A stretch of 64,000 nucleotides of DNA from Patescibacteria group bacterium (GCA_023473585.1 JAMCYU010000004.1:1682-65681); one strand, 5' to 3'. Numbered from the stretch's first letter, positions 1 to 64,000 are shown. Program-made: numbers and translations. The notes: generated by a model not told the origin, from the letters alone.

Positions 1-32
1 AAATCTTTGGACATAGAATCCAACAGATTATT

Positions 33-893
33 ATGCCAATTTTTGCCATTGCCGAAGGAGATATTATTCCGTTGGGAACAGGATTTATTATTTCTCAAGA
101 CGGATTTATGATAACAGCAAAACATGTTATAGATGAGGTTTTTGAAAAAAGGTTTAAAAGAAGAGACGGAAGTGGAAGGCTTTATAAAAACGTAGAGCCT
201 TATGCGTTATATGTCACTAATGCCAAAAATAAAGACTATCCAGGGAATTTTATCGGTGGTAATTGGCCAATAGACAGAGCATGGTATAAAAACGAATTGG
301 ATATTGCTTATTGTTGGCTTAGACCAGCAATTGTTGATGGACAACCTTTTAAATTTCACTCAAGTTTATCCCTTAGTCCTGGGATACCGAAGATTGGTGA
401 ACATGTATTAGGTTTCGGTTATTATAAAGAACAATCCTTTTTCACAGGTGAAATAATAAAGGGAAGGAAAGTTGTCAGTTATTCTCAAGAAACCGCTTTC
501 ACGCAAGGTTTTGTTAAAGAATCATTTATTCCTCAAAGGGATAATTTTCATATGAATTTTCCATGTTTTCAAACTGATGCAAGATTTGAAGGTGGGATGA
601 GCGGTGGTCCAATCTTCAACGGCTCAACCGGAGGAGTTTGCGGCGTCATTTGTGATTCATTCGGCGAAACTGATGAACACGGCGAATATACCTCGTATGG
701 TTCATTAATTTGGCCGTCATTAGCAATAAACATAGAAACAAAGATGGAAAACGACCCCTCAATTGACAAACTCACAGTTTACGAAATGATTCAGCGCAAA
801 TTTATCAGAGCAGACGATACTTTTAAAAACATTGAGATTGTTAAGAACAAAAACCTCATTTCTATAATACATAAAAATAGCCAGGGTTCTTGA
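33..893 (+). CDS. trypsin-like (chymotrypsin-fold, S1) serine protease with no evident signal peptide
   Basis: Catalytic-triad-like motifs are present in order: TAKHV (His), ELDIAY (Asp) and GGMSGGPIF (GDSGGP-like Ser). The start lies near the window edge. Confidence 0.55.
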   Translation: MPIFAIAEGDIIPLGTGFIISQDGFMITAKHVIDEVFEKRFKRRDGSGRLYKNVEPYALYVTNAKNKDYPGNFIGGNWPIDRAWYKNELDIAYCWLRPAIVDGQPFKFHSSLSLSPGIPKIGEHVLGFGYYKEQSFFTGEIIKGRKVVSYSQETAFTQGFVKESFIPQRDNFHMNFPCFQTDARFEGGMSGGPIFNGSTGGVCGVICDSFGETDEHGEYTSYGSLIWPSLAINIETKMENDPSIDKLTVYEMIQRKFIRADDTFKNIEIVKNKNLISIIHKNSQGS

Positions 894-1043
894 TAAACTT
901 ACCTACCCTTCCCCAGGTTTTTTGTTTATTACCTCTTTATCTTGACTTCGTGGTAAATTCCTGTTAAATTTTCTCTAAAGACTTAAAAAGGAAATAATTC
1001 TTTTGGGGTTATTTGGTTTAGGCTGAAGCTAAAAGATAAGGTT

Positions 1044-2558
1044 CTATCTAAAAGTAATCCCTGGGTCGATGGCCGGATCGAAACTAACTTCGGTTTCTTC
1101 TTTTTTCAAATTATATTTATATATTTTATAGCCGTTGGAAAAAGTTTTTATCGAGATCGGTTTAACCTTGATCTTTACCTGATTTTCAATCCACCAATTT
1201 TCCGTCATATAGGGAAGATCCGGTGGCGGCGGTTGAGCGACCACATAAGTAACCGGCATTTTTTTAAAATAGTGTGCTTTTTTTGGGGAATTCCTGCTTT
1301 GATAATACATGGCGTATTTGCCATCGTAGGCAAACGCATCGGGCGCATAGACGAAATAACCGAATTCGTTTTCTTTCCCCTGAAAGACTGTCTTTGACAT
1401 CTGCTCTAAAAATTTCCAGGAGTAGATGCTCTCCCCAAAGTGCTTAGCGGAGGTGTTTATTTCACTGACGGCGGCTTTTATATTCATGCCCATAATAAAT
1501 AAAAATAATCCGTAGATAATTAATTTATAGCGGGTTGTGATCAGAGAAGCGGCGGCTAATAATAAAAGAGGCGACAAGGGAAAAACGTAAAAATATAAGA
1601 TCGGCCCTTTATCAATAAAACTTAAGACGAAAAAGCCAAAATAAAAATAAAGAACGGAAGTATAAAAAAGTTTATCTTTATTAGCTTTGATCTGAAAGTA
1701 AAGAGCAACCAGAAGGCCAAGGAATAAAAATAAATTAGCCTGACCCAGATTGGTAGTTATAAAATTTACCGTAGAAAAAGCAAAATCCATCCGATTATTA
1801 ATTAAACCTAAATAATTAAAGATTTGATTATTGCTCTTTGGGGAGATAAATTCCAATATCCGGCGAAAAATTAAGAAATCGTGTCTCAAATCAAAAATAA
1901 TAAAATTCGAAAGCATTAAAGGGATGACGGCATAAGCCAAAAGATGATTCAGCTTTTTCTTCTTAATAACGGTCATAAGGATTATCGGGAACGAAAGAAT
2001 AACAATTGGAGTCCCAATCGCAATTTCGATATTGGTTATGGCGCCGATCGTCAATAAAAAAAAGATCAGGAATTTTACTTTCAAAGTCTTTAAGTATTTA
2101 ACAAAAAAATAAAGATAAAGAGGAACAAGAACCATGGCTCCATGGGGATTGATCATAAATTTAGTATAGGAAGCAAAATACAGGGTAGCCCATGAAGTAA
2201 ACACTAAGGCGACTTTTTGTCCAAACAAATCATCGGCCACCAAAAAGCAAATTAAGGTAAAAATAGCCCATAACAAAACCCAGTTCCAACCGACAGTGAT
2301 CGGGTTTCCCTGCCCCAGTGCGAAAGCCGGGTAATTCATATAAAGCCATAACGGACCGTGGAAAAGATTACCGCTGGCTCGGGGCCCGATTAAAACGAAT
2401 TTTTTTTCATCAATTTCACGAAGCAAATTAAAATCCCTGGCACTGTCTGCCTGAAAACTGATATCACCGTGAGAAACATACCAAGAGGCGTAAATAAAGC
2501 TTATTATTAAGACGAAGAAAAAAAGAATTTTTAAGGAATTTGCTTTTAAAAAATTCAT
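1044..2558 (-). CDS. polytopic membrane protein, putative GT-C-type glycosyltransferase (ArnT/PMT-like)
   Basis: 504 aa with more than 10 predicted TM helices. The hydrophobic N-terminal two-thirds and soluble C-terminal domain are typical of GT39/83-like proteins. Confidence 0.4.
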   Translation of the reverse strand: MNFLKANSLKILFFFVLIISFIYASWYVSHGDISFQADSARDFNLLREIDEKKFVLIGPRASGNLFHGPLWLYMNYPAFALGQGNPITVGWNWVLLWAIFTLICFLVADDLFGQKVALVFTSWATLYFASYTKFMINPHGAMVLVPLYLYFFVKYLKTLKVKFLIFFLLTIGAITNIEIAIGTPIVILSFPIILMTVIKKKKLNHLLAYAVIPLMLSNFIIFDLRHDFLIFRRILEFISPKSNNQIFNYLGLINNRMDFAFSTVNFITTNLGQANLFLFLGLLVALYFQIKANKDKLFYTSVLYFYFGFFVLSFIDKGPILYFYVFPLSPLLLLAAASLITTRYKLIIYGLFLFIMGMNIKAAVSEINTSAKHFGESIYSWKFLEQMSKTVFQGKENEFGYFVYAPDAFAYDGKYAMYYQSRNSPKKAHYFKKMPVTYVVAQPPPPDLPYMTENWWIENQVKIKVKPISIKTFSNGYKIYKYNLKKEETEVSFDPAIDPGITFR

Positions 2559-2573
2559 AAATTGGTAAACAAA

Positions 2574-3176
2574 TTATATCATGTCAGAAGGAGAAGATAA
2601 TTCCTTAGAGGAGGAAATTCTTTTTATTAATTCATCGTTTTGGTTTCTTTCTTTTGAGGAATACGGGATGACTTCGGAATTTTGACAGTCACTTCGTATT
2701 TTCGCCAACTGTTTTTGTTTTTGACCAATCTTTAATTTATCCACTTTATTGGCCACAATCAGATGATCGATCTTGTATTCCCGGAAGGTTTTGACCATAT
2801 CTAAATCGTAAGGGGTCATTCCGACTTTGGCGTCAATAACAAGAACGACAAGCCTCTTTTTTACCCCCGAATACATGAGATACCACAGGATCATTTTCGC
2901 CAGTTTTTCCCTTCGATCTTGGGAGTGTTTGGCATAGCCGTAGCCGGGAAAATCGACAAAGTAAAAAGAGCCGTTGATCAGGAAAAAATCCATCCTGATG
3001 GTTTTGCCCGGAGACGAGCTTGAACGGGCCAGATTTTTTCGCATCACCAGTGAATTAATGAGAGTGGATTTGCCGGTATTTGATCTTCCCATTAAAGCGA
3101 CCTGGAATTTCCCATCATATAAGATTTCGTCGGTCCCGCTAATGCCCTTGACAAAAACGGCTGATTTTATTTTCAT
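2574..3176 (-). CDS. engB: ribosome-biogenesis GTPase EngB/YsxC
   Basis: G1 motif GRSNTGKSTLINSL and the typical length (200 aa). Confidence 0.8.
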   Translation of the reverse strand: MKIKSAVFVKGISGTDEILYDGKFQVALMGRSNTGKSTLINSLVMRKNLARSSSSPGKTIRMDFFLINGSFYFVDFPGYGYAKHSQDRREKLAKMILWYLMYSGVKKRLVVLVIDAKVGMTPYDLDMVKTFREYKIDHLIVANKVDKLKIGQKQKQLAKIRSDCQNSEVIPYSSKERNQNDELIKRISSSKELSSPSDMI

Positions 3177-3318
3177 CTTTGGAGATTATAACATTTTCTT
3201 CATTTGTGATAGAATGACTTATTCATGAAAAAATTGTTGGCCAAAATCAAAGCTTTAATCGAAAATTTTATCATTAAGTACTAGAAGCTGCGGCTTGAAA
3301 AACCGCAACTTTATGAAT

Positions 3319-3346
3319 CGTCCTTTAACTAGAGGACGATTTTTTG
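3319..3346 (+). terminator. hairpin plus T-run in the ileS 5' leader (possible attenuator)
   Basis: cgtcct-ttaactag-aggacg followed by atttttt, 18 nt upstream of the ileS SD/ATG. Only the + strand has the T-tract. Confidence 0.3.
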
Positions 3347-3363
3347 TACAATAAGGGAAGATC

Positions 3364-6183
3364 ATGTTTAAAAGTGTTTCGTCAAAAGTTAATTTCCCCA
3401 AGCTTGAGGAAGAAATTCTTGAGTTTTGGCAGGAAAACCAAATTTTTGAAAAATCCATAAAGCTTCGGCCGGAAAACAAAACCTGGACTTTTTTGGACGG
3501 TCCGCCTTTTATTACCGGCTTGCCCCACTACGGCAGTTTACTTTCCAGTATCCCCAAAGATGTTTTCCCCCGTTATTGGACGATGAAAGGCTATCGGGTA
3601 AGAAGGGTTTGGGGCTGGGATTGTCACGGTTTGCCGGCGGAAAATAAAGTCGAAGAGAAATTAAAGATTAAAAGAAAACGGGACATTGAAGAAAAAGTCG
3701 GGGTCAAAAAATTCATTGACGAGTGCAAAAGTTATGTTCAAAATGTTTCTCATGATTGGGAATGGTACGTTGACCATATCGGCCGCTGGGTTGATTTTCG
3801 TCATGCCTATAAGACCATGGATTTGTCATACATGGAAACGGTGATGTGGGTTTTTCAGCAAATGTATAAGAAGGGTTATGTCTATAAGGGCTTGCGCATT
3901 TCTTTATATTGTCCTCATTGCGTGACGCCGATTTCCAATTTTGAAGTCGCCATGGATGCCGATAATTACAAAGACCTTACTGAACCAACCGCGGTTTTCA
4001 AATACGAGTTGCAAGATCAAAAAGACACCTATTTTTTAGCCTGGTCAACGACACCCTGGAATAAAATTGCGACCATGGCTTTGGCCGTTAACCCAAAACT
4101 TAAATACGTTAAGGTTAAACAGGGTCAGGAAAAATATATTCTGGCCAAAGAGACAATGGCGATTTTGAAGGATGAGACCTACGAAATTCTTGAAGAGTTT
4201 GAGGGCACCAAGCTTCTTGAGCAAAAATTTGTGCCGCATTACGATTTTTATCCCATCAAAAAAGACAAAAAAGCTTTTCTGGTTTTGGGCGGGGATTTTG
4301 TGACGGCGAATGAGGGGACGGGCATTGTGACGATTGCCGCTTACGGCGAGGAAGACTTAAGCCTTATGCTTAAGGAGAACGTCCAAATTGTTCTGCATGT
4401 TGACGAGGAAGGGATCGTGAAAAAAGAGGTGCCGAAATGGGCCGGGAGGTACTACTTGGACGTTGATCCTTTGGTCGTTGAAGATCTAAAATCCCGAAAT
4501 CTTATCTATCGCGTTGACCATTATACTCATAGTATCCCAACGTGTTGGCGCTGTCACACGCGTCTTCTTTATGTTCCCCAAAACGCCTGGTATGTCAACA
4601 TCGCGAAACTTAAAGGCAGGATGAAAAAAACCAATGAGTCGGTTAACTGGTTTCCGAAGCATTTTAAGTACGGCCGTTATCTTAAGAGTTTAGAAATGGC
4701 TCCTGACTGGTGTATTTCCCGGAGCCGTTATTGGGGTTCGCCGGTGCCTGTCTGGGAATGCGTTTGCGGGGAGCGTTTTGTTCCCGGTTCGATTGCCGAA
4801 CTGGAAAAAGCTTCGGGCGTTAAAATCAAAGACCTTCATAAACCCTTAATTGACGAAGTTACCGTTCCCTGTCAAAAATGCGGTCAAAAAGCCAAGCGCG
4901 TGCCCGAGGTTTTGGACAGCTGGATTGAAGCCGGGTCAGCCTCTTTTGCCGAGCGTCATTATCCTTTTAACAAAGAGATTAAACTGGAGGATTTTTTCCC
5001 GCCGGATTTTATTGTTGAATATACCGGTCAAATAAGAGCCTGGTTTTACGTTCTCCATGTCATCGCCACGGCTCTTTTTGATTCTGTGGCCTTTAAAAAT
5101 GTCGTTGTCACCGGCGTTATTTTAGGGACCGACGGCCGGAAAATGAGTAAAAACTACGGTAATTATCCTGACCCTAAAGAAATGCTGACGAATTTCGGGG
5201 CAGACGCCCTGCGTTTGTATCTTATGGGCAGTCCGGTTATGAAAGGCGAGGATATCAGAATTTCCGCGGAAGAATATCGGGATCAAGTCCGGGGTTTAAT
5301 GCTGATTTTATGGAATGTTTACAGCTTTTTTATAAGTTATGCCAATCTTGACAAGTGGTTTCCTGTAAAAACAAAATTTTCCGTAAAAGCTGATAATGTT
5401 TTAGACCAGTGGATTCTTCGTCTTCTTAATAGTTTAATCAGTAATCTAACCAAGGATTTGGAATCATACAACACTGTTTCGGCGGTTCACGAAATTGAAA
5501 TTTTTGTCGCTAACCTTTCGACCTGGTATTTAAGGCGTTCAAGGGACAGAGTCGGCCCTGCGGCTCATGAAAAAGACGATAAAAGGGCTTTTTACGAAAC
5601 TCTTTATGAAGTCTTGGTGACTTTAGCCAAATTAATGGCTCCTCTGACGCCCTTTTTAGCTGAAGAGATCTATAAGAATTTAACCGGGGAGGAGTCGGTT
5701 CATTTAAAAGACTGGCCCTCCTTCGCTCAAGCTTCGGAAGGGCAAGCCCCATTGATTTCTAATATGGACTTGGTCCGGAAGATTTGTGAATTGGGACACG
5801 CCGAAAGAAAAAAGCTGGGGATTAAAGTGAGACAGCCGCTTGGCCAATGCCAAGTCGTAGATGCCGAATTGCCGATCGCCGGTGATTTACAGCAACTTAT
5901 CAGGGACGAATTGAACGTTAAAGAGATTGTCATCAAGGTCGGCAAGGGGGAATTAAGAGTCGAGTTAGATTCAGAAATAACCCCGGAACTTAAGGCCGAA
6001 GGAGAAGCCAGGGATTTTATCCGCCAAATTCAGGAATTAAGAAAGGAAAAAAATTGCCGGATTGATGAAGAAATCACCATTTATGCTCCGTCATGGCCGA
6101 AAGAATACGAAGCTTATATTAAAGAGCAAACTTTAGCGAAAAAAATCGTATGCTCAGAATTTTTAAAAATCTCGACTGGTTAA
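3364..6183 (+). CDS. ileS: isoleucyl-tRNA synthetase, type 2 (eukaryote/archaeal-like)
   Basis: PPFITGLPHYG (HIGH-region variant of type-2 IleRS) and the KMSKN motif; 939 aa. Confidence 0.9.
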   Translation: MFKSVSSKVNFPKLEEEILEFWQENQIFEKSIKLRPENKTWTFLDGPPFITGLPHYGSLLSSIPKDVFPRYWTMKGYRVRRVWGWDCHGLPAENKVEEKLKIKRKRDIEEKVGVKKFIDECKSYVQNVSHDWEWYVDHIGRWVDFRHAYKTMDLSYMETVMWVFQQMYKKGYVYKGLRISLYCPHCVTPISNFEVAMDADNYKDLTEPTAVFKYELQDQKDTYFLAWSTTPWNKIATMALAVNPKLKYVKVKQGQEKYILAKETMAILKDETYEILEEFEGTKLLEQKFVPHYDFYPIKKDKKAFLVLGGDFVTANEGTGIVTIAAYGEEDLSLMLKENVQIVLHVDEEGIVKKEVPKWAGRYYLDVDPLVVEDLKSRNLIYRVDHYTHSIPTCWRCHTRLLYVPQNAWYVNIAKLKGRMKKTNESVNWFPKHFKYGRYLKSLEMAPDWCISRSRYWGSPVPVWECVCGERFVPGSIAELEKASGVKIKDLHKPLIDEVTVPCQKCGQKAKRVPEVLDSWIEAGSASFAERHYPFNKEIKLEDFFPPDFIVEYTGQIRAWFYVLHVIATALFDSVAFKNVVVTGVILGTDGRKMSKNYGNYPDPKEMLTNFGADALRLYLMGSPVMKGEDIRISAEEYRDQVRGLMLILWNVYSFFISYANLDKWFPVKTKFSVKADNVLDQWILRLLNSLISNLTKDLESYNTVSAVHEIEIFVANLSTWYLRRSRDRVGPAAHEKDDKRAFYETLYEVLVTLAKLMAPLTPFLAEEIYKNLTGEESVHLKDWPSFAQASEGQAPLISNMDLVRKICELGHAERKKLGIKVRQPLGQCQVVDAELPIAGDLQQLIRDELNVKEIVIKVGKGELRVELDSEITPELKAEGEARDFIRQIQELRKEKNCRIDEEITIYAPSWPKEYEAYIKEQTLAKKIVCSEFLKISTG

Positions 6184-7253
6184 TTTTTCTGCCGATCATT
6201 TTTTTGGGAGGTTTTTCCTTAAGTCTTTTAGCCTCTCCGGGAGAGAATCTTTTTCTTTCGCAATTGGTTTTTTTCGTTGTCGGGCTTTTCTTTTTTTTCC
6301 TTTTTTCGCAAATTGATTGGCAGCTCTATAAGAGCCTTTCTAATCTTCTTTATCTTTTATCCCTGTTTTTGTTGCTGATAACCTTTTTGGGGCCGCAAGT
6401 TCGGGGAGCGACCCGTTGGATTGATCTTTTTGGTTTTCGTTGGCAGCCTTCGGAAATGATTAAACCTTTAATGGCGGTTGTGATCGCTAATTTTTTTGCC
6501 GAGAACGAACCGCGCGATCTAAAAACCATTTTTTGGGGTTTATTATTTTTAGTGCCCCCGCTTTTTTTTATTTTTCGCCAACCCGATTTGGGGAATGCGA
6601 TTATCTTGTCGGGAGTTTGGCTGGGGATTGTCTACTCGGCCGGTCTTCCCTTTCATTTAGGCTTATTGGGGCTTTTTACCTTTTTTTTCTTTCTGCCTTT
6701 TGGTTGGTTTATCTTAAGAGATTATCAGAAAGCCAGGATTGTGCATTTTTTAAATCCGTTTTTGGATCCCGGCGGGGCAGGGTACAACAGTATTCAGGCG
6801 ATGATTGCCGTAGGCAGCGGTCAATTTTTCGGCCGGGGATTGGGTCAGGGAACACAATCACATCTTTTATTTTTACCGGAATACCACACTGATTTTATTT
6901 TTGCCTCTCTGGTTGAGGAGTTAGGCTTTATCGGCGGGTTCTTGGTGATTTTAGCTTACGCTGTTTTACTTTTCAGAATTTTACAAATTGCCAGGCAGAT
7001 TCATGATCCTTTCGCCTCCCTGCTTTTGGTCGGTATTTTTTCCCAGATTGCCCTGCAGGTTTTTATCAATATCGGCATGAATCTAGGGATTATTCCGATT
7101 ACCGGGATTACACTCCCGCTTTTATCTTATGGGGGCAGTTCGGTTCTTTCCATGATGATAACTTTGGGGATTGTCGCTAATGTTTCCAAAAGCATCAGGA
7201 AAAATCGCGCTCTTGATATTTTACCCTCTCTTCGATATAATGAGCTATCCTAA
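6150..7253 (+). CDS. SEDS-family peptidoglycan glycosyltransferase (FtsW/RodA/SpoVE)
   Basis: Polytopic protein with the conserved C-terminal motif NSIQAMIAVGSGQFFGRGLGQG...LPEYHTDFIFA. Confidence 0.85.
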   Translation: MLRIFKNLDWLIFLPIIFLGGFSLSLLASPGENLFLSQLVFFVVGLFFFFLFSQIDWQLYKSLSNLLYLLSLFLLLITFLGPQVRGATRWIDLFGFRWQPSEMIKPLMAVVIANFFAENEPRDLKTIFWGLLFLVPPLFFIFRQPDLGNAIILSGVWLGIVYSAGLPFHLGLLGLFTFFFFLPFGWFILRDYQKARIVHFLNPFLDPGGAGYNSIQAMIAVGSGQFFGRGLGQGTQSHLLFLPEYHTDFIFASLVEELGFIGGFLVILAYAVLLFRILQIARQIHDPFASLLLVGIFSQIALQVFINIGMNLGIIPITGITLPLLSYGGSSVLSMMITLGIVANVSKSIRKNRALDILPSLRYNELS

Positions 7254-7274
7254 AAAGGAGTCAAAGCTTATCTT

Positions 7275-7643
7275 ATGTATGCAGTTATCAAAACCGGCGG
7301 CAAACAATATAAGGTTTCTGAAGGCGAAATCTTAGAAATTGATAAAATTGAAGGTAAGAAAGATCAAAAAATTGATTTTAGCGACGTTTTGCTCGTTGCG
7401 GACGGCGACAAAGTCGAAATTGGTCAACCAATGGTTCCGGAAGCGAAAGTGACGGCGAAAATTATCGATCAGGTTCAGGGAGAAAAAATTCGGGTGGCCC
7501 GCTTTAAATCAAAAGTCAGATACCGAAAAGTCAAAGGTTTTCGTGCTCAATTAACCAAAGTTCAAATCGAAAAGATCGAGACTTCAAAAGCGCAAAAGAC
7601 CAGCGACCGACCACGGAAAAAATCCAGCAAAAAGAATGGCTGA
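7275..7643 (+). CDS. rplU: 50S ribosomal protein L21
   Basis: MYAVIKTGGKQYKVSEGE N-terminus. Confidence 0.9.
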   Translation: MYAVIKTGGKQYKVSEGEILEIDKIEGKKDQKIDFSDVLLVADGDKVEIGQPMVPEAKVTAKIIDQVQGEKIRVARFKSKVRYRKVKGFRAQLTKVQIEKIETSKAQKTSDRPRKKSSKKNG

Positions 7644-8811
7644 ATACATTTTTGTTCTTGGGAGAACCGGCGATCTTTGTCGTTGGGAGTTGGTCAGTGT
7701 TCTCGCCAGAAAGAAAATCTCCTACCAGACGATTTTCTCGTCTTCGGACATTTTTCATCTTTCCACCACCACACCTCTTGATTTAGGGGTACTTATGGGG
7801 ATACTTGGGGGAACGGTTAAAATTGCCGAAGTCTTCGGTAAAATTGAAAATTCTAACGAGAACTCTTTGATTGACAAAATAATCTCTCATTTTCAAGAAA
7901 CGGAAGAAAGGAAAATTATTTTTGGTTTAAGCGGCTATCAGACTGTCAGCTTTCATGTTTTAAAACAATGGAACAAAAGCGTTAAGGAAGGATTGGAAGA
8001 ATTAAATTTAATAGCTAGATATCTTTTGCCTACCGAGGGGACAACTCTTTCTTCGGTGGTTCTGAAGAAACAAAAAGCCAGAGAAATTCTTGTGGTTGGG
8101 GAGGGCGAAAATTTTGTTTTGGCCCAAACTTTGGCGATTACGGATTTTGAAGATTGGGGGAAGAGGGATTTCGGCCGGCCCGCCGTTGATCCCGGCCACG
8201 GCATGTTGCCTCTTAAGGTGGCCCGGATGATGATTAATCTGGGCGGCTCGGAATTTCACGTTCCGAATTCGGAATTATCCCTTCTTGATCCCTTTTGCGG
8301 GGTAGGGACGATTTTACAAGAAGCCATGTTTTTGGGCTTTAAAGTTTTAGGCAGCGATCAAAGTCGAGAAGCTTTGGAAAAAACAAGAAAAAACCTCGAT
8401 TTTTTAAAAAATAATTTTAAACTTCAAAATCCAAACGATCAGCTTTTTCAACTGGAAGCGACCCAATTAACTCAAAAAATACCGAAAGAGTCAATTGACC
8501 TTATTGTTACCGAGCCTTATTTGGGACCGATGGAGGGGGAAACTCAAAACCTAAAAAATATCATTTTGGGTTTAGAAAAACTTTATCTTGGTTGTTTCCG
8601 CGAGTGGCTGTCCCTTTTGACAAATGATGGCAAAATCGTCATCGCTTTGCCTTCTTTTAAAGTCGGCAACCAGCAAATTTTCGTGAAAAAACCCATTGAC
8701 ATCTGTGAAACCTTGGGCTATACTCTTTTCGCCGGACCGTATCCGTATAGTCGGCCACAGGCTAGAGTTATTAGAAATATTTATATCTTAAAAAAACATG
8801 GCTCACATTAA
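7636..8811 (+). CDS. THUMP-MTase-like SAM-dependent RNA methyltransferase (Trm11/RlmL-like, UPF0020)
   Basis: N-terminus [14 protein letters not shown] resembles the UPF0020/Trm11 start. C-terminal MTase motifs LDPFCGVGT and [10 protein letters not shown] (a DPPY-type motif IV). It sits between rplU and rpmA. Confidence 0.5.
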
Positions 8812-9043
8812 ATCAGGCGGCACAACTAAAGGTAATCGTGATTCAATCGCCAAACGTTTGGGCGTTAAGGTTTATGCCGGCGAAAAAGTCATTTCCGGAA
8901 ACATCATCGTGAGACAAAGAGGCACCAGATTTCATCCGGGAGAAGGCGTTGACATGGGTAAAGATCATACTATTTTTGCCGTCAAAGAAGGCACGGTTAA
9001 ATTTACACAAAAAAACGAAGACAAGTTTATTTCCGTAGTTTAA
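8798..9043 (+). CDS. rpmA: 50S ribosomal protein L27
   Basis: [17 protein letters not shown]-terminus. Confidence 0.9.
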
Positions 9044-9060
9044 AGAAAGAGAAGTAATTT

Positions 9061-9873
9061 ATGGCCGACGAACCGACTACCGAACTGGAAATTAATCTTT
9101 TGGAACCAAATCCTCTTCAGGCGCGCGCTGTTTTTACGCAAGAATCTTTGGAAGAATTAAGCAGTTCGATTAAAGAGCACGGCGTTTTGGAACCCATAAT
9201 CGTGGCTAAAACCCCAGCCGGTTATCAGATTATTGCCGGTGAAAGACGCTGGCGGGCCTCGAAATTAGCCGGTTTAAAAAAAGTCCCCGTGGTTATTAAA
9301 GAAACGACCAGCAAAGGGATGCTCGAGATGGCTTTGGTTGAAAACGTGCAACGAGAAGACTTAAATCCGATTGACCGAGGTCAAGCCTTTCAAAGGTTAA
9401 TTGATGAATTCGGCTTGCCGGTTTCGGAAGTCGCCAAGAGAATCGGGAAGAGCGAATCCTATGTTTCCAACACGATGAGACTTCTGAATTTGCCCGACGC
9501 GATTAAGGATGGTTTAATTTCCGGAGCAACGACCGAAGGACACGCGCGAGCGATCTCCGGTTTGGGCGAGACGAAATTAATGGTTGAGGCTTACAAGATT
9601 TTATTGTCGGAAAACGCTTCGGTTCGAAGAGCCGAAGAATTGGCTCGAAAAATGAAGGCCCAAAATTCTCAAGGTCCACGGGGAGTGACGGCCAAGATTT
9701 ACAGCGATGAATTAGAAAAAATGGAACAGGACATTACCGCCAAAATTGACGGAAAAACCAAAGTGAAAATTACGCAATCAAGCACCAGTGCCCGGTTGGT
9801 TATTGTGATCACCGAAAACAGAGTTAAAACAACGGAGCTTCTTCGGGATATTCACCGGAAATTAACTTCTTAA
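9061..9873 (+). CDS. parB: ParB/Spo0J-family partition protein
   Basis: ParB box IIAGERRWRASKLAGL and an HTH region. Confidence 0.8.
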   Translation: MADEPTTELEINLLEPNPLQARAVFTQESLEELSSSIKEHGVLEPIIVAKTPAGYQIIAGERRWRASKLAGLKKVPVVIKETTSKGMLEMALVENVQREDLNPIDRGQAFQRLIDEFGLPVSEVAKRIGKSESYVSNTMRLLNLPDAIKDGLISGATTEGHARAISGLGETKLMVEAYKILLSENASVRRAEELARKMKAQNSQGPRGVTAKIYSDELEKMEQDITAKIDGKTKVKITQSSTSARLVIVITENRVKTTELLRDIHRKLTS

Positions 9874-10424
9874 TACTTAACGTTGGCCAAAATTCCTAAA
9901 TTCGGTGGAGGCCAATATTTGAGCCAGGCTTTGCCGATAATGTCTTCCCGAACCACGGTTCCCCAGTCCCGAGAGTCGGAACTGTAAGGGCGGTTATCGC
10001 CTAAGCAAAAATATTCGTTTTCGCCGACCGTATATTCTTTACCTTCCGGTAAAAAGGAGCCGGGAGAAGTGATCCTTCCTTGAAGATAATCTTCTTTAAG
10101 TTGTTGGCCGTTTATAAAAACTTTGCCGTTAGTAATTCTGATCTTATCTTTGGGTAAGCCGATAATTCTTTTAATGTAATCTAATTCACGATTTTTAGGC
10201 GCCCGAAAGATAACAATATCGCCCCGTTTTGGGGGACTGAAACGATAAGAGATTTTATCGGTTAAAATATATTCGGCGTCGTGAAAATTGGGTTCCATCG
10301 AGCTTCCCTTGACCTGGTGCGGTTGAAAAAAGAAAAGGTAGCCGACGACGAAAATCGCCATGGCGACGACGAAAATCTCGATTAAATCAAAAAAGAAGGT
10401 CGTGAATTTTTTTATAAGCTCCAT
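9870..10424 (-). CDS. lepB: signal peptidase I
   Basis: GSSMEPNF (Ser box), RGDIVIF, KRIIGLPKD and GDNRPYSSDSRDWG. Confidence 0.85.
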   Translation of the reverse strand: MELIKKFTTFFFDLIEIFVVAMAIFVVGYLFFFQPHQVKGSSMEPNFHDAEYILTDKISYRFSPPKRGDIVIFRAPKNRELDYIKRIIGLPKDKIRITNGKVFINGQQLKEDYLQGRITSPGSFLPEGKEYTVGENEYFCLGDNRPYSSDSRDWGTVVREDIIGKAWLKYWPPPNLGILANVKY

Positions 10425-10483
10425 AATTTATAGTATAATAAAGGATAAGTTATTCTGCAAGAGTTTATTGAGGAAGTTTTTCT

Positions 10484-10555
10484 GGGTGGTTAGCTCAGCG
10501 GTAGAGCGCTACGTTCACATCGTAGAAGTCAATGGTTCGAATCCATTACCACCCA
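10484..10555 (+). tRNA. tRNA-Val (anticodon CAC)
   Basis: Cloverleaf folded by hand: acceptor GGGTGGT/ACCACCC, D GCTC/GAGC, anticodon stem CTACG/CGTAG with loop TTCACAT, T-loop TTCGAAT. No encoded CCA. Confidence 0.8.
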
Positions 10556-10747
10556 CTAATTTATTTTCTTGTCTCCGGATGGATCTTACGGCCATTTTGC
10601 TTTTGAACAAAAACTGTTTCTTTTAAAGGCTTGCTGGGCGGCTTTACTCCCGGCCTTTTTTCATGATTAGACATTTTTTCCTTTCCGGACAGAATTAGAT
10701 GATTGTAGTCCATTATGATTAATAGTCAAGGGGAATTTTTTAATTTT

Positions 10748-10773
10748 GATACCATGATTTAAATCATAGTATC
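10748..10773. repeat. 26-bp palindrome copy 1 (gataccatgatttaaatcatagtatc)
   Basis: Near-perfect inverted repeat centred on TTTAAA, upstream of a candidate promoter and the ORF at 10866. Confidence 0.7.
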
Positions 10774-10789
10774 AGGAGAAGGAATATTT

Positions 10790-10817
10790 TTGACAAACAA
10801 TGATTTAGTGCTATAAT
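10790..10817 (+). promoter_or_regulatory. sigma70-like promoter TTGACA-N16-TATAAT
   Basis: Consensus hexamers at 10790-10795 and 10812-10817, upstream of the ORF at 10866. Confidence 0.45.
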
Positions 10818-10865
10818 ACAACCCAAACACAAGACTTTTTAATTAACCGATTTATAAAAACAATT

Positions 10866-11333
10866 ATGAACATAAGACACGAAACAGAAACTGGACAATC
10901 CGGACAAAGACGAAAACCTGTATTGCCAGGTTTTCCTCTATCTCCCAGAAAACCAGGAACTGGAGAAGCCCTTCCTAGTCGCCAAAGTCTTAGAGAAAAT
11001 AATGTTATTTTAAGAATATATATGCCGGCTTATGGGCAAATTGCCCAAAGGCTGACGGAAGAAGGGTTGGGAAAATACAGCGTAAGAGAAACAAGAGAAC
11101 AAATTACTCCTTATGGGCAACCTTTAACAAATCCTCTTTTGGTTGTGGTTCGCTTCCGAGGTCAGAAAGATTGGGGACCATTTTGGCAGGTAGCTTATCC
11201 GACAAAAAGAGCCATTGATGAAGCCTATAGGCAAGGCAAAGGACAATCAGAGATCAATAAAATAGTTGAGGAGAGGATACAAGTAGGAATCAAATCAGTA
11301 GCAACACTGCAACAAACGAGGAAATCAATATAG
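10866..11333 (+). CDS. hypothetical protein (orphan, 155 aa)
   Basis: ORF bracketed by palindrome copies. No recognisable domain and no SD; the start is uncertain. Confidence 0.35.
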   Translation: MNIRHETETGQSGQRRKPVLPGFPLSPRKPGTGEALPSRQSLRENNVILRIYMPAYGQIAQRLTEEGLGKYSVRETREQITPYGQPLTNPLLVVVRFRGQKDWGPFWQVAYPTKRAIDEAYRQGKGQSEINKIVEERIQVGIKSVATLQQTRKSI

Positions 11334-11422
11334 ATTCGGTTTATAAAAACCTTCCCAACTAAATTTTAAAGCCACTCTTCTTCGAAATTCTTATACTTAC
11401 AGAATGTTTTTCCTCCACCTTT

Positions 11423-11448
11423 GATATCATGATTTAAATCATAGTATC
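11423..11448. repeat. 26-bp palindrome copy 2 (gatatcatgatttaaatcatagtatc)
   Basis: 24/26 identical to copy 3. Lies immediately upstream (8 nt) of the ORF at 11456. Confidence 0.7.
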
Positions 11449-11455
11449 GGGAGAG

Positions 11456-11884
11456 TTGATGTCCTGCTGTTTTTATGGTATAAGATTTGGCGTGACTGAT
11501 CTTGAAAACGAAACTGCTCCTCGTCAGGTAAAATATGCTCTTTTTGCCCATGAAAGGGGAACCGATTACTATGTTTTAGTTACAGAGAATGGGAATTTGC
11601 TGGCGTGCGGCCAGGAATTGATAGAGAGGCTTAGATTTTCCGAGAGTTTAATTTCTTTTGATACAGTTGCTGAAAATATACTTAAACAACAAGAAGAAGC
11701 TGAAAGAATGAAGATAGTTCCACCGGGTACCGTACCAGATCACTTTGCAAGACAAATAAAGGGTCTTCTTGAAGATGCTCTTCGCCTTCTGGATTTGCCG
11801 CCCAAGGAAAATGTTGACTTTTTCAGTTTACCGCAAGATATTGTAGAAACCCTTCATTGGACCCCAAGACAAAAAACGAAATAA
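11456..11884 (+). CDS. hypothetical protein (orphan, 142 aa)
   Basis: ORF between palindrome copies 2 and 3, preceded by gggagag. No recognisable domain. Confidence 0.4.
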   Translation: MMSCCFYGIRFGVTDLENETAPRQVKYALFAHERGTDYYVLVTENGNLLACGQELIERLRFSESLISFDTVAENILKQQEEAERMKIVPPGTVPDHFARQIKGLLEDALRLLDLPPKENVDFFSLPQDIVETLHWTPRQKTK

Positions 11885-11910
11885 ATTATCTCATTAATTC
11901 ACCTTGTTTT

Positions 11911-11936
11911 GATACCATGATTTAAATCATGGTATC
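11911..11936. repeat. 26-bp perfect palindrome copy 3 (gataccatgatttaaatcatggtatc)
   Basis: Perfect dyad symmetry, 27 nt after the stop of the ORF at 11456..11884. Confidence 0.75.
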
Positions 11937-12108
11937 AGGAATCTTCCTTGGGATTCTCCGGATCAAAATCCACAAGGCCGAAGCCTGAGCCCTTTTTAGT
12001 TAGTTTATACTTTATGGTTCTTGACACCCTATAGAAAATTATGTTAATGTTGGTCTTGTGAAAAACTATTGGGAAAAAATTAGTATTTCACGAAAAAACA
12101 AATTAAAG

Positions 12109-12130
12109 ATCCGCCAGTGGGCGGATTTTT
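12109..12130 (+). terminator. rho-independent terminator
   Basis: atccgcc-agtg-ggcggat followed by ttttt. Confidence 0.5.
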
Positions 12131-12163
12131 AATGGAAATTTTTAAAAAGAGAGGGGGTGAAAA

Positions 12164-12754
12164 ATGAAAAAGATTCTAACAATTATAACTTCTTTTGTTC
12201 TCTTGACAGTGTTTGCTGCGGGATCAGTTTATGCCAAAGAAAGTTGCGCAACCATCAAAGACGGAACAATAACTGACAGTGCAGGCAATCCTGTTGTTTC
12301 TGGTTATGATAAATATGGCTATAACTATCAAGCACACATGTTTAATGGGACCTATGATAGTTCAGACAGGAAGATAGACGGAACTTACTGGGGAGACACT
12401 GGTGACTATGTAGACGACAAGTTAATGATGAAGTGGAGCGATGCTTGGCTAGCTAATGTCGATTGTGATGGAGACCATAAGCTAGATCGAGGATTAGTTG
12501 ATGGAGTAGTTAGGGGAATAAGCATGGGATGGTTGACAAACCATGTTGTAGGAGATTACACCGATGCAGAGGGAAACCCTCAAAACTATACAGACTTTGT
12601 AAAGATTGTATGGACAGGACCAGGAAGTCCGCTTTGGGGTCAATACACCATAATTCAAGAGGTATTGAATGATCCGTCGGCAGGTCATAACGGACTATTT
12701 AGTAAAATTGGGACACCAGGATTCGGTCTAAATGACCACTGGACTACTCTTTAG
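12164..12754 (+). CDS. secreted hypothetical protein (signal peptide)
   Basis: N-terminal MKKILTIITSFVLLTVFAAGSVYA with a strong SD gagggggtg. Confidence 0.5.
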   Translation: MKKILTIITSFVLLTVFAAGSVYAKESCATIKDGTITDSAGNPVVSGYDKYGYNYQAHMFNGTYDSSDRKIDGTYWGDTGDYVDDKLMMKWSDAWLANVDCDGDHKLDRGLVDGVVRGISMGWLTNHVVGDYTDAEGNPQNYTDFVKIVWTGPGSPLWGQYTIIQEVLNDPSAGHNGLFSKIGTPGFGLNDHWTTL

Positions 12755-12855
12755 TCTGATTATTCAAATAACCCATTGAAAGAAATTTCGGTAGGTTGTT
12801 TGTTTTATGCTTTCGCAAATTTTATAATTGATTGTGGCTTCTTTAAAAAAAATTC

Positions 12856-13884
12856 ATGAAAAAGATTTTGTTTTTAACGAGACTTTTTTATCCGCATATC
12901 GGTGGGGTAGAGAAACATGTGCGCGAAGTAGGCAAGCGATTAGAAGAAAAAGGATATAGCGTCAGTATTATTGCAGAAGGAAGAGATGAAAAAATTGCTA
13001 GTAAAGATGGATTAAAAATCTACCATATCCCGATTTCTAGAAATGAAAAACTTAAGAAATTTCAGATTTGGGTTTGGCTTTTTAAAAACAGAAGACTAAT
13101 CGAAGAAGCCGATATCGTTCACGCTCATGACGTTGCCTTTTGGTATTTCCTTTGCCGTTTTTTATATCCCAGAAAACGATTTTTCGTTACCTTTCATGGA
13201 TATGAACAGTATCCAATCTCAAAGAAGGCAATTTTCATAAGAAAAATCTCCGAAAAAATAGCCAAGGGAAATATCTGCATTGGTAATTATATTCCCAAAT
13301 GGTATGGAACAAAACCCAGTTATTTGATTTGCGGAGCAACAGACATTTCTTCTGATTTGGCGTTACCTAATAATAATCAGGCTGTTTTTATAGGCAGACT
13401 TGATAAAGGGACAACGATCATGGCCTATCTTGAAGCTTTAAAATACCTTAAACAAAAGGGGGTGGCCATCAATTTAACTATTTGTGCTGATGGTCCATTC
13501 AGAAAAAAAGCAGAGGATTATATTAAAAAACACGGACTTGAAGTTAAAATTTTAGGCTTTGTCTCTAACCCGGAAAAATATTTAGCCAAAGCTCATTTTG
13601 CCTTTGTTTCCAGTTATTTAGCTATCTTAGAGGCGATGGCAGCTAAAAAACCCGTTTTTGCTGTTTATAATAATCCTTTAGAAAAAGATTATTTAGGATT
13701 AACTCCTTTTAGTCGGTGGATTATAAGTGAAGAAGATTCTGAAAAACTTGCCGACAAAATAAAACAATCTTTGTCTAATCCCATGATAGACAAGAAAAAT
13801 ATTGAAGGTGGTTTTAATTGGGCTAAAGATCAAACTTGGGAAAAAATGACTAATCTTTATCTTAAACTTTGGGGTTTACCATGA
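12856..13884 (+). CDS. glycosyltransferase, GT4-like (group 1)
   Basis: N-terminal LFLTRLFYPHIGGVEKHV is Glyco_trans_4-like; 342 aa. Confidence 0.65.
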   Translation: MKKILFLTRLFYPHIGGVEKHVREVGKRLEEKGYSVSIIAEGRDEKIASKDGLKIYHIPISRNEKLKKFQIWVWLFKNRRLIEEADIVHAHDVAFWYFLCRFLYPRKRFFVTFHGYEQYPISKKAIFIRKISEKIAKGNICIGNYIPKWYGTKPSYLICGATDISSDLALPNNNQAVFIGRLDKGTTIMAYLEALKYLKQKGVAINLTICADGPFRKKAEDYIKKHGLEVKILGFVSNPEKYLAKAHFAFVSSYLAILEAMAAKKPVFAVYNNPLEKDYLGLTPFSRWIISEEDSEKLADKIKQSLSNPMIDKKNIEGGFNWAKDQTWEKMTNLYLKLWGLP

Positions 13885-14834
13885 AAATTTCGTTTATTAC
13901 GACCGTTTTGAATGAGGAGAAGACGATTGATCTTCTTTTTAATTCTTTGCTTTTACAAACCGAAAAGCCGGAAGAGGTCGTGATTGTTGACGGCGGATCA
14001 AAAGACAGAACGTTACAGATATTGGAAAAGAGGAATTGGAAATTAGCTAAACAGGGGATTAAGGTTTTAATTATCGTTAAAAAAGGGAATCGGGCGGTCG
14101 GCCGCAATGAGGCCGTAAGACAGGCAACAGGCGAAGTTATCGCCCTAACTGACGCCGGTTGTGAGCTTGACCGTAATTTTTTAAAGCAGATCACCGGTCC
14201 TTTCGGCAATCCGAAAGTCGAAGTTGTCGCCGGTTATTACAAGGCCAAGACAAAAACGATTTTTGAAAAATGCGTTGTTCCTTTTGTTTTGGTCATGCCC
14301 GACAAACTTAAACCGGAAAGTTTTTTACCTTCTTCAAGGTCCATGGCCATTAAAAGAAATCTTTTTCTTAAACTGGGTGGTTTCCCCGAAGAATGTTCCG
14401 ATAACGAAGATTATGTTTTTGCCCAAAGATTAGTCAAAAAAGGGATAAAAATTCATTTTGCCAAAAACGCCTTGGTTTATTGGCTGCCCAGAACCAATTT
14501 ATTTTCCTTTTTCCTCATGATTTATCGTTTTGCCAGAGGCGATGCACAAGCCCGTTTAAGGCGTAAAAAGGTCTTGACCGTTTACTTGCGTTATCTCCTC
14601 GGGCTTATTTTTCTGGTTTTATATTTTCTTCCTTTCAAAAAACCAATCCGTCTCGATTTAATTTTTCTTTTCTTAATTTTTGCTTATTTTCTCTGGTCGA
14701 TTAAGAAAAATTACCGTTACGTTAAGCATTGGCTGGCTTTTCTTTATTTACCCCTTTTGCAAATAACGGCTGACTTAGGAGTTATGACTGGGTCGTTGAG
14801 AGGATTTTTTAAAAAAAGAGTAAAATTAAGTTAA
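13869..14834 (+). CDS. glycosyltransferase family 2 with C-terminal TM region
   Basis: ISFITTVLNEEKTI...VVIVDGGSKDRT (GT2 DXD context) and C-terminal hydrophobic helices. Confidence 0.7.
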   Translation: MGFTMKISFITTVLNEEKTIDLLFNSLLLQTEKPEEVVIVDGGSKDRTLQILEKRNWKLAKQGIKVLIIVKKGNRAVGRNEAVRQATGEVIALTDAGCELDRNFLKQITGPFGNPKVEVVAGYYKAKTKTIFEKCVVPFVLVMPDKLKPESFLPSSRSMAIKRNLFLKLGGFPEECSDNEDYVFAQRLVKKGIKIHFAKNALVYWLPRTNLFSFFLMIYRFARGDAQARLRRKKVLTVYLRYLLGLIFLVLYFLPFKKPIRLDLIFLFLIFAYFLWSIKKNYRYVKHWLAFLYLPLLQITADLGVMTGSLRGFFKKRVKLS

Positions 14835-14839
14835 AGTTA

Positions 14840-15601
14840 ATGATATCAGCCATTATCCTAACGAAAAACGAAGAAAAAAATCTTGAAGACTGTTTAAAAA
14901 GTCTTGCCTGGTGTGACGAAATTATAGTGGTGGATGACTACTCACAAGATGAGACGGAAAAGATTTTGAAAAAGTTTCAGGTAGCAAGTATCAAGTATCA
15001 AGTACACCAAAGGCATCTTGATGGGGATTTTGCGAGGCAGAGAAATTTCGGGTTAGAGAAGGCGACAGGGGAATGGGTTTTATTTGTTGACGCCGATGAA
15101 AGAGTTTCTCCAACGCTTCGTGAAGAAATAATTAAAGAAATTAATGATCCTCAAAATAAATTTAACGGTTTTTTCCTAAAACGACGCGATTTTCTTTTCG
15201 GCAAGTGGCTGGAGTATGGAGAGACAAGCAAGGTTAAACTTTTAAGATTGGCCAAAAGGGGGACGGGGAATTGGCAAAGACCCGTACACGAAATTTGGCA
15301 AGTTAATGGCCCGGTCTCTACCCTCGCCTCTCCCCTTTTGCATTTTCCGCATCCCACCGTCACGGAATTTTTAAAAGACCTCAATTTCTATACCGATTTA
15401 AACGCGCAAGCTTTTTACAAAGAAGGAGTCAAAGTTGACTTTTGGCAGATTATTATTTATCCGTTGATTAAATTTATGAAGAACTATTTTTTTCTTTTGG
15501 GTTTTTTAGACGGAACAGCGGGTTTGTTGCAGGCGATGTTTATGAGTTTTCATTCGTTTATGACGCGAGGTAAATTGTGGCAGTTATGGCAAAAGCGTTA
15601 A
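14840..15601 (+). CDS. glycosyltransferase family 2
   Basis: ISAIILTKNEEKNLEDCLKSL...IIVVDDYSQDET. Confidence 0.7.
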   Translation: MISAIILTKNEEKNLEDCLKSLAWCDEIIVVDDYSQDETEKILKKFQVASIKYQVHQRHLDGDFARQRNFGLEKATGEWVLFVDADERVSPTLREEIIKEINDPQNKFNGFFLKRRDFLFGKWLEYGETSKVKLLRLAKRGTGNWQRPVHEIWQVNGPVSTLASPLLHFPHPTVTEFLKDLNFYTDLNAQAFYKEGVKVDFWQIIIYPLIKFMKNYFFLLGFLDGTAGLLQAMFMSFHSFMTRGKLWQLWQKR

Positions 15602-16785
15602 AAATCCTTATTTTTTGTCTTTTTTTCTTTCTGCCGTTTGGTCAATTGACCAAAGTGCCCCTGGGAGTAACGGAAGTTTCTCTTTATTTTCAGGATATTA
15701 TTATTGTTTTTCTTGTTTTGTTTTATTTAACAGGGTTAATTTTTAAAAAAATTCCCCGGCCAAAAGCTCTGCTTACCAAACCGCTTTTAATTTTTGGCAG
15801 CATCGGGCTGATCTCGCTTTTTTTCAATCTCGGCAATTATTCCGTAAGAGAAATCGGTATTGCTTCTCTTTATCTTTGGCGCTGGCTTTTCTATTTTGGT
15901 CTTTACTTTGTGATTGGGGAATTGGCAGGCAAAAATAAAAACGAAGCGGAGCAGTTTAAATCGGGCTTAATCCTGGCAGGGACGGCGACGGCTTTTTTGG
16001 GTCTTGCTCAGTATTTCTTATATCCTAATTTGCGCAATTTAGCGTATTTAGGCTGGGACCCGCACTTTTATCGGAGCTTCGGGACTTTTCTGGATCCTAA
16101 TTTCTTGGGTCTTTTTTTGGTTTTAACTTTAATTATGGTTTTCTTTCGGCTCGAGGATGAATCTAAACGTGGTAACATGTTAACACGATACGCGATGATT
16201 TTGGGGCTTATTCTCTGTTATTTGGTTTTGGCTTTAACTTACTCCCGCAGCAGTTATTTGGCTTTTTTGGCGGCCGGAGTCGTGATTGCCCGGTTTAAGA
16301 AGTCTTTAAAATTTTTACTCGGACTCGTTTTAATCGGCCTTTTAACGGTTCTTTTTCTGCCCCGACCGGAAGGCAGTCTCGGGGTTAAACTGGAAAGGGA
16401 AGACACCATTCGCGCCAGAATCATCAATTGGCAGCAATCTTTAACGATTTTTAAAGGTAGTCCTCTTTTGGGAGTCGGTTTTAACACTTATCGTTACGCG
16501 CAAAGGAATTACGGATATCTACAGGAAAACTGGCAGGAAAGTCATGCCGGGGGAGGAGCTGACGCGAGTCTTCTTTTGGTTTTGGCGACAACGGGAACGA
16601 TCGGTTTTTTAAATTTCGGTTATCTTATCTTACAAATCCTTAAATATCACCTTAAAAAAAAGAACGTGGTTCTCCTTGCCAGTTTAGCCGCGGTTTTTAT
16701 TCATTCTTTCTTTGCCAATAGTCTCTTTTATCCCGAAATTACGATTTGGCTCATGTTTCTTTTAGGTCTTACGGAGAATAATTAA
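15577..16785 (+). CDS. O-antigen ligase/polymerase-like polytopic membrane protein (Wzy_C-like)
   Basis: 402 aa with more than 10 TM helices and a periplasmic loop containing YSRSSYLA, typical of O-antigen ligase-like proteins. Confidence 0.5.
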   Translation: MAVMAKALKILIFCLFFFLPFGQLTKVPLGVTEVSLYFQDIIIVFLVLFYLTGLIFKKIPRPKALLTKPLLIFGSIGLISLFFNLGNYSVREIGIASLYLWRWLFYFGLYFVIGELAGKNKNEAEQFKSGLILAGTATAFLGLAQYFLYPNLRNLAYLGWDPHFYRSFGTFLDPNFLGLFLVLTLIMVFFRLEDESKRGNMLTRYAMILGLILCYLVLALTYSRSSYLAFLAAGVVIARFKKSLKFLLGLVLIGLLTVLFLPRPEGSLGVKLEREDTIRARIINWQQSLTIFKGSPLLGVGFNTYRYAQRNYGYLQENWQESHAGGGADASLLLVLATTGTIGFLNFGYLILQILKYHLKKKNVVLLASLAAVFIHSFFANSLFYPEITIWLMFLLGLTENN

Positions 16786-17509
16786 CTTTTTTTTCAACCG
16801 TGGTTTGATTGCCGGCTTTATCGGTGGCGATAATCTTTAAAAGATTTTCCCCGGAATTTAAAGGGTAGGAATAAGAAAAACTGCCGTCATTTTTAACCAT
16901 GACAAAGCGGTTATTAACGGTCACGACGGTTTCCGTATCGGTTAAACCGACAATCGATGCGTTTTTCTTCTCGCCGCTAAAATTTTCTCCATCATTGGGC
17001 TGGGTAATTTCCAATTTAGGCGGCGTTTTTTTATAGATAATAATTAAAGGATCGGCCGGTTGGCTTTGATTATTAGCCGCATCTTTAGCCTGAGCGGTGA
17101 TTTTATTTTCTCCCTCCGAAAGGTTTATGTTTGGGAGAATGAAGTTGCCGTCATTGCCGATCAGAATTTTTTTGAAAGTTAGGCCGTTAAGAAAAATTTC
17201 CACCGAAGTATTGGGTTCAGCGTAGCCGCTGATGGTGATCGTAGCGCTGTTTGTCGCCGTATAAGGGGCCTCAAGACGCGGGGTATAAGGCGGAGTCGTG
17301 TCTTGTGTCAGGTCGCTGCCCCCTCGTAAATTAGCCATAAAAAGGCTGAATTCTCTTAAAGCCGGAATCCCTAAAAAAAGGAAAGAAACGAGGATGATAA
17401 TGGTGCCCAGGACACTAAAAATAATCCGGCGATAGGCTCTCCGTTCTTCAAAACGCGCCAATCTTGAGATGGGTTTTCTCATAGTAAAAAGCGTTGCCCC
17501 GCCTGCCAA
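16769..17509 (-). CDS. membrane-anchored surface protein with Ig-like/beta-sandwich repeats
   Basis: N-terminal TM anchor followed by T/N/S-rich beta-strand repeats. The start is uncertain because the annotated ATG lies 6 nt from tRNA-Thr. Confidence 0.4.
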   Translation of the reverse strand: MAGGATLFTMRKPISRLARFEERRAYRRIIFSVLGTIIILVSFLFLGIPALREFSLFMANLRGGSDLTQDTTPPYTPRLEAPYTATNSATITISGYAEPNTSVEIFLNGLTFKKILIGNDGNFILPNINLSEGENKITAQAKDAANNQSQPADPLIIIYKKTPPKLEITQPNDGENFSGEKKNASIVGLTDTETVVTVNNRFVMVKNDGSFSYSYPLNSGENLLKIIATDKAGNQTTVEKKVNYSP

Positions 17510-17515
17510 AGCTTG

Positions 17516-17588
17516 AGCCGCCTCTGGGAGTCGAACCCAGGACCTCTACTTTACGAAAGTATTGCTCTACCAACTGAGCTAAGGCGGC
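17516..17588 (-). tRNA. tRNA-Thr (anticodon CGT)
   Basis: Reverse complement folds as acceptor GCCGCCT/AGGCGGC, D GCTC/GAGC, anticodon loop TTCGTAA, T-loop TTCGACT. The anticodon stem has one mismatch. Confidence 0.7.
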
Positions 17589-17703
17589 AACTTGATATTA
17601 TTTTACTCTAAAAGGAAACATAAATTCAAATAAAAGTGCCGAAAGTATTTATCAACCGACAGCAGAAGATTTAAAAGGCAAGTAAATCTTATCCTTCACG
17701 ATA

Positions 17704-18048
17704 TTATCTTTTCTCGCTTTTTAAAGAATTTAAAAACCAAGAAACAAGACTAAGAACCAAACTGAAGATGATGGCGGTGCCGATATTGCTGACGAAAAAT
17801 CCCGGGACGATGGCGCTTGCCAAAATAACCATAAGTCCGTTTAAAATTAAAATAAACAAGCCCAGGGTCATAATGGTAATGGGCAAAGTTAACAAAACCA
17901 GAATAGGTTTAATAATGGTGTTGGCAATACCCAAAACAACGCTGACCATAATGGCTGAGAAAAAATCTCTAATAACAACCCCTGGAAGAATTTGGGAAGT
18001 AATAAAAACCGCTAAACCATTAACTAATAAATTTAAGAACAGTCTCAT
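17704..18048 (-). CDS. DUF360/YvlD-like small membrane protein (phage-holin-4 superfamily)
   Basis: 114 aa with 4 TM helices and a PGV...LLTLPIT...LNG pattern. Confidence 0.45.
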   Translation of the reverse strand: MRLFLNLLVNGLAVFITSQILPGVVIRDFFSAIMVSVVLGIANTIIKPILVLLTLPITIMTLGLFILILNGLMVILASAIVPGFFVSNIGTAIIFSLVLSLVSWFLNSLKSEKR

Positions 18049-18079
18049 GAAATTAAAATAGCAGATTAGTTAACTAACG

Positions 18080-18868
18080 TCAATTGCTTTTTGATTCCTG
18101 ATAACCCGCGACTCTTTCGTAAAGTGGCCTTCCCGGACAAGGAGTAAACAAGACCGTATCTACTTGAAGACCGAAATCTCGAGAAATTAAAGAACTAATT
18201 TCTCCCGCGAGTTCTCGGTTTTTAATTCTTAAAATTCCCCCGCGGTGGCAAAAACCCGTGCAGCCGTTTTCGGCATAAATACCCAAAACAACCGGTTTTC
18301 TTTCTTTGCTTTTTAGACCTGTACGAGGCGCCACAAACAACGGCAAGGTTTCAATAAATCCGTTAACCCTTAAGGGATAATAAACAACTAAATCCTGTGT
18401 TTCTGTTTTGTATCCTTGTATAAATTCTTCAGCGGAAACTCTTTGATAAGGGAAATCAGGCCGACAAGTTTTTCTCTGATCGACAAATCCCGGTTTAGCC
18501 TCTAATTCTTCCCAAACTTCCAGATATGATTTTTGGCTTGAAAAAGTATGAATGTAAATATCGAGATATGAAACACCCTTCTTTTTTAGAGCTAATTCCA
18601 GTTTCTTTTCGTAAGCAAGCCACCAGTTATAGGAAAGCTTGTACCAAAAATAATGGTTACCTCTTTGCGACGAAAGTAATCCCCGGATATGAGGGAAAAA
18701 ATGATCGAGTAAGTCAATTTTTCCTCCTTGAGCGATAAAGGATTGAAGTTTGGGAATTGATGGTAAAGCATCAATCTGCCCAATATACGTATGTCTTGAA
18801 AAGGTTTCTTTAGGACTATAAGGTCTTGCGGTGACCATAAACTGCAGAGGAGAACCGTCAATTTCCAA
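18080..18868 (-). CDS. hypothetical protein (262 aa), possibly continuous with the upstream ORF fragment at 18880..19161
   Basis: No confident domain call. The preceding minus-strand ORF ends 11 nt upstream. Confidence 0.35.
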   Translation of the reverse strand: MEIDGSPLQFMVTARPYSPKETFSRHTYIGQIDALPSIPKLQSFIAQGGKIDLLDHFFPHIRGLLSSQRGNHYFWYKLSYNWWLAYEKKLELALKKKGVSYLDIYIHTFSSQKSYLEVWEELEAKPGFVDQRKTCRPDFPYQRVSAEEFIQGYKTETQDLVVYYPLRVNGFIETLPLFVAPRTGLKSKERKPVVLGIYAENGCTGFCHRGGILRIKNRELAGEISSLISRDFGLQVDTVLFTPCPGRPLYERVAGYQESKSN

Positions 18869-19190
18869 ATCAAGAACGGTTATCGGGGAACATGGGCGCC
18901 ACGGTATACATAAGCCTCACGATCGTCAGGCAGTTCCCTCATTCCTGCGGAAATCGCAAAGCGCCATGCTTTACGGGTCGGTATTTCCCCAAGGTAAACG
19001 AGACGTTTTTGGAATTGTTCAAAAGGTAAATATTCTCTTGGATCAGGTGCGTAATCCGTACTCCACCAATGAGGAGATGTCTGCTCAATAAGTCCTTTTG
19101 CTTTATACCCCTTAAGGATAGTTAAATAATCTACGCCGTTTGATTCAAATTCTGCGCTCATAAAATTGACTACATTTCGACAAGCAAAAT

Positions 19191-19380
19191 GCCCAATTGG
19201 AGCTCCTTTTATCAAAAAGCTCGAACTTATTTTACCAAAAATCTGTAACAAATCATAGCGCGTCGGCGGCTGCGGCGAGGAAAAGGGATTTAAGGGGAAA
19301 GGGAATCGCCGCAGCCGCCTCCGCTTTTCGCTCAGCCGCCATTCGGCGGGGCTCTCTTCCCGCAAAATTTTTCGCACCAT
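19191..19380. repeat. GC-rich structured repeat R1 (about 190 bp, + orientation)
   Basis: Contains a 13-bp-stem hairpin GGCGGCTGCGGCG...CGCCGCAGCCGCC and the hairpin gccgcc-attc-ggcggg. The reverse complement recurs at 24485..24670 and a partial copy at 21249..21343. Confidence 0.8.
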
Positions 19381-19418
19381 TAGAAAATTAAAAACAGGAG
19401 AAGAAAAAAACTATGAAT

Positions 19419-20810
19419 TCAATTATCCTTTATTCGTGGTAAAACTCGCATTAGATCAACCACGTTATCATAATCAGCCAAAGTTAGTAAATTTTCAAAA
19501 TTTTTAATTCCTTCACTTTCTATTCCCATTTCTTGACAAAGTCTTTTTAGAATTTCTTTCATTCTTTTTTCATCGGGATGGACCCTCTTAACCATTTCCT
19601 TAAAAAGATTACGAACTGTTGTCTTTTGGCCTTCATTGGCTGGTTTGGGAAAATTGAAATAAGCTAAGGGAATATCATGGTCTTCCCCTAAGATTTTTTG
19701 AGTAAGATTAACAAATTCTTGATACTCATCATTATAGTCTCTGGCTGGTATGTTAATTGAAGGCTTTTCTTTACCCCATTTTTTCTCCGCCGCTTTTCTA
19801 ATTTTCAAATTCCGAAGGGCTCTTATGATTGGCAAGGAAAATGGACAGACCTTTTCGCAATGACCGCAAAAAAGACAAGAAGCTGGCTTAACCGGTGTTT
19901 TATTATAGACCTCCATCAGCCAATCTTTTGGCCCAAATTTTTCAAAATATCCCTCAAGCCGCAAAAATAAAGTAATGTTGATTCTCGCCGGACAACCGCC
20001 GTCGCGAGTAATACAATAACCGCACGCCCGACAGAAAGGAAGACCGATTTTTTTCACCTCTTTTTTTAATTTCTCCTTATCTTCTTTAGTAAAATTCGGA
20101 TTTTTCAAAACTTCAACCACATCTTCGTTAAGTTCTCTTTCATTTAAAATTCCCGGAATAACAGTGGAAATAGTGGGGTTGATCAAACAAAACCGTATGG
20201 CGGCAGCCGCATTTTTAAAAGTTCCTCCAGCCAAAGGCTTCATCACAATAACGCCAATGTTTTCTTTTTGGCAAAATGGCAAAAGAACTTTGGTTGCCTC
20301 TTGCTCTTTGAAATTAAAATTGACCATTAAAACATCAAAAAGCCCGGTTTTAGCCACTAAAAGAAGGGTTTCAAGATTGTGTCCAGAAACACCGATAAAT
20401 TTAATTTTCCCTTCTTTTTGAGCTTCTTTTAAAGCTTTTAAGGCTCCATTTTGTGAAAGAACCAAATCCAGCATCTTTTTATCTTTAAGATGGTGAATCA
20501 TGTAAAGCTCAATAAAGTCGGTTTGAAGGTTTTTAAGACTTTGGGTGATTTCCTCTTTCATTTCCTTGAAAGTAAGCACCGGACTTTTAGAAGCAATAAT
20601 CCACTCCGAGCGGCAAGATTTAATTATTTTACCGACTTTTAGCTCGGAGTCGGTCCAGGCCCTGGCAGTATCAATAAAGTTTATTCCACATTGGTGAGCT
20701 TTATTAATAATATCAGCCGCCTCTTTAAAGGAAACTCTCTGGATAGGAATTGCCCCAAAACCGATCTCGGAAACTCTTAAATTGGTTCTGCCTAAAATTC
20801 TAAATTTCAC
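19419..20810 (-). CDS. aldo/keto reductase-family oxidoreductase with C-terminal 4Fe-4S (ferredoxin-like) domain
   Basis: AKR N-terminus (GFGAIPIQR...) and C-terminal CRACGYC...CLFCGHCEKVCP cysteine clusters. Confidence 0.7.
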   Translation of the reverse strand: MKFRILGRTNLRVSEIGFGAIPIQRVSFKEAADIINKAHQCGINFIDTARAWTDSELKVGKIIKSCRSEWIIASKSPVLTFKEMKEEITQSLKNLQTDFIELYMIHHLKDKKMLDLVLSQNGALKALKEAQKEGKIKFIGVSGHNLETLLLVAKTGLFDVLMVNFNFKEQEATKVLLPFCQKENIGVIVMKPLAGGTFKNAAAAIRFCLINPTISTVIPGILNERELNEDVVEVLKNPNFTKEDKEKLKKEVKKIGLPFCRACGYCITRDGGCPARINITLFLRLEGYFEKFGPKDWLMEVYNKTPVKPASCLFCGHCEKVCPFSLPIIRALRNLKIRKAAEKKWGKEKPSINIPARDYNDEYQEFVNLTQKILGEDHDIPLAYFNFPKPANEGQKTTVRNLFKEMVKRVHPDEKRMKEILKRLCQEMGIESEGIKNFENLLTLADYDNVVDLMRVLPRIKDN

Positions 20811-21208
20811 TTTTTTGTTAAAGAGATAACACTACTTATTAAATCAGAAATCTTATCGGTTTTTTGGGCCATTTTTTCTAACTGGCATTGGTTTCCCTTT
20901 TTGTTGTCGTAAATTTTCTCGACAATTTTTTCTGCATATAAAGGAATTTTTCGTTCTTGGCAGAAAACGAGAGCTAAACTACTTGCTAAGAGACTAAAGA
21001 TTTCCTTAACTCCGGAAAAAACAGCAATTTTTGCCGCGGCCAAACCGATTGTTTTATCATAAATAGTTGCCTGTTTAAGAAAACCTTTTTTAGAAGCAAT
21101 GACTAAATCCAAAATCCCTTGATGATTTGATCGAAAAACTACGCTCCGACCGCTTTTAATAATAAGAGTATATTTTCCTTCTTTAATTTGTTGTAAATAT
21201 GTAGTCAT
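20807..21208 (-). CDS. hypothetical protein (133 aa), translationally coupled to the oxidoreductase
   Basis: 4-nt ATGA overlap with the downstream gene. No confident domain. Confidence 0.4.
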   Translation of the reverse strand: MTTYLQQIKEGKYTLIIKSGRSVVFRSNHQGILDLVIASKKGFLKQATIYDKTIGLAAAKIAVFSGVKEIFSLLASSLALVFCQERKIPLYAEKIVEKIYDNKKGNQCQLEKMAQKTDKISDLISSVISLTKK

Positions 21209-21248
21209 ATTCTAAATATAGCATATTATATTGATTTTTTATAGTTTG

Positions 21249-21343
21249 CGAAAATTTTGCAGGAAGCGCAGCCGCCTCCACATTTGCTCGCCCCGCCATT
21301 CGGCGGGGCTCGCTTCCCGCAAAATTTTTCGCGCCAGAAATAA
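21249..21343. repeat. partial internal copy R2 of the GC-rich repeat (self-complementary hairpin)
   Basis: cgaaaattttgcaggaagcg...gccccgcc-attc-ggcggggc...cgcttcccgcaaaatttttcg. About 85% identical to the 3' part of R1, in the same orientation. Confidence 0.7.
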
Positions 21344-21485
21344 AAAATAAGAAGGGAAGACACGCTTGGCTCAAGTCACCCATCCGCGCGTGTCAAAAAT
21401 GTAGTCCCTAAAAAGCAGGGGTATTTTGTTAAGAACCCATTGACATTCCATAAAAATTTCTCTACTCTAAAGATAGAGAAAATTT

Positions 21486-22343
21486 ATGAAAAAACATCTT
21501 CCCCAAAGCCATCAGGCTATAAGTAGTAAATTAAAATATCTACTTCCTGCACTCATTTTTTCTCTTGTTTTCTTCGGCACTGTAACTGCTGTCCAGAACC
21601 AAAACTCTACCCGCGTATTAGGAGAACAGACTGAACAGAAAGGAAATCAAGAAAACAAAGAAGGCACTGAGCCAAAAGAGCAAGTTGAACAGGCTGAGCC
21701 AACAGAAGCACCGGAGCCCACCGAAACTCCCGAGCAAGAACAGGAACATGAACAAGAAGCAGAAAAAATCCATCAGGAAGTGCAAAAGGAAATACAAAAT
21801 AATAATGTGGATAAAGTTGAACTTCATCCAACTTCAGAAAAACCTGGGGAAGGAACGTTAAAGATTGAAAAAGTAAATGGTTCCTCAACCGAAAAAACAG
21901 TCCCTTCTTCAGTCGCATCTCTTATTAGCATTCAAAATAGTCAGGCCGGAAGTGTTTCTATTAGTGTCAGCAAAAATGGTACAGTCACATTGGTTAATGG
22001 AGGTATTACAGTCCAGACGAATTACCCCGTTGTTATTGATCCTCAAACTCAAACAATTGCAATTAAAACAACAAACGGCGTGACTGTTATCAACTCACTT
22101 CCTTCGCAGGCACTAAACGGTGTCCAACCTATCGATAAGCCAACTACCATACAATCAGCGGTACTCGGGACACAAAATGGGCAAGCCTATTATGATGTAA
22201 AAGGAGTGCAACAGAGAAGGTTTGTTGGCTTGGTGCCAATTAAGGCAAACGTTGAAACAAAGATTGATGCGCAAAACGGATCAACAATATCTGTCAACAA
22301 ACCGTGGTATTTAAATATCTTTGGCTTTCTTTACTCCATATAG
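21486..22343 (+). CDS. secreted/membrane-anchored protein with E/P/T/Q-rich low-complexity linker
   Basis: N-terminal hydrophobic segment, an acidic EQ/EP-repeat linker and a T/V/N-rich beta-rich C-terminus. Confidence 0.5.
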   Translation: MKKHLPQSHQAISSKLKYLLPALIFSLVFFGTVTAVQNQNSTRVLGEQTEQKGNQENKEGTEPKEQVEQAEPTEAPEPTETPEQEQEHEQEAEKIHQEVQKEIQNNNVDKVELHPTSEKPGEGTLKIEKVNGSSTEKTVPSSVASLISIQNSQAGSVSISVSKNGTVTLVNGGITVQTNYPVVIDPQTQTIAIKTTNGVTVINSLPSQALNGVQPIDKPTTIQSAVLGTQNGQAYYDVKGVQQRRFVGLVPIKANVETKIDAQNGSTISVNKPWYLNIFGFLYSI

Positions 22344-22399
22344 CCAAAACTGTAATTCCCCATTTTCTTCCCATATTTCTTCCACTATAATACCTCTGT

Positions 22400-23083
22400 A
22401 TGCAGATTCTGATTGTGGAAGACGAGGAAAAAATCGCCAATTCCTTACGACGGGGGCTCTTGGAAGAACGCTATACTGTTGATCTGGCCCGCGACGGCGA
22501 AGAAGCGCTTTACAAACTTGACATCAACGAGTATGACCTGGTTATTTTGGATTTAATGATCCCCAAAGTGGACGGTATTACAGTTTGTCGCCAAATTCGC
22601 CAGACCAACTCTCATCTTCCCATTCTTATATTAACAGCTAAAGATGGGACCGAAGACAAAATTACGGGGCTTGACGCGGGCGCCGATGATTATATCACTA
22701 AACCTTTTTCTTTCTCGGAACTTTCGGCAAGGATAAGGGCTCTTTTCAGAAGGGGTCGCAAAGCGGATCCCACGATTCTTGTTTTTGATGATTTATCGCT
22801 TGACCCGGCCACGAAAACCGCCAAACGTAAAAATAAAGTAATTACCCTAACCGCAAAAGAGTATGCGCTTCTGGAATACTTTATGCGCTATCCAAACAAG
22901 GTTTTAACCAAGACAGAGCTATTGGAGCATATCTGGGATTATAATTATGACGGACTTTCCAACATGGTGGAAACGTATGTTAAATATTTGCGAAAAAAAA
23001 TAAAAGTGGACGGGCAAAGCCGTGAACTTATCCATACCATGCGGGGCTCAGGTTATATCTTAAAGAAAGACGATCATGTTTAA
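22400..23083 (+). CDS. OmpR/PhoB-family response regulator
   Basis: Receiver DEEK...D...ILDLMIP...K and a winged-helix output domain (LTAKEYALLEYF). Confidence 0.85.
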   Translation: MQILIVEDEEKIANSLRRGLLEERYTVDLARDGEEALYKLDINEYDLVILDLMIPKVDGITVCRQIRQTNSHLPILILTAKDGTEDKITGLDAGADDYITKPFSFSELSARIRALFRRGRKADPTILVFDDLSLDPATKTAKRKNKVITLTAKEYALLEYFMRYPNKVLTKTELLEHIWDYNYDGLSNMVETYVKYLRKKIKVDGQSRELIHTMRGSGYILKKDDHV

Positions 23084-23993
23084 AAAAGCGCGTATACAAC
23101 TGATATTTTTTTATTCTCTTGTTTTTCTCTTCTTCTTCTGGCTATCTAATACAACTTTATATTTATTGGTGGGTCAATCCTTAGGAGGCGACCCATCCTT
23201 AATAGTGTTTTGGGATACTTTATTTCTATTAAATATTGTCTTCATTTTTTTAGTACCCTTTATTGCCTGGTTTTTCACTTTGTTAACTCTTAAACCGGTA
23301 CAGAAAATTCATGAGCAGCAAAAACAGTTTATATCTGATGTGTCCCATGAATTAAGAACTCCTCTTTCCATATTAAGTAGCGAAATAGACGTAGCTTTGA
23401 AAAAAAATCGCCGGACAACATTTTACAAACAGATTCTGACCAGCAATAAACAGGAAGTGGGCCGTTTGGCAGCTTTAGTCGAAAACCTGTTATTTCTTGC
23501 CAGAGAAGATGAGGGGCAACAAACTGTAAAGTTTGAAAGAGTAGACATTACTGATCTTCTGGGAAATGTCACTGCTTCACTGAAGGACAAAAGCGTTAAA
23601 AAGAAAATCTCTATACATTTTGAAGCGGCAGAGGAGGCGGTGGTAGTTTCGGGACAACCAACAATGCTAAGACAACTTTTTCTCAATATTATTGACAATG
23701 CCATCAACTACACACCAATAAACGGCGCTGTGTGGGTTAGTTTGAGAAGCCAAAAGCAATATGCGCAAATAAAGATAAAAGATACAGGGATTGGTATATC
23801 AGAAGGGGATCAGAAAAAGATCTTTGAACGTTTTTATAGAGTAGATTCTTCCCGTTCTCAAGTAAGCGGTTACGGACTCGGCCTTCCTATCTGCCAATCT
23901 ATTGTTCGGCTTCATCAAGGAAGTATTATGGTTCACTCTCGTTTAGGAAAAGGGTCGGTATTTACCGTTCTACTTCCCAGAGCTTCCCGCTAA
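23076..23993 (+). CDS. sensor histidine kinase (2 TM, HisKA + HATPase_c)
   Basis: H-box VSHELRTPL, N-box IIDNAINYT, and G-boxes DTGIGI and GYGLGL. Confidence 0.8.
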   Translation: MFKKARIQLIFFYSLVFLFFFWLSNTTLYLLVGQSLGGDPSLIVFWDTLFLLNIVFIFLVPFIAWFFTLLTLKPVQKIHEQQKQFISDVSHELRTPLSILSSEIDVALKKNRRTTFYKQILTSNKQEVGRLAALVENLLFLAREDEGQQTVKFERVDITDLLGNVTASLKDKSVKKKISIHFEAAEEAVVVSGQPTMLRQLFLNIIDNAINYTPINGAVWVSLRSQKQYAQIKIKDTGIGISEGDQKKIFERFYRVDSSRSQVSGYGLGLPICQSIVRLHQGSIMVHSRLGKGSVFTVLLPRASR

Positions 23994-24081
23994 ATACCAG
24001 GTTTCTTCCACAGTCTTCCCATATCTCATTTTATATACTGACGTTGTTATTTATTTTTAATAAGAAAGGGGGTGAAAATAT

Positions 24082-24387
24082 ATGAACATCAAAAAAACAG
24101 TACCACTTGCTGCTTTGGCGTTGGTGCTTTTGGGTGGCGGTGCTTTTGGGATAAGTAGGGTGAAAGCAGCTCCTGTCCACGCTCAAACTCCAACTATCCA
24201 GTCTCAAAGTGCAACGCAGCAAACAGCTGATAAAGAAACCAACGATGGTGCAACTGAAGTAAAAGAGGCACGAGAAGGAGTTGAAAGTGTTGAACCCGCC
24301 AACGAACAGGCGCAGGAGAAAAACCTGCCAGGCGGCGGACACCAGGATCAAGGTCAGGCAGACCACCAGTTTGAAGGCGTTGAGTAA
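24082..24387 (+). CDS. small secreted protein (101 aa, signal peptide, Q/E-rich)
   Basis: Signal peptide MNIKKTVPLAALALVLLGGGAFG and a strong SD aagggggtg. Confidence 0.5.
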   Translation: MNIKKTVPLAALALVLLGGGAFGISRVKAAPVHAQTPTIQSQSATQQTADKETNDGATEVKEAREGVESVEPANEQAQEKNLPGGGHQDQGQADHQFEGVE

Positions 24388-24413
24388 TCTAGCTAGGAAC
24401 TGGGTGTGAAAGG

Positions 24414-24446
24414 AACGGAGGCATAACGCCTCCGTTTTCTTTTTAA
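24414..24446 (+). terminator. rho-independent terminator
   Basis: aacggaggc-ataac-gcctccgtt followed by a T-run. Confidence 0.6.
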
Positions 24447-24484
24447 AAACTTTTATTTTCTTTTTTCCTTCCTAATATCTAAAC

Positions 24485-24670
24485 GGCGCGAAAAATTTTG
24501 CGGGAAGCGAGCCCCGCCGAATGGCGGGGCGAGCAAATGAGGTGGCGGCTACGGCGATTCCTTTTCCCCTTAAACCCCTTTTCCTCGCCGCAGCCGCCGA
24601 CGCGCTATGATTTGTTACAGATTTTTGGTAAAATAAGTTCGAGCTTTTTGATAAAAGGAGCTCCAATTGG
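24485..24670. repeat. GC-rich structured repeat R1' (inverted copy of 19191..19380)
   Basis: About 90% identical to the reverse complement of R1. Ends in ggagctccaattggg. Confidence 0.8.
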
Positions 24671-24752
24671 GAAATCGCGGCGCTCGCTTTGCGAGCGCCC
24701 ATTCGTTTAACGCCTCAAATCGGACTTTTTTATCACAGAATTGCCAGTTCGT
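24660..24752. repeat. about 90-bp inverted repeat B (left arm) flanking the recombinase
   Basis: gctccaattgggaaatcgcggcgctcgctttgcgagcgcc... is the reverse complement of 26422..26513 (about 90% identity). Contains the hairpin GGCGCTCGC-ttt-GCGAGCGCC. Confidence 0.75.
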
Positions 24753-25036
24753 TTGTGCGAAGCACAAAATCAAACTTCGTTTGACATCCAATTTTTTGCC
24801 TTTCGTCAAAGACGAAAATTCCAGATTTTCAGAAAGAAAGCGCCAATTTACTCAGCCTTTGGCGGAGCTGCCCAAAAGCGAAAAGAATTTTTGCGATGCT
24901 ATTGAAAAAGTTTTGTAAAACTTGTTATACTAATGCTGGTTTCAGCATTAAAGGTCGTCCTTTTTAGTAGCCGTCTCGGACAATTCAGGGCGACTTGAGT
25001 TGAGACCACCGGGGCGGCTATTTAAGTTTTACAAAC

Positions 25037-26612
25037 ATGACTAACAACTTTCCGCAAAAATTCTTTCTCTATGCCCGCAAATCTACAGATGAAGCGGACA
25101 GGCAAGTTTTATCAATTGAAGCGCAACTAACTGAAGTCAGAGAGTATGCTCAAAAAGAAAATCTGTTGATTGTTCGTGAGTTTATTGAGACAAAATCAGC
25201 CAAACAACCAGGCAGAGAAATTTTTGAGAAAATGTTAGCGGGCATAGAGAACGGTGAGGCAAATGGAATTTTAGCGTGGCATCCGGATAGAGTCGCCAGA
25301 AATGCGGTTGACGCTGGAAAAATTATTCACCTTCTCGATAGAGGATTTTTAGCCACGCTAAAATTCCCCACTTTCTGGTTTGACAAAACTCCTCAAGGAC
25401 TTTTTATGCTCTCAATCGCTTTTGGGCAGAGCAAATATTACATCGATAATCTTTCGGAAAATATCAAGCGGGGCATACGCCAAAAACTACGAAAAGGAAT
25501 TTATCCAGGGGTGTGCACCACTTGGTTATGTTAACGAATTGAAAAATCACACCATTCTTAAAGACCCGGAAACTTGGCAAAAAGTCAGAAAACTTTTTCT
25601 GGCGTGTGCCGTAGGTAAATATACGCTTGATCATTTGCAAAAATTGGCGCTTTCTTTTGGCTTGGTGAGCCCAAGATCGAAAAGAAAATTATCAAACGCT
25701 ACTTTACAGCGATTGCTCCAAAACCCCTTTTACTATGGCTGTTTTCAATACAAAGGTGAGCTTTACGAAGGAGTCCATGAGCCAATAATTTCCCAGCAAC
25801 TTTTTGAAAAGGTGCAGCGGGTAATGAGTGATCGCGGAAAACCAAAGAAAGAAAATCAGGATTACAACTTTATTTACACTGGAATTTTTAAGTGTGGCGA
25901 ATGTGGTCGAGCTATCACCGCTGAACAGCATACTAAAAAATCTGGTTTGGTTTTCCGCTATTACCGTTGCACCAAAAAGGACACTGATTGTCAACAAAAG
26001 TTTCTCAACGAGAATGATTTATTTGCTCAACTCAACGATATTTTTCAAAAAGTTGCTTTACCAGACGGCTGGTTGAAACCAATCTTAAATAAACTTGACC
26101 AAGAGGAAAAAGAAATCAGCCAGTCGTCAAAATCTTTCGCCCAAAATCTCCAAAGAGAAATCGGTGAAATTGAAGTCAAGCTCTCCAAAGTCCTTGATAT
26201 GCAACTAGATGGTTCAATTTCTCTTGAGGAATACAAAAAGAAAAAGGAAGAACTTATAAACCGAAAAACCGGACTGAAACAAAAATTAGCTGATTTTGAG
26301 CGAAAGGGAAATTATTGGCTCGAACCGATGAGGAATTTCATTTTAGCCGCTCACCAAGCCAATTTATTAATAAATTCTGAAAATTTGGAAGAGAAGCGTA
26401 GCTTCCTGCAAAAAATTGGCTCGAACTGGCAACTCTGCGATAAAAAAGTCAGATTTGAGGCGTTAAACGAATGGGCGCTCGCAAAGCGAGCGCCGCGATT
26501 TCCCAATTGGAGCGGGATAGCGGAATCGAACCGCCTTCTCTACCTTGGGAAGGTAGCATACTACCGGTGTACTAATCCCGCACTAAAAAATCTAAACGAT
26601 TTTTCAGTGTAA
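25037..26612 (+). CDS. large serine recombinase (resolvase catalytic domain + recombinase domain + zinc ribbon + coiled coil), interrupted by a +1 frameshift
   Basis: Catalytic domain YARKSTDEADRQVLSIEAQ with the Ser nucleophile. After the break the frame continues ...PG/CAPLGYVNE, with zinc ribbon CGECGRAIT...YYRCTKKD. Frames 25037..25534 and 25380..26612 join at the G4 run 25508-25511. The ORF's 3' end reads through repeat B' and antisense tRNA-Gly. Confidence 0.75.
26422..26513. repeat. inverted repeat B' (right arm), immediately 3' of tRNA-Gly
   Basis: Reverse complement of 24660..24752. Confidence 0.75.
26508..26581 (-). tRNA. tRNA-Gly (anticodon CCC), CCA encoded
   Basis: Reverse complement: acceptor GCGGGAT/ATCCCGC, anticodon stem CTACC/GGTAG with loop TTCCCAA, T-loop TTCGATT, 3' TCCA. 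Confidence 0.75.
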
Positions 26613-26680
26613 ACACTAAAAAATTCTGAATCTAGTTCAGGTTGATTTTTTTAATTAAGCTTTTGAAAATATCCAGATTT

Positions 26681-27229
26681 TTATCTTGGCAAGGTTAAGA
26701 CATTGCCGGCGTGAATCAGGTTAGGGTTTACCAAATTATTCGCCTGGGCAATTTTTGACCACTGATAACCATCGCCATAAGCTCGAACCGCAATGTCCCA
26801 AAGGTCGTCACCCGTAACGACCGTATAACTTCCGCCGGTAATCGAAGGTGTTGCTGCCTCGGTTATGCCTGTTAAGGGAAGGATCGGTTCGACTTTGGGA
26901 ATCTTAAGCTGTTGTCCCGCCTCGAGATAATCAGGATTAGAGAGTTGATTTTCTTTAGCAATATCTGACCAGTTATAACCGGATTTGAAAAATTTTTCAG
27001 AAATTGACCAAAGAGTGTCTCCTTCGGCGACGGTATAGGTCGCTGGTAAAGCAACTTGTGCTTCTTTCTTTTCTTCGGTTTGTGATTGTCCCGCCTGACT
27101 GCCATTTTTACGACCTCCGGAAAAGAAATTGAAAAGCAAAATACCGATGACAATAACGACCAATAAACCCAAAGCCATGGAGACGTAAGATTCAGAGAGT
27201 TTTAAGCTTTTAAGAAATTTTTTCCACAT
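26681..27229 (-). CDS. LysM-domain protein (TM anchor + 2 LysM repeats)
   Basis: Two repeats of YTV..GD.LW.I.......W..I...N.L.NP..I..G..L.IP. Confidence 0.75.
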   Translation of the reverse strand: MWKKFLKSLKLSESYVSMALGLLVVIVIGILLFNFFSGGRKNGSQAGQSQTEEKKEAQVALPATYTVAEGDTLWSISEKFFKSGYNWSDIAKENQLSNPDYLEAGQQLKIPKVEPILPLTGITEAATPSITGGSYTVVTGDDLWDIAVRAYGDGYQWSKIAQANNLVNPNLIHAGNVLTLPR

Positions 27230-27280
27230 AACTTAATCTTCCCTCCTTTCCAGGCAGAAATTCAGGCAGATTCAGTTTAG

Positions 27281-27353
27281 CGGACCCGGCCGGGATCGAA
27301 CCGGTGATCTCGTCCTTGACAGGGACGCGTGTTAACCGCTACACCACGGGTCC
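27281..27353 (-). tRNA. tRNA-Asp (anticodon GTC)
   Basis: Reverse complement: acceptor GGACCCG/CGGGTCC, anticodon stem CGTCC/GGACG with loop CTGTCAA, T-loop TTCGATC. Confidence 0.7.
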
Positions 27354-27430
27354 AAAAAAAGAAACTGCCAGAGCCATAATAATAGATTATTGTCAAATAG
27401 TCAATCCTTTGCTATGATTTTAAGTGTCAT

Positions 27431-29215
27431 ATGACCAATCAGGAAATCGCCCGGCTTTTAAAGAAGATTGCCGCCGCTTATCTTGTTAAAAACGAGAATC
27501 GCTTCAAAATTATGGCTTACGAACGGGCGGCCGATAGTCTCGAAAATACCCCCATTGAAGCTAAAGGTCTTTGGCAAGAGGGAAAATTAGACGAAATCCA
27601 AGGCATCGGTCCTTCAATTGCCGGTCATCTTGATGAACTTTTCAAAAAAGGCAAGATTCGTCATTTTGAGCAGGTTTTAAAAGGTCTGCCCGAAGCGATG
27701 TTTTCTCTTTTAGCTTTGCCCGGTTTTGGCCCCAAAAAAGCTTATAAATTAGCTAAGGTTTTGAAATTAAAAAGCGCCAAGACCGCCATTACCGATCTTG
27801 AAAAGGCAGCTAAAAAAGGGAAAATAGCCGTGATTGAGGGTTTCGGAGAAAAATCCCAACAAGATATTCTTGAGAGCCTGAAAAGCTTTAAAAAAGGACA
27901 GCTTAAAGAAAACCGCATCAATTTGCCACTAGCTTCAGCTTTGGCTACGGAAATAATTAGCTATCTTAAATTATGCCCGCAAAGTTTACGGATCGATCCG
28001 TTAGGTTCTTTGAGAAGACAGGTGGCGACAATCGGAGATATTGATATTGCCGTGGCTACCCAAGACCCCCAAGAAGTTATCGATTGGTTTATTAAGTATC
28101 CCCGAAAACAAAAATTAGTGGAAAAAGGGCCAACCGGCGCCAGTTTGCTTCTTCATAACGGCCGGCAGGTTGATTTGCGGGTGCAAAAACCCAAAGCCTA
28201 CGGGGCGATGCTTCAATATTTTACCGGTTCGAAAAACCATAACGTTCATTTGCGCGAATTAGCCTTGAAACATGGTTTGTCGTTATCCGAATACGGCATT
28301 AAAAAACTGGGGAAAAACCATAAAATAAACGAATATAAAGACGAGGAAAGCTTTTATCAGGCCGTCGGTCTTCCCTTAATTCCCCCGGAATTGAGAGAAA
28401 ATACCGGAGAGATTGAGGCGGCTTTGCGACAAGCTCAAAACAAACCCGATGGTTTACCCAATTTAGTTAAACTCGACGATATTAAAGGAGACCTGCATCT
28501 CCATTCTGATTTTCCCATCGAACCTTCTCATGATCTGGGCGTCTCTTCCATGGAAGAAATTATCGAAAAAGCCGAAAGTTTGGGGTACGAATATCTGGCT
28601 TTTTCCGAACACGCACCCAGTGTCAGTCAACATTCAAAAGAGCAGATCTTCAGTATCTTATCAAGACGGAGAGCGATAATTGAGCAATTAAAATTGACTA
28701 CTAAAATTGTTCGAGTAATAAATTTACTTGAAGTGGATATTCTCACTGACGGCAATTTATCAATCGAAAAGAGAAGCTTGGCTTTACTTGACGGAGTCAT
28801 TGCCTCGGTACACAGCGGTTTTCAACAAAACAAGGAGCAAATGACCAAAAGAATTTTACGGGCTTTGGAAAATCCCCAGGTTAAGATTTTAGGGCATCCG
28901 ACCGGGAGATTACTCGGACGAAGAGAGGGTTACGAGGTTGACTGGGAAGAAATTTTTGCCTTTTGTCAAAAACACGGCAAGGCGCTGGAGATTAATGCCT
29001 GGCCGGAAAGACTCGATCTTCCGGATTTTTTGGTTCGTCAAGCCATCGCCAAAGGAGTCGGTTTAATTATCTCAACCGACGCCCATAAAGTTTCGGAAAT
29101 GGATCTTATGTCCTATGGAGTTGCGGTCGCTCGCCGGGGATGGGCGGAAAAAAATGACATTTTAAACACTTTAGACTATAATGAATTTTATCAATGGTTA
29201 AAAGAGAGGAGGTGA
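27431..29215 (+). CDS. DNA polymerase X family with C-terminal PHP phosphoesterase domain
   Basis: HhH motifs GIGPSIA/GFGPKKA, pol-beta palm IGDIDIAV, PHP motif DLHLHSDFP...SEHAP. Confidence 0.8.
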   Translation: MTNQEIARLLKKIAAAYLVKNENRFKIMAYERAADSLENTPIEAKGLWQEGKLDEIQGIGPSIAGHLDELFKKGKIRHFEQVLKGLPEAMFSLLALPGFGPKKAYKLAKVLKLKSAKTAITDLEKAAKKGKIAVIEGFGEKSQQDILESLKSFKKGQLKENRINLPLASALATEIISYLKLCPQSLRIDPLGSLRRQVATIGDIDIAVATQDPQEVIDWFIKYPRKQKLVEKGPTGASLLLHNGRQVDLRVQKPKAYGAMLQYFTGSKNHNVHLRELALKHGLSLSEYGIKKLGKNHKINEYKDEESFYQAVGLPLIPPELRENTGEIEAALRQAQNKPDGLPNLVKLDDIKGDLHLHSDFPIEPSHDLGVSSMEEIIEKAESLGYEYLAFSEHAPSVSQHSKEQIFSILSRRRAIIEQLKLTTKIVRVINLLEVDILTDGNLSIEKRSLALLDGVIASVHSGFQQNKEQMTKRILRALENPQVKILGHPTGRLLGRREGYEVDWEEIFAFCQKHGKALEINAWPERLDLPDFLVRQAIAKGVGLIISTDAHKVSEMDLMSYGVAVARRGWAEKNDILNTLDYNEFYQWLKERR

Positions 29216-29218
29216 GGC

Positions 29219-29764
29219 ATGTTGCCTGTTTTATTATTAGGAATTGTTCTTCTCGTCGTTTTTGTCTGGGGTTTATACAACGGTTTAGTGACAGCCAAAG
29301 CCCGTGTTGATGAGTCCTGGAGCGGCATTGACGTTCAGTTAAAAAGAAGAGCCGACCTAATTCCCAATTTAGTGGAAACCGTTAAGGGTTATGCGACTCA
29401 TGAAAAAAGCGTCTTTGAAAATGTGACTGAAGCCAGATCCGCCCTAATGGGAGCGAAGACCCCGAAAGAGAAAGCGGAAGCTAACAATCAGTTAAGCGCC
29501 GCTTTAAAAAGTCTTTTTGCCGTGGCTGAAGCTTATCCGGATCTTAAAGCGAGTCAAAACTTTGCGGATTTACAACAGCAATTGGGGGATACCGAAGATA
29601 AAATTGCCTATTCACGACAATTTTACAATACGAACGTGCTTGATTATAACGTCAAAATTAAGGTCTTCCCCAATGTTTTATTGGCCGGACCGTTAGGATT
29701 TCGCGAAGTCGAATTCTTTAAGGCGGCGGCGGAAGAAAAAGAAGAAATTAAAGTTAAGTTTTAA
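29219..29764 (+). CDS. LemA-family protein
   Basis: N-terminal TM plus the conserved LemA region YN.LV....V.E.WS.ID.QLKRR.DLIPNLV. Confidence 0.75.
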
Positions 29765-29779
29765 TTCCGCTTAAAAAGT

Positions 29780-30676
29780 ATGTCAATTTATTCACAGATT
29801 GACTCTAACCGACGTCGAACTTATTTAGTGATGGTCTTTTTTATCGCCTTTATAACCCTGACGGCTTATATTTTCGGTCGGGCCTCGGGTTATGGTTTGT
29901 CTTACGCCGGAATAGCTTTAATCATTTCCGGTTTTGTTTCCTTTGGGAGTTACTATTGGTCGGACAAGCTCATTCTTCTTATGTCCCAAGCAAGAGAAAT
30001 TAACGAAAAAGACAATCCTCTCCTTTTTCGGACTGTCGAAAATCTTTGTCTTGGCGCCGGTTTACCAAGGCCAAAGATTTATACAATTGACGATTCGGCT
30101 CCCAACGCTTTTGCGACCGGTCGCGATCCTCAACATGCCGTTATCTGTGTAACCTCCGGACTTCTAGGCAAACTGGAAAAAATAGAATTGGAGGGTGTTA
30201 TCGCTCATGAATTATCACATGTTAAAAATTACGATACGCGGCTCATGGGCATTGTGGCGATTTTGGTAGGCATGGTGGCTTTTTTAGCCGATTGGTTTAT
30301 GCGTTCGCTTTGGTGGGGTGACCGGAGTGATCGTGAAGAAAAAGGAAGTGTGCAAGGCCTTTTCCTCATCTTGGGGATTGTTTTTGCCGTTCTTTCGCCA
30401 ATTATTGCCACTTTAATCCAGTTAGCGATCTCCCGCCGGCGGGAATATTTGGCTGACGCCTCAGGCGCGCTTTTAACTCGTTATCCGGACGGGCTCGCCC
30501 GGGCTTTGGAAAAAATTGCCCGCGACAAAGAGGTCCTTGAAGCGGCGACCAATGCGACCGCCCATTTATATATTGTTAATCCGTTTAAGGATAAAAGTTT
30601 TTCGGCTTGGTTTTCGGGGCTTTTTGATACTCATCCTCCTTTGGCGGAAAGAATCAGACTTTTGCGCGCCATGTAA
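29780..30676 (+). CDS. htpX: M48 zinc metalloprotease HtpX-like
   Basis: HELSHVKNYD (HExxH), 4 TM helices, C-terminal EYLADA. Confidence 0.8.
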   Translation: MSIYSQIDSNRRRTYLVMVFFIAFITLTAYIFGRASGYGLSYAGIALIISGFVSFGSYYWSDKLILLMSQAREINEKDNPLLFRTVENLCLGAGLPRPKIYTIDDSAPNAFATGRDPQHAVICVTSGLLGKLEKIELEGVIAHELSHVKNYDTRLMGIVAILVGMVAFLADWFMRSLWWGDRSDREEKGSVQGLFLILGIVFAVLSPIIATLIQLAISRRREYLADASGALLTRYPDGLARALEKIARDKEVLEAATNATAHLYIVNPFKDKSFSAWFSGLFDTHPPLAERIRLLRAM

Positions 30677-30692
30677 ATTGGCCATTTTAAAA

Positions 30693-31991
30693 ATGAAAAG
30701 ACTCCTTGCGATTTGGTTAGGGAAAATCATTAACTTTATAAGTTCCATGGGTAAGTTTGGCGCCGGTTCGACGTGGCCGGGGCATGTTTCTTTAAAAATT
30801 AATCCCCAAATAATCTCCCAGCTGACTTCACAATTGAAAAAAGGGACAATCCTGATTGCCGGGACAAACGGCAAAACGACGACGGTTAAATTAATCTACC
30901 AAATCCTTAAAGAGGAAAATCCCGACATTATTATTAATGACAGCGGGGCGAATCTTCTCAATGGCTTTGCCTCAACTCTGATCAACAAAAGCGACTGGTT
31001 GGGAAAGATTAAGGCGTCATGGGCCGTTTTTGAAACCGACGAGGCGACATTACCTTTGGCTCTTGCGGAGACAGAGCCCAAAATTGTCATCATTCTTAAT
31101 TTATTTAGAGACCAATTGGATCGTTACGGAGAAATTGATTTGATCGCCGAAAAGTGGCAACAGGCGCTCAAAAAACTAAGCCTAGAGACAACGGTTATTT
31201 TAAACGCCGATGATCCCCATGTTGCCTTTTTAGGAAAAGGCCTTCGCAGTCGCGTTTTCTATTTTGGTCTCAACGATAAAAATCTTTTTTTGGCGAAAAT
31301 GGAGCATGCCGTTGACACCGTTTATTGTCCTTCGTGTAATGCCAAACTCGATTTCGAGGGCGTCTTTTTTTCTCATTTGGGATTTTGGTCTTGTCCCGGT
31401 TGTCGGTTTAGCCGTCCCACGCCAAATCTTTTTGTCTGGGATTATCCTTTGCCCGGGACTTATAACCGATATAATACCTTAGCCGCTGTTTTAGCGGCTA
31501 AAATTCTTGGGGTGGAAGATCAAAAAATTAATTTGAGTTTGCAAAAATTTAAACCCGCCTTCGGCCGTCAGGAGAAAATCAATTTGAACGGCAAAAATGT
31601 CCAAATCCTTTTAAGTAAGAATCCGGCCGGTTTTAACGAATGCCTAAGAACCTTAAAAGATTTTCCCGGTCAAAAAAAGACCGTTTTATTGGTTCTTAAT
31701 GACCGCATCCCCGACGGCCGGGACATTTCCTGGATTTGGGACGTTGACTTTGAGATCATTAAAGAAAACGTTAGTTCTTTGCTTGTAAGCGGTGATAGAG
31801 CTTTTGAATTGGCTTTAAGATTAAAGTATGCGGATTTTCCTTTGGAAAAAACCGAAGTCAAGACCGATCTAAAAGAAGCGCTTCAAAAGGGATTAGCGGA
31901 AATCCCCAAAAAAGAAACTTTTTATATCCTGCCTACTTATTCGGCCATGCTTGAAGTGAGAAAAATCTTGGGAGGCAGAAAGATTTTATGA
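30693..31991 (+). CDS. murT: Mur-ligase-family lipid II isoglutaminyl synthase MurT-like
   Basis: P-loop IAGTNGKTTT, Cys4 ribbon CPSCNAKL...CPGC, C-terminal DUF1727-like region. The start is moved to the ATG at 30693; the upstream in-frame extension overlaps htpX. Confidence 0.7.
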   Translation: MKRLLAIWLGKIINFISSMGKFGAGSTWPGHVSLKINPQIISQLTSQLKKGTILIAGTNGKTTTVKLIYQILKEENPDIIINDSGANLLNGFASTLINKSDWLGKIKASWAVFETDEATLPLALAETEPKIVIILNLFRDQLDRYGEIDLIAEKWQQALKKLSLETTVILNADDPHVAFLGKGLRSRVFYFGLNDKNLFLAKMEHAVDTVYCPSCNAKLDFEGVFFSHLGFWSCPGCRFSRPTPNLFVWDYPLPGTYNRYNTLAAVLAAKILGVEDQKINLSLQKFKPAFGRQEKINLNGKNVQILLSKNPAGFNECLRTLKDFPGQKKTVLLVLNDRIPDGRDISWIWDVDFEIIKENVSSLLVSGDRAFELALRLKYADFPLEKTEVKTDLKEALQKGLAEIPKKETFYILPTYSAMLEVRKILGGRKIL

Positions 31992-32788
31992 AACTTGTTA
32001 TCGGTTGGCTTTATCCGGATTTAATGTCAACTTATGGCGATCGGGGCAATATTATAAGTCTTCAAAAAAGATGTCAGTGGCGTGACATTGAAGTTGAAAT
32101 AAAATCAATTACTTTGGAAAGTAAGGGAGAAGAACTTTTAGATTGTGACTTTCTTTTTATGGGCGGAGCTCAAGACCGCCAGCAAAAAATCGTGAGTGAG
32201 GATTTAAGAACAAATAAGGGGCCTATTATTAAGCACCTGATTGAAGGGAATCTTCCCGGTCTTTTTGTTTGCGCCGCTTATCAATTTTTCGGACGATATT
32301 ATCGGTCGGCAGAAGGCGAGGAAATCCCGGGCCTGGGAATTTTTGATTTAGAAACGGTTCACCCCGGAAAAACAAAAACAAGATGCATTGGCAATATTGT
32401 TGTTCGAATAACCAATAACTCCGCCAAAGGCGGATCCGCCTCTGGAGGACAATTACCAATAACTAATTACCTGGTGGGGTTTGAGAATCATGGGGGAAGG
32501 ACTTATTTAGGGAGAAATTTGAAACCGTTAGGGGAGGTGGTAGTGGGATACGGCAATAACGGGGAAGACAGAAAAGAGGGCTGCGTTTATAAAAATGCCA
32601 TTGGAACCTATCTCCACGGGCCAGTTTTGCCGAAAAATCCTCATTTGGCCGATTTCTTAATCAAACTCGCTCTTTCCAAAAAAGCCGGTGGTGAGGTAGA
32701 ATTGAAAAAGCTTGAAGATAGTGTAGAATGGAAAGCCCACGAGAGTCTTTTGGCAAAACTAAGTTTAAAAGGAAATAAAAATGAATAA
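31988..32788 (+). CDS. gatD: CobB/CobQ-like glutamine amidotransferase GatD (MurT partner)
   Basis: Class-I-like GATase of CobQ type, translationally coupled to murT (ATGA overlap). Confidence 0.65.
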   Translation: MKLVIGWLYPDLMSTYGDRGNIISLQKRCQWRDIEVEIKSITLESKGEELLDCDFLFMGGAQDRQQKIVSEDLRTNKGPIIKHLIEGNLPGLFVCAAYQFFGRYYRSAEGEEIPGLGIFDLETVHPGKTKTRCIGNIVVRITNNSAKGGSASGGQLPITNYLVGFENHGGRTYLGRNLKPLGEVVVGYGNNGEDRKEGCVYKNAIGTYLHGPVLPKNPHLADFLIKLALSKKAGGEVELKKLEDSVEWKAHESLLAKLSLKGNKNE

Positions 32789-33074
32789 GCAAAAAATAAC
32801 GACAGCTGAGATTGAACATATTGCCGCCCTGGCTCAACTTAAATTGACCCGCCCCGAGATTGAAAAATTTCAAAAACAACTTTCCCAAGTTTTGGCTTAT
32901 GTTAGTCAATTGGCTAAGGTTAAAACTCAAAACGTTGAACCGACAAGTCAGGTTACCGGTTTGGAAAATAGCTTTCGCGAAGACGAAATTAAAGATTCTT
33001 TAACCCAAAAAGAGGCCTTATCCTTTGCCGGAGAGGTTAAAGACAATCTTTTTAAAGTTAAGGCCATTTTTTAA
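32781..33074 (+). CDS. gatC: Asp/Glu-tRNA(Asn/Gln) amidotransferase subunit C
   Basis: ITTAEIEHIAALAQLKLT...KFQKQLSQVLAYV. Confidence 0.8.
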   Translation: MNKQKITTAEIEHIAALAQLKLTRPEIEKFQKQLSQVLAYVSQLAKVKTQNVEPTSQVTGLENSFREDEIKDSLTQKEALSFAGEVKDNLFKVKAIF

Positions 33075-34508
33075 ATGAATTTAAATGATTTAACCGTTCA
33101 GGAAGCAATTTTCGGTTTAACCTCTAAAAAGTTTTCCGCCAGAGAGGTTACCTCGGCGTGTCTGGAACAGATTAAAAAATTAAACAAAGAAATCAAGGCC
33201 TATCTTACCATTAGTGAAAAAGAGGCTTTAGAAGCGGCGGAAAAAAGCGATCAGGAACGAAGGGAAAACCCTCTTTTAGCTCAAGAAAAGCCCCTTTTAG
33301 GGATTCCGGTTGCCCTTAAAGACCTTTTTTGCACTAAGAACATGAAAACAACGGCGGCATCCAGGCTTTTGAAAGATTATTTTCCCCAATATGACGCGAC
33401 CGTCGTTTCGAAACTGAAAAAAGCCGGAGCCGTCATTTTAGGGAAAACCAATTGTGACGCCTGGGCTCACGGTGCCAGCGGCGAAAATTCCGATTTTGGT
33501 CCGACAAAAAATCCCTGGAACAAACAACTCGTGCCGGGCGGGTCTTCTTCCGGTTCGGCCGCGGCCTTGATTAGTTCTCAGTGTCTGGCAGCCACCGGAA
33601 CCGATACCGGCGGTTCGGTACGACTTCCGGCCGCTTTTTGCGGCGTGGTGGGTTTAAAACCGACTTACGGCCGAGTTTCCCGTTACGGGATTATCGCTAT
33701 GGCTTCATCCATGGACGCGATCGGTCATTTTACCAGAACGGTTTATGACTCGGCTCTTCTTTTAAAAGTCACGGCCGGCAAGGATAATTTTGACGCGACG
33801 ACACCAAACGTCGCCACGGAAAATTTTACCGCTTCTCTTGATCGGGGAATTAAGAACCTAAAGATTGGTATTCCCAAAGAATATTTTGGCAAAGGAATTG
33901 ACCGAAGAATTGAAGAAACAATTAAAAAGGCCGTGAAAAAACTGGAGGCCTTGGGAGCCAAAATTATTGAGGTGTCTTTACCTCACACCGAATATGCCCT
34001 GGCCGTTTATTATATCATTCAACCGTCAGAGGTCTCCTCGAATTTAGCCCGTTACGACGGGATTAGATTCGGACTAACGAGAGACGAATTCGGCGACGAA
34101 GCGAAAAGAAGAATCATGTTGGGAACATACACGCTTTCGGCCGGTTATTATGATGCCTATTATTTAAAAGCGATGAAAGTCCGAACGCTAATTAAAAAAG
34201 ATTTTGCCGAGGCTTTCAACAAAGTTGATGTTCTGATTGCGCCGACTTCACCAAATCTTCCCTGGAAACTAGGTGAAAAAGTCGCCGATCCTTTAAAAAT
34301 GTATCTGGCCGACATCTTAACGGTAACGGCTAATTTAGCCGGTATTCCGGGGTTGTCTTTGCCTTGCGGCTTTGTGGAAGAAAAGGGTTGTCAGTTGCCG
34401 GTGGGAATGCAGATTTTAGGTCCCCATTGGTCGGAAAAATTATTGTTTCAGGTCGGACATGCTTATGAACGAGAAACAAACTTTTTTAAAATCAAACCCA
34501 AATTATAA
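33075..34508 (+). CDS. gatA: Asp/Glu-tRNA amidotransferase subunit A (amidase signature)
   Basis: Amidase signature GGSSSGSAAA; 477 aa. Confidence 0.9.
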   Translation: MNLNDLTVQEAIFGLTSKKFSAREVTSACLEQIKKLNKEIKAYLTISEKEALEAAEKSDQERRENPLLAQEKPLLGIPVALKDLFCTKNMKTTAASRLLKDYFPQYDATVVSKLKKAGAVILGKTNCDAWAHGASGENSDFGPTKNPWNKQLVPGGSSSGSAAALISSQCLAATGTDTGGSVRLPAAFCGVVGLKPTYGRVSRYGIIAMASSMDAIGHFTRTVYDSALLLKVTAGKDNFDATTPNVATENFTASLDRGIKNLKIGIPKEYFGKGIDRRIEETIKKAVKKLEALGAKIIEVSLPHTEYALAVYYIIQPSEVSSNLARYDGIRFGLTRDEFGDEAKRRIMLGTYTLSAGYYDAYYLKAMKVRTLIKKDFAEAFNKVDVLIAPTSPNLPWKLGEKVADPLKMYLADILTVTANLAGIPGLSLPCGFVEEKGCQLPVGMQILGPHWSEKLLFQVGHAYERETNFFKIKPKL

Positions 34509-34517
34509 TTATCGGTT

Positions 34518-34537
34518 TGATACTATGATTTAAATCA
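34518..34537. repeat. partial copy of the 26-bp palindrome (tgatactatgatttaaatca) overlapping the gatB start
   Basis: 19/20 match to the left arm plus centre of the 10748/11423/11911 palindrome. Confidence 0.5.
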
Positions 34538-35887
34538 ATGAATCAAACAAAGCTAAAAGTAAACAAAAAAACAAAATATCTGCCGATTATAGGTTTGGAG
34601 ATTCATGTGGAGTTGAAAACCAAGTCCAAGATGTTTTGTGGCTGTTCGGCCGATTATTTTGGTCATGAACCCAACAGCCAGTGTTGTCCGATTTGTTTGG
34701 GTTTGCCGGGAGCCTTACCTTTTCCTAACAAAAAAGCGATTAGAGACTGTTTAGTAATCGGCCTGGCCTTAGATTGTCAGGTTGTCGAGACTTCGCAATT
34801 TGACCGGAAAAACTATTTTTATCCGGATTTAGCCAAGGGTTTTCAGATTTCCCAATACGCAAACCCCTTTTGTCTTAACGGAAAATTGGGAGAAATTCGG
34901 ATTCGTCGGGTCCACATGGAAGAAGACACCGGCAAGCTTTTACACGCCCAAGAAGGGACACTGATTGATTTTAATAGAAGCGGCGTGCCTTTGGTGGAGA
35001 TTGTGACCGAGCCCGATCTTCATACCGCTTCGGAGGCTAAAATTTTCCTGCAAAAACTTCAGCAAATCATCCGTTACTTAGGCGTTTCTGATGCGGATAT
35101 GGAAAAGGGGAGTATGCGTTTGGAACCGAATATTTCCTTAATAAAGACCAATACTACCAATAAATACCAATTACCAAGTTATAAAGTCGAGGTTAAAAAT
35201 ATCAATTCTTTTAAGTTTGTCGAAAAGGCCATTAATTTTGAAATTGAAAGACAACAGGCATTATTGGAAAAAGGCGAGGTTATTCATCAGGAAACCAGAA
35301 GATTTGACGCCGATAAAGGTTTAACGCTCCCCCAGCGGAGTAAAGAGGAGGCTAAAGATTATCGCTATTTTCCGGAACCGGATATTCCGCCCATCAAATG
35401 GACAAAAGAAGAAATTAACAATCTTAAAAATAAAATCCCGGAATTACCGGAAACCAAACTTAAGCGCTTTATAAAAGAGTACGGGCTTTCGGAGTATGAC
35501 GCCACGATTTTGACGGTTTCCCTAGCGGTTGCCGATTATTTTGAAGAAAGTATTAAGTATTTAGTATCAAGTATTGAGTCTAAAGAGATAACGCCAAAAA
35601 TCATTGCCAATTGGCTTATTAATAAAAAAGTTGATATTGATAAAAACTCACCAGAAGATTTAGTAGAAATGATTGCTCAAAAAAGTCAACAAGCAACAAT
35701 TTCTGACGAAGAACTGGAAAAAGCGACGCTAAAAGTTTTGCTTGACAATCCAAAGGCGGTCAGCGATTATAAAGCGGGTAAAGAGCAGGCCTTAATGTTT
35801 TTGGTCGGTCAGGTTTTAAAAATGGTTAAAGGTCAGGCCAGCGGGGAAGAGATTAAAACATTAATAAAAGAGGAGCTTATAAAATGA
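34538..35887 (+). CDS. gatB: Asp/Glu-tRNA amidotransferase subunit B
   Basis: IGLEIHVELKTKSKMFCGC N-terminus and C-terminal YqeY-like domain. Confidence 0.9.
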   Translation: MNQTKLKVNKKTKYLPIIGLEIHVELKTKSKMFCGCSADYFGHEPNSQCCPICLGLPGALPFPNKKAIRDCLVIGLALDCQVVETSQFDRKNYFYPDLAKGFQISQYANPFCLNGKLGEIRIRRVHMEEDTGKLLHAQEGTLIDFNRSGVPLVEIVTEPDLHTASEAKIFLQKLQQIIRYLGVSDADMEKGSMRLEPNISLIKTNTTNKYQLPSYKVEVKNINSFKFVEKAINFEIERQQALLEKGEVIHQETRRFDADKGLTLPQRSKEEAKDYRYFPEPDIPPIKWTKEEINNLKNKIPELPETKLKRFIKEYGLSEYDATILTVSLAVADYFEESIKYLVSSIESKEITPKIIANWLINKKVDIDKNSPEDLVEMIAQKSQQATISDEELEKATLKVLLDNPKAVSDYKAGKEQALMFLVGQVLKMVKGQASGEEIKTLIKEELIK

Positions 35888-36570
35888 CGGAACAAAACGC
35901 TGAAATTTCTCATGGAAAAAGTATCCCAGAAAGACAAAAACATATTAAAGATCGAATCGATCAAACTAAAAAGTGGCTTGTTGGTTTAAGACAACAAACT
36001 CAAGAAGGTCAATTATCTTGGGAGCAATACGATCATTTAATCGCTAGGGCGATGGTTGCCAGGGAAAGATACGCTGACCTTTCAAGGAGACATTCCCTTA
36101 TAGACAGACTAACGCAAATTCCTAATCGAAGATGGTTAGACTTGGAAATCCAAAGAGAGACGGAAGAAGCCAAGCGTTCCGGACAACCCCTAGGCCTTTT
36201 AATTATAGACATTGATCATTTTAAAAGGATAAACGACCTTCATGGTCACCCTAAAGGTGACCAAGTTTTGCAAGAAACTGCGCGAACTTTACAACAATAT
36301 TCTCGGGCTGAAGATTTTTTAGCCAGATACGGCGGCGAAGAATTTGCCGTTTTAGTTATTAATTCTCAACCGGAAAAACTTTCGGAGATTGCCGAACGGT
36401 TGCGTTTGCAAATAGAAAGATTACAAATAGAAGGTATCTCGCCGCTAACCATCAGCCTGGGTGGCACGTCATTTAAAAAAGGAGAACAAATTAAAGATTT
36501 TTTTGCGAGAGCCGACAATGCCTTATATCAGTCAAAAGAACGCGGAAGAAATAAAGTAACAATTTCTTAA
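35884..36570 (+). CDS. GGDEF-domain diguanylate cyclase (no sensor domain)
   Basis: RYGGEEFAV (GGEEF active site) and DIDHFKRINDLHGH. Confidence 0.75.
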   Translation: MTEQNAEISHGKSIPERQKHIKDRIDQTKKWLVGLRQQTQEGQLSWEQYDHLIARAMVARERYADLSRRHSLIDRLTQIPNRRWLDLEIQRETEEAKRSGQPLGLLIIDIDHFKRINDLHGHPKGDQVLQETARTLQQYSRAEDFLARYGGEEFAVLVINSQPEKLSEIAERLRLQIERLQIEGISPLTISLGGTSFKKGEQIKDFFARADNALYQSKERGRNKVTIS

Positions 36571-36574
36571 ATTT

Positions 36575-39500
36575 ATGGCTGATTTTGTTCATCTTCATGT
36601 TCACACGGAATATTCTCTCCTTGACGGGTTAGCGAAAATTCCCGAGCTCTTAGCCCGGGCTAAAGAACTGGGAATGACTGCTTTGGCCATTACCGATCAC
36701 GGAACGATGTACGGGGCTTTTAAGTTTTATCTAGCCGCCCGTGATTTAGGCGTTAAGCCGATTATCGGCATGGAAGCTTACGTTGCTTCCCACTCGCGTT
36801 TTGATAAGCAACCCGGTTTGGATAAAGATCAATTTCACTTAACCCTTTTAGCCAAAAATGAGCAAGGGTATAAAAATTTAATGAAATTAACGACCATCGC
36901 TCATTTGGAAGGGTTTTACTACAAACCCCGAATTGATCTGGAGGTTTTAAAGACCTACTCGGAGGGTTTAATTGCCCTTTCCGGTTGTCTGGAAGGAGAA
37001 ATTCCTCATCTTTTACGGATCGGGCAGGACAACAAAGCCGAAGAAAAAGCCAGACAATTTACGGAAATTTTTCCAGAGGATCATTTTTATTTAGAAATTC
37101 AGGCTCATCCGAAAATTGAAGATCAGAGAAAAGTTAACGAGAAAATTATCGCTCTTTCCCAAAAAATCGGCTTACCGCTGGTGGCGACGAATGACAGTCA
37201 TTATGTCAATCCCGAGGACGCCGAAGCTCAGGAAATTTTGCTTTGTGTTCAAACCCAACACACGCTTTTGGAAAAAGACCGACCCTTGTCCATGATTAGT
37301 TCGCCTGATTTTTATTTACGCTCACCCGAAGAAATGAGCGGCCTATTCATCCGTAATCCGGAGGCCATCGCCAATACCGTAAAAATTGCCCAGATGTGCG
37401 ATGTGGAAATTGACATGGGTAAATGGATTTTGCCGCATTTTTCCGTTCCCGACCAAAGCTCCGCAGGCGACTACATGAAAAAACTCTGTGAGGAAAGACT
37501 TCTGGAAAGATTTGCCAAGGTTACGCCGGAAATACGGCAACGTTTGGATTACGAACTTTCGGTCATTTCCCAAAAGGGCTATTCGACTTATTTTTTAATT
37601 GTCCAGGACTTTGTCAATTGGGCCAAAAAACAAGAGATTGCCGTGGGTCCCGGTCGGGGATCCGTGGCGGGTTCCTTGGTTTCTTATATTTTAAAAATTA
37701 CCGAGCTTGATCCCCTTTTCCATAATCTTCCTTTTGAAAGATTTTTGAATCCGGACAGGCCTTCACCGCCAGACATTGATTTGGATTTTGCTGATGATCG
37801 GCGAGACGAAGTCATTGCCTACGTAACGCAAAAATACGGTAAGGACAAAGTGGCGCAAATCATTACCTTTGGGACCATGGAGGCCAGACAAGCCGTCAGA
37901 GACACGGGTCGAGCTTTGGGGATGCCTTACTCTCAACCGGATCGCATTGCCAAGCTTATTCCGCCGGGAGTCCAGGGTTTTCCCATGACGATTTCTCGGG
38001 CGATTGAGATTACGCCCGAACTGGCCGCGGCTTATCAAAGCGAGCCGGAAACTCACAAACTTTTGGATTTATCCCGTAAGCTTGAAGGCGTTTCACGCCA
38101 CGCTTCGACGCACGCCGCCGGCGTGGTGATTGCCGATAAACCACTGGTTGAATATACGCCGCTTCAGAAAGAGGTCAAGGGCGAAAAAATTATCACGCAA
38201 TATGACATGTATTGTCTTGACTTAAATGCGGCCGCCGAGGGCCGGGCTGTCGGTCTTTTGAAAATGGATTTTTTGGGACTGCGAAACCTAACCATTCTGC
38301 AAAATACGATTAAATTTATTAAAGTAACCCGACAGGAAGAAATTAAACTTGATAAAATTCCCCTTGACGACCCGGCGGTTTTTAAAATTATCGCTAGCGG
38401 CGACACAACCGGCATTTTTCAAATGGAATCTTCGGGGATGAGAAGACTGGCCAGGGATTTAAAGCCGACAAAATTTTCCGATCTTTCCGCGATGGTCGCT
38501 CTTTATCGGCCCGGGCCGATGGAGTGGATCAACGATTTTATTGCCGCCAAAAAAGACCCCAGCAGTATTAAATATCCCCATCCTGATCTTAAGTCCATCT
38601 TGGCCGAAACATACGGGATTGCCGTTTATCAGGAACAATGCATGCAAATTGCCAACAAAATGGCCGGTTACAGTTTGGCCGAAGCGGATCGTTTTCGTTT
38701 GGCCATCGGCAAGAAAAAACGGGGTTTAATGGAAAAAGAAAAAGAAAAGTTTTTGGCAGGTTGTAAAAAACAAGGATATACGGAAAAAGTGACTGAAAAG
38801 ATTTTCTCCTTAATTGAAAAATTTGTCGGGTACGGTTTTAATAAGGCCCACAGCGCTTCTTATGCCATGATTGCTTACCAAACGGCCTACATGAAAGTCC
38901 ATTACCAGGTGGAATTTATGACGGCCGTTTTGACCGCCGAAAGCCGGGGGAGTTCGGGACCGGCCAAAGACGAAAAATTGGCTTTGGCGGTTGAGGAATG
39001 TCGCAAAATGAAGATTAATCTTTTACCTCCCGATATTAACACTTCCAATATCGAGTTTACCATTGAAGGAAAACAAATCCTTTTTGGTCTTTCCGCCATT
39101 AAAAACGTGGGCGAAGCGGCGATCGAAACTATTTTGTCGGCCAGAGAAAAAGATGGTCGTTTTATCTCTTTGGCTAATTTTTGCCAACGGGTTGATCTTC
39201 AGAAAGTGAACCGTAAAACCCTGGAAAGTTTAATCAGGGCGGGAGCCATGGATGCTTTTGGAAAAAGAGCTTCGATGCTGGCCTCACTTTCGAAAATTAT
39301 GGACGACAGTCATAAGGAACAAAAACGGCAAACCTCTGGTCAAACAAGCCTGTTTGACGGTTCATCTGACCGAGAGGTTGAGGATTGTCTGGTTGATATG
39401 GAAGAATTGTCAAAGGCGGAGCTTCTGTCTTTTGAGCGGGAATTATTGGGATTTTATTTAACCGAACATCCCTTACGTCCCGTTCTGGCTTCATTAGCTA

Positions 39501-39799
39501 ATCGCATTAGCCATCAGATCAGCGAATTAGACGAAGCTGCTTCCGGTTCAAAAGTCTTAATAAGCGGCGTTGTCAGCCAAATTAAAAAAATTTTAACAAG
39601 ACAAAGTAATGCCGAAATGGCTTTTATGAAAATAGAAGACCTAACCGGTTCCATTGAAATCGTGATTTTTCCGAAAATCTATGCGCAAACAAAAGACGAT
39701 CTTGTTAAAGATCAGGTTGTTTTAGTCATCGGCCGGTTGGATTTTAAAGACGAAAAACCTGTGGTTTTGGCCGAAAAAATTGAAAATATCAGTGCTTGA
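36575..39799 (+). CDS. dnaE: DNA polymerase III alpha subunit
   Basis: PHP HLHVHTEYSLLDG; 1074 aa with polIIIa core and OB fold. Confidence 0.9.
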   Translation: MADFVHLHVHTEYSLLDGLAKIPELLARAKELGMTALAITDHGTMYGAFKFYLAARDLGVKPIIGMEAYVASHSRFDKQPGLDKDQFHLTLLAKNEQGYKNLMKLTTIAHLEGFYYKPRIDLEVLKTYSEGLIALSGCLEGEIPHLLRIGQDNKAEEKARQFTEIFPEDHFYLEIQAHPKIEDQRKVNEKIIALSQKIGLPLVATNDSHYVNPEDAEAQEILLCVQTQHTLLEKDRPLSMISSPDFYLRSPEEMSGLFIRNPEAIANTVKIAQMCDVEIDMGKWILPHFSVPDQSSAGDYMKKLCEERLLERFAKVTPEIRQRLDYELSVISQKGYSTYFLIVQDFVNWAKKQEIAVGPGRGSVAGSLVSYILKITELDPLFHNLPFERFLNPDRPSPPDIDLDFADDRRDEVIAYVTQKYGKDKVAQIITFGTMEARQAVRDTGRALGMPYSQPDRIAKLIPPGVQGFPMTISRAIEITPELAAAYQSEPETHKLLDLSRKLEGVSRHASTHAAGVVIADKPLVEYTPLQKEVKGEKIITQYDMYCLDLNAAAEGRAVGLLKMDFLGLRNLTILQNTIKFIKVTRQEEIKLDKIPLDDPAVFKIIASGDTTGIFQMESSGMRRLARDLKPTKFSDLSAMVALYRPGPMEWINDFIAAKKDPSSIKYPHPDLKSILAETYGIAVYQEQCMQIANKMAGYSLAEADRFRLAIGKKKRGLMEKEKEKFLAGCKKQGYTEKVTEKIFSLIEKFVGYGFNKAHSASYAMIAYQTAYMKVHYQVEFMTAVLTAESRGSSGPAKDEKLALAVEECRKMKINLLPPDINTSNIEFTIEGKQILFGLSAIKNVGEAAIETILSAREKDGRFISLANFCQRVDLQKVNRKTLESLIRAGAMDAFGKRASMLASLSKIMDDSHKEQKRQTSGQTSLFDGSSDREVEDCLVDMEELSKAELLSFERELLGFYLTEHPLRPVLASLANRISHQISELDEAASGSKVLISGVVSQIKKILTRQSNAEMAFMKIEDLTGSIEIVIFPKIYAQTKDDLVKDQVVLVIGRLDFKDEKPVVLAEKIENISA

Positions 39800-39824
39800 C
39801 TTATCTTCGCTAAATAGATAAAAT
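39796..39824 (+). promoter_or_regulatory. candidate sigma70 promoter of the atp operon (TTGACT-N17-TAAAAT)
   Basis: Hexamers at 39796-39801 and 39819-39824, about 30 nt upstream of atpB. Confidence 0.4.
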
Positions 39825-39854
39825 TTAACTGAAAAATAATTAAGAAAAAGAAAA

Positions 39855-40827
<973 letters not shown>

Positions 40828-40849
40828 AAGAAGGAGAAAAGGAAAGAGC

Positions 40850-41329
40850 ATGGAAAGCTTAGGTCTTGATATTAAATTACTTTTAGCTCAAGTCGTCAAT
40901 TTCTTAGTTCTTTTGTTTGTTCTCAAGAAATTTCTTTACCGGCCGATCTTGAAGGTTTTGGACGAACGGAAGAAAAAAATTGAAGACAGTTTAGCTAATG
41001 CCGAGAAGATCAACAAAGAATTAGTCAAACTTGAAGAGGAAAAGGCAAAAATTCTTAAAGCCGCCCAAACCGAGGCGGTTAAACTTATCGCTGAAGAAAA
41101 GAAATTCGCCGAAGAACAAAAAGAAAAAATCATTGAAGAGGCAAAGATGAAGGCCGTTGAAGAAGTTGCCAAGGGAAGTGTTTTAGCCAAACAAGAACTT
41201 GAGAAGGCCAAAAAAGAACTTCGGGAAGAAGTTTTGAGACTGACCGAAGTTATGACCAGAAAAGTTTTATCTCGGGGACTTTCCGATCAGGAAAAGCACG
41301 AATTAATTAAAAAGGCGATTGAGGAATGA
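40850..41329 (+). CDS. atpF: F0F1 ATP synthase subunit b
   Basis: N-terminal TM plus a long charged coiled coil. SD aaggag precedes the ATG at 40850. Confidence 0.75.
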   Translation: MESLGLDIKLLLAQVVNFLVLLFVLKKFLYRPILKVLDERKKKIEDSLANAEKINKELVKLEEEKAKILKAAQTEAVKLIAEEKKFAEEQKEKIIEEAKMKAVEEVAKGSVLAKQELEKAKKELREEVLRLTEVMTRKVLSRGLSDQEKHELIKKAIEE

Positions 41330-41652
41330 AAAAAGCCGAAGATATCGTTGAGGGTTTTTTGCACTTTTTATCTTCAAGTCGGAATCTTGATCTTCTCCCT
41401 CAGATAATTTCGCTTTTAAGCCAAGAACAGGAAGGAAAAAAAGACGAAGCCAAGATCATTTCGGCCGTCGTTTTAAACCCCGAAGAAGAGGAAAGAATAA
41501 AGCAATATTTAAAAAGAAAATTCGGCAAAAATTTTGTTCTTAAAATCGAAATCAACGAAGAAATCATGGGAGGATTAATTATTAAAGTCGAAGACAAAGT
41601 TATTGACTTAAGCCTTGACGGCAAACTGAAATCTTTAAAAGAACAATTGTAA
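41326..41652 (+). CDS. atpH: F0F1 ATP synthase subunit delta (short form)
   Basis: C-terminal GGLIIKVEDKVIDLSLDGKLKSL is typical of OSCP/delta. Only 108 aa. Confidence 0.6.
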   Translation: MKKAEDIVEGFLHFLSSSRNLDLLPQIISLLSQEQEGKKDEAKIISAVVLNPEEEERIKQYLKRKFGKNFVLKIEINEEIMGGLIIKVEDKVIDLSLDGKLKSLKEQL

Positions 41653-41661
41653 TGTAAAACC

Positions 41662-43170
41662 ATGGATATTAAGATTAAAGACATTTCTACTCAAATTGCC
41701 CAGGAAATTGACAGGGTTAAACAAGAAACCCAGTTTGTTTCCACGGGAAAAATTTTAAAATTAAGCGACGGCGTGGCTTTTATTTCCGGCCTTTCGGATG
41801 TAGCCTCAAGCGAGCTTTTATCATTTCCGGGAAAAATTTTAGGCGTCGCTTTAAATCTTGAAGAGGATAAGGTCGGAGCGATTATTTTAGGGGATTATTT
41901 ATCTTTAAAAGAAGGGGACGAGGTCCAAGCTACCGGACGGCTTCTTTCCATTCCGGTAAGTAAAGAGATTATCGGGCGTGTCGTCAACCCCCTGGGCATG
42001 GTTTTGGACGGGAAACCGGAAATAAAGAAAGACAAATACTACCCGATTGAAAAAATTGCTCCCGGAGTAACCTTACGGCAGCCGGTGGATACACCGGTCC
42101 AGACAGGAATTAAAGCGATTGACAGCATGATTCCCATTGGTCGAGGACAACGGGAATTGATTATCGGCGACCGGGGGACGGGAAAAACGGCGATTGCCCT
42201 GGATACGATTATTAACCAAAAGGATAAAGATCTTATTTGTATTTACGTGGCCATTGGTCAAAAGGCTTCAAAAGTTGCTCAGGTTATTGATCTTTTGGAA
42301 AGATATGGCGCTATGTCGCACACGATTATTGTTTCCGCCAGTGCTTCGGATCCGGTTTCCTTACAATATCTGGCGCCCTACGCCGGCTGTGCTATCGGTG
42401 AATTCTTCATGGATCAAGGAAAGGATGCCATTGTTTTTTTTGATGACCTTTCCAAACACGCTTGGGCCTATCGGCAGATTTCTTTGGTTCTAAGGCGGCC
42501 GTCAGGTCGTGAAGCCTACCCGGGTGATATTTTTTATGTCCACTCCCGCTTATTGGAGCGGGCCTGTCGTTTATCAGAAGAAGAAGGCGGCGGGAGTTTA
42601 ACCGCTCTGCCGATTATTGAAACCCAGGCCGGCGATATTTCCGCTTATATTCCGACGAACGTCATTTCGATTACCGACGGGCAAATTTACCTGGAGCCTG
42701 ATTTGTTTTACGCCGGGGTCAGACCGGCCGTCAATATCGGCCTATCAGTTTCGCGTGTCGGTGGGGCCGCTCAAGTTAAGGCGATGAAACAGGTTGCCGG
42801 CAAACTAAGAATGGATCTGGCTCAATATAGAGATTTGGCGACTTTTGCTCAGTTTGCCACTGATCTTGACGCGGCAACCAGATCGCAGCTTGATCGGGGA
42901 ATAAGGATGACTGAAGTTTTGAAGCAGCCGCAGTTTTTACCGGTCAAACTCTCCGACCAGGTCCTCATTATTTGGGCCGGAACAAACGGCTTTCTTGATG
43001 ATCTGCCGGTTGAAAAAATTAAGGAATTTGAAGAAAAATATCTTGACTACATGAAAAAACATCACGCAAAAATTATTGAAGAAATAGACAAAGAGAAACA
43101 ACTAAGCAATGAGTCCGTAGAAAAAATGAAAAAGATTATTGAGGAGTTTAAAACTAAATTTTTTAAATAA
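41662..43170 (+). CDS. atpA: F0F1 ATP synthase subunit alpha
   Basis: Walker [10 protein letters not shown]. Confidence 0.95.
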
Positions 43171-45820
<2,650 letters not shown>

Positions 45821-45891
45821 ATACTTTCATTAACCGCCCCCACCAAATCTTCCCCTTGACAAGGGTTGGAATAATCTCCTATACTTAAATC

Positions 45892-45916
45892 CCAGAGCCA
45901 CCGCTCTGGTTTTTTT
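45892..45916 (+). terminator. rho-independent terminator after the atp operon
   Basis: ccagagc-cacc-gctctgg followed by ttttttt. Confidence 0.6.
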
Positions 45917-45921
45917 AATAT

Positions 45922-47544
45922 ATGGAACAACAACATTACGTTAAGGTTTCTTCGTATGAAGGAAGAAAAGGAGAGGTTCGGAGAGTTATTCTTCTTTATT
46001 CCGGTGGATTAGATACCTCGGTCATGCTTAGGTGGATTCAAAATGAATATAAAGCCAAAGTAATTGCCTTAACCATTGATATTGGTCAGCAAACTGATAA
46101 TCTGGAAGAAATCAAAAAGAAAGCCCTAAAGCTTGGAGCTATTAAAGCTTATATTATTGACGCCAAAAATGAATTTGCCGACGATTATATCTCTAAAGGA
46201 ATTAAAGCTAACGCTCATTATCAGGGCAAGTATTATTTGAGTACGCCTTTAGGCAGGCCGCTTTTAGCTAAGTGGGCGGTGCAAATTGCTCAACAAGAGG
46301 AGGCCGATTGTTTTGCTCATGGTTGTACCGGAAAAGGGAATGATCAAGTAAGACTTGAAGGAACAGCTTTAACCTTAAATCCTGACATAAAAATTATTGC
46401 TCCGGTGCGAGAATGGAGTATGGGAAGAGACGAAGAGTTGATTTACGCCAAAAAGCATGGAATTCAGGTTAAACAAACCGTAGCCCGTCCTTATTCTTAT
46501 GATGACAATATGTGGGGAGTAACTGGAGAGTCGGGTGAGATAGAAAATCCGGCTCTTATCCCTCCTCTGGAGAAAATTTTGCAAGTTTGCCAACTTCCTG
46601 AAAAAGCTCCTAACCAACCAGAATTTATTAGCCTTGAATTTGTTAAGGGTTTACCGGTTGCACTTAATGGGGAAAATTATAAACTTGTCGATTTAATTAT
46701 CAAACTCAACAAAATTGGAGCAAAACACGGAGTAGGAATTACCCATCATCTTGAAGACAGAGTGGTAGGACTCAAGGTAAGAGGAATTTACGAGGCGCCG
46801 GCGGCTGAGATAATTATTACTGCTCATTGGAGTTTGGAAAAATATGTTTCCAGCAGAACGGAGAATGAGTTCAAGGAAATTATTGATGAACGCTGGGGAT
46901 ATCTTTGTTATGGAGGATTATGGTATGAACCGTTGATGGAAGACTTAAATGCCTATATTGATAAGGTTAACGAAAAAGTAACAGGAAAAGTGACACTGAA
47001 ACTATATAAAGGGACGGCTATTGTGGTTGCTCTAGAAACTCCCAACACCATTTTTGATGAAAAATTAGCGACCTTCATGAAGTCGGCGGCTTTTAATCAA
47101 AATGCTAGTTCGGGCTTTATTGAAATTTATACTTTACAAATGAGACTAGCTCAACAGGCAGAAAAAACGGCCCTTCTGGCTATTGGAGAAATGATTGATA
47201 AAAAGCGACTTTCGCCAGCGGCGCAAAAACTCACAGAATTAAAATATAAACTTTACGCTACTCCGAAAACTCACTTTTTCCTTAAAGAGATTGGAATTCC
47301 CAGTATTATGGTTTACAAGATCAGTCAAAAAGGAGAGCCTAATCTTTTAGACCAGTTGGTGCAAAAGAGATTCGACTTAATTATTAATATTCCGCATGGT
47401 GGCAAAGTTAAAAAAGAAATGACCGACGGTAAAATCATTCGTCAAAAAGCGATTGAGACCGGAACGACCTTAATTACAGAATCCGAAGTAGCCGAACATC
47501 TGGTTGAAAAACTTTATCACGCGAAATTCGGTAAAAAACAATGA
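45922..47544 (+). CDS. argG: argininosuccinate-synthase-like PP-loop ATP pyrophosphatase fused to a C-terminal MGS-like domain
   Basis: PP-loop VILLYSGGLDTS; ArgG-like for about 400 aa. The extra C-terminal 120 aa (LKEIGIPS...ISQ...DLIINIPHG) resemble the methylglyoxal-synthase-like allosteric domain of CPSase. Confidence 0.65.
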   Translation: MEQQHYVKVSSYEGRKGEVRRVILLYSGGLDTSVMLRWIQNEYKAKVIALTIDIGQQTDNLEEIKKKALKLGAIKAYIIDAKNEFADDYISKGIKANAHYQGKYYLSTPLGRPLLAKWAVQIAQQEEADCFAHGCTGKGNDQVRLEGTALTLNPDIKIIAPVREWSMGRDEELIYAKKHGIQVKQTVARPYSYDDNMWGVTGESGEIENPALIPPLEKILQVCQLPEKAPNQPEFISLEFVKGLPVALNGENYKLVDLIIKLNKIGAKHGVGITHHLEDRVVGLKVRGIYEAPAAEIIITAHWSLEKYVSSRTENEFKEIIDERWGYLCYGGLWYEPLMEDLNAYIDKVNEKVTGKVTLKLYKGTAIVVALETPNTIFDEKLATFMKSAAFNQNASSGFIEIYTLQMRLAQQAEKTALLAIGEMIDKKRLSPAAQKLTELKYKLYATPKTHFFLKEIGIPSIMVYKISQKGEPNLLDQLVQKRFDLIINIPHGGKVKKEMTDGKIIRQKAIETGTTLITESEVAEHLVEKLYHAKFGKKQ

Positions 47545-48965
47545 AGTCGATTTTAATTAAAAACGCTGATTATTTGGTGACGATGGATAAAGACCGGCAT
47601 GTTTTAAGAAACAGTTCGGTTTACATTGAGCCTCCAAAGATTGTTAAAATTGGTGGTCTTGGACAAAAAGCCGACAGGATAATTGATGCTAAAGGAAAAA
47701 TCGTTTTCCCTGGTTTTATTAATACCCACCTTCACACGCCGCAAGTTTTTCATCGACATTGTCCGGCACAACAAAACAAACCGATCGACCAATGGATACA
47801 AATTACCACTTCGATTAACAGAGAAATTGATGAAGAGTCTATGTATTTGGGGGCACTTATTTGCTTTGCTGAATTGATATATTCAGGTGTAACGACTACT
47901 TCCGATTATTTTTACCCTTATCCAAAGGGGAAAGAAAAAATTAACGAATCAACAATTAAAGCAGCCCAAAAAATTGGCTTACGCTTTACCAGTATTAGGG
48001 GAAGCATGACCTTGAGTCGTAAAGATGGTGCTCATTATCCTGACGATGTGGTTGAAACTAGCGAAGAAATTGTCGAGAGAAGCCAGCGGTTTATTGAAAA
48101 ATATCATGATAATTCGCCTTTTTCGATGATACGAATTGGTATTGGTCCATGTCTTCCTTTTGCCAGTACCCAAAAAGATTTCCAAAATGCCGCCGCCTTA
48201 GCAAGAAAATATCGAGGAGTAATTCTACAGACACATGCCGCAGAGTCTTTATGGGAAGCCGAATACACTCGAGAAAAATTTGGCGTTTCACCAATTGGCT
48301 TAATGGAAAAAACGGGTTTTTTAGGGAAAGACGTTGGTTTAGCACACTGTAACGTTTGTAATGATTCCGAAATAGATTTGCTTGCCGAAACGAGGACCAA
48401 CGTTATTATTACGCCGGTCTGTAATACTCGTGATGCCGCTGATGGAAATTTAATTGCCCCGATAAATAAACTACTGGCAAAAAAAATAAATATTTCTATT
48501 GGAACCGATGGGCCAGCCAGTAATGACTCAATGAACTTTTTAGAAGAGATGCGTTATTTACGGGTTGTTTCGATGGGGAAGCTTGGTTTGGATTATCTTT
48601 CTCCTTCAAAAGTTTTTGATATAGGGACTTTAGGAGGAGCTAAAACGCTCAATAGGCAAGACATTGGTTCAATAGAAGAGGGGAAAGCGGCCGATTTAGT
48701 AGTTTTTAATCCCGAAGATGAATTAAACCATGCTGGGGCAATCAATAAATGGGGGGCCCTAATCTCTTGTCAAGCAATTAAACCAGAATATGTAATAATT
48801 AACGGGCAAGTAATCGTTGATAAAAAAGAACTCATAACCTTAAATTTAAACACGGCCCTAAAAAAATTCCAAAAGCGACATCACGTGGTGATAAAAAGGG
48901 CTCAACAAAAATTAGCATGGAATTTAAACGAATATTCTTTTTGGGAGCGTTCAATTTGGAGTTGA
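47541..48965 (+). CDS. metal-dependent amidohydrolase (cytosine/guanine/MTA-deaminase-like, ATZ/TRZ/SsnA family)
   Basis: GFINTHLHTPQ (HxH), HAAES, TDGPASN (Asp). Confidence 0.7.
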   Translation: MKSILIKNADYLVTMDKDRHVLRNSSVYIEPPKIVKIGGLGQKADRIIDAKGKIVFPGFINTHLHTPQVFHRHCPAQQNKPIDQWIQITTSINREIDEESMYLGALICFAELIYSGVTTTSDYFYPYPKGKEKINESTIKAAQKIGLRFTSIRGSMTLSRKDGAHYPDDVVETSEEIVERSQRFIEKYHDNSPFSMIRIGIGPCLPFASTQKDFQNAAALARKYRGVILQTHAAESLWEAEYTREKFGVSPIGLMEKTGFLGKDVGLAHCNVCNDSEIDLLAETRTNVIITPVCNTRDAADGNLIAPINKLLAKKINISIGTDGPASNDSMNFLEEMRYLRVVSMGKLGLDYLSPSKVFDIGTLGGAKTLNRQDIGSIEEGKAADLVVFNPEDELNHAGAINKWGALISCQAIKPEYVIINGQVIVDKKELITLNLNTALKKFQKRHHVVIKRAQQKLAWNLNEYSFWERSIWS

Positions 48966-48967
48966 AG

Positions 48968-50131
48968 ATGATGAAATCTAAAGACAGATCAGGACCTACA
49001 CCTCCCGCTACCGATCATATGGAATTCACGATCACTGATCAATGTGGATTAATTGCTGCTGGAAAGGCCTGTCCCGGTTGTACTGCCATTAACGTTCAGA
49101 ATCGAGGACAAAGAGAACCACAAATGGATGCCTCTAAAATTATTTCCACCTTGGAAAAAGACGCAGCCAATGGCGTTAATTTATTTACCCTTCAAGGTGG
49201 GGAGCCGCTAACCGTTAAGGGTATTCATCAAATTCTGCGCTATTTATCCCAATCACCCAAAATTGATGCGTTAGTTTACACCTCGTCATATGGTTTAATT
49301 ACCAAAGAAGGTAAATTTACGGATTCATTTTTTAAACTTAAAGCGGCTGGTTTTTTGAAGCTTTATCTTTTGGCTAGTGTTGACAAATTAATTCTGAAAG
49401 AGACTGATATTATCAGAAACGACGGTAGTGCTTTTAAATCATTTTATGGACTTAAATTAATGGAGGCTTTGGCTAAAGAAGGATATCGTGATATCGGCAT
49501 TCATCAAACATTAAGATCGGACAATTTAAAATATTCGCTTGATCTTTATAAATGGGCTAGTGAAAGAAATCTTTTATATTCTTGTTGTCCATTAGTTTGG
49601 AAGCCTTATACCAGTAGAAAAAGAAATAAGATTCCTTTGGAAAATTTTTCCAACAGGTTGACTAATAAAAATAAACCTAAATTACGGAAAATTATCAATT
49701 ACCTGGTAGAGACAGAAACAAAAAGATTGAAAAAGGGATTGCCAAGAACCATTGTTCCTTCTTCGGCATTCTTAAGGCTGATTCCGGAATTTGCCCCTAA
49801 TAATCTTATAAGTTGCAGAGAATACAGAAACATGATTAGGCCATTGATGGGACGGGATATTGCGCCGGATGGCAAGGAAAGGTGGTGCGCCGCCCAAGAC
49901 ACCTATCAAGATGCTTTAGTCTGTCAGGGTTGCCATTATATTTGTCTTGATAGAGGGACTCCAGGTGAATATTGGAATTTTGAGCATTTGGCAGGAAGAT
50001 TGAAAGCAGAAGATATTCGTTGGCAGAACTATATTGTTTCAAGAAAAGTACCCGGTTTTGATCAATCTAGAAGAAATCTAATCTTTTATCAAAAATCGCC
50101 CACAGAAGAAAAAGATTTTTTCCAAGCTTAA
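48968..50131 (+). CDS. radical-SAM-like protein with a non-canonical Cys motif and an additional C-terminal Cys cluster
   Basis: ITDQCGLIAAGKACPGC (CX8CX2C instead of CX3CX2C) and LQGGEPL (SAM glycine motif). C-terminal CX12CX2CX3C. Confidence 0.45.
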   Translation: MMKSKDRSGPTPPATDHMEFTITDQCGLIAAGKACPGCTAINVQNRGQREPQMDASKIISTLEKDAANGVNLFTLQGGEPLTVKGIHQILRYLSQSPKIDALVYTSSYGLITKEGKFTDSFFKLKAAGFLKLYLLASVDKLILKETDIIRNDGSAFKSFYGLKLMEALAKEGYRDIGIHQTLRSDNLKYSLDLYKWASERNLLYSCCPLVWKPYTSRKRNKIPLENFSNRLTNKNKPKLRKIINYLVETETKRLKKGLPRTIVPSSAFLRLIPEFAPNNLISCREYRNMIRPLMGRDIAPDGKERWCAAQDTYQDALVCQGCHYICLDRGTPGEYWNFEHLAGRLKAEDIRWQNYIVSRKVPGFDQSRRNLIFYQKSPTEEKDFFQA

Positions 50132-50152
50132 TTTAATAAGGAGGTAACGCGT

Positions 50153-50989
50153 ATGTCTAAAATCGATCGCTTAAATAAGCAGCCTTCACGGGAAGACGTT
50201 CTTCCTTATATCTGGTTATTGCCAGAAAGAAATGATGTTTTTTCACCCATGCAAATTAACGTTATCCTGGCTTCCTTAACAAGGCTTAGGGATAAAAATA
50301 CCGATGTTAGCACCTTCAGACATCATGTTGGTCATTTGACCGATTATCTTCTTCAGGCGATGCTCAAATTAAAAATCATCAAGACAAAAATAATAACTCC
50401 GCTTATGAAAAAAACTGAAGGTTGGGAGTTTGAGGCGCCGGTAGTCATATTTTTTATTAACCGCGCGGGCTTAACCATGGGTTTATCGGCGGCTAGAGAT
50501 TTACCCTACGGTACTCCAATCGGAGAATTTGACGTTCATCGAGATGAAAAAAATCTTGAGGGAATTTTGGAAGATTATAATCTTCCTCCGGATATTTCCG
50601 GGAAAACGGTTTTAATCCTTGATCCCATGAATGCTGCCGGTGGTTCAATTGAGTGTGTCTGGCAAGTAATCAAAAAAGAATATCTGGAAAAAAGGAAGCA
50701 AAAAATCGCCGGTGTTAAAATAGGCAACCTTATTTCGGCTCCATTAGGAGTGGCGGAGTTAAAAAGAATTATTCCCGAAGCGGAAATTTTTACCGTTTCT
50801 TTAGATGAATATTTAACTCAACCGGGAGAAACAAAATTTCCTCCGGGCTACATTATTCCCGGTTTAGGTGATGCCGGTGACCGTCAATTTGGTCATGGAC
50901 GTTCGGAGCTTTTTTTAGGTGCCCAAAAAATGCTTGATAGTTTTGTTAACTTTAAAGATCCCTCCAGAATTAGATTGATAAGGAAATAG
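50153..50989 (+). CDS. upp: uracil-phosphoribosyltransferase-family protein with an about 70-aa N-terminal extension
   Basis: VLILDPMNAAGGS (PRPP-binding) and the C-terminal GYIIPGLGDAGDRQFG Upp signature. Confidence 0.7.
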   Translation: MSKIDRLNKQPSREDVLPYIWLLPERNDVFSPMQINVILASLTRLRDKNTDVSTFRHHVGHLTDYLLQAMLKLKIIKTKIITPLMKKTEGWEFEAPVVIFFINRAGLTMGLSAARDLPYGTPIGEFDVHRDEKNLEGILEDYNLPPDISGKTVLILDPMNAAGGSIECVWQVIKKEYLEKRKQKIAGVKIGNLISAPLGVAELKRIIPEAEIFTVSLDEYLTQPGETKFPPGYIIPGLGDAGDRQFGHGRSELFLGAQKMLDSFVNFKDPSRIRLIRK

Positions 50990-51012
50990 CTTTTTGCTAA
51001 TTTAAATCGAAT

Positions 51013-52635
51013 ATGACAAAATTCATCTTTATTTCCGGCGGGGTTATTTCCGGTGTCGGCAAGGGCGTGACAACGGCCTCAATCGCCCTTCTTCTTAAAT
51101 CCGCCGGTTTAAAAGTTTCGCCGATTAAAATCGACATGTATTTAAACATTGACGCCGGAACGATCAGGCCCCAGGAGCACGGCGAAATTTTTGTGACTGA
51201 CGATGGCCTGGAAACAGACGAAGACATCGGTCACTACGAACGCTTTCTTAATGAATCGCTGAATCGGACCCATTATATTACGACAGGCCAGATCTACCAG
51301 GAAGTTATACGCAAAGAAAGGGCTTTTGAGTATAAAGGCGAAGACGTTGAGGCGATACCTCATGTGACGGACGAGATTATCAGAAGAATTAAAGTTTGCG
51401 GCGAAAAAAACAAAGCCGATGTGGTTTTGATTGAGTTAGGAGGAACAGTCGGCGAATATCAAAACTCCATTTTCTTCGAGGCCAACCGAATCATGAAGCT
51501 CAAAAACCCCAATGACGTTTTTCACCTTCACGTTGCTTATCTACCGCTTTTAGCTTCGGTGGGAGAGTTAAAATCAAAACCAGTTCAGACGTCAGTTCAT
51601 ATTCTAAATTCCCTAGGCATCCAGCCTGATTTTTTAGTTGCCCGTTCCGAGAAGAAAATTGACAAGAAAAGACTGGAAAGACTGGCGCTGTTTTGTAATT
51701 TAAATGAAGAAGAGATTATTGACAACCCAGATTTTAAAAGTATCTACGAGGTGCCCCTAAACTTTGAAAGACAAAATTTCAGCCGAAAGATTCTTGCCAA
51801 ATTCGGAATTAAGAACAGAAAAGCTAATTTAAATGACTGGTGTCTCATGACCAATAAAATAGAAAATTCTCCTAAGGAAGTTAAGATTGCTTTGGTAGGT
51901 AAATATTTTATAACCGGCGATTATTTTTTAATGGATGCTTATGTTTCCGTGGTTGAAGCCTTAAAACATGCCGGCGCTTATTTGGGGGTGAAGCCTCTTA
52001 TTTCCTGGCTGGACAGCGAAGAGATCGAAAAAAAGGGGTCAGATATTTTAAAGAAATTTGACGCCATTTTGGTGCCTCAAGGATGGGGGAGTCGGGGAAT
52101 TGAGGGGAAAATTGAAGCGGTCAAATTTGCCAGAGAAAATAAAGTCCCCTATCTTGGGCTTTGTTTCGGGATGCAGATGGCGGTTGTGGAATTTGCCCGC
52201 AATGTCTGTCACTTAAAAGACGCCAATACCGGTGAGGCGGGCATAAAAACCGCAAACGAGGTTATTCATATTATGCCGGAACAAGAGGCCTATCTTCAAA
52301 AAAAACAATACGGCGGAACGATAAGGTTAGGTTCTTGGCCCTGCCAATTAGTCAAGGGTACGAAAACCGCTTTTTATTACGAAAAAGAAGCCAGAGATGG
52401 ACAAGTTTACGAACGGCATCGTCATCGTTATGAGTTTAACAATAAATATCGCGGGCTTATGGAGAAAAACGGCTTGATTATTGCCGGTTTGTCTCCTGAC
52501 GGGAAATTGGTTGAAGCCATCGAACTTGGCCTACATCCTTTTTTTATCGGGACGCAATTTCATCCGGAATATAAAAGCCGGCCTCTTTCGCCGCACCCTC
52601 TTTTTTTAGGTCTTTTAAAAGCGGCAGCTAAATGA
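51013..52635 (+). CDS. pyrG: CTP synthase
   Basis: FISGGVISGVGKG N-terminus and the GATase domain GLCFGMQ. Confidence 0.9.
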   Translation: MTKFIFISGGVISGVGKGVTTASIALLLKSAGLKVSPIKIDMYLNIDAGTIRPQEHGEIFVTDDGLETDEDIGHYERFLNESLNRTHYITTGQIYQEVIRKERAFEYKGEDVEAIPHVTDEIIRRIKVCGEKNKADVVLIELGGTVGEYQNSIFFEANRIMKLKNPNDVFHLHVAYLPLLASVGELKSKPVQTSVHILNSLGIQPDFLVARSEKKIDKKRLERLALFCNLNEEEIIDNPDFKSIYEVPLNFERQNFSRKILAKFGIKNRKANLNDWCLMTNKIENSPKEVKIALVGKYFITGDYFLMDAYVSVVEALKHAGAYLGVKPLISWLDSEEIEKKGSDILKKFDAILVPQGWGSRGIEGKIEAVKFARENKVPYLGLCFGMQMAVVEFARNVCHLKDANTGEAGIKTANEVIHIMPEQEAYLQKKQYGGTIRLGSWPCQLVKGTKTAFYYEKEARDGQVYERHRHRYEFNNKYRGLMEKNGLIIAGLSPDGKLVEAIELGLHPFFIGTQFHPEYKSRPLSPHPLFLGLLKAAAK

Positions 52636-52676
52636 ATGGCTTGTTTTAACTAGATTTTTTTGGTAAAATACGTTCT

Positions 52677-53018
52677 ATGGCTAATTCCATGAAATTTCAA
52701 GAGACTTCTTTTGCCGTCGGCGATACGGTTAGAGTTGACTATAAAATCATCGAAAAGGAAAAAGTTTCCGGCGTTAAAAAACACGAGGAAAAAGAAGAGG
52801 TCAGAGAAAGAGTCCAGCCTTTTGAGGGCGTGGTTTTATCCGTTCGCGGTAGCGGTGAAAACGCCAGTTTTACGGTGAGAAAAATCGCGGTCGGCGGAAT
52901 TGGGGTCGAAAGAATTTTTCCTCTAAGTTCTCCCTGGATTAAGAAAATTACCGTTAAAAAACCCGGTCATTTTAGACGGGCAAAATTGTATTACTTAAGA
53001 GGCAGGAAAGAGCTTTAA
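52677..53018 (+). CDS. rplS: 50S ribosomal protein L19
   Basis: [15 protein letters not shown]...FEGVV..VRGSG...[19 protein letters not shown]. Confidence 0.8.
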
Positions 53019-53030
53019 GAGATTTTTTGC

Positions 53031-53390
53031 ATGTTTATAAGTAACCTCGGAAAAAGAGGCGAAGACCAAGCCTGTCTTTATCTTCAAAAAAATGGCTATA
53101 AAATTCTCCAGAGAAATTTCCGCAGCCGCCTTGGGGAAATCGACATTATCGCCCTTGAAGAGCAAACCGTTGTTTTTATTGAGGTCAAAACCAGGTTCAG
53201 CAAACAGTTTGGTCCGCCTGAAGAGGCGGTAACGCCCTGGAAAATCAGATCAATTATCAAAACGGCCCAATACTTTCAAATGCTTCATCCCAAACTGCCG
53301 GAAAGTTTAAGAATTGACGTGGTGGCCATCACCCTTGCCCCAAACGGCGAAACAAAGGAAATAAAATTAATTAAAAACGTGACTTCGTAA
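53031..53390 (+). CDS. yraN: YraN-family (UPF0102) endonuclease
   Basis: GE..A..YL...GY.IL.RN.R...GEIDIIA......VFIEVKTR. Confidence 0.7.
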   Translation: MFISNLGKRGEDQACLYLQKNGYKILQRNFRSRLGEIDIIALEEQTVVFIEVKTRFSKQFGPPEEAVTPWKIRSIIKTAQYFQMLHPKLPESLRIDVVAITLAPNGETKEIKLIKNVTS

Positions 53391-53521
53391 AAATTCCGAG
53401 TTGCCTGAAGGCTGGCCTAGATGATATAATAAATTCCATAAATCACACATGGGTCGCTAGCTCAAACGAGAAAAAGAGTTAAAATCTTCAAGGGGAAGAA
53501 TTTTATTTATAAAACAGTTCT

Positions 53522-53596
53522 GGGCCCGTAGCTCAATGGTAGAGCAGCAGCCTTTTAAGCTGTTTGTTGAGCGTTCGACTCGCTCCGGGCTCACCA
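53522..53596 (+). tRNA. tRNA-Lys (anticodon TTT), CCA encoded
   Basis: Acceptor GGGCCCG/CGGGCTC, D GCTC/GAGC, anticodon loop CTTTTAA, T-loop TTCGACT, 3' ACCA. Confidence 0.8.
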
Positions 53597-53712
53597 AGCT
53601 CAATGGTAGATCCGTCAGCTGACGGACTTTAAAGCTTTGGGTTCAGGGTTTCCTTCGACTTCGCTCAGGAGAAACGAATCCCTGGCGACTCACCAAGCTC
53701 AATGGCAAAAAA
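53597..53712 (+). repeat. degenerate tRNA-Lys-like duplicate (pseudo-tRNA with insertions)
   Basis: AGCTCAATGGTAGA (D-arm), TTCGACT (T-loop) and CTCACCA-AGCTCAATGG recur after the CCA end, with palindromic inserts (tccgtcagctgacgga). Confidence 0.35.
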
Positions 53713-53900
53713 GAAAAACTATCTTCTTTTCCTTCCCTTCGTGAAAAAGTTGACAAGCTTCGTGAAAAAACTTAGCATAAAGATGGAAGCATAAAAATAC
53801 GAGCGTTGTCCGCCTCCGCTTTCGATAAGCGCTTCGGCAGGACTAAAAGAAGCTTTAAAACTCGCAAGCTCGTTAAAAGCTTCTAGAGGAGGTGAAAAAA

Positions 53901-54563
53901 ATGCAAGGATTAAGTCAGATTATTTCCAATATCATCACTTCATCGTTGTTCAAACTCGCGTCCTATTTTCCGCAGTTTTTAGGCGGCCTGATTGTTCTAG
54001 TGATTGGCTTAATCGTGGCGGCCATACTGCACCGCGTGGTTTTGGAATTTTTCAAGTTAGTCAAGGTTTCCGAATGGTTGGAAAAAGCCAAAGTTGCCAA
54101 AGCCGGTGACTTTAATGTTTGGCCGGGACTTTTAGCGGAACTGATTCGCTGGACAACGATCATTTTATTCCTGGTGCCGGCGGTTGAAGCTTGGGGAGTT
54201 CCCAGAGTGACGGAAGTTTTGAACAAACTTTTGTTCTATCTTCCCAATGTCTTTGTGGCTGTCGTTATCGGTCTTATCGGGATTGTTATTGCCAACTTAA
54301 CCTACGACGTTGTCCGACACGGAGCCAGGAATTTAGGGTCAACTTCGGCTAATGCCATCGGTGGTATTGCCCGTTATTCCATTTTAATTTTTACGGCCTT
54401 AATTGTTCTTAATCAATTGGGAGTGGCTTCAGTCTTGATTCAGACATTATTTACGGGCATTATCGCCATGTTGGCCTTGGCCGGAGGTTTGGCTTTTGGT
54501 TTGGGCGGACAGGAAACGGCGAAGGACGTTTTAAACGGTCTAAGACAGAAGCTGGAAAGATAA
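53901..54563 (+). CDS. membrane protein with conserved-TM-helix repeats (MscS-like N-terminal region)
   Basis: 5-6 TM helices. SD aggagg precedes the ATG at 53901; the track start at 53892 is a GTG. Confidence 0.45.
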   Translation: MQGLSQIISNIITSSLFKLASYFPQFLGGLIVLVIGLIVAAILHRVVLEFFKLVKVSEWLEKAKVAKAGDFNVWPGLLAELIRWTTIILFLVPAVEAWGVPRVTEVLNKLLFYLPNVFVAVVIGLIGIVIANLTYDVVRHGARNLGSTSANAIGGIARYSILIFTALIVLNQLGVASVLIQTLFTGIIAMLALAGGLAFGLGGQETAKDVLNGLRQKLER

Positions 54564-54582
54564 GTAAAGGATTAGGCTTTTG

Positions 54583-54612
54583 TTGATATCTTAATCTTAA
54601 TTAAGGTATAAT
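54583..54612 (+). promoter_or_regulatory. candidate promoter TTGATA-N18-TATAAT
   Basis: Hexamers at 54583-54588 and 54607-54612, upstream of the hairpin element and the GIY-YIG gene. Confidence 0.35.
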
Positions 54613-54624
54613 ATTTGTTGTTAT

Positions 54625-54698
54625 GCGGCGCCTTCGTTCCCGATGGTAGATTCCATCGGGATCCCGATGACAACGATCATCGGGGCTAGCGGCCAAGG
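54625..54698 (+). other. tandem hairpin element in the 5' UTR of the GIY-YIG gene
   Basis: CCCGATGG-tagattc-CCATCGGG followed by CCCGATGA-caacga-TCATCGGG, flanked by GC-rich gcggcgcc/ggctagcggcc. Confidence 0.3.
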
Positions 54699-54707
54699 AT
54701 AACAAAA

Positions 54708-54959
54708 ATGATTGCCACTTATATTTTACAAAATACAAAGGGAATGTATTATATTGGTAGCACTAGCGATTTAGAGAAGAGATTAGAAAAACATAAAAAG
54801 GGTTATTCCAGATTTACTAAAAGTAAAGGCCCTTTTAAAATTGTATATAGAGAAATTTATAATAATCTTGCAGAAGCAAAGAAAAGAGAATATTATTTAA
54901 AATCCCTTAAAAGTAGAAAATTTATAGAAAAATTAATAGAACGCGCCGCGTTCGTCTAG
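54708..54959 (+). CDS. small GIY-YIG-domain nuclease (URI domain, 83 aa)
   Basis: YILQNTKGMYYIGSTSDLEKRLEKHKKG (GIY...YIG motifs). The last 5 codons overlap the tRNA-Glu 5' end. Confidence 0.7.
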   Translation: MIATYILQNTKGMYYIGSTSDLEKRLEKHKKGYSRFTKSKGPFKIVYREIYNNLAEAKKREYYLKSLKSRKFIEKLIERAAFV

Positions 54960-55018
54960 AGGCCCAGGACGGATGGTTTTCAGCCATCAAATCGTGGGTT
55001 CGAATCCCACACGCGGTA
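54945..55018 (+). tRNA. tRNA-Glu (anticodon TTC)
   Basis: GCCGCGT-TC-GTCTAGAGGCCCAGGAC (Glu-type D-arm), anticodon stem GATGG/CCATC with loop TTTTCAG, T-arm GTGGGTTCGAATCCCAC. G1.U72 wobble. Confidence 0.7.
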
Positions 55019-55134
55019 CTTAATAAAAACGCTATAGAAATAAGAAACTTGGAAAGCCAGTAAATCACCGGTTTACCCCGTAAAATCGTTTTTCCCGATG
55101 CGAAATTGTAAATATTAAGAGGAGGTAAAATTTT

Positions 55135-55161
55135 ATCGTGGTTCGAATCCGGTAGGCACTA
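55135..55161 (+). repeat. degenerate duplicate of the tRNA-Glu 3' end
   Basis: ATCGTGGTTCGAATCCGGTAGGCACTA versus tRNA-Glu ATCGTGGGTTCGAATCCCACACGCGGTA, 117 nt downstream. Confidence 0.35.
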
Positions 55162-55174
55162 CATTAGAACGTCG

Positions 55175-56368
55175 CTAAGAACTAAACCTCACAGGATTCA
55201 TGAAACTGTCGTGGAGAAGATCATATGTCGCTTCCAAAACGTCTTTCACGGAAATATTTTTTAGACCAATTTTTAATTCGTCATCTAAAGTTAAATTTTC
55301 AATTTTGGTACTATAGAGGGGGTTATATTTGCCTGGCGAAGTTATTTTTAAGCCCATTTCGTAATTCTCAATTTCACAATAAGGCTTCGGAGAGCAGATA
55401 GCTACGGTTTTTATTTTTAAAGCGATGGCGGCAAAAAGAGCAAAAGTTGTTGCACTGACAACAACTTCACAGTTATTCAATAGAGCCATAAATTGGCCAA
55501 GTGTATTATTGCATTGGTTTCCTGGAATATTAAATTTACGGAGTTTTTGTACTGCATGGTTATAGATTTCTGTTTCTTCAGGTCCGCCCAAAAGGAATGG
55601 TTTGACGCCTGGAATTTTATTAAGCTCTTCAGCTAGTTTTATAAAGTAGTCTATTGGCCATCTTTTTCTTGCGTGTTTCTTTTTTGAGCCTAAATTCAAC
55701 CCAATAATTTTATACCTTTGAATTTTAAGTTTTTTTAAATAATTCATTGCATATTCGGAGTCGTTTTTATCAAGCAGAAGATGTATGGGTTGATTTTTCC
55801 ATTTCATGCCGACTGATTCCAAAAGAAGCTGTTGTATGGGTTTTTTATTTTCCTCTCTGAATTTATCGTCGATTTGGAATCTATATAAGTCTGTGGAAAC
55901 CGGACTAGCAATTTTTGGCAGGCCGTTATGGTTCATTTCAAAACCGAATTTTATCGGGCTTTCTATCAAGTGAGTTAAACTTAGGGTAACGGGATTTACT
56001 TCGAAATTATAGATAAAGTCAAATTTTTCGGACAGAAGGGTTAAAAGATTTATAGGATCATCGGATAAAATTCTATCAACAGAAGGGCAATATTTTAAAA
56101 TTTGTATGCCTTCTTTGTTGGTCAGAAACGTGATTTGGCTTGGATTATGTTGTCTTTTAAATTCATCTCCCACGATGGTAGTTCTTAATACGCTTCCGAT
56201 GCCTCCCATTTCAATTATCAAGAGCCTTTTACCAATTGGGGTACAGTATGGGCTGGGGCATGTTGTATGATGGGCTAAAGCTACCCTACACGGTTTGTAG
56301 CCGTTAAAAAATCTACAGGTAGGATTTAAGAGATAGCTCAAAGGATAGCGATTTTTTTGAGTATGCAT
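55175..56368 (-). CDS. glycosyltransferase family 9 (heptosyltransferase-like)
   Basis: KRLLIIEMGGIGSVLRTTIV (GT9 N-terminal motif). C-terminal GT-B Rossmann with LGGPEE. Confidence 0.6.
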   Translation of the reverse strand: MHTQKNRYPLSYLLNPTCRFFNGYKPCRVALAHHTTCPSPYCTPIGKRLLIIEMGGIGSVLRTTIVGDEFKRQHNPSQITFLTNKEGIQILKYCPSVDRILSDDPINLLTLLSEKFDFIYNFEVNPVTLSLTHLIESPIKFGFEMNHNGLPKIASPVSTDLYRFQIDDKFREENKKPIQQLLLESVGMKWKNQPIHLLLDKNDSEYAMNYLKKLKIQRYKIIGLNLGSKKKHARKRWPIDYFIKLAEELNKIPGVKPFLLGGPEETEIYNHAVQKLRKFNIPGNQCNNTLGQFMALLNNCEVVVSATTFALFAAIALKIKTVAICSPKPYCEIENYEMGLKITSPGKYNPLYSTKIENLTLDDELKIGLKNISVKDVLEATYDLLHDSFMNPVRFSS

Positions 56369-56375
56369 ACGATTA

Positions 56376-57007
56376 ATGTATAATCGAGATAATTCTACTA
56401 TGAATTATCAGATTGGGCAAATTAAATTTCCGATAATAATTCTTTTGGGAGGCGTTTTTGGAGTTGGAAAGACAACGCTGTCGTATAACTTATCCCGTCT
56501 TTTAGGAATAAAACAGAGAACTTCGGTAGGGGTAATATCTAAAACATTACAGTATTTATATCCTGGAAAAAAGTCTATCCGTACTCTTGACAATCTTGAA
56601 CGGAATGAATGCGATTACAAAACATTTTTAAAACAGAGCCACTTGATGTGCTCTATTGTCAACTACATTATGAGAATTGCTCATGATGATGGGGTTGATT
56701 ATATTATTGATGGTGTTCAGCTTTTACCAACTTTTATAAAGTTTCGGAAAAATGTTCTTTACCTTTTTTTAAAATGTTCGAGCGCAAAAAATTAAGACAG
56801 AGGTTGGTGAATTCTACGTCACACAGAAAAAGATATAGAGAGACGAGTTTGGAGCAAGTCAAAAAGTTAATTTCTTTACAGCAATTTTTTATCGACTCGA
56901 TCAATGAGGGAAAAAATGTCAGAATTATTGATGGAGAGAAAAGCGAAGAAGGGGTGACAAAAGAAGCTTTAGAAGTAATTAAAGAGTGGATAAAAGTTTC
57001 TTTTTAG
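56376..57007 (+). CDS. P-loop kinase-like NTPase, apparently split by a frameshift in a T-run (ORFs 56376..56795 and 56774..57007)
   Basis: Walker A GGVFGVGKTT and DGV (Walker-B-like). The second ORF continues in another frame after ttttttt at 56766-56773. Confidence 0.45.
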
Positions 57008-57719
57008 CATCATCAAAAGTGTTCGTGGATTTTGAAATTTTAAAAAATCTTGAAACCTCTTTCTTTATAAGGCGGTCTTTATTAGATATAATATATATCA
57101 ATCTAAGATAATCTCTATCTTTCGGTGTGATGGATAAAACAAATTTCTTCCGGGGTTTTTTCGGAAAAGGCAAGTGGAAATACATAACTAAATGGTTAAT
57201 GAATTCTGGTCTTATAATTGCTATTTGTAAAAAACAAGAAAGAGTCAGTCTTTCAAAGTTGAAATATCGGTTGACTTTCCAGGAGATTTTCTGATCCCTC
57301 TCGTTTTTTCTTATAAACATCCAATAAAATTGTTTATGATTTATTAAAGGGGGTGTTGCATCAAGATAAATTAAGTTATTGTTAAGAATCGCGAAGTTAT
57401 CAGGTTTAGGATCAATGCTTACGGTAATTTTTTCCTGCGATTTTATTTTTGTTAGTAAATCCAGGAGTTTATTGACATAATTTTTATATTCTTTGAGGTT
57501 ACATTTTGTCATTTCTTGAGAAAGGAGTTTGTTATAAAACGGTTCAATAATCTTAACTTTTTTATTTGTGCACAAAATTTTGTATGGATAGGGTGTTTGG
57601 ATATTGACTAGTTTCAGTTGGGAACGAAAAAGCTTAATTGCTTGACAGAGCTCTCGGACTTTTTGTGGAGATAAATGTCCGTATTTATCGGAGAGAATTT
57701 TGGTGAATTTTTTATTCAT
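56979..57719 (-). CDS. protein-kinase-like fold protein (APH/Kdo-WaaP-like phosphotransferase)
   Basis: IDPKPDNFAIL...LIYLDATPP resembles the HGD..P.N catalytic loop plus the D[F/L]. metal-binding motif of APH/WaaP-like kinases. Confidence 0.4.
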   Translation of the reverse strand: MNKKFTKILSDKYGHLSPQKVRELCQAIKLFRSQLKLVNIQTPYPYKILCTNKKVKIIEPFYNKLLSQEMTKCNLKEYKNYVNKLLDLLTKIKSQEKITVSIDPKPDNFAILNNNLIYLDATPPLINHKQFYWMFIRKNERDQKISWKVNRYFNFERLTLSCFLQIAIIRPEFINHLVMYFHLPFPKKPRKKFVLSITPKDRDYLRLIYIISNKDRLIKKEVSRFFKISKSTNTFDDAKKKLLSTL

Positions 57720-58732
57720 AAAAGTGTTTGAATAATTATGTCTTCTCTTTTTTCCAAAGAAATGAATTCAAGATGGTTTTTTGCCCTTAACATTCCCCTG
57801 ACAATTACCTTATCTCCTGTTTCTACCATTTTTTGGAGAACCCATTCCATACTTATGACAGATACTGGTTGTCCGGCGATATCTACAATATATTCTCTTG
57901 GGAAAGAAGCAGAGTTACGAATATTTATTGCTATTCCTTCTTCGTTTACAGCGTGTATCTTTTTCGAACCTAGAACGGTTTGCATTCGATATTCCTCGCG
58001 GTTAAAGCTTCCCGACAATGCGATTTTTATTATGGATCCTTCTTTCGTCCCTGCTAAATATCTATTGCGAAGCTTGGCAATTCTTTTTGCTTGCTCAAAA
58101 GAAATGTTAAACCTCTGGCTGTAATCTCTGGCATATTCATCTTGTCTTTCTTCTGGTATTGGTTGAAAATCAAGATGCTTCAGAATATAAGGATCTTTTA
58201 ATTTAGAGTCAACTAAGGCAAAATTTTCTCCTCCGTAAACGAAAAGATCAAGGTCTGACTGAGGTTTGGCTAAGAGAAAACCCCAGGAGCCCATTAATCC
58301 AAAGTCTATTCCGGGGAAAAAAACTGTTAATCTTTTAAGGATTTCGGAGTGGGGGGAGTTGGTGTCTAAAACCCTATTTATTATTCTTCTTGCCGAGAAA
58401 ACTCTGTTTTTTTCATCAAGAGGTACGGCAAGAATTGAAATTTCTGCTTCTTCGTCTAGGACGACAAAATCGTCTAGTTTTTGATCTTTTAGATCCTCTA
58501 CTCTTTTATTGTATGGTACGTAATCTTTAACATAAAGCCCGTTTAGAAGAGGTGAACTTCTATCTCCGCTTGGAGATGATCTGAATTCAAAAGTGGCAGG
58601 AACCATTCGTCTCCCTGACTGGGCTATAACTACAAGAGGATCTCTGACTGCAGCTGCTCTTTCATCGGTAATTAACTTATCGTGCGACCATAAATCGTCA
58701 GGTAGGGGCTGGATCTTTTCGAATTTATTCAT
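57716..58732 (-). CDS. pol-beta-superfamily nucleotidyltransferase with a unique N-terminal domain
   Basis: GSWGFLLAKPQSDLDLFVYGG (the GS-x9-DxD NTase signature). 4-nt overlap with the downstream kinase-like gene. Confidence 0.5.
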   Translation of the reverse strand: MNKFEKIQPLPDDLWSHDKLITDERAAAVRDPLVVIAQSGRRMVPATFEFRSSPSGDRSSPLLNGLYVKDYVPYNKRVEDLKDQKLDDFVVLDEEAEISILAVPLDEKNRVFSARRIINRVLDTNSPHSEILKRLTVFFPGIDFGLMGSWGFLLAKPQSDLDLFVYGGENFALVDSKLKDPYILKHLDFQPIPEERQDEYARDYSQRFNISFEQAKRIAKLRNRYLAGTKEGSIIKIALSGSFNREEYRMQTVLGSKKIHAVNEEGIAINIRNSASFPREYIVDIAGQPVSVISMEWVLQKMVETGDKVIVRGMLRAKNHLEFISLEKREDIIIQTLL

Positions 58733-58738
58733 ATTTTA

Positions 58739-59701
58739 TTAGCATAAGGGGGCTATTAATCCTTCTGATGGAATAATACGGACCAATATATTGGTTTCTG
58801 ATTCTAGGTAATTTACAAGTAGCTCATTGGAGTTACTTGTAATTAAGTCTTCCGGATATAAATGAGTGATAAAACAAGCTTTAATTTTAGATCCCTTCAA
58901 AATGTCAACTAGGTCAATTCCTGAAAGATGATATTTGGAGTGTTTTGTGTAGATTGGATCATTGATGCAAACTATAAGAATATCGACTTGAGAAAACTTT
59001 CTTTTTATTATTTGATGAATTGAGGCAATTTTAGCAAACTGATTTTTATAGCTAAATTCTTCCGCATTAAATAACTTACCATTTTGATCTTGGATTTTTT
59101 TCGAATATCCGGTGTCGGGAATATAGCCTATTTTGACGTTTTTGTTTTCTAAGATAAAACCGTAGGTATCTTTTATAGAATGAAAAAGCTTAACCGGAAT
59201 AATATTGATATTATCGAAAGTTATCTCTTTATTCGGCATAATTTCAATTAAAGAGATTCTGTTGTCATTTAGAAAATAATCTCCCACAATTTTTTGTTTA
59301 AACACAGTTTTTGGAGCAATAATGCAGATATTTTTGTCAGGCTGGAGTGTAATAAATTCAAGAGCGGTATTTATACCGGCGGTGTGATCTATATGGTTGT
59401 GAGAGACGAAAACAGAGTTAATAGAGAGGAGATCTTCGATCTTTGAAATTCTTCCGAGAAGCTCTGCGCCGGGGTCGACAAGCAATTTAAGTTTGTCTAA
59501 AGAGATTATAAACCCTCCATAGAGCCATTTTGTTGAAAGGACAAGATCATCCCTCAAGTAATTAGGAAATTTGAAAAAAGAAATAAAATTAGATTTTTTT
59601 TGTTTCTGACTTTTCTTAATTATCTCAAATTTTCTTTTTTTTCTTTCTTGTCTGACTTTTGTGGCGATGTGGGTCATTTGGTCAAAAATTGATTTTTCCA
59701 T
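58739..59701 (-). CDS. metallo-beta-lactamase-fold hydrolase
   Basis: VSHNHIDH (HxHxDH) with later His/Asp ligands; 320 aa and no beta-CASP. Confidence 0.7.
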   Translation of the reverse strand: MEKSIFDQMTHIATKVRQERKKRKFEIIKKSQKQKKSNFISFFKFPNYLRDDLVLSTKWLYGGFIISLDKLKLLVDPGAELLGRISKIEDLLSINSVFVSHNHIDHTAGINTALEFITLQPDKNICIIAPKTVFKQKIVGDYFLNDNRISLIEIMPNKEITFDNINIIPVKLFHSIKDTYGFILENKNVKIGYIPDTGYSKKIQDQNGKLFNAEEFSYKNQFAKIASIHQIIKRKFSQVDILIVCINDPIYTKHSKYHLSGIDLVDILKGSKIKACFITHLYPEDLITSNSNELLVNYLESETNILVRIIPSEGLIAPLC

Positions 59702-59730
59702 GGCCCTATTATATCATTAGGCTGAATATT

Positions 59731-59784
59731 ATGAGAAAAATACTGGTAACTGGTGCTTCCGGTTTAAGTAGATTAGTAATATAG
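59731..59784 (+). pseudogene. remnant of an NAD-dependent epimerase/dehydratase N-terminus
   Basis: MRKILVTGASGLSRLVI* carries the classic MRKILVTGASGFIG Rossmann start, truncated after 17 codons. Confidence 0.3.
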
Positions 59785-60094
59785 TGTTCAAAGAAGTGAA
59801 AGTTAGGGCTACCGCGAGAATTTAGAACCTCTATTCAAAAAGGAGTTTCATCACTGACGATGCTTGTTTGCCCTTAGGGCCAGCATTTGACGTTTTATCT
59901 CCAACCTTTTTTTCGTTTTATGTGAGTGGGATTTATGTCGAGCTCCCACTTTGGTATCTTTTCTTGCCATAAACCTCATTATACAACAAAATTTAGATAA
60001 AAGTACATAGTTTGTTGGTAGATTACCAGGGATTTTGGTATAATAAATAACAGTTATACTTTAGAGGAAAGGAGGTTATAGGGCGGTTTGTAGG

Positions 60095-60260
60095 AATACA
60101 AGCGTGGGGCCCCGAGCGGAGCCAAGTCTGACTTGGCGGTGTCGAGGGGAGACGAGGAGGAGGCCATAGGCCAAAGACCTGTGGGATCGGACTTAATTTA
60201 GGCAAAACCTAAATTAAAGTATCTGCGGAAACCTCCAGGTTGGATTAGCAACCTTAAGAA
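60095..60260 (+). ncRNA. candidate glmS ribozyme (GlcN6P-sensing) in the glmS leader
   Basis: GC-rich structured leader containing AGCG...GACGAGGAGGAGG...CTGCGGAAACCTCCAGGTTGG. These resemble the glmS ribozyme core segments (GACGAGGA and GGCGGAUGCCUCCCGG). It lies 120 nt upstream of glmS. Confidence 0.45.
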
Positions 60261-60382
60261 TTTTTTAAAAAACCTTATCGCAAGATAAGAAACAAAGAGA
60301 AATTTAACTAATAACCGCTAAATAAACTTCAATCTTTTATTTTTATTAATTCAATAATTTTCTTCTCTTAAAGGAGGTTTTT

Positions 60383-62152
60383 ATGTGTGGAATATTTGGT
60401 TATGTTGGTAATAAAAATAATGCAGCGGAGTTAACTCTTGAAGCGCTTAAAAAGCTTGAATATCGTGGTTATGATTCTTGGGGAATAGGCGTAGAAGCCG
60501 GCAGAAAATTTATTATTGATAAACACGCAGGTAAAATCGGTATTGCCAAGACAAATTTACCCAGCAGTAATTTTGCTTTTGGACATACACGTTGGGCAAC
60601 TCATGGTGGTGTTACTGATACAAACGCTCATCCCCATTTGGATTGTACCGGCAAAATTGCCGTGGTTCACAATGGCATCGTCGAAAATTACCAGGAGATT
60701 AAAAATCTACTCGCTGGAAGACATAAAATTGTTTCAGAAACAGATACAGAATTAGTAGCCCATCTGATAGAGGATTTTTATTATCATAAAAAACTTCCTC
60801 TACACGAAGCTGTCAGGCAAGCCTTTTTAAGGCTGCGTGGTTTATCTGCATTTTTAGTCGCCGAAACAAGTAGCAAAACTCTTGTTGCTGTAAAAACAGG
60901 GTCTCCTTTAGTTGTAGGAATCGGTAAAGAAGAAAATATGGTGGGTTCAGATGTTAACTGTTTATTATCTTTAACGAAAAACGTTATTTTTATTGAGGAT
61001 GGTCAGCTGGCGCAGATTACGGATAGCCATATTAACCTTTTTTCCGTCGAGACTGGCAAAGAAATTAAGCCTAAAGTACAAAAAGTCTCCTGGGAAGAGA
61101 CTACTACTACAAAAGAAAACTTTCCTTACTTTATGCTTAAAGAAATTTATGAACAACCAAGAATTCTGACGAATATAATGAATACCTTTGACGATAAGAT
61201 AAATTTTTTTTCGGCAAAGATAAAGAGTTCATCGCAGGTAACTTTTGTTGGTTGTGGTACGGCAAACTATGCTGGACTTAGTGGTACATATTTACTTTCT
61301 CTTTTAGCAAACAAGAAGGCAAATTCTTTTCCAGGGAGTGAATTTCCATATTACCAAAATTTCCTAGATAAGAACAGTTTTCCAATATTTCTATCGCAAA
61401 GTGGAGAGACCATAGATATAGTCCAACCTGCAGTAGAACTAAAAAGAAAAGGTCTGGAAATTGGGGCGATAGTAAACAACCTAGGCTCTACCCTCTATAG
61501 ACTTGCAGATCATAAGATACTTCTTGAAGCTGGTCCGGAAATCTGTGTGTTGTCAACAAAAGTCTTTACTGCCAAACTGGCCATATTACTTCTTGTTGGA
61601 CACGATTTGGGTAAAAACCTAGCTAAAGGAAAAGAAAAGCTACAAAAAGCAATTAGAGTAACGAATAAAATTCTTTCGAAGCAGTACTATAAGAAATATC
61701 TATATAAACTAGTTCAAAGACTGGCAAAAGTGCAACACATATATATTATCGGAAGAGGATTGTCTTATCCTGTTGCCTTAGAAGCTGCACTTAAGATTAA
61801 AGAAGTTTCCTATATCCACACAGAAGGCTTTGCAGGTGGCGAGCTAAAACATGGGGTGATAGCCTTAATCGAGAAAAATACTCCAGTTATAGTTTATGCC
61901 CCCAATGACGAAACATTACTCGAGATGTTGTCAAATGCCATGGAGATTAAAGCAAGGGGCGGATACATTATCGGAATATCTCATACTAACAACAAAATCT
62001 TTGACTGGTATCTGCCTGTGGATGATGCCCAAGAAGCCACAATAATACCCAATGTCGTTCTTGCTCAATTAATTGGTTATCACATCGCTGTTTTGCTTGG
62101 AAAAGATCCAGATAAACCCAGAAATCTTGCTAAGTCTGTCACAGTGAAGTAA
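60383..62152 (+). CDS. glmS: glutamine--fructose-6-phosphate aminotransferase
   Basis: MCGIFGYVG (Ntn Cys1) and two SIS domains, ending ...KSVTVK. Confidence 0.9.
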   Translation: MCGIFGYVGNKNNAAELTLEALKKLEYRGYDSWGIGVEAGRKFIIDKHAGKIGIAKTNLPSSNFAFGHTRWATHGGVTDTNAHPHLDCTGKIAVVHNGIVENYQEIKNLLAGRHKIVSETDTELVAHLIEDFYYHKKLPLHEAVRQAFLRLRGLSAFLVAETSSKTLVAVKTGSPLVVGIGKEENMVGSDVNCLLSLTKNVIFIEDGQLAQITDSHINLFSVETGKEIKPKVQKVSWEETTTTKENFPYFMLKEIYEQPRILTNIMNTFDDKINFFSAKIKSSSQVTFVGCGTANYAGLSGTYLLSLLANKKANSFPGSEFPYYQNFLDKNSFPIFLSQSGETIDIVQPAVELKRKGLEIGAIVNNLGSTLYRLADHKILLEAGPEICVLSTKVFTAKLAILLLVGHDLGKNLAKGKEKLQKAIRVTNKILSKQYYKKYLYKLVQRLAKVQHIYIIGRGLSYPVALEAALKIKEVSYIHTEGFAGGELKHGVIALIEKNTPVIVYAPNDETLLEMLSNAMEIKARGGYIIGISHTNNKIFDWYLPVDDAQEATIIPNVVLAQLIGYHIAVLLGKDPDKPRNLAKSVTVK

Positions 62153-62164
62153 TATATAAGCTTA

Positions 62165-62888
62165 ATGGGTATTCCCAAAGCGAAGATTATTGTGACAGAA
62201 GGAGTAAATAAAACTGATTATTATTCTGATACTCTTTTAGAGTACCTTACTGTCTTTTTAGGTAAAACTCCCAAAATACATTCTTTACTTGAAATCGGAA
62301 CCGGAAGAGGATATTTATCAATTATTCTGGCTAAAATATATCGTCGTATAAATAAAATTATAGCTACCGATATAGATGATAAAGCCGTAAATTTAGCACG
62401 TAAAAATATAGCTATCAATAATTTACAAAAAAAAGATTTTGGTCAAAAAAGGTAGTTTGTTTAATCCCGTAAAGAATCAAAAATTTGATCTTATCGTCTC
62501 GGTTCCTCCGCAAATGCCACTTACAAGACAAGACGTGCAAAACCTTTTTCCCAAAGTTCAACAATACCATCTAACCACCAGTGTTGGTGGCAAAAACGGG
62601 AGGAGCATAGTAGATAAAATCATAAGCAATGCGCCAAAATATTTGCTTCCAGGCGGAATGGTTTGTTTTGCGCACTCTGATATTATTGGCGTCAAACAAA
62701 GTTTAAGAAAACTTAGAGTTCAACAACTTCGTGCTATGATACTGGGAAGCAAAGATAAATTGTTGAGGGAAACAACACTTACTCGCTTATCAAAACAAAT
62801 TATTGAAAGAACAGGATATAGATTTCGTAGAAACGATCAAAATCAGGAATTTTTTTCTATTTATGTAATAGTTGGTATTTATGATTAA
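62165..62888 (+). CDS. SAM-dependent methyltransferase (HemK/PrmC-like), split by a frameshift in an A-run (ORFs 62165..62455 and 62439..62888)
   Basis: Motif I LEIGTGRGYLS in ORF1 and motif IV DLIVSVPPQMP in ORF2. The join lies at aaaaaa 62446-62452. Confidence 0.5.
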
Positions 62889-64000
62889 TTTTCGTCACCT
62901 TACTAAAAATATTATTCCATCAAATAAAAACATCGTTGTCAAAAAAGCGCTGGGTGCCATTTTTTGGGATAGCCAAGGTAAGGATTATATCGATTTTAGT
63001 GCACAGACTCTTAATTTGAGTTTAGGCCAATGTCACCCGGAGATCACAAGGGCAGTTATTACCCAACTTAAGAAATATAATTTTCTTTCTTCACGCTTTG
63101 TTTGCGAACCTTTGATGCAATTGTCAGAGGTAATTATAAACCTAGCCCCCAAAGAATTATCCAAAATTAACATTAAATTAACAGATGGAAGTGATGCAAA
63201 CGAAAGCGCTTTTAAACGAGTAAGGAAGTACCATAAAAAGTTAACGATTGCCTCGTTATACAAAAGTCATTTAGGCGAAACGTCTGAAACTATAGTTGCA
63301 AGTGGAAAAAATTTTGAAAATAGATTTTATATCGGGGGTAGTCAAAAATTTACGTTTTTCCCTCCTCCTCATCCAGACTTTATACCTTCATGTAAAACAA
63401 CCAAAGAGGCAGAAAAAATCTCACTTCTACATCTTAAGAGTTTATTACAAAGGAATAACGATATATGTGCAGTTATTGTCGAACCGATTATGGTAAATGC
63501 TGGAGTATATATATTATCTCCAGATTATCTGCGCGGGCTTCGCGCTCTCTGCGATGAATATCACGTGAGTCTAATTTTTGATGAAATACAGACGGCTTTT
63601 GGATGGATAGGCACCTTTTTTGCTGCTTCAAAATACAAGATTACACCAGATATCGTGACTTTAGGTAAAGCAATTTCTCCTGGATTTCCCCTTGCTGCAG
63701 TTCTCATGCAACCCCAATATGATCTTTTAGAATATGGAGAAGACGAATTTACTAACGGTGGGAATCCTCTTTCGTGCATTGTGGCCTTGAAGAATATAGA
63801 GATTCTTAAACGAATGGGAATTGAAAAAATGGTGTTAGAAAAGAGCAATTTAATATTTAAACTCCTCTCCAATGTTCAAAGGGACTATCCATTTATCAAA
63901 GAAATTAGAGGAGAAGGATTAATTTGGGGAGTAGATTTTGATAAAAAAACTTCTCCATTCAGTACACAACAAATATATAATCGTGCCCTATCAAACGGCC
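62881..64000 (+). CDS. class III pyridoxal-phosphate aminotransferase (3' partial, runs off the window)
   Basis: Hand translation from the ATG at 62881 gives an open frame to the window end, with DEIQTAFGWIGTFFA and LGKAISPGFP (PLP Lys). It is not in the supplied ORF track because no stop lies in the window. Confidence 0.7.
   Translation, partial: MINFRHLTKNIIPSNKNIVVKKALGAIFWDSQGKDYIDFSAQTLNLSLGQCHPEITRAVITQLKKYNFLSSRFVCEPLMQLSEVIINLAPKELSKINIKLTDGSDANESAFKRVRKYHKKLTIASLYKSHLGETSETIVASGKNFENRFYIGGSQKFTFFPPPHPDFIPSCKTTKEAEKISLLHLKSLLQRNNDICAVIVEPIMVNAGVYILSPDYLRGLRALCDEYHVSLIFDEIQTAFGWIGTFFAASKYKITPDIVTLGKAISPGFPLAAVLMQPQYDLLEYGEDEFTNGGNPLSCIVALKNIEILKRMGIEKMVLEKSNLIFKLLSNVQRDYPFIKEIRGEGLIWGVDFDKKTSPFSTQQIYNRALSNG

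Follow-up and report, generated by a model that had tools for sequence, protein, structure and literature searches.

A rare and conserved four-gene cassette of Patescibacteria and distant metagenomic lineages that may link a phosphorylated small molecule to a nucleotide

Four adjacent genes, encoding a P-loop kinase, a metallo-beta-lactamase-fold (MBL) hydrolase, a pol-beta-type nucleotidyltransferase (NTase) and a small kinase-like protein with a D-x-K-P-x-N...D motif, form a cassette present in at least nine distinct lineages. This cassette is a rare but strongly conserved, co-inherited module that fits no described pathway or defence system. It was recognised in a 64,000-nt stretch of a Patescibacteria genome (GCA_023473585.1 JAMCYU010000004.1:1682-65681; hereafter the window). 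On the most likely reading, these proteins act in the cytoplasm on a small phosphorylated metabolite (sugar, polyol or hydroxy-acid) via a nucleotide-linked intermediate; no transmembrane segments were found in any of the proteins.

The cassette is found in six Patescibacteria-type lineages and in three to four far more distant, metagenomic ones. In the former, which comprise the window and the loci L001/2/11, L003, L004/9/10, L007 and L008, the four genes lie side by side, with NTase identities of 38-51%. At the distant loci L016/17, L019/20 and L023, the genes are co-directional in the order P-loop kinase, MBL, NTase and kinase-like protein, and identities are 29-34% for the MBL and about 20% for the NTase, while L021 is a partial distant copy. 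Gene overlaps of 4-8 nt recur among the copies, and translational coupling is frequent. For example, the NTase and kinase-like genes of the window share the ATGA stop/start overlap that had been described for them, and the gap between the MBL and NTase genes is 6 nt (TAA-taaaat-ATG), not 7. Because the arrangement recurs in independent lineages, it is not due to chance. Co-occurrence in other genomes, which the earlier note had set as a test, is strong; the gene positions given there were also right and all five open reading frames are present, with small corrections. The true core consists of the four genes including the P-loop kinase gene, and the fifth, encoding a GT9-like protein, is a Patescibacteria-specific add-on. 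The impression that no named system is involved was likewise borne out: none of the five proteins matched a PADLOC-DB 2.0 family at E <= 0.1, and no NCBIfam equivalog, close PDB relative or paper was found for the module. All matches are far under equivalog cut-offs, and substrate-specific family membership was obtained for no protein.

The P-loop kinase gene of the window is split into a 5′ part (56400..56795, plus strand), which bears the Walker A motif GGVFGVGKTT and belongs to the 2-phosphoglycerate-kinase family, and a 3′ part in the -1 frame (56774..57007, plus strand). The frame shifts by -1 at a T7 homopolymer (56764..56770, plus strand; in-frame reading T_TTT_TTA), downstream of which no stable RNA structure was found (z = +1.08); the divergent orientation, the motif and the frameshift claimed before are all confirmed. 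Translation likely starts at ATG 56400, which is also the NCBI-annotated start and is preceded by a promoter-like TTGAGT-16-TATAAT at 56357-56384; an alternative upstream ATG is located at 56376. The 3′ part is convergent with the kinase-like gene and overlaps its 3′ end by 29 nt. One-base repair of the frame yields an end-to-end alignment with intact orthologues of 195-231 aa (49% identity to that of L001), and the family's local HMM matches both fragments (E 6e-66 and 3e-29). The 2-phosphoglycerate kinase model NF003259 is matched by the 5′ fragment alone at E 9e-11 and by the frame-repaired protein at E 1.6e-16 across the entire kinase domain, over which mevalonate-3-phosphate 5-kinase is also matched (E 5e-9). 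The 2-phosphoglycerate-kinase match, at 60.5 bits against an equivalog cut-off of 343 and with the ORF split too, is best read as superfamily membership only.

The MBL gene (58739..59701, minus strand) encodes a 320-aa hydrolase whose N-terminal extension is basic. It heads the MBL-NTase-kinase-like operon, upstream of which lies a promoter-like site (59708..59737, minus strand; TTCTCA-18-TG-TATAAT, 10/12) that is a consensus match only. The HxHxDH motif noticed earlier is there as SHNHIDH in an intact HxHxDH/H/D/H set, and the metal ligands H101, H103, D105, H106, H174, D196, H254 and H258 are invariant in six sequences. The protein matches PF12706 (Lactamase_B_2) at E 3.4e-16 (59.9 bits, cut-off 27). 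Below threshold, NCBIfam matches include RNase Z (2.6e-9, under the curated cut-off of TIGR02651), RNase J, PhnP (TIGR03307; E 2.4e-7, 30 bits against a cut-off of 272) and cyclic-nucleotide PDE, and an MBL profile finds 1zkp, 6b9v, Apyc1 and PhnP (3g1p) in the PDB. By family, the protein is a predicted RNase Z/PhnP-type phosphodiesterase, and its match to the class B beta-lactamase type (PF00753) is 17.9 bits, under the cut-off of 22.7.

The NTase (57716-58732, minus strand) has 159 matches among 1.84 billion representative proteins, none of which is named. Its AlphaFold (AF2) model (pLDDT 97) is composed of a beta-rich N-terminal domain (aa 1-112; 58397..58732, minus strand), an NTase catalytic core (aa 113-250; 57983..58396, minus strand) and a C-terminal OB-fold domain with five strands and a helix between strands (aa 251-338 plus stop codon; 57716..57982, minus strand). 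The earlier note had not noticed the OB-fold domain. The modelled three-domain architecture is new; no PDB structure was found to match the whole chain, and a structural search gave no match to the N-domain. The N-terminal domain announced in the earlier note is present and lacks a structural match, but its length is about 112 aa and not 140; similarly, the GS...DxD signature holds with a spacing of x10 instead of x9 (G148-S149-x10-D160-x-D162, within the motif GS...DLD). These four residues are invariant across 61 sequences, and the pol-beta superfamily motif hG[GS]-x9-13-Dh[DE]h of PF01909 is present. PF01909 itself gives E 1e-3 for the window NTase (19.9 bits, cut-off 21) and E 2e-6 to 1e-5 for its relatives (23-28.5 bits). 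Glu247 is a possible third carboxylate, the position being acidic in 75% of the family. In the N-domain, Tyr50, Gly56, Arg58 and Lys69 are conserved in the same 61 sequences; Tyr50, conserved at 93%, is Phe in the window copy.

The kinase-like protein (246 aa; 56979..57719, minus strand) carries SIDPKPDNF...IYLDATPP, i.e., a catalytic-loop-type D-x-K-P-x-N and a downstream Asp of the metal-binding type. It is related to DUF6206 at a sub-threshold level (PF19709; E 5e-5, 23 bits, cut-off 30.4), as are in total 4/6 family members. Across the six members, conservation covers the D, the N and the downstream motif, the Lys is found only in the Patescibacteria clade, and the alignment has no invariant N-terminal (N-lobe ATP-binding) Lys. 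No match was obtained in the PDB at E <= 10 or in NCBIfam, and hhalign against two APH-family proteins gave a probability below 1%. The former label "APH/WaaP-like" thus keeps the motif and the DUF6206 match but no kinase profile.

On the other side of the P-loop kinase gene, and head-to-head with it in 4/4 Patescibacteria lineages having enough contig, lies the gene for the GT9-like GT-B protein (397 aa; 55175..56368, minus strand). Its homology to GT9 proteins, as claimed before, is real: PF01075 is matched at E 1.7e-10 (41 bits, cut-off 22) and 3tov at E 7.6e-9 with the protein alone and 7.2e-14 as a profile, over 285 residues. Both heptosyltransferase signature motifs are missing, however. 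Asp13, the catalytic base of heptosyltransferase (PMC5713226), which sits in an N-terminal "G-D" motif, is absent, since HLGDVILTT of 3tov aligns with GIGSVLRTT ("LGD" to "IGS"), and the replacing Ser is invariant in four orthologues. The signature D261(T/S)(G/A)xxH266, through which the heptose part of ADP-heptose is bound (PMC3559599), is absent as well: NDSGPMH in 3tov and NDSGLMH in WaaF (1psw) correspond to SATTFAL/SATTFGL. Without these two motifs, the protein is excluded as a canonical ADP-heptose heptosyltransferase, and it could even lack transferase activity altogether. At its N-terminus it has acquired a Cys finger, C-x8-C-x9-C(-x4-C), which is invariant in the four orthologues; the finger is lost in the NCBI annotation, which covers 344 aa only.

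Other glycan-related genes recur around the cassette. A full-length SDR sugar-nucleotide epimerase (GalE/HldD/RmlB-like), which scores against HldD as well as GalE models, is divergent from the MBL gene in L001, L003 and L007. GT4 genes are beside or within the cassette in L001 and L023, with homologous-looking N-terminal sequences and the same top NCBIfam matches, and about 1-7 kb from NTase-only archaeal relatives. L004 has an NDP-sugar dehydrogenase and an APH-family kinase in its cluster. The distant cassettes L016 and L019/20 have no glycosyltransferase within the sequenced flanks; their neighbours are the nucleotide-metabolism genes NDK, Nudix and Ham1, and adenosine deaminase is also among cassette neighbours. 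In L001, some 2.3 kb past the GT9-like gene, there is a ParE/Phd pair.

Tentatively, we propose a pathway in which a small molecule is phosphorylated, joined to a nucleotide and handed on to GT-B transferases. The kind of substrate, the sequence of reactions and the final destination in the following scheme are inferred. First, the P-loop kinase of the 2-phosphoglycerate-kinase family, perhaps together with the DxKPxN...D protein, would phosphorylate the substrate. The pol-beta NTase would then move NMP from NTP onto the phosphorylated substrate, which the conserved basic and aromatic residues of the N-domain and the OB domain may help to grip. The MBL would cut a phosphodiester, either removing or recycling the nucleotide handle or opening a cyclic or diester intermediate. 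In Patescibacteria, the product would pass to GT-B transferases, namely the atypical GT9-like protein and sometimes GT4, the SDR epimerase would act on the nucleotide-linked species, and the final target would be a cell-surface glycoconjugate. Besides the P-loop kinase match, the conserved gene order, the complete metal site of the PF12706 MBL, the invariant NTase motif and the glycan neighbours speak for this pathway; against it, none of the proteins falls in a substrate-specific family, the OB domain resembles nucleic-acid-binding folds, the NTase core is closest to RNA-tailing enzymes, known sugar-1-phosphate nucleotidylyltransferases have other folds, the GT9-like protein lacks its two signature motifs, the kinase-like protein lacks a conserved N-lobe Lys and the distant cassettes L016 and L019/20 have nucleotide-metabolism neighbours and no glycosyltransferase within the sequenced flanks.

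A similar logic is seen in ADP-heptose/NDP-sugar activation (GmhA-HldE-GmhB-HldD, then WaaC/WaaF), which likewise has kinase(s), a phosphate-ester hydrolase, a nucleotidyltransferase and an SDR epimerase beside a GT9-family GT-B. However, the cassette enzymes are of other folds or families, with a 2PGK-type P-loop kinase instead of PfkB, a pol-beta NTase instead of the cytidylyltransferase type and an MBL instead of HAD. Moreover, the GT9-like protein lacks both motifs, no GmhA is seen at the cassette, and none of gmhA, hldE, gmhB and hldD is within the cluster (64 kb of genome covered). Patescibacteria are not known to have LPS. Phospho-alcohol pathways of the Lic/teichoic-acid type (the kinase LicA, the nucleotidyltransferase LicC and phosphotransferases such as LicD/TagF) build phosphodiester-linked surface decorations, and pol-beta-fold and GT-B-like proteins serve there as phosphotransferases. 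With the cassette they share an NTase and a transferase beside a kinase-like protein, but Pfam/NCBIfam scans gave no profile similarity of the cassette proteins to LicA, LicC, LicD or TagF, and that scheme has neither an MBL nor a second, P-loop kinase. In the C-P lyase pathway, PhnN and PhnP, a P-loop small-molecule kinase and an MBL-fold phosphodiesterase, act on phosphorylated ribose. The same pairing is found in the cassette, and the MBL counts PhnP among its named relatives, but it is far under the PhnP cut-off, the kinase is 2PGK-type and not guanylate-kinase-type, and no other phn genes are at the cassette.

A less likely but serious alternative is that the cassette processes nucleic-acid ends or synthesises oligonucleotides, in repair, tailing or signalling. 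Here, the NTase would use its OB fold to bind an RNA, tRNA or ssDNA 3′ end, or prime on Tyr50, and carry out untemplated nucleotide addition, trimming or cleavage would fall to the RNase Z-like MBL, and the kinase-type proteins would phosphorylate termini. The best structural matches of the NTase model are local ones to the nucleic-acid-binding OB folds of Stn1, RPA32, the LysRS anticodon-binding domain, SSB and ExoVII, which we assign to the OB domain by its modelled topology; they are weak (E about 2e-3, TM 0.34-0.55), and OB folds bind sugars and other ligands too. The NTase profile finds Trf4 (2.4e-4), MNT (2.5e-3), TUT7, Cid1 and kanamycin NTase in the PDB, the best of these being of the kind found in RNA tailing and repair systems (Trf4/TUT7/Cid1; RNase Z with CCA-adding enzyme; Pnkp/Hen1), yet the similarity is confined to the generic helix-GS-DxD segment, and no PAP-associated or CCA head/neck domain is present. 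The RNase Z and RNase J matches and basic extension of the MBL, and the NDK, Nudix, Ham1 and adenosine deaminase neighbours, also agree with end processing. Nevertheless, the P-loop kinase is not of the PNK/Clp1 type; polynucleotide kinase-phosphatase, ligase and Hen1/RtcB were absent from Pfam/NCBIfam scans of cluster members and called neighbours, no methyltransferase, 2′,3′-phosphoesterase or HEPN partner was seen, and the recurrent GT-B and SDR neighbours are left unexplained. The highly conserved Tyr50 recalls Hailong HalB, an untemplated pol-beta NTase with a conserved tyrosine and a precedent for Tyr-primed poly-dA synthesis (PMC13434031), and the OB domain may bind nucleic acid. HalB is absent, however, from the NTase's PDB sequence and fold matches, and there is neither a HalA-like membrane partner nor a PADLOC match. 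Of the two functions suggested in the earlier note, the better fit is nucleotidylation/phosphorylation of a small molecule or glycan, because the P-loop kinase falls in the 2-phosphoglycerate-kinase family, which acts on small molecules, and GT-B, SDR epimerase and NDP-sugar dehydrogenase genes recur nearby; RNA end-healing fits less well and stays a rival.

It is improbable that the cassette, carried on a small variable island, serves nucleotide signalling or anti-phage/conflict functions. In such a module, the NTase would make a nucleotide-derived signal, the Apyc1/YhfI-like MBL would degrade it and the kinase-type proteins would modify it. The rare and patchy distribution, the flanking genes that differ in every genome, the position of the window copy beside tRNA-Glu with lower GC (0.30-0.38 vs 0.404 +/- 0.034), the weak similarity of the MBL to cyclic-nucleotide PDE and Apyc1, the ParE/Phd pair in L001 and a gene decay in several lineages that is typical of accessory systems are consistent with it. 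Against it, none of the five proteins has a PADLOC match, no effector-like gene (TM, nuclease, SIR2, TIR or HEPN domain) is present, relatives are absent from the viral contigs, phage records and plasmids searched, and no island boundary is marked by a direct repeat. Least of all do we expect xenobiotic or antibiotic modification, in which an ANT-like NTase, an APH-like kinase, a P-loop phosphotransferase and the hydrolase would inactivate an aminoglycoside- or nucleoside-like compound: weak matches of the NTase to kanamycin/streptomycin nucleotidyltransferase profiles (E 0.011-0.4) and of the P-loop protein to Zeta-toxin/AAA_18, and the APH-family kinase of L004, point that way, but the NTase matches are limited to the generic motif, the genes fall outside the ANT, APH and beta-lactamase families raised in the earlier note (the MBL being of the Lactamase_B_2/RNase Z-PhnP type), no relatives were found on the plasmids searched, and a fixed, translationally coupled order across distant lineages is unexpected for independent resistance genes.

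The copy in the window looks partly decayed. The 131-aa form of the P-loop kinase is found in two NCBI MAGs, and two MAG assemblies and one Logan assembly carry identical versions of both fragments, so the frameshift recurs. Upstream of the MBL gene, an SDR epimerase relic of 17 codons (MRKILVTGASGLSRLVI*; 59731..59784, plus strand), identical at 11/12 residues to the N-terminus of the L001 epimerase in tblastn, sits at the syntenic position of the full gene in orthologous loci. With a frameshifted P-loop kinase, a deleted epimerase and Phe in place of Tyr50 in the NTase, the pathway is probably impaired in the genome of the window.

The combination of a P-loop kinase, a metallo-beta-lactamase-fold hydrolase (MBL), a pol-beta nucleotidyltransferase (NTase) and a kinase-like protein found in the window is more than a chance association. 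The NTase family is very small: 6 proteins were retrieved by a word-indexed search of 5.8 billion, and an exhaustive HMMER search of 1.84 billion representatives gave 159 relatives at E <= 1e-3, of which 19 reach E <= 1e-30. None of the members whose cluster records were looked up carries a functional name. Genomic context was read for about a dozen of the ~159 members, and the close relatives with enough contig have the same neighbours in every case. In gene order, locus L003 (L001-L023 denote related loci in other genomes or metagenomes) carries genes for an SDR sugar-nucleotide epimerase, MBL, NTase, kinase-like protein, P-loop kinase and a heptosyltransferase-family GT-B homologue (GT9-like), and L001, L002 and L011, from Patescibacteria MAG191, carry SDR, GT4, MBL, NTase, a 102-aa kinase-like remnant, P-loop and GT9-like genes. 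The order is SDR, MBL, NTase and kinase-like in L007; MBL, NTase, kinase-like and P-loop in L008; and NDP-sugar dehydrogenase, MBL, kinase-like, P-loop, GT9-like, APH, His-phosphatase, NTase and adenosine deaminase in L004, L009 and L010. In L004 and L010 (L010 8285-11987), from one Patescibacteria lineage, the NTase gene has moved away from the MBL gene and is placed between a His_Phos_1 phosphatase (dPGM/CobC-like) and the adenosine deaminase, adjoining a kinase of the APH family (homoserine-kinase-like); the phosphatase, deaminase and kinase are possible extra steps of the pathway. A ParE toxin/Phd-YefM antitoxin pair is located at 13683-14192 of L001, about 2.3 kb past the GT9-like gene.

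Much more distant cassettes, whose MBLs are 29-34% identical, were recovered when JGI metagenomes were probed with the MBL alignment. The narrow NTase alignment detected one GTDB genome only and no loci in the JGI metagenomes, and a further distant cassette (L016/L017) was reached from an NTase relative of about 20% identity. In the distant loci L016/L017, L019/L020 and L023, and partially in L021, the genes are on one strand in the order P-loop, MBL, NTase and kinase-like with overlaps of 4-8 nt. The conserved core therefore consists of four genes, and the P-loop gene belongs to it. In the Patescibacteria clade, the P-loop gene has become inverted and is head-to-head with the GT9-like gene, with 22-31 nt between them. 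The genes flanking the cassette are different in each genome, and searches of viral contigs, phage records and plasmids turned up no relatives of the cassette.

The most persistent pair is the MBL and an NTase. In L022, the MBL family is paired with a different protein of 260 aa that has an NTase-like GS...DxD motif and no Pfam match. The region (L022 2257-7927) encodes a radical SAM/SPASM protein, a methyltransferase-like ORF, a pyruvoyl-dependent arginine decarboxylase, an ARMT1-like (DUF89) protein, the 260-aa protein and then the MBL; this context suggests an archaeal origin, and suggests that a nucleotidyltransferase-type protein and the MBL form a persistent functional pair. Furthermore, NTase-only relatives in nanohaloarchaeal genomes, one named 'Candidatus Nanosalina', adjoin a CbiR-like TIM-barrel phosphodiesterase gene, with GT4 genes within about 1-7 kb. 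A second operon a few kb downstream of the cassette in L020 (6393-8933) consists of a pol-beta NTase (302 aa), a radical SAM enzyme and a CbiR-like TIM-barrel phosphodiesterase, and proteins similar to this TIM-barrel protein adjoin the NTase-OB gene in nanohaloarchaeal loci (L012 8912-9610 and L014 5416-6105). The pairing of NTase and phosphodiesterase thus recurs with non-homologous phosphodiesterases.

The window copy belongs to a Patescibacteria MAG (198-kb contig, locus tags M1575_013xx), and all of the ORFs listed in the earlier note are found in the sequence. The MBL (58739-59701, 320 aa), NTase (57716-58732, 338 aa), kinase-like (56979-57719, 246 aa) and GT9-like (55175-56368, 397 aa) genes are on the minus strand, and the P-loop gene on the plus strand is split over two frames (56376/56400-56795, 131-139 aa, and 56774-57007, 77 aa). 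The ATGA overlap between the NTase stop and the kinase-like start was confirmed; the spacing from the MBL stop to the NTase start is 6 nt, not 7 nt as had been claimed. Promoter-like matches are located just upstream of the MBL gene (TTCTCA-18-TG-TATAAT) and upstream of the ATG of the P-loop gene at 56400 (TTGAGT-16-TATAAT). None of the cassette proteins of the window has transmembrane-like segments.

The cluster is positioned between tRNA-Glu and a glmS ribozyme, and the GC content of its genes (0.30-0.38) is lower than that of other long ORFs (0.404 +/- 0.034). On its left, the low-GC cluster is bordered by tRNA-Glu(TTC) (54945-55019, plus strand), whose start is overlapped by 15 nt by an 83-aa ORF of the GIY-YIG nuclease family (54708-54959, plus strand). 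Insertion of an island at this tRNA gene was considered; the end of the tRNA is not found repeated at the flanks, which leaves the lower GC as the sole indication. No boundary or island-type direct repeats were found around the cluster. The glmS glucosamine-6-phosphate ribozyme (60090-60314, plus strand; Rfam RF00234, 67 bits, E 2.6e-13) is directly followed by the glmS gene (60383-62152), and because the ribozyme accounts for it, a 60-aa ORF at 60023-60205 is regarded as spurious.

Because no protein of the cassette reaches a substrate-specific family, we infer its function, and the best-supported reading, which we hold tentatively, is a pathway in which a small molecule receives a phosphate and is joined to a nucleotide. 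This reading is based on the core P-loop kinase, whose family acts on small molecules, and on the MBL, which is of phosphodiesterase type. The P-loop protein with its frames joined matches 2-phosphoglycerate kinase (2PGK; E 1.6e-16) and mevalonate-3-phosphate 5-kinase (5e-9) over the whole kinase domain, with scores well under the equivalog cut-offs of both models, and we read it as a member of the small-molecule kinase superfamily of these two enzymes; a single-sequence PDB search gave nothing useful. The MBL falls in Lactamase_B_2 (PF12706, E 3.4e-16), and all of its metal ligands are invariant within its family. Its closest named relatives, RNase Z, PhnP, cyclic-nucleotide phosphodiesterase and Apyc1, are all far below cut-offs, and by score it is no class B beta-lactamase. 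The closest PDB entries are 1zkp and 6b9v, and a single-sequence PDB search gave weak local matches only.

Further grounds for the small-molecule reading are the recurring neighbours. The GT9-like gene is beside the cassette in 4/4 Patescibacteria lineages with enough contig, apparently homologous GT4 genes are found in L001 and L023, SDR genes occur in three lineages and as a relic in the window, and an NDP-sugar dehydrogenase gene is among the neighbours too. In the proposed pathway, the 2PGK-family kinase, and perhaps the kinase-like protein too, would phosphorylate the small molecule, the NTase would transfer NMP and the MBL would cleave a phosphodiester; in Patescibacteria, the GT-B proteins and the SDR epimerase would use the product. 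The cassette resembles ADP-heptose/NDP-sugar pathways, Lic/teichoic-acid-type phospho-alcohol decoration, the PhnN/PhnP pair, and RNA tailing or repair in logic, but is not a member of any of them, and no description of it was found in the literature searched. We rate it as an enzymatic activation pathway assembled from known superfamilies.

The kinase-like protein carries SIDPKPDNF...IYLDATPP, which corresponds to the D-x-K-P-x-N catalytic loop and downstream Asp of protein kinases. Its only profile match is DUF6206, sub-threshold at 23 bits versus 30.4; it has no PDB or NCBIfam match, hhalign of its family against two APH-family proteins gave no similarity, and the family has no conserved N-lobe lysine. 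For these reasons, the putative kinase-like label remains a motif-level call. A word-indexed homologue search with the family returned two proteins only, both already in the query alignment. The GT9-like protein is homologous to GT9 (3tov, E 7e-14), with the catalytic-base motif GD replaced by GS and the signature D(T/S)(G/A)xxH reading SATTFAL; these residues (Asp13 in GD) are conserved among heptosyltransferases and have been assigned to catalysis or donor binding (PMC5713226; PMC3559599). The loss of Asp13 and of the D...H signature keeps the protein from being classed as an ADP-heptose heptosyltransferase; it may use another donor, perform other chemistry or be non-catalytic. Its Cys-rich N-terminal segment, C-x8-C-x9-C(-x4-C), is kept in 4/4 orthologues, with C18, C27 and C37 invariant and a variable Cys or His at the fourth position, and probably forms a metal-binding finger; the NCBI annotation (344 aa from an internal Met) leaves out the first 53 codons including this segment. 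The re-tooled GT9 relative and the DUF6206-like protein are genuinely new elements of the cassette. Nothing relevant emerged from literature searches on DUF6206, on PF19709, on GT9 in Patescibacteria or on the combination of genes.

The main rival, which we consider unlikely, is nucleic-acid end processing or oligonucleotide synthesis. The G-S-x10-D-x-D motif of the NTase is invariant in 61 relatives, and the profile of these matches Trf4 (2.4e-4), MNT, TUT7 and kanamycin NTase in the PDB, the matches being confined to the generic motif region; a single-sequence PDB search gave nothing useful. An AF2 model from 6 sequences had low confidence (pLDDT 64), whereas the AlphaFold model on the 61-sequence alignment is very confident (pLDDT 97, pTM 0.92). 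It divides the protein into three domains, with a beta-rich N-domain at about aa 1-112, followed by the NTase core and, at the C-terminus, a five-stranded barrel. Foldseek found no whole-chain match in PDB and BFVD. Its best local matches (Stn1, RPA32, the LysRS anticodon-binding domain, SSB and ExoVII; E about 2e-3) are nucleic-acid-binding OB folds, which we assign to the predicted C-terminal barrel because of its topology, the Foldseek output being without query coordinates. As modelled, this three-domain architecture is without counterpart in the PDB and is a genuinely new element of the cassette. Besides the OB fold and the Trf4/TUTase-like core profile, nucleic-acid processing is favoured by the RNase Z-like MBL, by neighbours of nucleotide metabolism (NDK, Nudix, Ham1 and adenosine deaminase) and by Tyr50 of the N-domain, present in 93% of the 61 relatives, which by analogy only recalls the Tyr-primed synthesis by Hailong HalB (PMC13434031). 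However, the family of the P-loop kinase, the absence of ligase and phosphoesterase partners and the glycosyltransferase context argue against it.

That the cassette is a previously unknown system directed at nucleic acids in ultra-small episymbiotic prokaryotes, with modification or signalling of a new kind, seems to us quite improbable. In such a system, the three-domain NTase would make or tail an oligonucleotide without template, possibly primed on its conserved Tyr50, or would activate a base or an end of tRNA or DNA. The product would be trimmed by the MBL and phosphorylated by the two kinase-type proteins; in Patescibacteria, it would also be glycosylated or transferred by the GT9-like protein, whose catalytic site has been re-tooled. 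For a role in defence or signalling, the rarity, variable location and decay of the cassette are set against no PADLOC match, no effector and no phage or plasmid link, making such a role very doubtful. Antibiotic modification is the most remote, unsupported by family scores or operon conservation, and the antibiotic-resistance and beta-lactamase readings were rejected because of the family scores and the conserved operon structure.

Three signs of erosion are visible in the window copy. The P-loop kinase frame requires a -1 shift at a T7 run (56764-56770); the SDR relic at 59731-59784 holds only MRKILVTGASGLSRLVI-stop, of which 11/12 residues match the N-terminus of the orthologue in loci where a complete SDR epimerase gene is oriented divergently to that of the MBL; and the NTase has Phe at position 50. 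Random sequencing error at T7 is unlikely, because both P-loop fragments are identical in two separately deposited MAGs and a Logan assembly; systematic homopolymer error is possible. Programmed -1 frameshifting at T_TTT_TTA is not favoured, as there is no downstream RNA structure (z = +1.08). A second split gene, encoding a methyltransferase (EIGTGRG ... DLIVSVPP; 62165-62455 and 62439-62888, plus strand), changes frame at an A8 run (62427-62434), and both halves are identical in two NCBI MAGs. Together, the A8 and T7 shifts suggest either genuine frameshift mutation or slippage in homopolymers, or a platform-specific error. At 9017-9593 of L001, the kinase-like gene is reduced to a 102-aa C-terminal remnant and the remaining cassette genes are intact, a decay that arose independently of the one in the window and parallels it.

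Patescibacteria and similar ultra-small organisms are dependent on host contact, and to our knowledge very little is known about their surface chemistry and accessory enzymology. Here, a compact cassette composed of families without a characterised member has stayed together across large evolutionary distances. If its product is a nucleotide-activated metabolite, the cassette would amount to a sugar-nucleotide or teichoic-acid-type pathway rebuilt wholesale from non-orthologous enzymes, and pol-beta NTases would gain a new reaction class; if nucleic acids are its substrate, it would represent a new system of modification or signalling. Under either reading, the proteins are small and soluble, and are directly amenable to in vitro tests.
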